Below, piece after piece: positions 1 through 64,000 of a stretch of DNA of 64,000 nt. A program made the translations under genes and the position numbers. Under the pieces are notes generated by a model. The model was not told the origin of the DNA. It saw only the letters and a list, made by a program, of their open reading frames with translations, and did no database searches. Source of the DNA: Paragordius varius (taxonomy: Eukaryota > Animalia > Nematomorpha); the NCBI GenBank assembly GCA_964247055.1, contig OZ176054.1, positions 7,502,001 through 7,566,000 on the forward strand, written 5' to 3'. Numbering within the stretch: the first letter of the stretch is position 1; each line of letters starts with the position of its first letter.

Positions 1-121
1 ATTGACAAAAAGCGCAAAAATAGATCTTGCATAGAAATTATACTAAAATGATTTCATAAATATTTGTTAAATCTGAAAATTAATGGAAATATTTAATATA
101 ACCATCTACATATATTTTTAG

Positions 122-3100
122 TTTTTACCCTATGATGAAGTGTCCACTTTTGATTACAGCCCTTTTGAAAAAGTGTATTATGATGAAAATATCAATATGT
201 TGACTTATGAAAACTTACCTGATACTAAAGTATATATTTTAAAATGATAAAAACATTTGTACCTAATATGTGTATAATGATATATTTAATTTGAAAAAAT
301 TGGTGGAGAGCTTTTAAATGGAACGAAAATCGCATTAAAATATTTTTGAGGGAGGCAATAACGCTTTATTTTTGAGCTTTATATAAGAATTAATCCATAA
401 AATTATACTATATATGTATTTTTTTAAAATATAATTTATCACATCTTAGCATAGTAAGGTTGCACCTCATTAATTTTTTGATATATTTAGTGAAAAAAGT
501 TATTATTATCATAAACTCAATTTATAAAAAAATATAAGTGTCTTTAAAATATTATATTAAAAGGTAATAATTAAATTATGGGTAAAATCTTAAAATTCTA
601 TTGCTTAGAGCGATAATGCAAAAAACAGGTTTTGGAATTCGAAATTTATATATGCATGTATAAAAAATTATATTTCAGATCTGTTTGAATATTTTTATAT
701 ATTATCTTAAACCTGATTCACAGATATCATAAATATTTAGTAAACACTAATTAACTATAATTTTAAGTATACTTTGTTCATAAAAATAATTGAATTAATT
801 ATTTTGGACTTGTCCAAAAACGTAAGTGCTCTTCAATTTAATTCGGAATTTTAACAAAATTTTTTATTGTATTGTTTTGTACTAGACATTAAAATTTTTA
901 TTGATATGAACAAATCAATTATTCCAATCCTTTTCCATTGAACAATTTTAAATCTACTTTAAACACTGATCTTGCGGAAATTATTAAACTTCCAATATGT
1001 TAAAAAAAACTGATCCTTGTAAATTATTATATAAATTGGACCGTTTTTTCGGAACCGGTATTAATCTTTAGTTCAGGTACCCTCAGTTAGATCTAGGTTA
1101 AATTTTATAACTAATGATTGTTTTAACATACATTGTTTTAGGAAAAAGCCCCAGAAGCCGTTAAACAACTCAAGTTTAATACATTAAATACCATGCAAAT
1201 TGAAGCAATGAAGCAGGCCCAGGTTTTATTTTTATTAAAACAATATATGTAATCACAGTAAAAATAGAAATCATACAGACGAAACGTAAAAATTAAAAGA
1301 AAATATTTTTTAAAAAAGAGAATCATACCTAACAACCTTGTTTTTGTGATATACCCAACTTTTTGGGTATCACAAATGTGAAATATAAATGTAAATTGGT
1401 ACGTAACACTCTCATATATTAATTTGTGATTATTGTAGTAAAGGAATGGTTTTTTTAATAAGGTATTTGATATTTAATTTTTATGTTTTGTCCGTATATA
1501 AATTTTGATATTTAAATGATTATTTAAATTATTATATTTGCACAGATTAAAGATTCGATTGCTTTTATAGAAGCGATGGCAGAGGTGGAAAAAGTAAAAA
1601 CAACTGTTTTATAAAAATATATTTCATTTGATTTTTTACTGAAATTATATAGGTTGCAGCCAATGTTTCTGAATATCAAGTCTTAAGCACGATCGAAAAG
1701 CATCGCCGGTAAAATAAACTTTTCCTTTGCAAATTTTATTAATTTTGATATTTTACTTGTTAATTCTCAAGCGTTTTTATTACCAAATGTTTTTTAATAT
1801 ATTTCGATAATAAAGTTACTAATATCCATACGTCTTATTTTTGTTCATCGAGAAAAATTTCCTTTCTAAATCAGTATCATGTAATTGTAACTTGGGTTTG
1901 ACTTCTACGATTCTGCAAAAGAATATTTAAGCAGTTAGAAATAGTATCTATTTACATTAACCAAAAACTATCTTCGTGACTACCATTTCGAATCAGATAT
2001 TCTTTTTGAAAAGAATCATGAGGCTCGGTTCGTCTCTGCATTTTTTTAACGGGTATACAGCATTTATATTAATTTGATTCTGTAACTACTCTTTTGTGAT
2101 GCGTAGTATTTTTTTGGTGTCATTTTTTGTTTTAAGAAAACTTTTACCTTTGAACCTTTGATTGTTTTTTCCATTAATCTGGTTGGCAGATATTCTTCAA
2201 AAGCTCTATTTGAATCGTTAATTAATTTTAAAACTCTACTTTTATTTAATTACTTTTAAAATGCAGGGGTTTCCATTAATTTGGTTAAATTGCAGAAAAT
2301 TAATTGTGGATAATGCTGTGATGCATATTATTAATTGTTGTGATGGGGTATTGTTTTAGTAACATTTTTAACACTTTTCGAGTTTATATAAACCCTGTTG
2401 GTTGAATGGTTGGCTGGGATAGTCGATTAACGATATTAGCAATTTTATAGGATAACTTCCCGGTTCTATTACGGGTTTTTAGCGATAATTTATGTAGGGA
2501 TATTTTCCAAGGTGATAAAATTTCGTTCGCCCAAGAATAGGTCTTCGGCCTTTTCTTTTCTTGCCGACTTTTCCTAACATTAAATCATTATTCAAGTAAT
2601 ATCCTCGAATTAAGTGACGAAAATACCTGAATTTTGGTTAATTTAGCACGTAGCGAGTATACCAAAAATCTTTTATTAAACTTTGGTTCTGATTTTATCT
2701 AATATAAATCCGAAAGTGTTTTAAATAGAAACCTAAACCACAATTGTTTGGAACTTTTTTTTATTAATAAACTTTTCCGGATTAAAAATTGATTTTAAAT
2801 TTTAATTTTCGAATGCCATTTACCCTACTAATATTGTTTTTTTATTTAAATCATAGTTATATATTTTTAGTTTTTCAGAGAATAGTAGCATATAATAAGA
2901 TTACGGATCTATTTTTGTTAGCAAAATTCAGATTCTATCAAAAAGTGACATCTAAAATGGAATAGATTATTTGACTAAAAAACAATAAAATAACCATTTT
3001 ACCAAAAAAAACGTTAGAATTGGAAATGGAAAACTTTTTTGACAACAAATCAGCCATTTATTTAACCTGTTTAAATACTTGGATCCAAAAATTAAAAGAT

Positions 3101-5877
3101 AAACTCAATTTTTACAATTCGCTAATCTAAATTTTTTTAATATATTAAGTTACTCTGATTATGTAATTATAGAAAACAGAGCAATTATTGGGGTATAAGT
3201 ATGAAAGAGTTGGCGGCTAGTGGAATTAATGCGGCCAATCCTGATCATAAACCAACTTCCACCAATCGTTCACCAATTAATCCACACGAATTTTTTGTGG
3301 TTGAAACAGGTGCCCAATATTTGTAAGTTAATTTTAGTATTATATTATATATTTAGGTTTTCAACATTGATATAGTATAAATAAATTGTTATTAAACATA
3401 GTATGTGTTTTTATGACAGGCATATTTTAAATTTTCGTATGCTTTGTACCCATCTCAAAACTATTTTTAGATGATGGGTTTTAAATCGTTTGGGGTTAAT
3501 GCCAAACAAAATGTGATTAACAGCTGAAATTATAGGTTTATGGAGCACTTTAGTGTTTTGAATTTATTCTGTTTGTATGACGTTTGACATATCCCAAAAC
3601 ATTTTTCAGATGAAAATTGACTTTTAATCAAAATATTACTTTCTATATAACAACTTTGATTTGTAATTCAAAACAATAGGTATTTATAAATTATTTAAAA
3701 CATTAATAAATATAAATAATAATTATAGTGAAGGTACGACTGTTTTGGCTCGTACGCATGTTTTTGGTGTACCCACGACCTCTCAGAAAACCTTATACAC
3801 CGCCATTCTCAAGGGATTAATCGACTATTCCAGATTTTTGTTTCCATTTAATAGAGGTACAAGGTTTTATAAATAAATTTGTGGATAAATTTATGCATTG
3901 TTAAAAATGTTTTGTTTTTATCATATTTTTCAATGATTAGCCGATGCGATTCACCTAAATGCCAAAGCACCGTTACATGAAATCTGTCACAATCATGATG
4001 GTCGAATAAGTCATGGGGTGGGTTATTTCACAAGCGCGAATGAATGTAAGTTACTCTTAAACAAGGTCAATATTATTAAAATAGATATAATATTATAAAA
4101 TTTATCAGTAATTATGACTACTAAAATATCTATTATTTCAAAAACTAAGAAAAATGTGTTTGGACAAATATTAATAAAATAGCTATTATAATTACTATTA
4201 ATTCCTTTAAATTTTGTTTATTCCATAAACAATTTTTAATTAAATTATTGTTTCAGATCCTACAGACCTCAGTTCAGAGCATGATATAGTACCTGGAATG
4301 GTGATAACGATCGGTATGATGATTTTTCATTTGTATTAACATTAAGATTTTTATAGAGAGAGTGTTGATGCAGTCATCTTAAGATAAAGATATCGTTGTG
4401 TTTTATTTTTTGCGCCATCAACAAATTAGATATAAAATTGCTCATTGAATCTATAATTATTTGGTTTTGGAAACGAGTTTTGATTCGGGATGTAAATTAT
4501 ATCAACAACTTGTAATATAAAAATTAGAGTTTGTAAAAAAATATTTAGATCCAAAATGATTTAAAATAATTAAAAATATAAAATGTATAAAAAATATTAA
4601 ACGTATACACCATTTTATTAGATTTATTGGATTAAATACTTTCAAAAAATGTCTAAGGACTGATTTTGTTATTCTAATAAATTATGTATTTTATTGGATA
4701 TATTATTAGAGCCTAAATTGTATCTTAACGATACCGGAATAAAAATGACCAATCTTGCCATGATAAAGCATATTCCTTCTGATCCTATTTTCCAAGTATC
4801 ACTTTGTATCATATTTATATTTGTTAATATGTCTTTCCTATCTTATTAACACTTCATAACCATATTTTGATTACATTTTGTGGTGGTTATAGCTTAAACC
4901 TGCAAATAATAATCGATATGAAAGTTGTTTTGGTTAAATAATATAAGCTTATTTTTTAAAATTTCTAACTTCCCGTCCCAAATCTAGCGAGCTCCAAACA
5001 CGATCAAAATGAATCTGATTTTAAATCAATAACAAGTTATGGTAAAATGCAACCTGACAGCATTCTACACTTAATTATTTGTATTTTTAAACCATAATAT
5101 AGACCATTTATTTGCCTGTTCTATTGGCGATAAAAATGATCCTTAGAAAAAAATTGGGCCGAAAAATTTGATGAGGGTTTTTACAATTTTACATGGTTAG
5201 AAACTTTTAAATTTCGCCCAATACTTAAAATACTTTTTATTTAAACAATGGCTCTGGCATATAAAATTATTCCAAAAGGTAATGAAGTGATAATATAAAG
5301 GATGAGTAAGTATCCATTGCTAGTTTTTTTAGTTATTTCCAGGTAGCACATATAGCAAGGTATCTTTAGCTTTTATTTTTCCGCTTTTTTTTGCTTGTAG
5401 CCAATAATGAGGCTTTTTGCAGTATATACTATCCGGCAATATGTGATAAACACTAACAATGTTATTTATACTGTAATATTTGACCAAATTGTTTACAAAA
5501 GTCCCATATAAATTTTATAGATAGAGGGACAGTTTCATGGTTTTGATACATTAACCCTTATACCCTTCGAGGAAAAACTAATCGATTTTGACAAGTTAAA
5601 ATTTGACCAGGTATGGTATATTTATTCTTCTATGATTCAATCTTTCACTTTTTACATGTGGGTGTAATTAATTTATATATGTTCATTTACAATCAAATAA
5701 TTCCAAGTATGTTTTTACACAAAGGTACAATGGCTTATTGACTATTACAAAACTATAGAAAAAAAAGTGAAACCTAAACTAAGTCAACTAGGCAAAAAGT
5801 ATGTGGATGCTAGAATTTCAAAATTACTCAAAGATTATCAATGTTATGAAGCCGAAAACATTCAAACAATAATGTAA
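122..5877 (+). CDS. Xaa-Pro aminopeptidase (M24B, aminopeptidase P)-like paralog A; 5'-partial, frame intact, predicted catalytically inactive
   Basis: Eleven GT-AG exons splice into one open frame: 122-229, 1142-1222, 1546-1593, 1653-1708, 3173-3322, 3729-3856, 3941-4045, 4257-4313, 4710-4795, 5521-5610, 5725-5877. Motifs IKDSIAFIEA, VETGAQYF-EGTTVLART, SHGVGYFTSANE, TIEPKLY, GFDTLTLIPFE, QWLIDYY are collinear with paralog B. The N-terminal exons lie upstream of the window. Confidence 0.85.
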
Positions 5878-6452
5878 ACTTTGTATCCAAAATAATAAAT
5901 GCATTAATCCAAAAAATTTTATTTTGCTTGCAAACAAACATAATAGGATAAAATTATTTTATAAATGATATTATTTTACTAATTTAATTATACAGTTAAA
6001 AATAGATAGAGGTGTTGGTGTAAAATACAAGTAATAATGATTTTCTTGCTTTTTCATAAGTTGATTGGCTTTATTTATAAACTATACAGTTTCTTTTTCT
6101 ATATATGAATAATAGTGTAGGTCGAGTTAGATTTCTGGTTTTTTATTAGCATTGCTTATATTAGTCCATATTAAACTCCAAACTTTGGTTTACCTTTAAT
6201 AGATTTACGGTTGCAAAGTTTAAAAGTTTATATGATGGTTAATTACAGTGATGATGTAATTATATTTCCAGTTTTTAAGCCAATTTTTCGCAAAAAATGC
6301 TTGGTTTAAATAGGGAAAAATTGATTTTGACATTAATAAAGATATAAAGACTAATTAATGGATAAAAATTTATTATAAATATAAACAGTAAATAGTTTAA
6401 TTATATATCAATTAATTCGAAATGCATATATGAAAAAGTATAATTCTTTATA

Positions 6453-9400
6453 TTAATTTGCCATTATTGGAACGTTGTTTGTGAGATTTGCTTTGTCGGA
6501 TTGAATGTTGGCCGGTGAATTTTTTTCATCAATTATCTTAAATGTAAAAAAAAATTTAATAAAACCAATTATTAATAAAATTAAATAAAAATGTAAAATG
6601 TCCAAAAATATTATTACAGATATATCCCACATCACCATTAACCCATCGATACCAACGGTTGAAAATATATCAGGGTTTCCATCAGCGCCTTTGATTAACC
6701 TAATCTCACTATTAGATACGTATTATGCGGTTAAAATTTAAATGCAAGAAAATGATAAAAAAGAAAATTAAATCTAACAAAACTATCAAAACTTTTTGTT
6801 ATAAATAAATCATTGATTCGAAAAACAGAATTTTAAAATTATAGGATATATTGGCTAAATGTTAAGATGGCCAACTTGATAGTGTTTTGGTGCAAGGTTT
6901 CAAGGGTTGTCTCAACTTGTGCAGAGGATGCGTGTTTATCCATACTTTGAAATTTACTCATAGCCCTAAATAAAATGTATATATATAATTTTAACTCTTA
7001 TAATATATTTAATTTTGGCTTGGTGAACATAGCGTAATCACACCAGACCCAAAATAAGATATGCGAAGTATTATATAAAAAATTTAAAACATTGCAAAAA
7101 TTGGTGAAAACACCATAACATATGTTAAACAAATTTATGAGTAATATGTCCCGTAAAAATACCTCCCTTTCATTATAAAAATTCTTCATCAAATTATTTA
7201 ACCAAACTCTTTTTCTAATCCAAGGCGGACAAGATAACCATAATAAGAATTAAGATTTAAATAATTTTGTTCAAGGATGTCAAAATTGCATTGCATTATG
7301 AAAATTATACATTGCATGTCCGGTGAGTTCCTTAGTTGCTGCTTTGTTAGCTACTTGATCCAATTTTCCCCAAAATGCTAGTTTTTGGTCCTGATAAGTA
7401 TATACTAGTGGACAGCAATCATAACCCTAAAACAATACAACACAAATATATATCTATAATTCGGGTAAAAATATTAAATTAAAGGTTAAAGAAAAAAGTA
7501 TATTTTTACTTTATAATTTAAATTTTAATTTATATTTTTATTTTATTTTTACGTTTGACAAAGATTACTTGTAGTAATCGAAATATTATAATAAATTTAT
7601 ATTATTTTTGCTGAATTATTCCATATATAATAAAAAAGTACTGCCGCAATCAGAAGCGATTCATTTATCCATTGTATGGTTTTACAGGGGAGGAAAGGCA
7701 TTAATTCCACAACTAATTTAACATCCTGGTTTGTCAGAATATTATTGTGGTGTAAATTGGTTTGTGGCTGCTGTACTGAACTATCATGATTGTTAAGAGA
7801 CTGCATAATGTAAAACATAATATTTAAAGTGATCAAATTATTAATAAACCATTTCACAATATAAAAACTGTAAATTTTTGGAATTTTACATTTGCAACAA
7901 AAATTTTATTTATATGAGTGTAAATTATTGTTAAACTTTCTCTAAAAATATAAAATTCTTGTTATTTTATGTATAACATTTTCATTGTTTTAACATATAA
8001 CCGTTTCCCATAATGCACATTATTAAAAAGTTTTGCGTATAAAAATAACCTTAATAATTAAAATTACCATGTTATCATTCTTTACCTCGTTGGTGGACAT
8101 ATCGACAACGCTGATTGTACTGTCATGTGAACACCAAGCAAGCTTTAAACCATTTGGCGAAAAATTTAATCCATAAACCCATCCCCCTAATTTATTGCCA
8201 AAAAAAATTTAAATTACGAAAAAAAATTATTTTTACAACATTAAATTATTTATTGTAGAATGACAAATTAAAATAACAAAATTTTAATACCACTAATTCC
8301 GATTCCAATTTGCCATCATAATAAATTATTTAATTTACAATAGCAAAAAATATTTTTCCAGAATTTATAACGTTAATTTAAGTAGGCTAGTTAAAAATTT
8401 AATGTGGTCTACCATATTCATTTGAAAATTCTGCCAATAGCGTCCCAAATTTATCAGCTGATCCCCAAGGTGTGTTGGTTATAACTTTATTATCGCATTC
8501 CGGCAGATTGGCAGAATATAATCTTTTATAATTTAAAAAATTATATATAAAATTTTTGAGATAAATAAGGCCCCACTATTCGTGCCAAATAGTGTAAAGA
8601 AAAAACATTAAAACCAATATTATCATCTTTATATGAAAAATTTTATTTACACCTCAAATCCTCATTGACTTTAAATTAATAACCCTTCATCCACTCTAAA
8701 ACTAAATCATGTGTTTTGGACAGACTTAAGCCACAATTGATATGAAATATTTGTTTTTGGAATATGATATCAATATTCATGTTTAAATTAATTTTTTGTA
8801 AAAAATACCAAAAAATATAGGTTATTTGTTTTTAGGGGATTACTCGATATAACAATGAATTAAAATAAATTTTGATAAAACAAAACACCTATTTAAAACT
8901 ACCAATACTTTTAAATTTTATTTAATATGAAATTGTTAATAAAATGCAATGTAAAACAGAAAAATTGATAAATTATGCCAAAAACGAATATTCTATATCT
9001 ATATAATAATTATGAATCCTACTCATGAATTAGTGATGAAATTTAAAAAGTTCAGATTTGAATTGTTCAAATGTAAGTTTGATGTGTAAATGGTATATAA
9101 ATTGAATAAAAAAAATCCAATGACTATAGTCCAAAACTGGATAAAAAGTAGTAGTATGAATCTATAGTAATATTGATGGGTATGCTAAATCTAAATTGAT
9201 TACATTTATTTTTTACCTTGTAGATTTAAGGAGTTTTGAAGTCTAAAATCTCAGTCATACCCAGTTTTTTATTCAAGTTTCCAAAGAGCAACAAGAGATT
9301 TTGTGAAATATATTTACTCGTAATTTATAATGGCTTACCTTGTACGGAAATCGGTTGATCCAACAGCGATTAAAATATTATCTGGATGCCAATCCACACA

Positions 9401-10107
9401 AGTTACAGTTGATTTGATGTTTTTCTTAATGTGTTTACTGACCCACCAATCATTCTCCTCGTCAAAATGACACACGGCCACTAATTTTGCACTACTGCCA
9501 ACTGCAAATTTATTTCCTGATCATACATAAAAAATAAAATTTTCATCAATTTTTTTATATAATTTTTTATCATTTAATTATGGCAATACATATAAATAGA
9601 TATTATTCATAAAGAAGTACGTATATAGGACAGCAAAAATTTGTATAAGCTATTAAACTCATAGTTTTAATATCAAAAAGTTATGTAATTAACTCATGAA
9701 TAATCTGAATATTGGTTGGCATATTATACAAGAGCAAAAAAACGTGCAATTATTTTTAAAATGAGAACAGGTTAAAAATGCATACCTTCTGGTGACCAAC
9801 GAACACACATAGCAGCGCGATTAATTCGCAGTAAAACTAAAGTTGGCTTCCATCCCTCCTCAAAGCAAGTCCAAACATAGGCATTCCTATCTTCGCCACA
9901 TGTAACTATTTGATTTGTTTTCGGAGACCAATCCAAAGCTGTAACGCGCAGTTCATGTTCTTCTAGGGTATCTAAAATTTCCCATGATTTTCCAGAATAT
10001 CCATAAATATGGACAAAATTATTGTTCATGCTGAGAGCAATCTGGTCACATTCATTATTCCAACAATGGCATGTTATTGGTTCCCCAAAATTATAATTCC
10101 TAGCCAT
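6453..10107 (-). CDS. ARPC1: Arp2/3 complex subunit 1 (p41, WD40)
   Basis: Exons 10107-9786, 9516-9339, 8522-8413, 8186-8086 (or 8068), 7800-7642, 7426-7311, 6965-6876, 6708-6618, 6536-6453. Motifs [81 protein letters not shown]. The start is placed at MARNYNFG, not at the ORF-track start. Confidence 0.93.
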
Positions 10108-11694
10108 ATGCTTTACACTGGTAGCGCAAATAAATGTGATACATAAATTTATGGATGACTTGGACCTTTCCATTATTCAATAACTTTATAAAATTAAAGG
10201 CATATAAAAATTTATTCTAAAGTACGCAAATTGGGGTTATAAAAAGACAAGATAAACCATGTTTACCACTTCATTACCTTTTCACTTTTTTTTGCCCAGC
10301 GTTCAATTTTGTAATACAGTTATGAAAGTTATTTTAGTTAAAATTTTACCAAACATTTTTTTCAAATATTGGAACAAATTTATATGTTTTCTAAACCAAA
10401 AGTTGTGACAGCTCTTAAACACGATTTAAACTACGGCTGATATCAAAAAATATCAAGTTTTTATTGGTAAAATGTAGCTTAAAGCTTTTTAGAGTCAATA
10501 ATTTATATTTTATAACCCTAAAATACATTTTTGTCTGTTGAAGCGATTTAAAAAATTTATTCAAAAATGGCGACATAGTTTGTGATGAGGATTTTACAAT
10601 ATTCCATTTATTAGAAAAAAAATTTGCATAATGTGCCTAAACTAAAGAAAGCATATTTTTAAATTTGTCTCAATATACTTTTTAGGATATTCGAATTGCT
10701 TGTGGTACCCCAAAAGATAAAGAACTGTTTTTTAATGCCAGCTAAAGGCTTTAACACTTTCTTACCATTAACACTTAAATACACCTTCCTTTCAATCCTC
10801 CGATTCTAATTTAGTCTTTGGGTACCCCAGGGCTGTTTAATAATATTTAAAATATGGAACAAATAGAAATCATTGGAAAAACTTGCATAAATATAACATT
10901 GTGCACCGAGAATTATTTTAAAAAATAATAATATATATTTTATGGGTAAACCCCGTAAAATTTAGTCAACATGATATGTTTGCATTAACTAAAACAATGC
11001 AATTTTTTGTTTATATCAATGTTTGATGTGATTTAAATAAAAAATGCCGTTATAATAAAAACGAACTTTGATGAATTTTCAAAACTCTATATATATTCAT
11101 AAGTGAATATCTTAATAAAAATTTTGAAGTGATAATTGTTAAGCATCATAGAATTATATAAAAAAATTTAGAATATATTAAATCGTTTTTATATCGTTCC
11201 ATCATGCCTAACAATAGTATGAAATATGCTTTAGCATAATTTTTCTAAAATTTAAATATTTGAAAAAATATTTAAAATTATGTTTTTATGAAAATTAGCA
11301 ATTTGAATTTTTTATCGCGAAATCCAGGCATTTTTGCGTTTATTTGCAATGGCCCATTTTAGAAGAACGAAAACATTAAGGACGTTTGGAGCTTTCATCT
11401 AAAAGGTAAAACTTTTGGAAAATACTGTTTTGCTTTTTATATGTAGTTTAAGATACATTTTAGGGATATTTTTTGGAATGAAGCATTTAGCTTTTACCAG
11501 AAAAATCTTCTTTAAAAAAAAGTGCGCAGATTTTGATGGTTTCTGATATGAAGCACTTACCACAAAAGTGTAAACATTCTAATATCACTCGTAAGGAGCA
11601 AAACCAAAAGCATCATGACAATTCTGATTAATTTTCCTATAACAAAATTTTAGGCTAAATGCTTTATTAAAAATATCATAAATATATATATATA

Positions 11695-11858
11695 CAGTAG
11701 CATACGGCATACATTATTAGTCCATAAAAGAAAAAAAAATGTTTTTTTTTAAAAAAACAGCCTAGTTGTATATACACATATCCATCCACTTATTTTTTAA
11801 AAAAAACATTTTATTTATTCTTTTATGGACTAATATTGTTTTATGCAATACGCTACTG
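11695..11858. mobile_element. Tc1/mariner-type MITE (TA-CAGTAG ends)
   Basis: Palindrome CAGTAGCATACGGCATAC...TAGTCCATAAAAG / CTTTTATGGACTA...ATACGCTACTG flanked by TA. A diverged sister copy lies at 17758-17871. Confidence 0.7.
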
Positions 11859-13900
11859 TATATATATATTAAAAAAAATTCAAAAGAACAAAAAAAAATA
11901 TATTAAATCATAATGTTTACATACGAAAATTTGGATTTCTTTATGGAAGCTTTTTGATATAAGGGCAAATATGCCGATATTGCGAGATATCAATTTTTAA
12001 AAAATTGCTTAATTATAGCAACATTTTGTTAAGGCCTAATTATGATATTTAAAAAATGGTGGAAACTGTAAAATATTGCTACTGAAGATTTCTATTATTA
12101 CAGAACTTTAATAAATATTTAGTTGCCTTAAGAACTATTTAAAACATAATGTTAATCAAAATTTAGTGGTGGTAGAACTCTTTAGCATTTATTTAGAGGG
12201 AAATGATTTTAAGTATATTAGAGAGTTACCATTTAGTTGGCATCATATTATAAAATGAACATAAAAATACAACGTTTTATATATTAACGTAGTTTTGAAA
12301 TTTTATCTGAACTTTTTTGGTTGATTTTGACAAGTTAAATTAGGCAAAACCACAAAAACGGCTTCATTCTACTTCTTTTGGTTTTTTTAGTTGAGGATTG
12401 TGTCAAAGCATTTTATGGATGAGTATGCAACCAGGTTTACCATACCAGTTAACACCTTTAATTGAAACATGGTCGCACAAAGTGGGCCACATATGCTGAT
12501 AGTGGGTGGATTGTTCACTCATTAATAAGTAAATTAACACGCTTCTTCACGAAGATAAGATCTTATAAAGTACATTTGACACGACTAGGTCAGTAACTAT
12601 TTATTTTATGACCATGGTCATTTAAAAAAACAGCTGTTTTATGAAGAATTGGTGTGGAAGATAGATAGTAAGATTTTATTTTTGATATATTTTATTATAA
12701 ATTAAATATTTAAATATGCTTATTTAACAATATAAAATTGTTAAACATGCATATTTATAACATTAGCATTTAAGCATATCCAGTTATTTCGAAAAACGAA
12801 ACAATCAAGCACTTTGCAAAATATTATTCCATATATGTAAACCAATAAAACGAAAAAACATCTTATAATTGAATATTAATTCATGGATGAAAGAAAGTGT
12901 AAACAAACTAGGTAAAAAATTTGAAATATCCAGTATTAAAAACTATGTTTTTGAAGATTTAGAAGGCCACAAAGTAGCAAAATTCATTTTAACAAAATTC
13001 TTGATTATATTTGATTAAATATATTTGTAAATATAAATATAAAAAAATGTATAATACAAACTTTTAGGAAAAAACATAACATTATTAGTGAAACGCAAAT
13101 GTCGTTCGAACATTATACTCATCCAATCTTGCATGATATTAAGGTAAGTAAAAAGTGATCATGACCATGATCTGACTGGGTCTGACCGGACTTTTTTGAA
13201 ACAGCAGTCAAATGCACAACCCTAGACACGACACGGACCTTGATATTAGTTAGAGGAGTAAGGAATCGCTGTTTGTGAGGTTAAAATCAAATATTGCTTT
13301 AATAACTTACGGCGAATTATCACCTTTATATGCATATATATAGCTTACAAACTTAATAGGTATATATTTATGTTAACATTAAACACAACCTCCGATGCGT
13401 TTCCCTGCTCTTATATATAAATGCGTTAGGGGGGTAAGGAATGCCTTGATAGCAGGTGGCTGACAATTTAACCACGCCACACCCTTTACTTGTGTTTATT
13501 ATCCTCTCTGAATTTTAAATTTGTAAGGTGGGGTTTTGAATAGCAGGAGGCTCCGACGATACCCTTGGCTTCGTTAATTGATATGCTAGTGACAACCGTT
13601 TATTGCTGAAGATTTGAAATCTAGGCATACATATGTTGAAATTATAAAACGAAACCGTAAAATACGGATCTGAAACACGGCCACTGACAAGGACAGTCCA
13701 CTCTAAACTACTTCAATCAGGACACCAAGATTTAATACAATTTTGTATTTGCATAATCCCATTAAATTACGCAGTAAACCCTGACCTCCACAGAGTGCTT
13801 CAAAAAAATCAATAGTCGATGTGATTTCTAAGGCGACACTGCAGGTAAAGAGGACACTTCCCAATAAATAAACCTGCTAACCATTTAAGAGAATCTAGCG

Positions 13901-14066
13901 CAATGGTGTCCAACATGCAGCCCGCAAATTTGGAAGTCCATAAATAAAATATGCTGATAAAATTTGATAATTGATATTTCCGAAACAATTTTAAAATCTA
14001 ATAAATTATTTAAAAATGCCAATATTTTCAATGCGGCCCGCAAAACCGTTTTGTTGGTGACCCCTG
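13901..14066. mobile_element. hAT-type MITE remnant
   Basis: Left end CAATGGTGTCCAACATGCAGCCCGC and right end GCGGCCCGC...GTTGGTGACCCCTG resemble CAGGGGT-type hAT ends. Related left ends occur at about 22848 and 54313. Confidence 0.55.
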
Positions 14067-15309
14067 ATCAATTAATAAGCTCATAATAGAACTCTATGGA
14101 GAAATTATTTACAAGATACGATACTTTTGGGGCAACCTCTTCAATAAACACTTTATGTTTTAAATATTGATAAAGTTATGGATAAATTATATATTCGTCA
14201 ATTAGTTTTGGTAATCAAGGTGGATCGAAGGTATTTAATTAATTCTTACGACGTAAAGCATATACCAATTTCTCTGCACTTTACCATATCATAATGTGAC
14301 CAGATATTTTGACTGTGACCCAGTACAAAATTAAAACATACTTGGTCTGTTTTTACATCGGTGTGGTATATTACACAATTTCCACAAAAAAATATCCAGA
14401 TGAAATATATTTATCCTGATAGGTAAATATCAGGATTATCATGGTGCCTTTTGTTCAAATTTTTAGATGTAGGCCCTAAAAGTCCTAAATTTTTTGGCTC
14501 TTTTAAAATACGCAAAAATTCCGACATTGTGCAATAATTTAAAATATATGCTATATTGTGATATCGACTAAATATATTTTTAAAAAAATGCATACTATCG
14601 AAATTCAATTTTTAGCAAAATTTTGTAAAGCGTTATTTGAAAAAAGGGATAATAAAATGATCCACATATGAGGATTATTTCGAAGCATTTAATAGCTATG
14701 ATCTCATAGGAATTTTATAAACGGTGCATTGATACTAATTTATTGTTTACTTGGGGGAAAAATAGATTTAAAAAATTATTTTTACTTTGTTTTTTTTGAA
14801 AAAATGGCAATTTACGGAAAAGCGGTAAAAAGAGGGCCTAAATTAAAAAGGCGGGCCGGCTATGTTCGGCGCAATCGAAAATAACTAAACAAAAATTATA
14901 TTTAAAATTGAATGGTTTAACAGGTTCTCCGGAAAAGTGTCTCAAAGACACTATTTTTGTGGACTTCTGTCTTCAAAAAACCCCGTTTTTTTACACGGGG
15001 TGGGCTACTGGGGGCCTAATTCAAAAAAAGGGCAAAGCTATTGTCGGGGCATTCATAATGATTATATTTTTTATTTGGATTTAAATGGGTCTACCGGTTT
15101 TCTGGAAACAGATCACAAAGCCAGCATTTTCCATTTTTATAAATATATAGATTCGATAATTGTAAACAATTTTCTCACTCAGAATTATTGTGTTTTACAA
15201 AAATTCACCAAAATTTGAAAGCAAACAAACCTTTAAATTAAAATTTTCAACCAATATTAATGTTCAACATCATCGAATTATTTAGAAAAACGGTTTTATT
15301 ATATCTTAA

Positions 15310-15884
15310 CACTTCGATTCAAATTGGGGTATACCCCAGACAAAATTTAAATTAAAATTTTCAAAAAACTACTGAAGGAAACGGTCGCGATTTAAATTAA
15401 TGCTTCTATCCTGATAAATATTATATAAATATGTCAAAATATCATGATGAAATTTTGTTTTGAAAAAAAAGTTCCATCTCAAACTACTTCGACGCCATTT
15501 TTATTTTACAAAATTTTTGCAAAATATCGTCTTCATTTAATTTTAAGGGTAAAACTAAAGCTAATTTTTTATATAAATTATATCTAACGTTGATCGAAAT
15601 AGAAAAAGCGGTTTATTTTGTATTATTTTTTAATTTTAAAACTGACACATGTCACGTTGACGAAATTTTTACCTTTCGGTTTTAGCTCAAAATAAGTAAT
15701 ATCAAGTAATTTTGAATAAAGTTTTTTATATATTTCGGTTTTTTAATGTTATATAAGTGCAAAATTTTGCCATGGTTTTGATTCCTTCCATACTTTTTAA
15801 GGTATTTGATTTTAAACAGGCCTGGGGTATCCAACTACCCCAATTTGAATCAAAGGACAAAAATGAGTGTGTTGTATCCAAGTG
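15310..15884. mobile_element. piggyBac-like non-autonomous element
   Basis: TTAA-CACTTCGA...TCCAAGTG-TTAA, i.e. a TTAA target duplication. Internal sequence is clearly homologous to 43637-44179. Confidence 0.75.
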
Positions 15885-16119
15885 TTAAAGCGTTATACCG
15901 TTTCCATTATGCTATAAAATAGTTTACAGTATGCTTTAAAATAATATTTCAAATTTTTTTATTCAAAAAAATTAGAAAACTAATAAAAATCAAAGTTTAG
16001 AAAAAAAAATCAAGAAATATCATATCTCCTATCTAATGAGTATATAAAAAACTATTAACATGTATAATAAATTTAAAATTATATGTTATGGGGATATAAT
16101 TTTCTATATAATTTACCGT

Positions 16120-16400
16120 TCGATAATTATAACAAATGAACTTTCTAAACTTAATCAAACATTTATTAAAATATCATAAATATATTTGTTTAAATTTTGA
16201 GGCCACTTTTTGCGGAAGTCCTGAATGAAAGAGCCAATAGCCTGAATCTTACAGTGGAGTCGGAGAAAAGTTTCGCCACTGCGCGAAAGGGTGCAATCCT
16301 AAGCGGTTCGACCGATCCAAAACCCAATTTTATGTATAAGCAAAAAATAAAATATTAACCAATTAAAAAAGGCCAATCTTAGTTTTTTACCGCAAAATAA
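16120..16400. repeat. Dispersed repeat; inverted partner at about 21620-21840
   Basis: TGAAAGAGCCAATAGCCTGAATCTT...CACTGCGC...AAAATATTAACCAAT...GCCAATCTTAGTTTTTTACC matches the reverse complement of 21620-21790, with indels. Confidence 0.75.
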
Positions 16401-16680
16401 ACTATTTTTAAACAAATGATGGGGTTATTTTTACAGAGGTTACTACATTTAATTCTAAAATATTTTTTAATAAAAAAAGGTAATTAATTAAAAAAAATTA
16501 AATATTTTTAAATTTCAAAAAGCAGTAGAAAAGTGAGCGCAGTACAATCGCGGTATTTTTCTGAAACTGTACTGCGAAAAACACCCTATCTGGTCACATT
16601 AACATATCACAAACATTGCAGTTTGTATTATTGCGCATATCAATAATTTATATATCAAATAATTGAACAAACCATCATAT

Positions 16681-16778
16681 TACGACCATATCACGTTGAA
16701 AGCACCGGTTCCCTTCCGAACACCGAAGTTAAGCAACGTTGAGCCCGGTTAGTACTTGGATGGGTGACCGCCTGGGAG
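16681..16778 (+). rRNA. 5S rRNA copy truncated at both ends (about nt 4-100 of 120); probable pseudogene or SINE3-like head
   Basis: TACGACCATATCACGTTGAAAGCACCGG...CCGAAGTTAAGCAACG...GGTTAGTACTTGGATGGGTGACCGCCTGGGA is the recognisable metazoan 5S sequence. The last ~20 nt are missing and TTTTTT follows. Confidence 0.9.
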
Positions 16779-17757
16779 TTTTTTAAATTTTATCAGTCAA
16801 ATTATTATTTTAATAAATATAAGAAACTGCAAACATGTGCCGAATAATTTAAAAAAACGGTTATAAATCGATGATTTAGGTTCCACTTAGTTTTAGTCGA
16901 ATGGAGTTATTTTCTATAATTTTGCTGGCTTAATTATTTGGATACTGTGCAGAATTAAAATTTAAACATAAAACGGCTAGATTTTGTAAACCACTTTTCT
17001 TAAAAACAAAATTAAAATATAAATGTAATTTTAAGAAAGGGTCAACGTTGTGTCAATTGAAAAAAAACACTAATATTATTTTTTGGAACCGGAATTCGGT
17101 TAAAAAAACATTCTGTATTTAGATACTTTGGTCCCAAAACTAGCTATCGGTTAGGTTTAACTGAAACGGTAGCTCCGATTCCTTATGCATGACGTAACCA
17201 TTTTCAAAAAAACATTTTGATTATATATGTTTATTCATATGATATGATAAACATAATGATAGAAATAAAATTTATTTCACTAATTTATATCTTCTCAATT
17301 ATTATTTAAGTCACTAAAATGTCTAAAATTGTCACATAGTTTCATATAGTTCAAGTTATGATTCGCTCTCTGGTATGGTAGAATGATAATTTCACTATAA
17401 ATGTCTTTTTATTTAAATATCCTTGTTGATAAACTGAATTATATAAGTGAATGTCTCAAGTTATAATCAATCAATATTTAGCAAACTTGATTTTTTTATA
17501 ATTATAAGTTTTATTACTTCTCTATATTACCTTAAAATAATGGTGGCTCCAGTAAAAAGTTTTAGTTATAATTTAATCCGATAATTATTACATTATTGTT
17601 TTTACTTATATGTTGATTATTGATTAGAAAATATTTAAATTACAGCTATATATATATATATATATAGATATTGGCGTCTTGGCGGCGCCTTGTATAAAAT
17701 ACGATACAAATACTGAGAGATCAGATTTATAAATTAATTTACTTTATTAATTGTATA

Positions 17758-17871
17758 CAGTAGCGTATAGTAGCAAACAACAAATGGTTGAATTTAACAA
17801 TTCTATCCCTATGTTTTAACATTGATTTTGTTTTTTATGGACAAACTTATTTTGAATGCCATACGCTACCG
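17758..17871. mobile_element. Diverged copy of the TA-CAGTAG MITE family
   Basis: TACAGTAGCGTATA...TTTTATGGAC...GCCATACGCTACCG matches the 11695-11858 ends. Confidence 0.6.
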
Positions 17872-19576
17872 CATATGTATGTAATCAGGTAAAAAAGTGT
17901 CACACAAAATAATTTGTTAACAAGTTAGTGGTGACAGATGGTCATTTACTGATTAAATATTAAACTTTAGAAATTTATTTTGTTATAATATTGCTTATTA
18001 AATAAAATTCAAATATTATATATATACATACATACATACATATATAGCATTAATTTTAAAATAACCACATATTTTAAAATTTTAATAAAAAAGTTTAGAA
18101 AATTGGTAAATTACACACACACTTCACAAGAGTGTGTGAATTTTTATTAAAATCCTCCCATCACATACATGCGAAAAAATACGATATCTTCTATCTTTAT
18201 TTAATAACCACACACCTGAGTATCTTTTTTCTTTGTGTACAGGTGTTAGAAATTTTAACAAAACTATACTAAAGTTCAAATAGGATGAACAAAACTATAA
18301 AAATTTCACGGAACCAATATTGATGGGTAATAAAAATTTTAGAGGCCCCTATTTAAATTGTATGTTTATCAAGCCAAAAAATATTGTCTATAAAAGATGA
18401 GCATCTGTTAAAAATGCAAATTTTGGTCAGATTTCATGTAATTCATCAATCAATGTCAAAACATATCTAAAAGTTTTTGATATTTGAAAAGCACGAAAAC
18501 CAGGGATTTTGTATTTTATATTTTATGAGTATATTTTCGAATTATTTATGGGTGGAAGTTTAACCCAACGAGTATCAATTTATTTTTTTATGAAAAAGAT
18601 TTATAGATTAATTCCCAAAATTATTTTTCTAGCTGTATTAAAGAAGGTTATCTATTTTCTCAAAAGATATCATAATTGGGTGCTGGTAAAATGTTATATC
18701 CCACGATATAATTAAGTTTTATTAGGATAATTATGAATAACTTTTTTTCATTAAGCAAATTTAATTATATGCTCTAATATATGTTTTAGGGGCATAGTTG
18801 TAAAACTTTTTACCTTTATACCTTTCACATATAATTATTGTGTTGGTGTTGGCTAATGCCATTCCATTTCCTACTCTCATTATCATTTTTTTGAATATAA
18901 TACTTTTAATATTTTATCACTGAAGAAACAAAGAAAAATTTAACCCCCTATGCATTTAGAGATGATATTTAGGGAAAATTCTTAGATATTTTCCCATACT
19001 CTAATGTGCAATCTGCCATTATCATTGTTTATGCGAATACAGTTTAAAAATTCTCACATCAAGTTATCATTGTTTTAATTTTTTGGAATGTAATAATACA
19101 ATCTGTTATCATACAGACAACAAACACCTGGCTGGTTTTTAACATTAATATTTTTATTCATTATCATTATTATACCTAATAAATATAAATGCACTTACTA
19201 TATTGTATAGGCACGTTTTTTTATCCTTAGGTATAATAGTAATGTTATGGTGAAGTGAAGTAGTCTTCACGAACGAAAAAAAAACTTTTTTTAACAATAG
19301 AAATTTTATGTATATAATTTGAAGGTAAATATTTGGTTACCCTTCTTCTTATTTTGTAGAATAAAAAAAGGTAAATGGTTGATGAGAGTGGGTCTCACAA
19401 CAAAAGTTTTGTAACATAGGTAGGTATGTATTGTCTTTCTACACAGCAATGTATAATAACATTAGCAATACCTTGAAAAGTTGTGTTGTTAAAAAGGTAT
19501 AAAAGCGTGAAGTTTTTTACATCCTTATTCAGTACCTTTTTTCTGACTTAACAATTTACTTAAATTATTTTTTGCT

Positions 19577-20987
19577 ATGAATTACCTAAATACTATTGCA
19601 TTCACAATCGCTATTTCTTTCTATTTTATCACTAATGTAACGGTGAAAGGAGCGTCTATTAATTTGGACACAATGACACTTGGGAATAAAGAAAATTCCA
19701 TTTTGATTGCCGAATCTAACAATTGTGATATTCATGATTCCGATTTTAACAGCGATTCCAACCTTTTTTCAAGGTAATAAAATTTAAAGGGTTTTTTATT
19801 GATAACAAATTTTTTTGACTTTTTTTCTTAATTTTTTTTACCAATGTTTGATAAATTTTTATTTTCTTATAGAATAATGGATTATCTACCTAAAGCTATG
19901 ATCAAAGAATCAAATGTCATGCCCAACACCAATGAACATATCATCAAAGTTTTAACCATTCCGTGTAAAAGTGGTACTTTCACCTGGGGCCATCATGGGA
20001 AAAGGCCTACAACAAATGCCGGACAACCTCATGGATATAAACTTAAATTTATCTTTCCAACACATAAAATGGGAGCAAACTATAGAATATGCGTTCAAAG
20101 ACAAGATGAATCATTCGATTTGCCAATGGCGTATTCAACTAAATATTCTATTTTTACCCTACTCAATACGGATAAAAATTTGTTTACAAACACTCAAAAA
20201 GTCAATAACCACAGGGGAAATCATAATTGGGATGGAATGAAGCTAAAATATTTGTTAACATCATCGCACCACCAAAAAAGATCTATTGGTGCAAAATTAT
20301 CTGGTAAACCTCAACCACAATGTATTGATATGCGTACAAGTACTGATGATTTAGCAATCTTTGTCGATAATTTGGGTTCAACTTATGGAAGTAGCTTGGA
20401 TTACCTTGAATCTTTGGTAGAAGCATCTAACCAAAAAATGATTCCAAATAAATTTGCATTCCACATCACTGAAATTGATGAAGAAGTGGACGCCGATCAT
20501 GGTAAGATTTTGCTTTTCTAACTTATTAACACATTGAACTTAATAATTTAAAGGAAGCATATGAAATAAATACTTTTTTATTTCCATTCTAGAATGTGGA
20601 AAATGTAACCAGGAACAAATGCTTATGGCCTATTGCACGAGTCATGTTTTACAAGGACGCATTGATGGTTTTACCATAGATCCAACTGATGCAACACTAA
20701 CCTATGATATCTTGGTTGATTCAACCATTAGAAATGTTAAAATGGTAACAAATATGAAAAACAAAAAACCTCACACCACTACCACTCCCCATCTTATGTT
20801 GAATCAAGATCGTATTAATGGCTGTAAACCGTATAATTTGATGGAGTCATTTCTGTTTTTGGCTGATACACGCTTCTCTACTTCCAACCCTTACATCACA
20901 TGCGCTACGCCTATGAGGGAATGGAATCGGTTTTTAGCCCAAAATAGAGAAGCTCTGAAAAATTTTCCTTGTTTTGCAAACAAGTGA
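19577..20987 (+). CDS. METRN: Secreted meteorin-family (METRN/METRNL-like) protein, 406 aa, CUB-like plus NTR domains
   Basis: Exons 19577-19773, 19873-20501 and 20593-20987 total 1221 nt in frame. There is a hydrophobic N-terminal signal peptide and ten Cys in meteorin-like spacing: PCKSGTFTW, ICVQ, QCID, CGKCNQEQMLMAYCTSHVLQGRI (compare CRPCSDTEVLLAVCTSDFAVRGSI), FLFLADTRF...CATPMREW...FPC. METRN versus METRNL cannot be resolved by eye. Confidence 0.8.
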
Positions 20988-22219
20988 TTGATTTAAACCG
21001 TCGAACGATTGTGTGAGTAAATGTAATGGATGGGACAGTTCATCTACAAGTCACAGGATATAGCAGAACAATCTTGAAACAATATCTGTTTTAAAGCATT
21101 TGACACATAAAGCGATGACAAATAAATTAGATGGCTGTTGTTAATGTAGATATATAAATATATGAAAATAAATTTATTAATATAATATTTATATCGTTCC
21201 ATTCTTTTGCATAGTTTAGCACCATATGTGTTTAAAATTACCCTAGGGCAAATTTTTTTTGCCAAATAGCATTCATTTGTCATTTTGAAAATTTACTTAC
21301 GAGGTAAATATTTAGACGAGTGTCTTTCATATCTTAACTGAATTTTGGAGTTATTTCACCTCTAAATTTAATCTTAATTGGTTTTGAACTGTCAAGTCGC
21401 ATCTCCTTATCTCATTTATTTGATTAAATAGATTGAGCTCTGGTGTAGACGAATGTTACCGGATAGGCTGTTTTTCGATGTAGAGTACTGGGTTTTCGGA
21501 AAAAAACGCTGACTTTTGTACTGCTTTTTAAATCAATTTATTATAAATTAATTTTTATTTATACAAATTTTTTTGCATAATTTGATATAGAGTACTCTTT
21601 GCGGAAACCCCGATTCACAATACAGTTGGGGTAAAAAACTAAGATTGGCATTTTTTTGATTGGTTAATATTTTATTTTCTGCTGGATTTATCCATAGAAT
21701 TTCCTTTGCGCAGTGACAAAATTTTACCACAAGATTTAGGCTATTGGCTCTTTCAGTCAAGGCCTCTAAATTTAAAACTAACACAAAATAAATTTATGTT
21801 TTAAAAATCTGATCGAGTTTCGTAAGTTCGATTATTGTTTCATTCAAGCCGTTTAATTTAAGTTATTCTTTAAATTTGGTTGAATCATAATTATCAAACG
21901 GAAAATTATACATAAAATTGTTATTTCCTTAACATATTTTAAAATTCATTATATATCACTGCGTCCATAATCGGGGGTATAAAAAATATGATGAAATAAA
22001 TATACTTTACAACAATGTATCAGGATCATTATAGTATTTGATTTTGTCGAGTGAACTAAGAAATTATTTGGACTATTGTGATATCTCCATATCAGAAAAT
22101 GGGAAACGCACATTTTGTTAAATAAAATTTTTTGGCCAAAGCTAAATTCTTCATTCTAAAAAATGTTACTAAAATAAATCATAAACTACATAATAAAGAA
22201 AAACAATATTTTTATAAAA

Positions 22220-23100
22220 TTTTATTTTTCGATGTGGGCTCCGGAAGTCCCAAATTTTTGCTCTTTTAAAATTAGCTTGTCCTCTCATAATAAACGCAAA
22301 AATGCAGAGATTGCCGATAATTTTGAATATATGCTAAATTTCGACATAAATTTTTTTTCAAAAAAAAGTTATTTTGCTTAATAATTAATTTATACCAAAA
22401 CTTTGTTGAAGCGTTCTTCATACTATTTTAAGGCATGATGATATCGGTATCAAAACGCTTTATTATATTATAAAATCACTTTTCTATTAATTCGATTATG
22501 CATCACCTCAGAATTTTGATTCAAAGGTTATTAGCTTTGAAATTTAGGTAATTTTTTAAAATAATTAATATTTACATATTATAAACAAACGAATATACTA
22601 AAAATTTTGAGATGAGAGAAATGTTCAGCATCGAATTCTATGGAAAAAGTCTTTTTATAATATTTTAAACCTTTTATTGTTTCCATCATGCTTCAAAACA
22701 GGGTGAAAACACCAAAATTTTGCTATAAATTAAATTTTTAGATAAAATATCAATCGGAAAAAACTTTTTTTAATGTCAAAATTTAGCATATATTCAAAAT
22801 TATCAAGCGATTTCGGCATTTTTGCGTTTATTTTAAATGAATTAGACTAGGGGTGTCCAATATAAATATCTTCGCGGATGCTTGATTTTTGGTTTTTTAT
22901 TTAATTTGAGCCCAATTATGGATAATATATCTTCTAAATAATCATAAATTTGATTGAAATCCAATTTATTTTTTTCACATTTTTAAGAGAATTTTTGAGG
23001 ACCGAAAAAATCATGTTAAACATGCCTGAAACCATTTTATGGTAAACAAAAATTAGGACTTTCGAAGCCCACATTCAAAAACGAAATGTGCGCAATTTCG
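22220..23100. mobile_element. Long-inverted-repeat (foldback-like) element of dispersed family A, with a hAT-type insert in the right arm
   Basis: The left arm GGGCTCCGGAAGTCCCAAATTTTTG...ATAAACGCAAAAATGC...TTGAATATATGCTAAATTT is inverted at 22770-22840 and 23040-23090. The right arm is interrupted by TAGGGGTGTCCAA... (22848 to about 23028). Family-A pieces also occur near 4950, 11300-11400, 14460-14620, 55620-55730 and 57930-57970. Confidence 0.6.
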
Positions 23101-26100
23101 CCATTTGATACGGAGCAGTTACAGCAAAGTTTAATAACTTTCTTAAAATACTCGTAATTTTTATATCCATTCTTTTCATTTTAATTTTCTTTTTCGTGTC
23201 TTTGTGTATTAAAAAATTAACATACTATGAAACTTTATAATAAATTTAATTCTCATAGAGAATAATTTTTTTAATACGTCCGTTTCATAATATCTGATTG
23301 TATTAGTGTAGACATGACTTTGTCTATTATATAAAAATGAAATATAAGTGGGAGCCTTTTGTCAATGTTATATTATTATACTCATATTTTATTTAATTCA
23401 TGGTGTGTCGAAATTCGGAATCCATTCCTTAATTTTTAGAGAATTATTTTAAGCGTAAATAGCAGACTTTCGAAATCCACAAAGATTGGGCATCAAACAA
23501 CATATACTTGAATGCAAAAATTAAAATGCGCCAACTGATTCTCGTTTGGCTTATTTAAATCAATCTATGATACTTATCATCATAAACTTTAAAAATTAGG
23601 AACATGAAATATTAACTCAATGTTACTCATTTTTAAAAATTAAAAACGTTTTTTTCTGTAAATTTGATATCTTAAATATCACAAAAGCCTAGCTCAAAAT
23701 TCGTGATGTCGCTTACATTAAATTCACCTTTGCATACAACCATCAAATAAAAGGCGTGATTGTATAGTTGGCAGGGCGACGGACTCTCACACTGCGTGCT
23801 TGAGTACGAACCCCGAAACTACGCATTTTTTCGATTATCACAGTCAGCCCTGAGCAGGCGAATGTTAAAGCCACAAGTCCAAATACAATTTAAATCCTTA
23901 TCTTTTAAAATAAAAAAAAGAGGCTCTAAATTGTATTTTTTTTATAATACAACCATCAAATGTGGACTGCGTTTTTAATAGACTCGTCAAATATTGCCAT
24001 ACATGCACACTGGTACATACCTTCTATTAAAACTAAAATTAAATATAGTAAGGTAAATTTATTGTGGTTTATAAATATGAAACAATATTAAAGCTCTCCG
24101 TATTTTACGCCATGATGCCACTAGGTAAGAAACCTAGTAAAAACTAAGTTTTTATACATAATAAAATATATACTTAATTAAATTATGTATATAGAAAAGT
24201 CTAACACATTTGGACTTAAATTGTAAAGCAAAGCTTTTGCGATAATTCTAACATGTTTTATTTTAGTAAAAGACGCTATTGCCTTTGCGTTTCAGAAATT
24301 AAAACAAAAGGATTAAAATGTAAAATTTTATAACTAACTATTACACAAAGTGATCAAAGTATGTGCAAAAATAGTTAAAAAGCAATAAATAGAGACTCTA
24401 AATATCAACTATTCTTCTGGCTACTTATTTTAATCTTTTTTAGCAGTGTTAAGATAAATTGTTAAAAATGGTAATATTACTACTCTCAATTGAATATTTT
24501 CATTTAGTCCGTTAGTTGGGGATCGCAGGCCTGTTTGAAAATCTTTGCTAGAATTACCATCTAAGGGTTTAAATTTGATTTTTAGCCATAGAATAGAGTA
24601 TAGACAGAGTCTTTAATAAATTTTTTGGCGCGAAATTGATATGGAACTGAAAAAACGTTGGCTTGAATAAAAACTTTGGGTTAAATAAAGATACTAGGTT
24701 AAACAAAGATATACCATTTTTAATGCAAAAACAACATTTTTCAACCAAAAGCAACATTTTTTCAAGCCAACGCAAATGCTTTAATTTATATGATATTGAG
24801 AAATGCTAGATGAAGATGCATTTAAACCTTAAATAATTTATAAAAATGTTATAACTTTGCTCAAAGAGCCATTTTCAACTCAACAATTAGTGGAATTAAT
24901 TTAAAAACATTGGAATTGATCACCTAACAAATTTTGTTTAAACCACTTACGCCTCCCATTCACCCTTCAACACTTCAATCTTGAACTTTACAAATCACCC
25001 TTAAAACATAATCACTTAAAAGCATGTGTGGGTTAATTAACTTAGAAAGATACACATTTTTTTGGCATAATTTAATCATTTTTCTGTTTTATCACTATAT
25101 TTTGTAAATTTAAAAAAATAAGATTTGAATTTAACCTAAATCCACAACAATGCACACTATAAAAATTAGGGTTTATGGGCAAAATTGCTTATATTGAGAT
25201 TGTTTATTTATCTTATAATTAATTATCTATCAATTTTCATGTACTAAATTTTCTTAAAATTACTTTGAAAAACTATTAAATAAGTGTTTGGTTTAGTTTT
25301 GATGAAAAAATAAATTTACTTGATAAGGCTTTAAAAAATGACCCATTTTTAATATTTTTAAAAATTGGAAAACTTTAAAACGAATTAGAGTAAACAAAAA
25401 ATATAATATATATAAAAATTCAAATTGTAAATTTAAATATGGGATAATTTATCCTGAATCGTATAATTTAGAGAGTGAATTTGTAATGTTTAATGACATC
25501 GATATGTTCATAGGTGAATTGGGGCAAATTTGAAGTGTTTAAATGCGAATTTGTAATGTTTCAATATTAATTTATAATGTAATAATAGAAAAAGCGTTCT
25601 AAGAAATATTGAAATAGTTAGGAGGATGAATTGTGAATGGGGTTGAATAAAATATATATAAAAAAAAATTAAGGATAATATCCGGTGAAAATTATGAATT
25701 TTACGATCCCAATCATATTTTAATAATCAGTTCTTTGACCACATCTACGGGGTTTTTCATTTGCATACATGACCAAAAATGTTTCTTTTTACTTATCTAT
25801 TTTCATTTTTCAAAGAATTAAGACAAAATTCATAAAACACTCTAAACAAACTTCTATTTATGTAGGTTAGGGACTTTCCTCAAGGGTTAATTCAAAAAAG
25901 AGGTCAACCATGATCGCCACATTCCTAGAAATAACCTTACACATTTTCCTTTGCCTAAAAGATACGATTATGTGGGACATGCTTTTTTTGCAAAAAATCT
26001 CTAATTTTCTAAGGGATTGGGTGTCATTCACATGAAATAATTTATTAAATGGGTTGCCATGGTAATTTCTTGGAGCACACTTTTGTGGAGAATTTGCTTA

Positions 26101-27989
26101 GAAGCTCCAGTTTTGTATAGTATATTTTATAACATCTATATATAGGGTGTCATATTATTCATATAATATTGACTCATGAGTTTTCAAATCTCATTAGGGG
26201 CATTATTTTTGGGAGAGTGTTTCGAAAAACCTAATTAGAGTAAGGGCAAGCCCAATAAAAACTAAGGCAAACGACGATGATCTAATGCTTCACATTATGG
26301 ATATATTAGTAACTTTTTTAATAATTATTTTCAAATTTTATTTAGGCGAACACCTCTATAATTTTAATAATTTAGTTAATTTTTCACTTTTGTAGGGCAT
26401 AAAACCAAAAAGTATTTGTTGTGCTTTGTGCGATACGCAATTAATTGCATTTTTTCCACAAATTACAAATATTTTAATATTAAAGTTTCATGACAAAGAA
26501 AAATCAATAATGTTAATGATATTTGCACAAGTGTATAACGGTAATTTGAAAAACAAATTTTTAAAAAATATACCTTTCGATAGAAAAAAATCAATGTTAA
26601 ATATGCTATCAACTCAGTTATTGTGTAAACCAAATCCGTCAATATGCCTTTTGGTGAATAACATGTTTATTTATTCAACTAATATAATAATTATGGGTAT
26701 TTATTCTAACATTCAAATTTTAACCACGTAGTAGTTGATGTAATACGACCATTTGTAATGTTTTCACAATCATTAAAAGTACTCAAAACTTTTATTCAAC
26801 TATGAATACAATGGATATCTACTTAATTATTTAAACCACTTGAAAAAACCATTATTTTAATTGTTATATTATTACTTATAATCAAAATAATATATTCTTT
26901 ACATGTCTTTGATAATTCTAACGACGTTATGGAATGGTATGTGTTCTGTTTTAAAATTATATGTTACTATTTAATTTATATGTAATCTCTCCAAATTAAC
27001 CAAATTATACCTGTTAAAAATAGCGTTTTACTAGATGTTGTAAAAGCTTTTTTAACTTGCTTGACTTAAATTAAAAAATGTCGGAACAATTTCGTCAAAA
27101 TTCCTATATTATTACCATAACTATGTGGCAAACAATAAAAAATAAACCACGCTAATATTTAATTTCATAATCAGAAATTATTAGCATACTGTAAAACATT
27201 AGGTAAATGATACTCCTGTATTGATATCCTCTGAATTGAGGGTTATTCTTTGACCAAATTATACTAGATTTTCTAAATTTTACAACATTGACTTTTTATA
27301 ACATTTTCATATGTTTTATAGTAATAATGGCGCATATTTTTTAAACAAAATTATTTCGGATGCATTTCTTGGCTTTCTTCAAATGAATTAGCAATTATTT
27401 CAATTTTCATTTTGAGATCTCTATCAAGCAAAATATTTAAAAATTAGTAAAGTATACATCTATAAGGGTCATTGAAATCTTACATACTTAATTTAAATAT
27501 GCCTTGCACGAGAAATCCGATAAATCAAATATTATTGTTATCAATTAAATTGGTACATTTTTAATAAATTGACAATGATAGTATGTAGTTGTTAGGTTTT
27601 TTATGTGTTACCCACAATTAAAATCAATTTTAGACAACCTTGCTTATTTTTGGTATAGTTCATAAACTGTCAAAGTCAATATATATATATATATATATAT
27701 ATACTCGATTTTAGCCCCCTATTCGATAAGGTGTTTGATTAGATTTTTAAAACAAATAATATCATATTTTTTTATGTTTGTAATTATTTTCTAGTTGAAA
27801 AGAAACTTTTCAAACAGTTTTAGAAATTTTTTTGCATGGTCGTAAATTTTAACAAGGTGAGAATCTAGTAAGTTTTCCAACATTTGTGTAAGGTTTGCTT
27901 TCACATTTCGCTCATTTAACTTGTTGGCCAATTGGTAATACAATAATGTGTATTATAAATTAATATGTAAATAAACAAATTGTTTTAAG

Positions 27990-28800
27990 TTAGGGAAAAA
28001 TTGTTTATTTTCAACATTTTTATTTTACGTTCCTATTGGATAAAATTGAGACTGTAAGGCGGTTAGAACATAAATGAATGTGATTGGAATAGTCTTGGCG
28101 TAATATGGGATAATCGTCCACAAAACTATAAAATCATCCTGGATGACTTTGTTGGCATCTGCAAAAATCTTCTGAAAAAGCACCATTATAACTTCCCATT
28201 TCTAATATTTTACCACACCTATAAATAAAAAAAAATGAAATACCGATCATTTAAGTTACTTTCTGGTATTTAGAAAGATTATAAACAACTGATTTTTCCG
28301 ATAATGGTTATCTATAACCTTGTTTTAGAATTTACATCGAATCCGCATTCGTCAACATAATAAAATAAATCCTCTTTTTCTTATACATCTTTTGCATACA
28401 CATATACTTTTTCCATGATAAGATCGAGATACCATTTATAGCTTCAGGATAACCTCTTTTACGTGTTTTTACACAATTGCATAATGTAGCTCATGACCCG
28501 TAGGTGTTAATAAAATCTTATCCATAAATCATATATTATTATTTCTAATGATATTCCTGACGATATGTTGTAATTCAAAATTTTCTGTTTCTATCCTGTT
28601 TAGTGATGACCATTTTATGTCCCCGGATTAATTTTTGCCCCAATTTGTTAATCATAGATTATGACTTATTTGCCCCTTTACAACTATCTACTTGGTTTTT
28701 ATTGTGCAGCGGAAAAAGTCGGATGGCTTTTTCCATTTTGCTTTTAGTGATATAATGTTCTGATGTATAAATCTGATGTAGTTGGCAAATTTTCTCTTTA
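27990..28800 (-). pseudogene. Degenerate IS630/Tc1-superfamily (DDE_3-like) transposase
   Basis: The minus strand gives FYYVDECGFDVN (first catalytic D), GVV...GSYNGAF, VDD.P and F*PPYS-QFYPI (PPYSP.FNPIE-like), broken by stops and frameshifts. Confidence 0.7.
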
Positions 28801-28899
28801 AAAAAACTGACACATAAAAAATTACAAAATATATTCGTCCTTAAATAGATGCCAACATATGTATGGCTTGAACTTTTAAATTACATCTTGTCTAATGGG

Positions 28900-29140
28900 A
28901 TTATCAAGAAAGAACATCTTCTTCATAAATACATAGATGGATTTTTATCTTGCGAATGCGGATTCAATGTATAAATTCAAAAAGTGGTTATGGATAAGGC
29001 TAGAAAACAGAGTCGTTAAAAAACGTCTTAAATCCCAGAACGCTTCATTATGTGTGATTGGTATCGGTATTTAATTTTATATTAGGTGTGGTAGGGAGAA
29101 AATGGAAAGTTTTGATATTGTTAGAATGCTATGAAAATCG
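28900..29140 (+). pseudogene. Second, oppositely oriented fragment of the same IS630/Tc1-like transposase
   Basis: GAATGCGGATTCAATGT...ATCGGTATTT...TAGGTGTGGTA...ATGGAAAGTT is homologous to the reverse complement of 28190-28360. Confidence 0.65.
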
Positions 29141-29299
29141 GGTTCCCATATAATAAAATTATTAAATCAAATAAAAGAGCCGTGTACCGATAAAATTTCA
29201 TAATTATTTGACACATTTGCTGATAATTATGCTCAAAATAAATATCTGCAAATATTTAATAAATATATCAGGACCATAAAAAACAGTTAAAGGGCCGCG

Positions 29300-29641
29300 T
29301 TTTTTTGTATCGCTGTATTAGATTGTTGTTTTTAGATGATTTTTGTCCAGGTTAAAATAATTTTTGCAAAAAACATATAAATAACAAAAATCTATTTGAC
29401 TAGGCTCTAGTTGATCACATATGCATTTGTTATTTTTTTATTGGAGATATGTATAAATAGCAGGGACATCTTCTCCAGACATGTAATATTTATGTAAATT
29501 AAAAATACCATCCAGATTAAATAATAATATATTTTTATATAAATTACTCGCATAGATAATTTGCTTATTCGTATAAACGCCATGAATAATGTAGGAAATA
29601 AAAAATTTATAAAAAATCAAATTTTCGCCCAATGTCATCAT
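29300..29641 (-). pseudogene. Possible MULE transposase remnant
   Basis: TLGENLIFY...QIIYASN...LDGIFNL...GEDVPAIYTYL resembles the MULE DGTF / P.VYALL region. The similarity is weak and the sequence is degenerate. Confidence 0.3.
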
Positions 29642-30771
29642 CAGGATTTGTTAAAAAATAAACTTAAAATAATGTAAAACAAAAAATTAAATTGAGATCA
29701 AATGTAAGACAAATTAATAATTTTTAAATTGATACATTTTATACATATTATTCACGACCTTTATTTCGTCGTTACCCCCACATAATCTATACATTAATTA
29801 TGTTTTAATAATCCCATTCCTTGGTATATTATACATATATTTGGCCAATAATGTTATTTTTTTAAAGATCCTATAATATGATTTATATATCAATCGAGAT
29901 TAATGTAAAAATGTTAAGGTAGAAGAAACATTTCCTAAATATTTTTATTTGTCCCAAATATATAGTTTTGCTATTGTGCGGTTCAATACCATACCCGATA
30001 TCTCAATTTGGCCATGAAACCGATATCACAGATCTTAATCAAGGATCTAAACCCCTGCCTGCAGTATTTTTAAATGGTGGAACTATATTGGTTAAAGCAA
30101 AGCGCAACGCCGACAATTTTTTCTCACAATACAAATCAATGTTTTCCTCTTTTCAAGGATCTCGAAGCCGCTTAAAACATTCGGTAGATTTAATAAAAAC
30201 TTTTGGAAAGACGTGTTTCTAAAACTATTATATCTTGCATTAAAATATATTAAAATCATAATATAAAGTATAAATAATATGGTTTTTTAGTACTCTAATA
30301 TTTTTTTATTATGTCTTTCATTTTATGATTTTATCGGTCATGGGTCAATTTTTACTGGCAGGCATCACATGTATTTAGGCCACTGGATTTTGCAAGAGAT
30401 AAAAATACTCTTCTAGTTCCATTTTTTTAATGAAAATAATTTTCCAATTAAATCTTTTTACAAAAATAAGTTATAGCAGCCACGTAATATAATAAAGCCC
30501 TTTCCCATCTTTTCACATTTGAAAATATAAATGCATAAAATGAAAACTGGACTATTTATTTATTTTAAAACCGTTTTGAAACAAAAACGGGTGTAATGAA
30601 AATTGCTATAATTTTTTAACGGAGCAAAGGTTATTTTCTTCAAATTTTTAGTACATTTTATCCTTTAAATATATATGTTATATTCGAAATAAAAATGTAT
30701 GTTAATTTTTCAGTAAAAAGTAGCGCATAACATAAGCTTATGTTTCTTTAATATATATTATATATATTATA

Positions 30772-30913
30772 CCATTTTTCATTTAAAACTTTTTCAACAA
30801 ACGCAACATTTTTTCAACCAGCAACATTTTCTATCCAGCGGAACTTTAAATGTAGCGTTTGGTTGAATAAATGTTGCGTTTTGTTGGAAAAGTGTGGCTT
30901 TTGACGAAAATGG
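30772..30913. mobile_element. Palindromic MITE with TA-CCATTTT ends
   Basis: TACCATTTTTC...CAACAAACGCAACATT / AATGTTGCGTTTTGTTG...GAAAATGGTA. A related half occurs at about 24712-24775. Confidence 0.7.
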
Positions 30914-31560
30914 TATATTATCAGTATTATTAATTATTACTTGGAAACAACACATTCATTTTACTTCTCCAATTCAAATTGGGGTTTTTGGGGACCTCAT
31001 GACAAATTAAAATCATTGCAAAAGTTTCCAGTTATATAACATTGATGCATCGAAATATAAGAAAGATTAATTTACTAATACTTATTTTATTGATAATCCT
31101 CAAATTTAGTTAACATGACATGTGTGCTATATTAGTAAAATATTAAAATAATGGATAAACCACTTTGTCTGTTGATATTAATCCTAGATGTCATTTTAAA
31201 TAATTACATTCAATATTGGCGTTAGGATCAAATAACCACCATATTTTGCAAAAATTTTGTAAAACATAAATGGTGTCGAAGTAGTATGTGAAACATTTCA
31301 AAACTAAATTTTATTTAGATATTTTGCTTTATTTATATAATTTATATTAGGATAAGAGTATAAATTTTAATTATAACCGTTTCTTTAGTTTTTCTAAATA
31401 TCAACTTAAATATATTCTGGCCACCCTAGATACCCTAAATGGAAGTATTAAGTGGACCCGAAATTTTATCTATTTTAAAAGTCTTAGCTATTTTTTTCGA
31501 ATGGGAAGCGTGTCATCTTTAAGAGTTTGAGACAAAAATCACGGTGATTCCGAACCTGAT

Positions 31561-34500
31561 ATGCATTTACTTAATTTTCCAATGTTTTCATATGTTGTAA
31601 AATTTATTTTTAATTTTAGGCTCCGCTTTTCCAAAATGCTGAAACAAATTTATCGGATACCAATACTTGCAGAGATGTCAAACTTCATAAATTGCGTGAG
31701 TTAATGCATAGTCGTAATTTAATCGGTTACATTGTTTCAAATACGGACGAACACCAAGTATTTTAATATATGCTATCTCTTAATTATTTATACAAATTAT
31801 GTACAACTTTTTTCACTCTTCAAAAAGGGATGACAAAAAACTCAGCAAAAAACATATTTATGATTTTAGTATCTAAATATTCCACTTCAGTTAAATTTTT
31901 TATATATTTTTCGCCGTTAGCATTAATTTGTTAGAGTCAAATCGTTTTTTTTCTAAATTGATATTTTTTTAATTTTACACACATTTAGAATGAATATCTA
32001 AATGACGTTGATAAAAGAAGACAATTTATTTCGGGATTTACTGGATCAGCAGGTAAACTGTTCAATTTTTATTTCGATCGCATTCAAGGTTCGTATCTGT
32101 TAAATATGAAAAATAAAAATAAAATATTCAATTATAAAATTCGGCCACCAATTTTTTTAATGCTTATATATGTTTATTTAATTCAAATCAATTTTTTTCC
32201 AAATTTAGCTACTTAACCAGTACAATTGGAATTTTAATCCATAATAATCAAATTGTTTTTAGGTGATATTTTGATCACACATGATAATGCTCTTCTTTGG
32301 ACTGATGGTAGATATCATTTACAGGCGGAACGCGAACTAGATCTCAAATGTTGGATGGTAATGAAATCAGGTACATATTTAAAATCATAAAACCTAATTT
32401 TTTAAGAATTTTTTAGAGATTTTGATAATTAGTAAAAATAATTATGTTACCATGAATTAGTTAAAGCTAAATAGGTAATTCCTTGAAAAAAGTTTAATTT
32501 TTTATTACGTTAAAAAACATCAGGTAAATATGATACTAGTAGGGTTGGGTTTTTGGATAATCGGGTTGGGTATCAAATAATTAGTTTGACCGCTTTTTTA
32601 TTTTCCTAGAATAGTATTAAGGTCACATTCCATGCAACTCATAGTCCGTCAAACCATAATTTAGTATATATTTTGGCTGTATTTAAATATTGAGAGCGGG
32701 TTTGTGGCAAAATGAAATAGTTTTGAAACCATTTTAAATCGACAATAGATTTAAACTTTTTTCGAATACATTTAAGGATATGCCCATGTTCTCAATGTGA
32801 CACAATGGATCAAAGCCAACCTCAACGGTGGAACCAAAATTGGTGTGTTTGCGGATACCATATCCTATGGTAAATTTAAAAATTCTAAAAAATGTCTGAT
32901 TCGTTAACTCTAATCTTTTTCAAAAAATAAAGTGTTGATTAAGGTTGGTATTTATTTAACTTTGTAGAGTATAAATTTTGAGCCATTTATATTAATCGCA
33001 CATTATTATTAATATGGATGAAGATGGTAAAAAGTGTGGGAAGTACGCTATATTAACGATTGTAATTTACGAAATTTCCATACAGTTGATAAATATTTTT
33101 TTTGCTTTATAATTTTATAAAGAATTATATGTCAATTCTTATTTTATTATACCCATATAACTTGCTCGTTATTTACTTCTCACAAGGTAATTTAGCTAAA
33201 TCCCCTATAACACCTAAATCAGAGGTTAAGCCACTATTTCTGTTATTGGCTCGGTTGTTCTGCCACAAATATATAATTATATATCTTTTTAAAAGTAATT
33301 ATTTTTTTCATATACCAATTACAATTCAAATTCATACTAAAACAATTCATATTCACCCTTGAACAATTTAAATTTACTTTAAAAATAAATGATATGTTTT
33401 TGGGTTAATATAACTCATTAATTAATATGAAATAAATTCTTATGGCATAGTTAATTATTTTTTCAGTATTATTCTGATTTTAAACAAAAATTTCTTTTTT
33501 GTAAAAATATAAAAAAAATATAAGTATTGAGCTTAAAAAACCCATATTTATATTAGGGTGAATTTGAATTGTTCAAGAGTGAATTTGAATAGTTCTAGGG
33601 TGAATTTGAACTGTAATGGTTTATTTTGCGGATAACCCGCGTTCGGCTTTCTACAGTTCAAGTGTATGCCATGCATGTTGACATTAATATCATGCTGAAA
33701 TAACTTCCTCTTGATTAATCTTTCGAATCATTGGTTACTTTTTCGAAAAAAACTTCAGTAAAATTTTTTTATTAAAAAATTCCCCTTTTAAAGGTTTGCC
33801 TATTATATTGTTCTATTTCGTCTCTATCATTGTCGTACCCATATATACCATTTGCACTTCAAGAGTGTCCTTGAACATTTCAAGTTGGTCCTTGAACAGT
33901 TCAAGTTGGTCCATGAACATTTCAAGTTGGTCCTTTGACTTTTTTGTTTTGTTTTTAACTTTTATCAATCAAATCGTAAATATTTCATCTATTTTATTGT
34001 TTTTAACCTATTTTCTATTATTTAACATTAATTTTAAATCGATATCAACTTTTAATCTTTGAGAAACCGTATATCTTTATTAATTTCGTGAAATTATTTT
34101 AGATATTCAAAAGATTTTAACATGCAATTAAAAATATGTAAATTTTCGGGGTAATTATTTACAATTTTTTTTGAAAACATTTATAAAAGTTTTTAATTTT
34201 GTCAAATTGGAAAAAAAATAGTTTGAAACCAAAAAGTGGTTTTTAAATAAAATTTTTTATTTTTAAATGGATAAATATATAATAAATTAAGAAAATTAGG
34301 TTAATAAATAATAAAATAAAAAAATAAATGCAAAAATTATGGTTAAATCAAATTTATACATTTTAAGGACCAACTTGAAGTGTTCAAGGACCAACTTGAA
34401 ATGTTCAAGGACCAACTTGAATTGTTCAAGGACCCACTTGAATTGTTCAAGGACCAACTAAAATTGTTCAAGGACCAACTTGAACTGTTCAAGGACCAAT

Positions 34501-37500
34501 TTGAATTGTTCAAGGACCAACTTAAAAAAGTTCAAGGAGACTCTTGAAGTGCAAATGGTATAAATCATGTTTGCTGAATTAACTACAATATGACTTGGCA
34601 TTTTTATCGGCATCTTCTACTACAATCAAAGCTTTCCAAAGAAAGACGTGATGAGCGGTCTAAAGGTGTTCTTTGTTTAACTCATTTTAAAAGTTTTAAC
34701 AATCTATGATTTAGTTTAAAATTATTAATTTAGAAAAATTTTAATCTGATTAAAGTGTATTACGATTCTTATAATTATACCGGTCTTATATTTTGCAGCT
34801 TAGAAAGATAAATATTGAAATATTAACAAAACATTTTTGCCCATAAAAACTAATATTATTTTAAACGGACGACATAAATAATGTGGCAAATACGTATAAT
34901 TTAGAAAGCAATATTTTTTTAATTTGTTTTTTAATTTAAATAATATATAATTTTAAAAGTTTTCAATAATTAATTAATATTTTATGCAGAAAATTACAAA
35001 AAAATTTGGGATGCACTTCATACGACTCACATACCCGCGTTGTTAAACGAGGATTTGGTTGATCAAGTTTGGAATTTTGTGGATATTCATCACAAAAATA
35101 ATGGAGATGCCAAAAGTGCCCCAATCTTTGAGTTACCCCTTAAATTTTCTGGTAAATTTACCTATTAAATTTTTACTAATTGCTTATAAAAAAAATTATT
35201 TAAAAAATATCCAAATTGAAAATTCCCACAACTAAAGGTTGAAATTATACGATAGGTGAATCATGGGAAAGTAAAGTTAAGCGTGTCAGGGATGTTATGC
35301 CTCATAGCCGAACTCATGCCAACATTAGTTTTGGCATGTTAATTTATCAATTGGATGACGTTGCATGTAATTATATTATAATTAAAAACTATTGTTTATC
35401 ATATTAAATCATATAAATCTATATTTTTATAAGTATATAATTTTAAAAATTCATTCAAATAACTCATTATTCCGCATATAAATTATATTTATTATTCTAA
35501 TAAACGAGACAGGGCTCCTAAATTTACGAGGAAACGATATACCGTTCAATCCTGTTTTCTTTGCCTACGTTGGGTTGACCAATACTCATATAAAGTATAA
35601 TCATATTTTAACAAATAGTTTATATATAAACGATGTTAAAGTTCCAGCCGAAATAAGGACTCAATATACGGGCCATTGCCAAAATACCTCTTCAACGTAT
35701 TGCATTAGGGTAAAATTTATGGTTTTTTAAAATTTGATTTTAACGAAATTTATAAGGGATTGGGTTTTGACATTCAAAAAAATTGGTCTGACCGCTAAAG
35801 TCCTTCATGGTCACAATCAGCCATTTTAAATTGAAATATATAATTCAAATCTAAAGATAAAATTGAATCAAATTAAATGTTTTATAAAAAAATTGATAAA
35901 TTTTTAGATATATCGAAGTAAAAACAATTTTTATGCCCAAAAATAATGACTGACTATCTTTCAGAGTGGTCAAATTTCTGAGAAATGCATACCAGTAAGA
36001 CGCAACTCTACTTATTAATATTTATAAAAATGTTTTATCAATAGATTTTACCGTATAGCCAGGCAAATAATTTTTTTACCACAAACGAATTCGATCGCAC
36101 CTATCTGTTGTCGGGAAATAGTATGTGTGTTTACCAATCATTGCTTAATAAATTCAACGATACTCAATTATCAAACGTAATAAATTTTTTGGAAAGTGCC
36201 CCCACCAGATCTCTTAAATTAGTTAAAAATGCAATCGAAATTGAGGGAATGAAAAAAGCACAAGTATATGCAAAAATAGTCGATTCGAATTTAATATATT
36301 GACTTTGTAATACATTATAGATCATAAACAGTAAATGGACTTTTCACCACTTTTTTTTATCTACACATAACCGTTAAATTAATTTGGTTATACTTATTTC
36401 ATTACCATTATAAAAGCATCCTATAATTATCAAGTTTCTTAGCAGGTCTCGAATTATAGTTTATACCGAATAAATAATTTATATCATATAATTTATATTT
36501 ATAGCATCGTGATTCCGCTGCATTGATTGAAGCGATTGCCTATTTAGAAAATCAGGTATTATTAACCCTACAGTGGTTTTTTTCTTATCGGTTTCGTCAA
36601 TATCTTCACAAATGAATATAAACTTTTTTTTAACAATTAGAGAATCACTTATCAAAAAAATTGATTTATATATAATCGATATTTTTATTTATATACCCTA
36701 GTTGGAAAACAATCAAACATTGGATGAAATATCATTCACCACGGTTCTAGAAAAATATCGAAGGTTTTTTCGACTGAATTTTTTCTCCAATTATTTGAAT
36801 TCGAATCAATTAACTTTTTTTAAACAATATTAATACACATATAGCAAACAAGAAAATTATGCTGGTTTAAGTTTTGACCCCATTTCAGCAGTTGGGCCCA
36901 ATGGTGCATACGTGCATTACAAATCTCAACAATCTACCAACAGACCTATCACTAAAACGGAAATGTATCTTTTGGATTCTGGTGCACAATATTTGTAATA
37001 TATTAAGTTATATAAATTACTAAATTGCTTGTTTTTGGAAATTTTTATAAATAGAATTTGTCTAGTGGGTATGAAATATTTAATATGTAACGTAATGATC
37101 AGGCTTTAACTACCAATAGAAATTTAATATATTCCCACCAATGTTACTCTAAAGTTTAATGAATTTTTTTATATTCTTTGTTAGAATGTCCGTAAAACTT
37201 TATTTTATTAAATAGTAATAGGTTAAAACCTGTCTTAAAGAAAAATCGAAAATTATATGAACCATTAACTTATTTTTATCCATAAATGAAAAAGAAATAT
37301 ACATTATGAATTTTATACGAGTTCCTTAAAAATAAAAATATTTTAGGGACGGGACGACTGATGTTACACGAACTTTTCATTTTGGCACACCAAGACCCAT
37401 TGAACAAGTATAATTCAAACGTTATATACGTTGATTTTATAGGAAGTTTACACCAGAGTATTGATGGCTGCTATAGATTTGGCTAAAACTAAATTCCCCT

Positions 37501-39354
37501 ATTACGTTCCAAGTAAAATGTTACATTTTCATTTAATCTCTCTAAGTGTTTGAAGTTGTTACAGTTTGGAATTCATGGAATTGATTGTTAAATTTCCCAC
37601 AAATATTTATAAAATATTGAAATATATATACAACTTACGATTGAAATTCAAGTGTGCAGTTGGCTATAAACATAAATCTATTTTACATTTAATGACCAAA
37701 CTATACCCTAAATATAAGGTTCCTATTTAAAAATTCCAAAATTATTCTATTTTAATACGAAAAAAGAAAATATAAAGTTATTTTAATATTTAAGCGCGTT
37801 CGCTTGATGCCATTACGAGAGCCTCGCTTTGGCAATTAGGGATGGATTATAGGCATGGGACAGGTCATGGGATCGGTGCATATCTTAATGTCCATGAAGG
37901 TTTCCATATTATTTAATTAAATTACTGTTCCCTTAGGAAATCTTTTTTATTCTAGATTATTTGGCTTTAAATTAATTCAAGGATATATAGTGTTTCAAAG
38001 CAAATTTGAGTTATCAATAAATGAATATTTTTAAAGTTTTACAACCTACTAAATTTAAATCTATTTTGATTAAATTTAATTTTTTTTAATTTTTATACAG
38101 GCATACCTCTGAGTGTCACTACACCCAAAGATTTTTACTTAAAACATGGCATGTTTTTATCTGATGGTTATATATTTTATATATTTATTCTCAATAACAT
38201 TAAGCACTTTGTCCTAGTTTACCTTTTGGGGTAGCCCAGAGCTCAATTTTGTAAAGAAACTACTGTTTTGAAAGTTATTTTAGTTAAAAATTAATTATCA
38301 AACATTGTTCTTATTTATTTAATAAAAACTTATATTTTTACAGTTTTGTAATATTTGGAGTCTGAAAGTGGGACAACTCTAAAACAACGAACAGCTGATA
38401 TTAATATTATAATATATCAAGTTTTTGCTGTTAAAATATAGCCTTAAAGCTTCTTTATTTTTTTACAATTTTACATTTTTTTTAATAAAAATATTTTGTA
38501 TAATGCGTCTAAAAGGCTAAAGAAAGCATATTTTTACATTCGGATTAATACTTAAAATACTTTTGATTTTCAAATCACTCTGGGATATAAAACTACCCCA
38601 AAAGGTAGTTGAGGAGTGTTCATTTAATCTCTATATATTTTTGTAAGAACCTGGATACTATAAATCTAATGATTTTGGCGTCCGGCTCGAAACAATTGTT
38701 ATGGTCAAAAATGTTACAACAAAGGTGAAAATATTACAATTCTTTTTTGTTTCTAAAAGCAAATGAATTTTATAAATTCTAATTTTAAATCAAAATTAAC
38801 TTTTTTTTTTTTCGAAAATAGTATGGCGGTCCATATGATGGCCAATATCTTGGATTTGATGCCGCTACATTAGTTCCTTTTGAGCCACGACTAATTTTAT
38901 ATAACCTTTTGAACTGTGATCAAGTATATATTAATTTAATAACCTTTATTTTTTGATAAACATGGTAAAAAATATCTAATTTTGATAAATAGTATTAAAT
39001 CTTTTTTTGCAATTCGCTTAAAATTATTTGCATAAAAAGAGCCATACAATCGATTATAAGATTTCCTACTAATTATATATTATAAAAGCCATATTTATTG
39101 GCTAAAAGCAAAAAGTAAATGGATAAGCAAATAATATTACTCTTTTCTGTTAATTCCATCTGGTAATGTATAAAAAAACTAACAATATATTTTTTTATTA
39201 CACGGTAAATTAGTTAAAATGGCTTGAACGATACAATGAAGATGTGATACAGTATGTCAAGCCCATTATAGCTATGCAAAGAGATGAAAAAGCCTTGAAA
39301 TGGTTAGAGGATAGAACTCAACCAATTGCTCAACTTCAAAAATGTCCCAATTGA
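31561..39354 (+). CDS. XPNPEP2: Xaa-Pro aminopeptidase (aminopeptidase P) paralog B, extracellular XPNPEP2-like, catalytic residues intact
   Basis: About 20 exons. Motifs [110 protein letters not shown]; stop at 39352-39354. The start codon at 31561 is tentative; coding sequence is secure from 31620. Confidence 0.92.
33315..33619. mobile_element. Foldback-type MITE with 21-bp subterminal repeats (GGGTGAATTTGAATTGTTCAA), intronic
   Basis: Inverted ends TACCAATTACAATTCAAATTCA / TGAATTTGAACTGTAATGG. Homologous to 52647-53333. Confidence 0.7.
33848..34558. mobile_element. Foldback-type MITE with 21-bp tandem repeats (AAGGACCAACTTGAAATGTTC), intronic
   Basis: TIR TA-CCATTTGCACTTCAAGAG...CTCTTGAAGTGCAAATGG-TA, with about 4 units on the left arm and about 8 inverted units on the right arm. 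Confidence 0.85.
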
Positions 39355-39621
39355 TTATATGAATTATTAATTTTATAATTATTATCACAAAAATATTTAT
39401 TCACGTAATAATTATATTCATGTACATATCAAACATTATTGGAGACACATATTTAATTTGTAAACCATCACTCTCATATATAATGATAAAGCTTTCACAG
39501 TAGAGTATATAAAGTTGCTATGTATATAACATGAAAATAAATTTTGCCTAAAAATCTTTGAGTTTTGCTATATAATAAGTTTTATACGGATTGCGATTAA
39601 TAATTATTATAACAATACATA

Positions 39622-42578
39622 TCACATATCGAATTGACTAGTGTGAGATAAAATTGCATTTGCAAAATCGCAATTCCTAACACAGATTTGATCTCTGGGA
39701 TCAAAATTATCTAATTTATTATTGTCGTTTTCGCTTGTTTCAATATCTAAAGGAAAAAATTAAAGTTTAAGGACAATAGTATTAACTAAAGGAAAAATAT
39801 TTTATAAAAAGCAGCCATACTTTTCTCTGATATTTTTGTATCTTTATTTAAATCGTAATACATATAATTGAATGTTACTAATTTGTTTAATCCTTATTTT
39901 AAAATCATATAGGATACAATTGGTAACATTAAAATTATACAAAGTTCAAAAAGTATGGCTCTGTTTAAAAAAATATTTGTCATTTAGTTTTTACGTTTTG
40001 CTTTTAATATTTTAATCTGATTCTAAGAAAAAAATAAAATATTTTTAAAAAGGAATTATTATTAAAATTGGTAAGTATTTTATATTTTATTACCTGAGAT
40101 TTTATCAATATGATCATATATGTGCAAAGATAACGCATTACGGCATAGTTCTTTGAGATCGCTTCCCGTAAAATGTTCGGTAGATTTTGCGATTTCCTCT
40201 AAATTAACATCTTGAGCAAGCTAAATTGCAAATACAATTTATTAAGTTATTTAATAGTGAAGAAATGATATTTTTCATATATTTATTATTAAAACTTCAT
40301 TTTCTTTGTAGTTAGTTTTACATCCTAGAACAATTTAAGTATCTTAAAAAGTATTTAAGGTATTAGGCCGAATTTTAAAATATGCCTCCTTTAACCTTTT
40401 AAGCGCATTACACATTTTTTTAAAAATGTAAAATTAAAAAAAAATCCTCATCTCAAACTTTTTTGCCGCCACTTTTTTCTTTTATTTTTTTTAAATTGCT
40501 TGCAATAGGCAAATAAATGTATATTATGGTTAGAAAATCTAAAGAATTAATATTAAAAAATTTCAGGGATTTTACCAGCAAAATTGATATATTTTGATTT
40601 TAATATCAGCTGTTCGTTTCAATTTGGAACTGCACAATTTTAAACTCTAGAATTAACAAAACTGTAAAAAATATAGGCTTTTATACATGAGAACAATATT
40701 TTATAACTAAACCAACTTAAAAGTAGTTTAATTAAAAAAATGAGCTCTGGGGTAACCCCAATATATCACCCAGGACAAAAAAATGAAAAGGTCATGAAGT
40801 GCTAATAATTTGGTATTACCAAAAAATGTATCCAACTAAAAAGTAAATATTTTACCAAACAGTAATTTATAAATTATACCGGAATATCCTTCAACAAAAG
40901 TTGCAAAATATTAGCTCGCTGTTGCATTGCCTAAATAATTTTTGGATAAAATAATTTCATATCAAAAGTGAAATAAAATTTTTGATCTAAATAGGCATAA
41001 GAAAAATCCTATATTTGTGTTATTTAAAATCAACTCTGATCCTTTTAAAAGGTAAGTCCAAATTAATTCCTATTATTTTTTTGTTTTGTTTTTACTAAAA
41101 ACATCTAATATGTTGGTGTGATGAACTAATTGCTTTGAAATTTCAATATAAAGCAAAACTTGTAGGCGAAATATTAAATTTTTATGTAAATAATGATTTG
41201 AATTCTCGTAATATTTAGAACTAAACTACTTATATTAGTTTTCGTTGACAGTTTTAACAAAATTATATTTTAATATTTAGATAATAAATCATTACAATAT
41301 AATATTTCACATCATACATTGTCACGATACGCTATTAAAAAATTGACCCTAAAGCAAAATAAAAAGAATATACGGGTTTAGGGACATGAAATTTGTTAGG
41401 CATCCTACGGAGAATAGCTTTATCGAGAGAATCTATTCGATTAGTTGCACCAATCAACAAAATTCGATTGTCGTTGTTTGATATAAATCCATCCATTTGT
41501 GTTAAAAATATTGATTTTAAACGAGACGTAACCTCGTGATCAAGCGCGTCACGTGTTCGGAGTAAACAATCTATATATCAGAACATGCATAATAAAATAT
41601 AACATAAAACTTAAACCGTTTATGTGAAAACAACTTTATTTTTGATGCCGTTTTTGGAACCAGAACCACGGTTCCAAACGATTCTAAAAATGATTTTTTT
41701 ATTTTTTTATTAATCTATTTTTTGTAAAATTTTTAGTAACAATTAGTGGTTTATTATTTATACAATGAATATTGCCAAAAAGATTTTTAAAAAACCTTTG
41801 GAACCGAAAACATGACGCAAAACCAAAAATGGATAAAAACTAGAATTTTTTGAAACCTATACCATAATATAAATAAATTAGATGTTAAAATTGTTACCAA
41901 TTTCGTCAATAAATATAATACAGGGTTGCATTTTCAGAGCTAAGCTAAATATAGCCCTAACTAACTTTTCGGTTTCACCATACCATTTGTCTGAAATGGT
42001 GGCGACATCAATCAGAATAAGTGGACAATCTTTTAAAAGTTACAAAAAAATAATAAATATTAATTTATTATATATGAGTAATTAAAACAGCAAAAATATT
42101 TCAATTTACGCACCTATTTGAGAGGCAATAGCTTTAGCTATCATGGTTTTGCCACATCCCGGATCTCCATACAATAACATACCTTTTGGAGCAGTTATTA
42201 GAGAATTTGAAAGAGATGTTAATTTATGGAAGTATAAAAAGGGATTTATAATTCTTTTCCGGATTTCTAGCAGCAAGGAATCAAGTCCACCTATATCTTC
42301 CCATTTCACCATTTTTTCATCGCATATAAGAGATGCAATTTCATATTCATAAACATCCAACTAAATAATTATTTTTTTGAAAACCAACCTCACTTATATC
42401 TTTTTTGGACATATATTTCTCTAAATTAGAACGACCCTAACAATTAGTTAAGCAAAACTTTTTTGGCCAATTTAACATCCCGTTGTTCCAATTTCGTGGC
42501 TACATAATAGGCAATAACAGGTATGATAATTGCTGTTACTAGGCTAAACCCAATCTTAAAAAAAATTTGGTCTGACAT
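39622..42578 (-). CDS. ATAD1: Outer-membrane AAA+ extractase ATAD1/Msp1
   Basis: N-terminal transmembrane segment, YEYEIAS...WEDIGGL, Walker [24 protein letters not shown], Walker B IIFIDEID, GATNR...[21 protein letters not shown]. Exons begin 42578-42459, 42436-42389 and 42360 onward; later exons include 40930-40880 and 39746-39622. Confidence 0.9.
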
Positions 42579-42620
42579 CAGGATGATAACAAATGCATTT
42601 GTGAGTGAAGAAAAATAACC

Positions 42621-45337
42621 ATGAAAAATCGTGTCTTGGACCATCAACTTGATATATTTAAACACAATGCCTGGGATAATTCATTATGGACTGAAGATCA
42701 AATCAAAGATGCTTTGCATAAAATCAATCTTAATGCTTCCTCGAAATTAGATCCAAAAATGAGTGGTATTATTTAAACAACTGGATCAGATATATATATT
42801 AGAGATGCTCCATTATATTGGGATAAATTTTACGAAATTCATGATAGAAATTTTTTTAAAGACAGATCATGGCTTTTATCCGAATTTCCCGAAATTGAAT
42901 CAAGTTGAAAGCTTGTAATTTTAGAGAGCGCCAATAATCTATTTCCTTTATACCGATATTTTTATGAGAAACCAAGTTTGTTACACTTAAAGATTACTGA
43001 CGACTATGTTAAAAAAGCTCATAATGTTTGGGAAATCGGATGTGGTGTTGGTAACACCATGTTTCCTATATTGTCCAATTTAAAGTATTTAATTATTTTA
43101 TTTGCTTAGAACTAACAATTATTATTTATTTGGTTCAGATTTTTCCTCTACAGCCATTAAAATTTTGCAAGTTTTTTGTAAATTATTTAATTTATTAGTC
43201 AAACCCTAGCTATGATTCCGAAAAGGCTTATGTCTTTGTTTCCGATATTACCACATGTGATGAACGCGATTTACCGTTTTCCAAAGAGAGCATTGATGTA
43301 ATAATCCTAATTTTTGTCCTCTCAGCTCTTAAACCAGAAAAGTATAGTTTTCGGTGCTATAATCTTTTATTTTGTTTTAAATAATGATTTTGGATAAAAT
43401 TATTAGATTGATTATATAAATACGTTAATTAAATAGATTAAAAAATGTTATCGATACTATTTTTCGTTACCTTAAACCACATGGTTACGTATTGATTCGA
43501 GATTATGGGCGCTATGATTTGGCTCAGCTACGATTTAAAACAGGTTTTATTTTCAGAATTTACAAAATTTTCTTATTTGTTTAATATTTTCTATTCAATT
43601 GCACATATTTGGCATATTCATATCTGATACATTTAACACTTCGAATCTAATTGGGGTTTCTAAATACCCCATGCAATATACAATTTGTTATTTTTAAACT
43701 TCTGAACGGGCTCAATTCAATATGCTTCTATCCTTATAAAAAATATTTAAATAAACCAAAATTAAATTTAGTTTTGAAAAAAATGTTCCAGATCAAATCA
43801 CTTAGGCGTCATTTTTATTTGACAATATTTTTGCAAAATATCGTCTTTATTTAATTTTAAAGTTAAAAAAAAGCAAATTTTTTCTTTAAATCACATCTAA
43901 CAGATAAAAACAAAAAAAAGTTGTTTATTTTGTTTTTTTATATTTAGCTAATCCACACATGTCAGGTTTACTTAGTTTTTACCGTACCTTAAAATAATTA
44001 ATATCGATTTTGAATGATTTTTATATTTCGGTTTAGTAATGTTATATAAGTGCAAACTTTTGCCATGGTTTTAATTCTTTGAATATTTTTTGGAGTATTT
44101 AATTTTAAACAGGCCTGGGGGATCTAACTACCCTAAATTAAATCGAAGCACTGAATTGAATAGATGTTGTATCCAAGTGTTAACAAATGTGTGCAATGGT
44201 GTTTCCAACATTTTTGCAGAATACTTTGAATACTTTAAATTTAAGTTTTTGTTCAATAGATATTTTTAGTTGAATACCAAAAAACAATTAAAAAAATACC
44301 ATAAAATCATTTTCCAAGATATAGGCACTGTAACAACTGCATTACAATATAACTTTTCTTTCGTAAAATAAAAAAAATGCTGTAAAGATTTTGCCTTACG
44401 CGACGGATTATTCCGTTTTTAAATATCTTGCCAGTATTCCGTTAAAATAAGCGTTAGGTTCGACTTGAAATCTAATGTCTATAGTTTATCATGATTCAGA
44501 TGGGTTAATACCTGATTTCCAACTTTAACAACAATTTATGGTATCGTATTACGGCTTAGTTAAAAAAATTTCAAGGTTTTGTTTATTGTTTACATTGCTT
44601 TTAGTTATTATATTTATAAAAGGTTAATTGTATAAGGGGTCACAACTTTATTGAACAAAATATTTTTTTTAAATTATTTTCCAAACCAATAGCTTTTTAA
44701 TTAATTTACTTATTTATTTAAAGTATTTTATTTTTTTAGGCCAATGCTTGGATGACAATTTTTATGTTCGAAAAGATGGTACCTGTGTATACTTTTTCAC
44801 ACAAGGTTTATATTCTATATGATTTTTGTATTTGCATTCTTTATTTTATAATATTTTTAATATTTATACCCTTTGAATATACCCAATATTAAATGTTTAA
44901 ATATTAGCCAATTCGGACATATTTTTATTGATTTTTAGAGGCAAAATCGAAAACAACATTAAAAAAAACGTTAATCTTTTGCTTATTTTAAAAAATGATG
45001 GATATAATATAATGCCATGATCCAGCTCCAAACTATTTAAGTTTATACATATAAGGATTTGCAGTTTTAACATTATATAAAGAGCTATATTTTTAAATAA
45101 AATATTATTTTGCTAAAAGGTATTATCTTCTGAAATTAAATATTTGTAGAGGATATGAAAGAATTATTTTTGAATGATGGATACAATCAAACTGGTTATC
45201 GATTTGAAGAAAAACAGAACATATTGGATAAACGCATAATTGTTAATCGAAAAAAGAAACTTGTCATGCACAGAGTTTGGTTACAGTGCAAATATCAAAA
45301 GGTCCCTTTTCTAGAAAAAAATGATAATAGCACATAA
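42621..45337 (+). CDS. METTL2: tRNA N3-methylcytidine methyltransferase METTL2-like
   Basis: [98 protein letters not shown]. Exons are joined by introns 42766-42789, 42904-42924, 43085-43109, 43171-43198 and larger ones. Confidence 0.92.
43637..44179. mobile_element. piggyBac-like non-autonomous element in a METTL2 intron
   Basis: TTAA-CACTTCGA...TCCAAGTG-TTAA; same family as 15310-15884. Confidence 0.75.
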
Positions 45338-47986
45338 ATAAATTTATTAGTGAACACAATTTTTTATCCTCACATGAATGGTGCCAAATCTAATTGGTTG
45401 ATATTCAAACGCGACTTCGTCACTCTGGCTTAAACATGTCAATCGATCTAAAAGGGCATTTCCAAACGTTGTAACTGAGACTAATTTTACGATTTTGATT
45501 TTAAGGTCTCGTTTGTTTGATTGATTTGTAGGGTTTGTCCCACATTTAAATTTATAGTGTAGTTTAGGTAGTAATTATAATCCAAATTCAAATATTCTAT
45601 GATACATTTTGATGCATTATGGGTCAGGATACTGAACTAAATATGCATGTGAAAATATATTTTACATTAAAAAAATGTAGAATTAAATATTAATATCTAC
45701 TATTTTGGACAATTAATGTATATTGTAAATTTTAGATGTGAGTCCTAACGAGTATAATCAATTAAAAAAAGTCAGATTATGCGTATATATAAAAACAGTG
45801 AATTTTCATCCCTTTAAATTATTAATAATTAGCAACAATTTTTTAATATTTTTCCCTATGATTGATTTTAGTTAGCATTAAAACGACTTTTTACGTAAAT
45901 TATTATTATTTTATTATATAGATATAATGCATAATAAATAATAAGATTTATTGCTTAATATTTCATAAAGCGCTTTCGCAAAAAGGCCTTAAATTATGAA
46001 TCTCTTTACTCAATATTTTTAAAATGTATTATTGAATACGATATAAGGAAATAATTTTTTTAAGCCAGTGCTTTAATGGATTTAGTTTTAAACATGTTAT
46101 CACTCTTACTATAAATCCAAATGTATTGAAGTAAATGTTGCCATGTTACAACTACAAATAAAATATGTATGCTAAGAAGATAATAAAAAGCTCAAAAATT
46201 TAGTAATCTCAGGGATTTGGGTTCCGGTTCTAAGTCATATCTCCGATATTAAGAAAAAATATTCGGGACAGATTTCTTTAATTTAAAGTTTTTGGTTGAT
46301 TATCTTTTTTATTTAGCAGTGGGCAAAATTTTAATTAACTCATAAGATTTTAAAACTCATTTATATGATTAAATTTTGATATTTGATACGTATATATTAA
46401 TAATTATTAAATTATATACTGTAATGTGATGCAATTTAATAGGACATGAGGCAAAAAAGGATTCTACAAAATCATTTTTGTATTTGACGGTTATTTCTTT
46501 TTCTTTTTTATTGGCAAAATTTTCCAAAAGGTGTAAAAAAGTTGGGTGTACTAATCTGAAACCATTTGGAAGGATTTGATGATAAATGATAACATCTCTA
46601 AATAATTTACATTAAAATTTACTGTTAAGCATAATAAATTATTTGCATTAAATAAAAAAGATAATACGCTGTTACATATTTAGAGAAGTTACCCTAGCCG
46701 CACTTTATAAGTTGATTGTTAAGCTGAAGCTTATGGCTTATTTTATTCCAGTAATGGTTAATATGATTATCAGAACGGGTATCGGAAAAAGCTGATTCTT
46801 ATCTTTGAGTAACCAGTTCCGATGGTTCCAACCTGGATTAAGTCCAATATCTTAAGGAAATTTTTGTCTTTTCAATAGTGACACTGTTTGAAATATTTGG
46901 AATCAACTCTGTCTACTAACACCTCGCTCTCTACTCCATAATTGGTTTAATATATATTTTTCAGCAGAGCTAATTGAAAGCAATTCTAGAGTTTTTATAA
47001 AATTTACCCTTAACGCCAAAGATAACTTCATCAATTCTATTCAATAAATATAAAACTGTGTTTTAAGCTTCATTTCGCTTTGACACTCTAGTTATTCAAT
47101 TATGCGCACAAAAAGGGATATATGTCTATGTATTTGAAGGCTCCAATACGATAATCATAATGTTTTTTTTGCATTATCCCTATTATTAGGTCATATAAAA
47201 TATATTTAAATAGATTATATACATTTTATTAATTTCATGGCAATTTTTTCCATTTTAATAAAAACTCCGACTGGGGACATTCTATGTTAAGCCATCAGCC
47301 ATACACGAACTCGTATAAGGTTAAAAAACTAAAAACTAAATAAATACTGTAAAATCAAAAATACTTCCACTAAATATTACAAACTAGACTGACTCGATGT
47401 GAACTCCGAGATTCGCACAATCGGATGGATTTTTATTTGTATAAATGAAAAAAGAGACAACGTTTTTACTAGGCAACAATGATGAAATGTTTCATAATGA
47501 TTGCTTGTATAAATATTTTTTCCAAGATAACAAGTACAATTTAAATGCAGTTTAAGGAAAAATTTGGATATATCCTAAAAAATACTATCAGTCTGCATGT
47601 TTAAATATACGTGTTATTTAAATTTTTAAGTATCAAGTGAGATATATAATACAGTAAATTATTTAATCTATTATTTTATTTTTGTGTTAAATCGAAGAAG
47701 TTTGACGATTCTTACAAAAATTCATTAATAATAATTATTTATAAATTTTGCTGATGTTTGCATTATATTATTCAAATATAAATACGTAAAAAAATTTGTT
47801 GACTATGTAAAAGTATAGTTATTTTTAAGAATACAACTAATGCTTACTAGTTGACTATTTGTAAATTCTGTTATTATAAAACTTAAATATAAATTTAACG
47901 ATATGTTAAGCTTTGTGTCATTTTGTTTCGTGCTTTTAGCACTCATTGACCAACTATTTGAGGTATACACATCGATTTTTTATATA

Positions 47987-49113
47987 TATCAAATGTAGTT
48001 ATAAGTACTTACCGGTTAACTAAGAGCCGTCATTGGAAAGTGCACTAAACTCTAATTTGTGGTCTAACATCAAATGACAAACACACAAATGCAATCCGCC
48101 AGATAACTTCCGTCCTTTATTATCATTTATTAATGTCGTATTTTATGCCTGAAAGAAATTTGTGGCGCAAAACGGTTTTCTTATTCCATTAAAATAAAAA
48201 TATTGTTGAAAGTCATCGTTTGCTCATAGAAACATATGGTTAATAGCTCCATCTACTGATGCTGATTAAAACACTAACATGGGGAAAAGTTGCGATTTCA
48301 ACGTGAAAGAGAGTGGGCGCTTTGAGGACACAACGTAAAAGACACAATGAGTTAGTGAGTAATAACCCCCTTAAATTCGATGGAAATTGGCGGAAACATT
48401 ACATTATAAAAACAATCACTAGACGTCTGTGAGTATTGAGAAAGATCAATAAACTCGATAATTGGGATTCACACAATTCGAATGAACGTTAAATTGGAAA
48501 TCGCAAATTGTGTGCTTCAGCGAGGACCTAATGTTGGAATCAAATTGACGGGTGATAAGAAGTGGCTTAATTTAGTTAAGCTTAAAGCAAAGATCGTGGC
48601 TTTTACCTTGCCAACCCGGTCCATCAAGATGAAGAACAAATCGCTTTGGAAAATGACCATGCTCTGTGTATGGTGGTACCAGAGAGGTGTTGTTTGACTT
48701 TTCAAACCCGGAAACCATTGATACACAACGCTAATGCCAACAAATTATTTTTAATGTATTAATCAAACGTCCGGAAAGGCCAGATCTGGCAATTTTACCA
48801 CATGACAATGCTCCGCCTCATGCTGTTAAAACAGTGAAAGACACCTTAAAATGGCTTCAATGGTAATTTTTTCTCCGCCGTACTCTCCTGACCCATCTGA
48901 CTACTACCTCTTCGCATCGATGAAGTGCTAGCTCGCGGCACAATATTTCCATATTTTTTAAAACGTTGAAAAATACATTTAATTGACATGACATTCATTT
49001 ATTAGATTGACAAAATGTGTAGAAGCCGTGAAATATTTAGAATAAAAGAAATAGATTTCCCTTCAAAAGTATATTATTTCACTAAAACTGTAAAGACTTA
49101 TGACAACCTGGTA
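47987..49113 (+). mobile_element. Degenerate Mos1-like mariner element; transposase pseudogene at 48133-49045
   Basis: MSYFMPE...FH*NKNIVESHRLLIETYG, LTGDKKW, KMTMLCVWWYQRGVV, HDNAPPH, PPYSPD..SDYYLFASM, KCVEA.KYLE*. The right TIR ends ...TATGACAACCTGG-TA at 49111; the left TIR near 47990-48020 is degenerate. Confidence 0.88.
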
Positions 49114-51591
49114 TATATACACATATATATATATATACATATATATCCAACTTTGCAAATATATAAATGCAGTTTATAAAATAAAACTATTAATTTAAAA
49201 TTATATACCTAAGTTTTTTAAAGTCATTGTTGACGTAACCAACAATATTGTAGAATCCACTTTGATTAATCAATTGACACATATAATGAACACTGATATA
49301 AGTTTCTGTTAGTGCAAAATGTTTAGGAAAATGTAATGATAGTAAAAAAGTACATTGGTACTTCTTCATCAAATATTGCCAGATATATTTATATCATTGG
49401 ATTTCTTTCACTGTTTCTTAAGATTAACTAATATCATTTCTCTATACTCTAAATGCTCTCAGGCAATATTTAATTCCTCGTACTGTGTCATCCCGTAACG
49501 AATAGTAAGTTTCGTCATAAGCAAACAAGATTACATAATAATAAAATTTTAAAATTTGTTGCATAATAATCAACAATAATTTGGTCATAGAAAATATTTT
49601 AGCCCTAAAACCGGTACATATCTATCAAATCAAATGGTTTTTCATTTTTATGTCGAGATATATAAAAATAAATTTTAGCCTTGAAATCGACTTATCTTGC
49701 TTCTTGTTATCACTCAAGCCTATCAAAGTTATACTAAGTGCATAAAAGCAGCAATACCCTAGTCAGACAAATTCTTCGTCTCTATAAATTCTGCCTAAAA
49801 TTAAACATATTTCAAATTTTTTCCTCAACCTATTTTCTTGCCTTTGTTCAATATATTTCACTTTTTTATAAACGAATACATTTTGGTGTGTTTTTTTGTC
49901 TCAAAGTAAACTTGTAAAATACTTATATTAAGAATATTGTTTTACCTAAAATATAATGAAGCTTTTAAATGGTCATATGATGCATATTTTTAAATTTGGC
50001 CCAATAATGGCCCGACTAATTACTCCAAAAGGTATCGTTTTATTTAAAATATTATTCAAACTCAATAAATTTTATTTAAAAAAATTGAAGTAAATTTGGC
50101 TGTCATTTTATACAAGTATATTATATCGAAACCGTAAAAAAGATGTTTTTCAGGATATTTATTTTCTGGAAAGGTTTATCTTCGTTGTATCTGCATATTA
50201 CGGACTTCACGTTGTGGTCTTAAAAATATAAAACTTTTGCGTCAAATTTATTACATTAAAATTAATGAGAGCGAGAGAGCTGCGTTTTTCTTTTGATAAA
50301 TTTTATGAAATCAATCCTTCGCTGTTTCATATATCAAGTATGAAAGTATAATCAGAGATATTTTAGCTAAATTATTGTTTTTGGAAATAATTTGTAGGAA
50401 TTTCCACGAGTATGATATTTCAACTTTTCTGATCGCACGAGAAAAAGTGTTGTGCTGAATAAAATTTACTTATATTTATATTTGAATATAATGTGACCAG
50501 CTGAGCATTTTTTCACAAGAGCATTTGTACTGTGTTAGCTATATTGTCTTTTTAGATTTAAAAAAATATGTTTTCAAGTTTTTCTGCTATTATAATTTAA
50601 AATTAGTAATAAATTATTTTTAATTTTATGAAAATTCTTAGAGTCCTTGTTGAAAAATATATGGCTCATAATTTGCGTTATAATCTTTTACTGTAAAAAG
50701 AAATGTACTTAAAATTAGGGCTATATTTTAAACACATTTTAACTAAAATAGAGTTTTGTTACTAAAATATTATTTAAAAAAGATTTTAAAATAAAAAATA
50801 CTACTTAAAAATAAGGTATATAAAAAATGAACCTGGCGTGTTATTACATACATTTGGACAATCCTCTATAAGAAATTTAGAATATATAATAACTTCGACA
50901 ATCTTTTAACGTATATTTCATTAAGGCATAATTAAAAGTAGAGGCTACAAAATTTCTGACCAAAAAATATGTAAAGTAATTGAGAGGTTTATTTTGCCTA
51001 AGGCTAATCTCCACAAAAAATTCTTCCCTGCTTCTATTGTAACGATAAACTTCAAATATTCGGAAGGGTTGTTTCCATGGTTGAATTATTTTATACTACC
51101 AAATATAATTAATTTAAAGCTTACGTGATCAACAAAATTACGTTTAAGGCTATTGGAATACATGAGCGATGCATTTACGCATATATTATCACCAATTTGT
51201 GGGATCGAAAATAAGTACATTGTCTGATTTTGTGTACCACATACATTAATTATGTTATCGGATTCTGTCCAAATATCTACTATAATCTGATTTTGCGATA
51301 TATAATATATATATATATATATGCAGTAAAAAATAAAATTATACAGACAAAATGTGAAAACAAAAAGACAAATATTTTTTCAAAAAAACACCGATACATT
51401 TTAAACCTTCATTAATATTCTTATAGTTATGAGATAATTGGTAACACGCTAAATTATTAAATTAAAATATATCATATAATGTTAGAATGGATTTAAAAAG
51501 TGTTTTTGCATTTTGAAAATAAACTGTCTTGTTTTCGCAATTTGTCTGTATGATTTCAATTTTTCCTAAATATATATATATATATATATAT

Positions 51592-52641
51592 CAGGGCAAG
51601 GACCGGTTCTTGTGGTTATTTAATGGAACCTTTGTTCCACGATGAGAACCGGAACAGAGTTAAAATTTTAAGAGAATCGTTTTGGAACGTTACATTTTTT
51701 AAAAACCGCTTCTGAAACCGAAAAAAATGTAAATAAGAGAAACCGTTAAGTTTTGTTACACATTATACGATATTTAAAATATATCGAGAAAATTACTCTT
51801 TTACATTTTTTAGATATCAGGAAGATGTTATTGTTTGAGTTGGATCAGTTGAAAAATAATTGTATAATGGAATATTTTGTCAATAGAGATCAGCATTATC
51901 TTACATATCCATCTTTAGAAAGGAGAACTTTCATACGAGAAAAAATGCACTGCAAGAAATAACCTATTGGCTCTTCATGCACGTATTGTATAAAGTAAGT
52001 CATGTAAATTCAATGGAAGTGGGTGATAATTTTGAATTGTTAATGATAAAAAAAATACACTCAAACAAAAGTCATAAAATTTTTGATAAAACTGCATTTG
52101 CATCCACCTCTGTAAAAATTTGGAAAATTATACAAATATTTAAAGTTTACAAATCGAAATTTGTATTTGCCAAAATAATTAGGAAATATCGGCATAAGTA
52201 TTTTATATATTACTAATATTTTAGGTCAGTGTAAAAGATCATTTTCAACTCAAATTTATTTGCTCGAATCTTAGATCATCATTGGCACAAGAGAGACTGA
52301 GATCCATCATTTTTTAAAAAATGAACAAAAATATATTAGATATGATTTGATTTTTATTGAATTACATTTGTAATGCGAATAATTGAATATCTAAATACTT
52401 AATCTACACTTATCCAATTGTTTGTTGATTACATTATTTATATTGATAAATTAGATAATAGGTGCTTACATGAATATGTTTTTGGAATAATCATCAAATA
52501 TATGGATATATGATCGGAACCATTTTAAGAACCGGTTATTCTACAGTGAGCCGGTCAAATTAAACCGGAACCGAAATTAGTTAATATTTTAATAACCGTT
52601 TTGGAACCGGTTCCAAATTTAGCCTCAGGTTCCAAGCCCAG
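51592..52641 (+). mobile_element. hAT deletion derivative retaining the C-terminal dimerisation domain
   Basis: Ends CAGGGC...GCCCAG with dense GAACCG/CGGTTC subterminal motifs. Region 52225-52325 reads CKRSFST / KFICSNLRSSLAQERLRSII across a frameshift. Similar AACCG-rich pieces lie near 1040-1100, 17080-17180 and 41640-41850. Confidence 0.62.
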
Positions 52642-52646
52642 ATATA

Positions 52647-53333
52647 CCATTTATTCTAATTCACCCTTGAACAATTCAAATTCACCCTCGAATACAAATT
52701 CACCCTAAAAACAAATGTGTTTTCCGATTAATATAACTCATTATTAATATAAAATATATCTTTATGGCTTAGTTTGTTATTTTTTCAGTATTATAATCAG
52801 TGACCGAGCATATGAGGCGCCCGGGGCATAAAACTTTTATGGCGCCCCTCTCCCCTTTTTTTAAAAAGCCAATAAAACAATTTCGTAAAAAAAATACAAA
52901 CGTGGTAACCTAATCACCATAGATAAGACAGCACAGTCATATAAATTTTAAATCTATTAAATATATATATTTATATTATACTAAATTTATTCAATGGTAC
53001 TAATTAGGTGAATAATAGAGTTATTATAGGGATTATTACCTACATTTGAAAGTTCTTATTATTTTTGCATAGTTAAAATTTAATTTTAAAAAATGATTTA
53101 GGCGCCCCTAAATATAGGCGCCCGGGGCATGATGCACCCCCTTGCCCCCCCCTCGGTACGCCTCTGATTATAATTTTAAACAAAATTTCATTTTTAAATA
53201 TAAAAAAATATAGCTATTATTTAATCTTAGAAAAACAAATAATTTATTTAAGGGTAAATTTGAATTGTTCGAGGGTGAATTTGAATTGTTCAAGGGAGAA
53301 TTTGAATTGTTCAAGGATGAATTTGAAGTGTGG
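52647..53333. mobile_element. Foldback-type MITE (21-bp GGGTGAATTTGAATTGTTCAA family) interrupted by a hAT MITE
   Basis: TA-CCA...TGG-TA ends; body homologous to 33315-33619 apart from the insert. Confidence 0.75.
52798..53166. mobile_element. hAT-type MITE with an 8-bp target-site duplication
   Basis: ATTATAAT at 52790-52797 and 53167-53174 flanks CAGTGACCGAG...CTCGGTACGCCTCTG; internal GGCGCCCGGGGCA motifs. Confidence 0.85.
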
Positions 53334-53985
53334 TATATATATTTAGAATATTTTATCTATTAATTCATCGTCGGTAGTAAGGCAAGTTTAAACGGCTAAA
53401 TATATTTATGTATATGATACCAAATTTAAAATACATTACATCTCCTTCCATATATCTCCACAATGTGTGAAAATCAATGAGTTGGTTATATGTGATTGCG
53501 TGCATTTGTAAATTGTCCATAACTGGAACCAATTCTAAAACTACGTTCCAAACCGCTCTCTCCTGATGTTTTTCTACATATATTTTACGATCGGAGAGTC
53601 GAGTGGCCCTAAGAAAATAAAATAATAATGTATTTATTGATAAACCAGCTACTGTTGGACAAATTTTTTAACCAGGTGTGATGTGTTGAACATAAATCTG
53701 TATATAAATAATCAGAGTTACCTATTTGATGGCGGGCGTCTTTTCGATTTATCAAGGAAAATATAAAAACAAATATCAATACAATTATCCGATACATAAT
53801 TGAAATATATTATTTGATTTAAAATGAATAATAACCTTTCAATTATTTGACATCAGCACGTAGTACATACAAAGTATGTGGATGATATAAAATTTAAATT
53901 TAATATTTCAAAAAGGTTTAACCTTTATAGTGGCAACACACTTGAAAACACCAGGATCAACAGCCTCCATATTTGCAAAACATTA

Positions 53986-54178
53986 CAGTATGAGTAAGTA
54001 TACATTGCTAGAAAGTATTAATTATTGCCAAGTAGTAAATACAACAAAGGGCAGTATTATTGGCTAATAATAGTAAGAAGTGAAAAAAATAACTATAAGC
54101 CAATAATACTGCCCTTTGTTGTATTTACTATTTGGCAATAATTAATAACTTTTTAACAATATATACTTACTCATACTG
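53986..54178. mobile_element. Near-perfect hairpin MITE (TA-CAGTATGAG ends)
   Basis: Arms of about 80 bp (CAGTATGAGTAAGTATA...AAATACAACAAAGGGCAGTATTATTGGCT) are almost exactly inverted around a short loop, with TA on both flanks. Confidence 0.8.
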
Positions 54179-56612
54179 TAAATTGTTTTAATTTTTATAT
54201 GTGCTTTTGTAATGTAAAAAACGCTTCTTTTGTTTGTGCCCAAATAGGGTATACCCCCCTACTATTGTTGTCTGTAGGATGATAAATCTATATCTCCGTT
54301 GTATTTTTAATACAGGGGTGTCCAACATAAATATCTTCGCGGGCTGCTTTGATAATTTTTGGTGTTTTATCTATTTTAGGCCCAATTTTAAATATATTTC
54401 TGAATAATCGTAATTTTAATTGAAATCCAATTTTTTATCTTTTTTATCATTTTTTATGGCACTTTAAGTAACAATGCGTGTAAGACATCTCTGTTTTGAT
54501 ATGTCCTAATGCTAATTTTTCTGGCTATATTTTATTTTATTTTAATGTATATCATTTATGAATTCTAACATATTGTTTTAGTTATCTCTACTAAGCCAGA
54601 TATATATGTGATCAAGCAGACTCGGATTCATACTTGTTTATTGTAGATCCTTATATTTTTGGTATTATATTATTAATAAATTTAATAAATTTTTAATTTT
54701 GTATTCATATTTGTATTGTATAATTAGAATCGGTTCGGCAATAATTGGACTGATCGCTTATGAATGTAATCATTGAAATTCATAAGAAGTCAATTCATAT
54801 CATAAAAATATGTTACATTAATAAATAACTTAAAACTAACCAATAAAATCGGTTTAAATATTGATCATAAAAAAATAATAATAATTTCAAAATCTGCTTA
54901 TATTAAATACTATTTTACCATTATTTTGTTTGTATTATATATTATATAAAAAATATTTAAAATATTTTGACTGATTAATTTTGAAATTGGTCTCGTTTAA
55001 CACTTTTTTGAAATCGCGAAACCTAACCGTACAACCCGAATTTTAGAACAGTTTACTATTTATTGAACCTTCGAAACATTAATGTAGTTTTAAAAATTGT
55101 AAGGCAGAATTTCTATGACTGTATTAATTGACATATATATAATTATGGAAATAATGCCATTAATTCATTTATTGCAGTATGTCATATGGTTATGATTGTA
55201 GCGTCTAAAATCTGAGGATGGACTGTTTTAACGCATATTAACATAGATGGTAATGTAATTACTATAGTGTTATGGTTAATAGTTATAAATGTCCAAACAA
55301 CCATGATTGATATTATTTGATTGGTAAAAAGTAATAATTGATTGTTGTAAATACCCACACGGTGGTCACAAAAAATATCATGATGATAAATTCTGATAGG
55401 AAAATAATATATCATAATTATCATGGCGTTTTTGACCCTTGCGAATAGTTTAACAAAGTAATTTACACCTTTGTGGTAACTGCTCCATATCAAAAAATGG
55501 AAAATGCGCACATTTTGTTGTATATATATACATTTTTTTTGGGCAAAAGCTATTAATTCAAAAAAATTCACTAAAATATTTTATACTACTACTAAATGCC
55601 AAGCAATATTTTTATAATCTTATATTTTAGACGCGAGCTCCGAAAGCTCCAAAAAAATTTGTCCTTCTAAAATGGGCTAGTTTTCTTAAAATAAACGCAA
55701 ATTGCTGAGATTGGGCGATAAAAATTTTAAATTTACGTTAAATTTTGACATCCAAAACAGGTTTTTCCGAAAAAAATGGATGTTTTGCGGGAATAATTTA
55801 TCGCAAAATTTTGATCAAAGGCCATTTTCTGGTATTTTGAATGAAGTTAACGGTATAAAAACTTTTTATATACTTTCAAAACACTTTTTTTATATGATTA
55901 TGCTAAACATTTCTATTGACTCAGAAATTTAATTTAGTTTACTTACAATCTCCAATCTGAATATATACTCAGACAGATCAGCTTACAGAAAATTTGTCCA
56001 CAAAGTCCAGCAAAAAGTTGAATGTTAACTACGCTGTCATTCATTCTTTTAAATTAGGGCAATTTGTAAAAAACAATTTATAGACATAAATTTTAAGATG
56101 AACAAATATTTTAATCTAAATTCATAGGTGATAGAATTTTTAGCATCCTGGAAATATATTGAAAATGTGATTATACTATGAAAAATGCTTTTATTCTGTT
56201 TCCTCATGCTTCAAAATAGTATGAAGAAGGGTTCAACAATATTTCACTAAAATTCAAATTTTCAAAATATTACAAAAATTTGATTTGATACCATAATCTA
56301 ACGCATTGGTACTCAAACCGCGACCCTGAGAGTACTTTAAATTTGCCCTATGATCATATTGATACTTAAATTATTTTTTTTATTGATGAATTTTTAAAAT
56401 ACACATGAACAAATTTTCGCTTATTTTAATATTAATATATTTTCTTTAGATTTAATTTTGGTAATTTTAATTTTTTAACCAATTTGAAATGAGAAAAAAT
56501 CCCTACATTAAAATGATCACAAAATTTCGGCACACGTTGTTGTTTCTGTATTCTATTTTCTTTTCTATTCTATTTTTTGAAAAAAATACATATTTAAACG
56601 TAAATTCAAATA

Positions 56613-57600
56613 ATGACATCTAATGCTATAAAACGTAAAATATCCGATGAAAATCCCTCAGTTAAAAAAGAATGGGAAGAAAAATTCTTTGTCGTTTTAG
56701 ATAAAAATGTTGTTACCCGTCTTATATGTAAGAACATAATTATAAAAAATACAATAGACATTTTACAATCCATCATGCTCATAAACCAGAAAATCTTGAG
56801 TAAAGAAACGAAAAATATAAAAAGATTAAGGAAATATACCAGAAAGAAAAATCTATTAGGTCTATAGCTTTCTCCCAGGAAAAAGCTGTAACATTAGCTT
56901 CGTATGAAATTGCTATATTTTAGGAATAAATATGAAACCGTTTACTGATTCCCAACTAATAAAAGAATGTCTTATAAATGGTTGCATTATTTTATTTGAT
57001 AAATTCCATAACAAAGATCAAATCATGAGGCAAATTATAAAACTTCAACTTTCTGATTCAACATGTACCCGACGCATTAAAGATATGTCTTATTATATTT
57101 TTAACAATGCATTATTGGCTCTGAAAAACTGCAACTTTAGTATTCTATTCTAGCACGGATATTATTCAACACCTCAATGTGCGCTTTTCGTGGGATTTCG
57201 CAATGACAACATTATCAACGAGGAATATTTAAAATTTTTACCAATGAATAATACCAAAGGAATTAATTTTCTCGAAATAATAATCGGTTTCGATCTGCAC
57301 AGAGCTGTCTCTCTATGATTGGAATAAACAGTTTCGTTCCTCTTTTGAAAAACAATTATAATTTGCAAATTATTTTATCCGTTCACTACTTTATTCATCA
57401 GCAAAACTTGGTTTCGCGTGTAAAAGATGAATCACTCAATTCAGTAACGGTTGTGGATATAGTCAACACATCCGTGGCAGAGAATTCAACCGCCTTAAAT
57501 TTAGAAACTTTCTCAAAGATATCCATGTGAGTTGGATGATATTCTTTTGTCCGCTGTGAGATGGTTAAGCCTAAGCAAAGTATCAAATAAATACTTTGTT
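56613..57600 (+). pseudogene. Degenerate hAT transposase (SPIN/Buster, GTF2IRD2/EPM2AIP1-like)
   Basis: KRKISDEN...EWEEKFF...LIC, KPFTDSQLIKECL, LSDSTCTRRI, STDI..SQCALFV...EEYLKFLPM..TKG, SMIG, HYFIHQQNL, VRWLSL; many stops and frameshifts. Confidence 0.85.
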
Positions 57601-58249
57601 TTCAGACATGAAAATCTTTATGGCCTGTCATGAAGCGTAACCAAATTTGTCAAAAATTATTGGTTAATATCAAAATAAATGTTGTTATCAAAATATTTTA
57701 ATTTTTTAAACTAAATGGTACAAAACGAGTTTTTAGCGGGATTTTGATCCGCAAAAAATTCATTGTGCTGATTTAGAGTATAAAAATGTGCATATGCCCA
57801 AATAGCCATTGAATATTTGCAATTATAAGGTTTATGGGCCTCGAAAAAAAAAATATATTTTATTTGGCCGGTCAAATTATTTTGGTGAGTACCACTGATC
57901 TAACGTATAAGATAACTCCAAGATTAGGGGAAATAAATTTGGGGCTTTCAGAGCGCACATTTAAAAATTAAAATTTTATAAAAAATTTGTTTTGCCTTTT
58001 AATGTAGTTATTGATAGGTTTTGGGCATATATATTGGATTGAAGCAGTTAGCTTTCATCCAAAAAATTTAGTTATTTGATGTAGTTACAACATAAGTAAA
58101 AAGATGTTTCCTAAATCACTCGTAAGATCCAAAGCCAAAAGCATCGATAATCCTGATATATTTATCTATTAGAATATAAATGTTTCATCAAGATAATTTT
58201 TATACCCCTCAATTTTGGGTGCAGTAACAAATAATTTGATTGTTAAAAA

Positions 58250-61200
58250 TTTATGTTAAATGTTGTGAATACTCGTATTATCATGGTAAATATACTTTGA
58301 TTGTAAAAATTGTTGGTACTATCCAAAAAATTAAGGATTAAAATAATATGATTGATAGAAATTTATGGTTGAATGTTGTAAATACCCATACTTTCGTGAA
58401 TGTTATGGTTGAATGTTGTACATACCCATACTTTCATGATTCATATAATTGATTGTTAAAAAGTTATGGTTGAATGTTAGACATACCCAGACTTTCATGG
58501 TTAATATAATTGATTGTTAAAAAGTAATGGTTGAATGTTGTAAATACCCACACTTTCGTCAAAGTTATGGTTGAATGTTGTACATACCAACACTTTCATG
58601 GTTAATATAATTGATTATTAAAAAGTAATGGTTGAAAGTTGTACATACCCACACTTTCATGGTTAATATAATTGATTGTTACAAAGTTATGTTTGTTGTT
58701 ACCCACACTTTCATGGTTAATATAATTGATTGTTAAAAAGTAATGGTTGAATGTTGTAAATACCCATACTTGCGTGAAAGTTATGGTTGAATGTTGTACA
58801 CACCCACACTTTCATGGTTATAATAATTGATTGTTAAAAAGTAATGGTTGAAAGTTGTACATACCCACACTTTCATGGTTATAATAATTGATTGTTAAAA
58901 GGTTATGGTTGAATGTTAGACATACCCAGACTTTCATGGTTAATATAATTGATTGTTAAAAAGTAATGGTTGAATGTTGTAAATACCCATACTTTCGTGA
59001 AAGTTATGGTTGAATGTTGTACATACCAACACTTTCATGGTTAATATAATTGATTATTAAAAATTAATGGTTGAAAGTTGTACATACCCACACTTTCATG
59101 GTTAATATAATTGATTATTAAAAAGTTATGTTTGAATGTTGTACATACCCTCACTATCATGGTTAATATAATTTGATTGTTAATAATTAATGGTATAATG
59201 TTGTACATACCCACACTTTCATGGTTAATATATTTGATTGTAAAAAAGTAATGGTTGAATGTTGTACATACCCTCACTATCATGGTTAATATAATTTGAT
59301 TGTTAAAAAGTAATGGTATAATGTTGTACATACCCACACTTTCATGGTTAATATAATTTGATTGTTAAAAAGTAATGGTTGAATGTTGTATATACCCTCA
59401 CTCTCATGGTTAATATAATTCATTGTTAAAAAGTAATGGTTGAATGTTGTACATACTCACACTATCATGGTTAATATAATTCATTGTTAAAAAGTAATGG
59501 TTGAATGTTGTACATACCCTCACTATCATGGTTAATATAATTTGATTGTTAATAATTAATGGTATAATGTTGTACATACCCACACTTTCATGGTTAATAT
59601 ATTTGATTGTAAAAAAGTAATGGTTGAATGTTGTATATACCCTCACTCTCATGGTTAATATAATTTGATTGTTAAAAAGTAATGGTATTATGTTGTACAT
59701 ACCCTCACTATCATGGTTAATATAATTTGATTGTTAAAAAGTAATGGTTGAATGTTGTACATACCCACACTTTCATGGTTAATATAATTTGATTGTTAAA
59801 AAGTAATGGTTGAATGTTGTATATACCCTCACTCTCATGGTTAATATAATTCATTGTTAAAAAGTAATGGTTGAATGTTGTACATACTCACACTATCATG
59901 GTTAATATAATTCATTGTTAAAAAGTAATGGTTGAATGTTGTACATACCCTCACTTTCATGGTTAATATAATTGATTGATAAAAAGTAATGGTTGAATGT
60001 TGTACATACCCATACTTTCATGGTTAATATAATTGATTGATAAAAAGTAATGGTTGAATGTTGTACATACCCATACTTTCATGGTTAATATAATTGATTG
60101 TTAAAAAGTAATGGTTGAATGTTGTACATACTCACACTATCATGGTTAATATAATTGATTGTTAAAAAGTAATGGTTGAATGTTGTACATACTCACACTA
60201 TCATGGTTATTATAATTGATTGTTAAAAAGTAATGGTTGAATGTTGTACATAGCCACACTATCATGCTTAATATAATTGATTGTTAAAAAGTAATGGTTG
60301 TTTGTTGTACATAGCCACACTATCATGCTTAATATAATTGATTGTTAAAAAGTAATGGTTGAATGTTGTACTTACCCACACTATCATGGTTAATATAATT
60401 GATTGATAAAAAGTAATGGTTGAATGTTGTACATAGCCACACTATCATGCTTAATATAATTGATTGTTAAAAAGTAATGGTTGAATGTTGTACATACCCA
60501 CACTTTCATGGTTAATATAATTGATTGATAAAAAGTAATGGTTGAATGTTGTACATACCCATACTTTCATGGTTAATATAATTGATTGTTAAAAAGTAAT
60601 GGTTGAATGTTGTACATACCCACACTTTCATGGTTAATATAATTGATTGCTAAAAAGTAATGGTTGAATGTTGTACATACCCATACTTTCATGGTTAATA
60701 TAATTGATTGTAAAAAAGTAATGGTTGAATGTTGTACATACCCATACTTTCATGGTTAATATAATTGATTGTTAAAAAGTAATGGTTGAATGTTGTACAT
60801 ACTCACACTATCATGGTTAATATAATTGATTGTTAAAAAGTAATGGTTGAATGTTGTACATACTCACACTATCATGGTTAATATAATTGATTGTTAAAGA
60901 CTTATGAATGAATGTTGTACATACTCACACTATCATGGTTAATATAATTTAATTGTTAAAGACTTATGAATGAATGTTGTACATACTCACACTATCATGG
61001 TTAATATAATTTAATTGTTAAAAAGTAATGGTTGAATGTTGTACATACCCACACTTTAATTGTTAATATAATTGATTGTTAAAAACTTATGGATGAATGT
61101 TGTACATACTCACACTATCATGGTTAATATAATTGATTGTTAAAAAGTAATGGTTGAATGTTGTACATACCCATACTTTCATGGTTAATATAATTGATTG

Positions 61201-64000
61201 ATAAAAAGTAATGGTTGAATGTTGTACATACCCATACTTTCATGGTTAATATAATTGATTGTTAAAAAGTAATGGTTGAATGTTGTACATACTCACACTA
61301 TCATGGTTAATATAATTGATTGTTAAAAAGTAATGGTTGAATGTTGTACATACCTACACTTTCATGGTTAATATAATTGATTGTAAAAAAGTAATGGTTG
61401 AATGTTGTACATACCCATACTTTCATGGTTAATATAATTGATTGATAAAAAGTAATGGTTGAATGTTGTACATACCCATACTTTCATGGTTAATATAATT
61501 GATTGTTAAAAAGTAATGGTTGAATGTTGTACATACTCACACTATCATGGTTAATATAATTGATTGTTAAAAAGTAATGGTTGAATGTTGTACATACTCA
61601 CACTATCATGGTTAATATAATTGATTGTTAAAGACTTATGAATGAATGTTGTACATACTCACACTATCATGGTTAATATAATTTAATTGTTAAAGACTTA
61701 TGAATGAATGTTGTACATACTCACACTATCATGGTTAATATAATTTAATTGTTAAAAAGTAATGGTTGAATGTTGTACATACCCACACTTTAATTGTTAA
61801 TATAATTGATTGTTAAAAACTTATGGATGAATGTTGTACATACTCACACTATCATGGTTAATATAATTGATTGTTAAAAAGTAATGGTTGAATGTTGTAC
61901 ATACCCATACTTTCATGGTTAATATAATTGATTGTTAAAAAGTAATGGTTGAATGTTGTACATACCCATACTTTCATGGTTAATATAATTGATTGTTAAA
62001 AAGTAATGGTTGAATGTTGTACATACTCACACTATCATGGTTAATATAATTGATTGTTAAAAAGTAATGGTTGAATGTTGTACATACTCACACTATCATG
62101 GTTATTATAATTGATTGCTAAAAAGTAATGGTTGAATGTTGTACATACCCATACTTTCATGGTTAATATAATTGATTGCTAAAAAGTAATGGTTGAATGT
62201 TGTACATACCCATACTTTCATGATTAATATAATTGATTGTAAAAAAGTAATGGTTGAATGTTGTACATACCTACACTTTCATGGTTAATATAATTGATTG
62301 TAAAAAAGTAATGGTTGAATGTTGTACATACCCATACTTTCATGGTTAATATAATTGATTGTAAAAAAGTAATGGTTGAATGTTGTACATACCCATACTT
62401 TCATGGTTAATATAATTGATTGTTAAAAAGTAATGGTTGAATGTTGTACATACCCATACTTTCATGGTTAATATAATTGATTGTTAAAAAGTAATGGTTG
62501 AATGTTGTACATACTCACACTATCATGGTTAATATAATTGATTGTTAAAGACTTATGAATGAATGTTGTACATACTCACACTATCATGGTTAATATAATT
62601 TAATTGTTAAAGACTTATGAATGAATGTTGTACATACTCACACTATCATGGTTAATATAATTTAATTGTTAAAAAGTAATGGTTGAATGTTGTACATACC
62701 CACACTTTAATTGTTAATATAATTGATTGTTAAAAACTTATGGATGAATGTTGTACATACTCACACTATCATGGTTAATATAATTGATTGTTAAAAAGTA
62801 ATGGTTGAATGTTGTACATACCCATACTTTCATGGTTAATATAATTGATTGATAAAAAGTAATGGTTGAATGTTGTACATACCCATACTTTCATGGTTAA
62901 TATAATTGATTGTTAAAAAGTAATGGTTGAATGTTGTACATACTCACACTATCATGGTTAATATAATTGATTGTTAAAAAGTAATGGTTGAATGTTGTAC
63001 ATACTCACACTATCATGGTTATTATAATTGATTGTTAAAAAGTAATGGTTGAATGTTGTACATAGCCACACTATCATGCTTAATATAATTGATTGTTAAA
63101 AAGTAATGGTTGAATGTTGTACATAGCCACACTATCATGCTTAATATAATTGATTGTTAAAAAGTAATGGTTGAATGTTGTACTTACCCACACTATCATG
63201 GTTAATATAATTGATTGATAAAAAGTAATGGTTGAATGTTGTACATAGCCACACTATCATGCTTAATATAATTGATTGTTAAAAAGTAATGGTTGAATGT
63301 TGTACATACCCATACTTTCATGGTTAATATAATTGATTGTTAAAAAGTAATGGTTGAATGTTGTACATACCCACACTTTCATGGTTAATATAATTGATTG
63401 CTAAAAAGTAATGGTTGAATGTTGTACATACCCATACTTTCATGGTTAATATAATTGATTGTAAAAAAGTAATGGTTGAATGTTGTACATACCCATACTT
63501 TCATGGTTAATATAATTGATTGTAAAAAAGTAATGGTTGAATGTTGTACATACCCACACTTTCATGGTTAATATAATTGATTGATAAAAAGTAATGGTTG
63601 AATGTTGTACATACCCATACTTTCATGGTTAATATAATTGATTGTTAAAAAGTAATGGTTGAATGTTGTACATACCCACACTTTCATGGTTAATATAATT
63701 GATTGCTAAAAAGTAATGGTTGAATGTTGTACATACCCATACTTTCATGGTTAATATAATTGATTGTAAAAAAGTAATGGTTGAATGTTGTACATACCTA
63801 CACTTTCATGATTAATATAATTGATTGTAAAAAAGTAATGGTTGAATGTTGTACATACCTACACTTTCATGGTTAATATAATTGATTGTTAAAAAGTAAT
63901 GGTTGAATGTTGTACATACCCATACTTTCATGGTTAATATAATTGATTGTAAAAAAGTAATGGTTGAATGTTGTACATACCTACACTTTCATGGTTAATA
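58250..64000. repeat. 61-bp tandem satellite, running off the window end
   Basis: Consensus ATGGTTGAATGTTGTACATACCCACACTTTCATGGTTAATATAATTGATTGTTAAAAAGTA. The pattern shifts one column per 60-nt line, giving a period of 61. There are some 62-bp units, and ~37-bp deleted units near the left edge. Confidence 0.97.

Follow-up and report, generated by a model that had tools for sequence, protein, structure and literature searches.

The gene whose last coding exons occupy positions 122 to 5877 of the window (the whole stretch of Paragordius varius DNA analysed here, 64,000 nucleotides), hereafter gene A, probably encodes a full-length, three-domain, cytosolic-type aminopeptidase P (APP) homologue of 618 aa that is catalytically dead and whose fold is kept by purifying selection. 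The original prediction had described an undisrupted gene whose catalytic centre is dismantled and whose reading frame is kept open by selection, and our analysis supports this description, in the case of selection indirectly, through comparisons made within the genome.

Whole-genome scans with Pfam models (110.6-Mb genome, 44 contigs, about 26% GC) revealed four APP-type genes, namely A and three paralogs designated B, C and D. The gene copies were modelled with our own protein-to-genome spliced aligner. A loose-threshold all-against-all translated comparison was too noisy, and stricter runs and the spliced aligner were used in its place. The Creatinase_N model (PF01321) did not match any APP copy in the whole genome and was uninformative. 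The three paralogs are located as follows:

31561..39354 of the window, + strand: paralog B, 19 coding exons, with every ligand and active-site histidine retained, anchored to PDB structures
contig 7: paralog C, the most canonical copy
same contig as A, 1.06 Mb upstream of A: paralog D

An active copy had been placed about 26 kb from A, and B indeed begins 25.7 kb downstream with all of its catalytic residues kept. The two genes are separated by others and by a 5S rRNA gene, and screening the locus for Rfam families and tRNAs gave no match within gene A. A 23-nt intron was seen in another copy of the APP gene family.

The full model of gene A, which is based on homology, consists of 19 coding exons, 18 GT-AG introns and 618 codons running from ATG to TAA, at positions 7492426-7507877 of the contig. 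Coding exons 9-19 (11 of the 19) lie on the + strand of the window between 122 and 5877, and the other 8 were found in the 10 kb fetched upstream. All 11 window exons have AG and GT at their junctions, their phases agree, and once joined they can be read without interruption as far as the TAA at 5875-5877, so that the junction check and the joined translation confirmed the eleven exons, canonical splice sites and single open frame reported earlier. The exons themselves had been recognised correctly, but several of their edges had been misplaced by 1-20 bases (the fifth window exon begins at 3173). Disabling mutations in the upstream exons had been named as a refutation, and none is present: all 8 exons are open and canonically spliced, and the first of them supplies an ATG. 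In the list below, exons 1-8 are given in the coordinates of the upstream 10-kb piece (L001) and exons 9-19 in those of the window; residues are numbered as in human XPNPEP1.

425-450 (L001): exon 1, ATG mini-exon, 26 coding bases
529-610 (L001): exon 2, canonical splice sites
1609-1675 (L001): exon 3, canonical splice sites
3474-3560 (L001): exon 4, canonical splice sites
6466-6723 (L001): exon 5, canonical splice sites
7762-7860 (L001): exon 6, canonical splice sites
8394-8475 (L001): exon 7, canonical splice sites
8622-8715 (L001): exon 8, canonical splice sites
122..229, +: exon 9, end of domain II; AG/GT flanks, phase 0-0, collinear with B and D
1142..1222, +: exon 10; splice sites, paralog alignment
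1546..1593, +: exon 11; splice sites, paralog alignment
1653..1708, +: exon 12; splice sites, paralog alignment
3173..3322, +: exon 13, H395D and D415E; PF00557 positions 43-85, E 0.0038
3729..3856, +: exon 14, D426V; 3CTZ 422-461, PfAPP 459-495, PF00557 positions 90-125
3941..4045, +: exon 15, W477H, H485G, H489 kept, H498N; B/C/D alignment, the most degenerate exon
4257..4313, +: exon 16; splice sites, paralog alignment
4710..4795, +: exon 17, E523 kept (split codon), R535K, E537T; B/C/D alignment
5521..5610, +: exon 18, M24 C-terminal region; PF16188 positions 1-24, E 1.1e-5
5725..5877, +: exon 19, the last, with the TAA stop; PF16188 positions 28-54

The first coding exon, of only 26 nt, is a predicted one. 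This 9-codon mini-exon leads directly into the APP domain I helix, and what makes it credible is a counterpart in B with the same phase-2 junction in the same codon. The possibility that exon 2 is frameshifted or lacks a start, the nearby ATG being out of frame, was rejected in view of this upstream mini-exon common to B, and an absence of about 19 aa from domain I was rejected once the true acceptor of exon 5 had been located. The upstream exons had also been proposed as a place to look for a signal peptide; inspection of the N-terminus by eye showed none. No hydrophobic stretch was seen by eye at either end of the protein, and a signal peptide or GPI-anchor signal of the XPNPEP2 type was therefore rejected.

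Public libraries were queried with single exons, and the joined proteins were used in local alignments. Searched exon by exon against Pfam, gene A gave collinear matches to Creatinase_N_2, Peptidase_M24 and Peptidase_M24_C. The bit score for PF16189 was 32.4, over the cut-off; single exons scored 17.5 and 13.1 for PF00557 and 25.6 and 14.8 for PF16188, below the cut-offs. Exon 14 aligns directly to the human (3CTZ) and Plasmodium (5JQK) APP structures, and A is collinear with B and D over its full length. 3CTZ is human XPNPEP1, and 3CTZ and 4S2R are structures of the cytosolic aminopeptidase P, XPNPEP1/APP-1 (M24B). The numbering was fixed by aligning B exons to 3CTZ (one B exon to 3CTZ 379-420), and the residues of A were then read from the alignment of A, B, C and D, the exon with D426 also directly against 3CTZ. 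The positions compare as follows:

D415, metal ligand: E in A
D426, bridging metal ligand: V in A
H489, metal ligand: kept in A
E523, metal ligand: kept in A
E537, bridging metal ligand: T in A
H395, active-site histidine: D in A
H485, active-site histidine: G in A
H498, active-site histidine: N in A
R535, substrate arginine: K in A
W477, dimer tryptophan: H in A

Whereas an active M24B Xaa-Pro aminopeptidase requires five metal ligands together with H395, H485, H498 and R535, A has E, V, H, E and T at the former and D, G, N and K at the latter. The replacements that had been read from the sequence earlier (D>E, D>V and E>T at the ligands; the three histidines to D, G and N) were recovered at these positions, as was the survival of only one histidine and one glutamate among the ligands. 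All ten listed residues are kept in B, C and D, with two changes adjoining H485 in D. The helix with W477 is rewritten in A and includes a three-residue insertion, and exon 15 (W477-H498), when searched alone, had no match in PDB or Pfam. In A, a histidine immediately follows the H395D position, and additional histidines precede the H485G position.

A combines homology to an active peptidase family with loss of its catalytic residues, two of the properties by which a pseudo-peptidase is recognised. In the M24 fold, the equivalents of D426 and E537 are the ligands that bridge both metals. Considering that both of these are gone from A, and that single mutation of the equivalent aspartates or of His243 abolishes the activity of E. 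coli APP (as cited in PMC10377022), it is very probable that A is no longer able to act as a metallopeptidase. D426V and E537T would remove both bridging ligands and D415 is replaced by E, which would leave at most a weak single-metal site formed by H489 and E523. In addition, H395D, H485G, H498N and R535K would replace the residues holding the substrate and its proline.

The earlier comparison had been made against the nearby B, but the nearest relative of A is D. Identity across all three domains is 37-40% between A and D and 31-35% between A and B (about 26-38% for A against its paralogs), the catalytic halves group as ((A,D),(B,C)) in a tree, with support 83/86, and a four-residue gap near the C-terminus is common to A and D. 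On these grounds, D rather than B is the relevant active sister of A. The A branch is the longest of the four, with a length of 1.44 compared to 0.86 for D, and this 1.7-fold difference would fit a relaxed but real constraint on A.

An open frame of 618 codons is not a product of chance, because intron-like sequence contains a stop every ~12.7 codons (7.9%), which gives P about 1e-22. In the codons of gene A, 6.5% of point mutations create a stop, and the chance of an open frame is <0.05 beyond 2.5% neutral divergence. Of 72 positions invariant among B, C and D, A keeps 39 and differs at 33, a degree of change that needs far more than 2.5% neutral divergence, suggesting that the frame was held open in the meantime. 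Synonymous sites between A and D are randomised or saturated (88 identical codons compared to 87 expected, pS 0.785), and despite this saturation 206 of 536 residues (38%) are identical. Exon GC in gene A is 0.354 compared to 0.247 in its introns, as in the active paralogs. Core active-site positions are kept at 2 of 8 and other invariant positions at 37 of 64, a difference that is not clearly significant, and A thus appears broadly diverged rather than specifically altered at the active site. From these comparisons we infer purifying selection on A, with the reservation that comparisons within one genome mix the history before and after the loss of activity.

The same data bear on the idea that A is a very young, undisrupted pseudogene or silent relic, which had a function until recently, perhaps one that was already non-enzymatic, and has since been drifting. 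Consistent with this idea, the A branch is the longest of the four paralogs, the histidine-rich exon 15 is unrecognisable to PDB and Pfam, and exon-level protein searches did not find an orthologue of A: a search with exon 13 of a protein library that does not contain gene A itself gave only a 1126-aa repeat protein, rejected as a spurious match, and a word search with the longest gene A exon gave no match. However, the 618 codons and 36 splice dinucleotides that were checked contain no stop, frameshift or broken splice site, although an open frame is unlikely to persist past about 2.5% neutral drift. Moreover, the GC content of the exons shows no decay towards that of the introns, and the many active-site changes must have accumulated with the frame still open. 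We therefore regard a pseudogene or relic as improbable.

A further concern is that the 19-exon model is partly wrong and that the real product is shorter or otherwise spliced, in which case the word "intact" would be an overstatement. The model depends on paralog homology and on our own aligner, which erred on other copies (about 15 aa were missed in B and spurious micro-exons were introduced in C), and the start exon is tiny. By contrast, each junction of gene A was inspected visually, with attention to the AG/GT dinucleotides, the phase and the continuity relative to the paralogs, and the resulting length of 618 aa fits the 623 aa of canonical APP1, making a substantial error of this kind quite improbable. 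Least probable of all is that A has remained a hydrolase whose centre is altered, perhaps to a single metal, and whose range of substrates has changed, since the conservative change D415E, the survival of H489 and E523, the histidines next to the H395D position and ahead of H485G, and a model of PID-5 in which a single zinc occupies the corresponding site (PMC10377022) are set against bridging ligands that are now V and T, poor or non-binders of metal, against the loss of three active-site histidines and R535, and against the inactivation of E. coli APP by single equivalent mutations, as cited in the same paper.

The closest precedent for a catalytically dead APP is PID-5 of C. elegans, which contains a full APP1-like unit without its metal ligands, is considered catalytically inactive and is recovered together with active APP-1 on purification (PMC7849312, PMC10377022). 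Both PID-5 and A keep the histidine of the MA site and the first glutamate and have lost the other ligands. The two proteins differ in that PID-5 is fused to an eTudor domain whereas A is free-standing, no eTudor domain being found N-terminal to the APP-like unit within the model from its ATG on. The dimer tryptophan and the counterpart of H485 are present in PID-5 but changed in A (W477H, H485G), and PID-5 is 41% identical to CeAPP-1, compared to about 26-38% identity between A and its paralogs. Because PID-5 arose within a Caenorhabditis subgroup by fusion with a Tudor gene (PMC7849312) and A has low identity to its paralogs, A would be of independent and much older origin, and common descent with PID-5, as the latter is described in the literature, is unlikely. 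EBP1 (PA2G4, M24A) likewise has the pita-bread fold, keeps 2 of 5 metal ligands and serves as a platform for binding (PMC11266112); however, it derives from the methionine aminopeptidase branch and A from the three-domain APP branch, and nothing seen in this analysis points to ribosome or RNA binding by A. With XPNPEP1/APP-1, A shares its length and three-domain order, homology exon by exon, and the lack of a signal peptide or hydrophobic C-terminus, but it has other residues in place of three of the five ligands, the three active-site histidines, R535 and W477.

If A is a maintained pseudo-enzyme, its fold would be retained under purifying selection and its protein most likely binds rather than cleaves. 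Our first choice, with not quite an even chance, would be an EBP1-like binding platform with a re-purposed cleft. A distinctly less likely second choice would be that A works with or regulates one of the active copies (B, C or D), as PID-5 may do with APP-1; the identity of any such partner is a guess, and a canonical APP dimer or heterodimer is made less plausible by W477H and the remodelled helix. A peptide decoy is less likely again, because the proline-pocket residues H395, H485, H498 and R535 are replaced, and the remaining probability is not assigned to any named role. The more specific proposal that A is an old, free-standing pseudo-APP that regulates or localises all three active paralogs, and hence represents a second, independent arrangement of the PID-5:APP-1 type, is in our view unlikely.

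To our knowledge, pita-bread pseudo-peptidases are few, comprising EBP1, the N-domain of Spt16 and PID-5, and of these only PID-5, which is young and fused, comes from aminopeptidase P. A is a further case of this already known kind of APP pseudo-enzyme, with PID-5 as the precedent, and for now it stands as a well-documented gene model whose loss of activity we infer from sequence. It would represent an old, free-standing, full-length dead APP beside three apparently active copies in one genome. As such, it would be a natural system in which to study the APP fold without catalysis and the control of N-terminal proline trimming by inactive partners. If A does regulate the active APPs, dead APP partners would recur as a means of controlling N-terminal Xaa-Pro trimming.

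The catalytically dismantled aminopeptidase P (APP) paralog A and its ligand-complete paralog B both begin their coding sequence with a matching tiny exon of 8-9 codons, at 425-450 of L001 (the DNA upstream of the window, carrying the first eight exons of A) and at window 31561-31583, respectively. Each mini-exon joins the next exon in phase 2, and the junction falls at the same codon in the two genes; a nearer ATG in the following exon is out of frame in A and B alike. At window 32797-32907 (+), an open frame carries B on through about 15 residues that the spliced-aligner model probably omits; B is therefore probably closer to 650 aa than to the modelled 634 aa.

Micro-introns were observed in B (35 nt, window 37408-37442) and in copy C, on another contig (23 nt, L002 2832-2854). 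At the equivalent position A has an intron of about 1 kb, and the shortest of A's introns measures 59 nt. One B intron contains an interspersed repeat about 420 bp long (window 38212-38607), and partial copies of this repeat, with 71-84% identity, occur in three A introns:

L001 9398-9882, partial copy
L001 5795-6029, partial copy
window 5220-5281, partial copy

A second repeat is common to window 31018-31447 and intron 2 of A (L001 818-1228; 65%).

Two further features lie between A and B:

window 16678-16796, + strand, 5S rRNA gene (Rfam RF00001, 82.8 bits)
window 9772-10173, - strand, 133-codon open frame resembling, by eye only, an exon of Arp2/3 subunit 1 (WD-repeat)

All ligands are intact in both other APP genes:

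G000:C5:6430000-6444100 (L004, L005), gene D
G000:C7:1718700-1727300 (L002, L003), gene C

Given these complete ligands, this small genome apparently has three active APP1-type genes beside one dead one.
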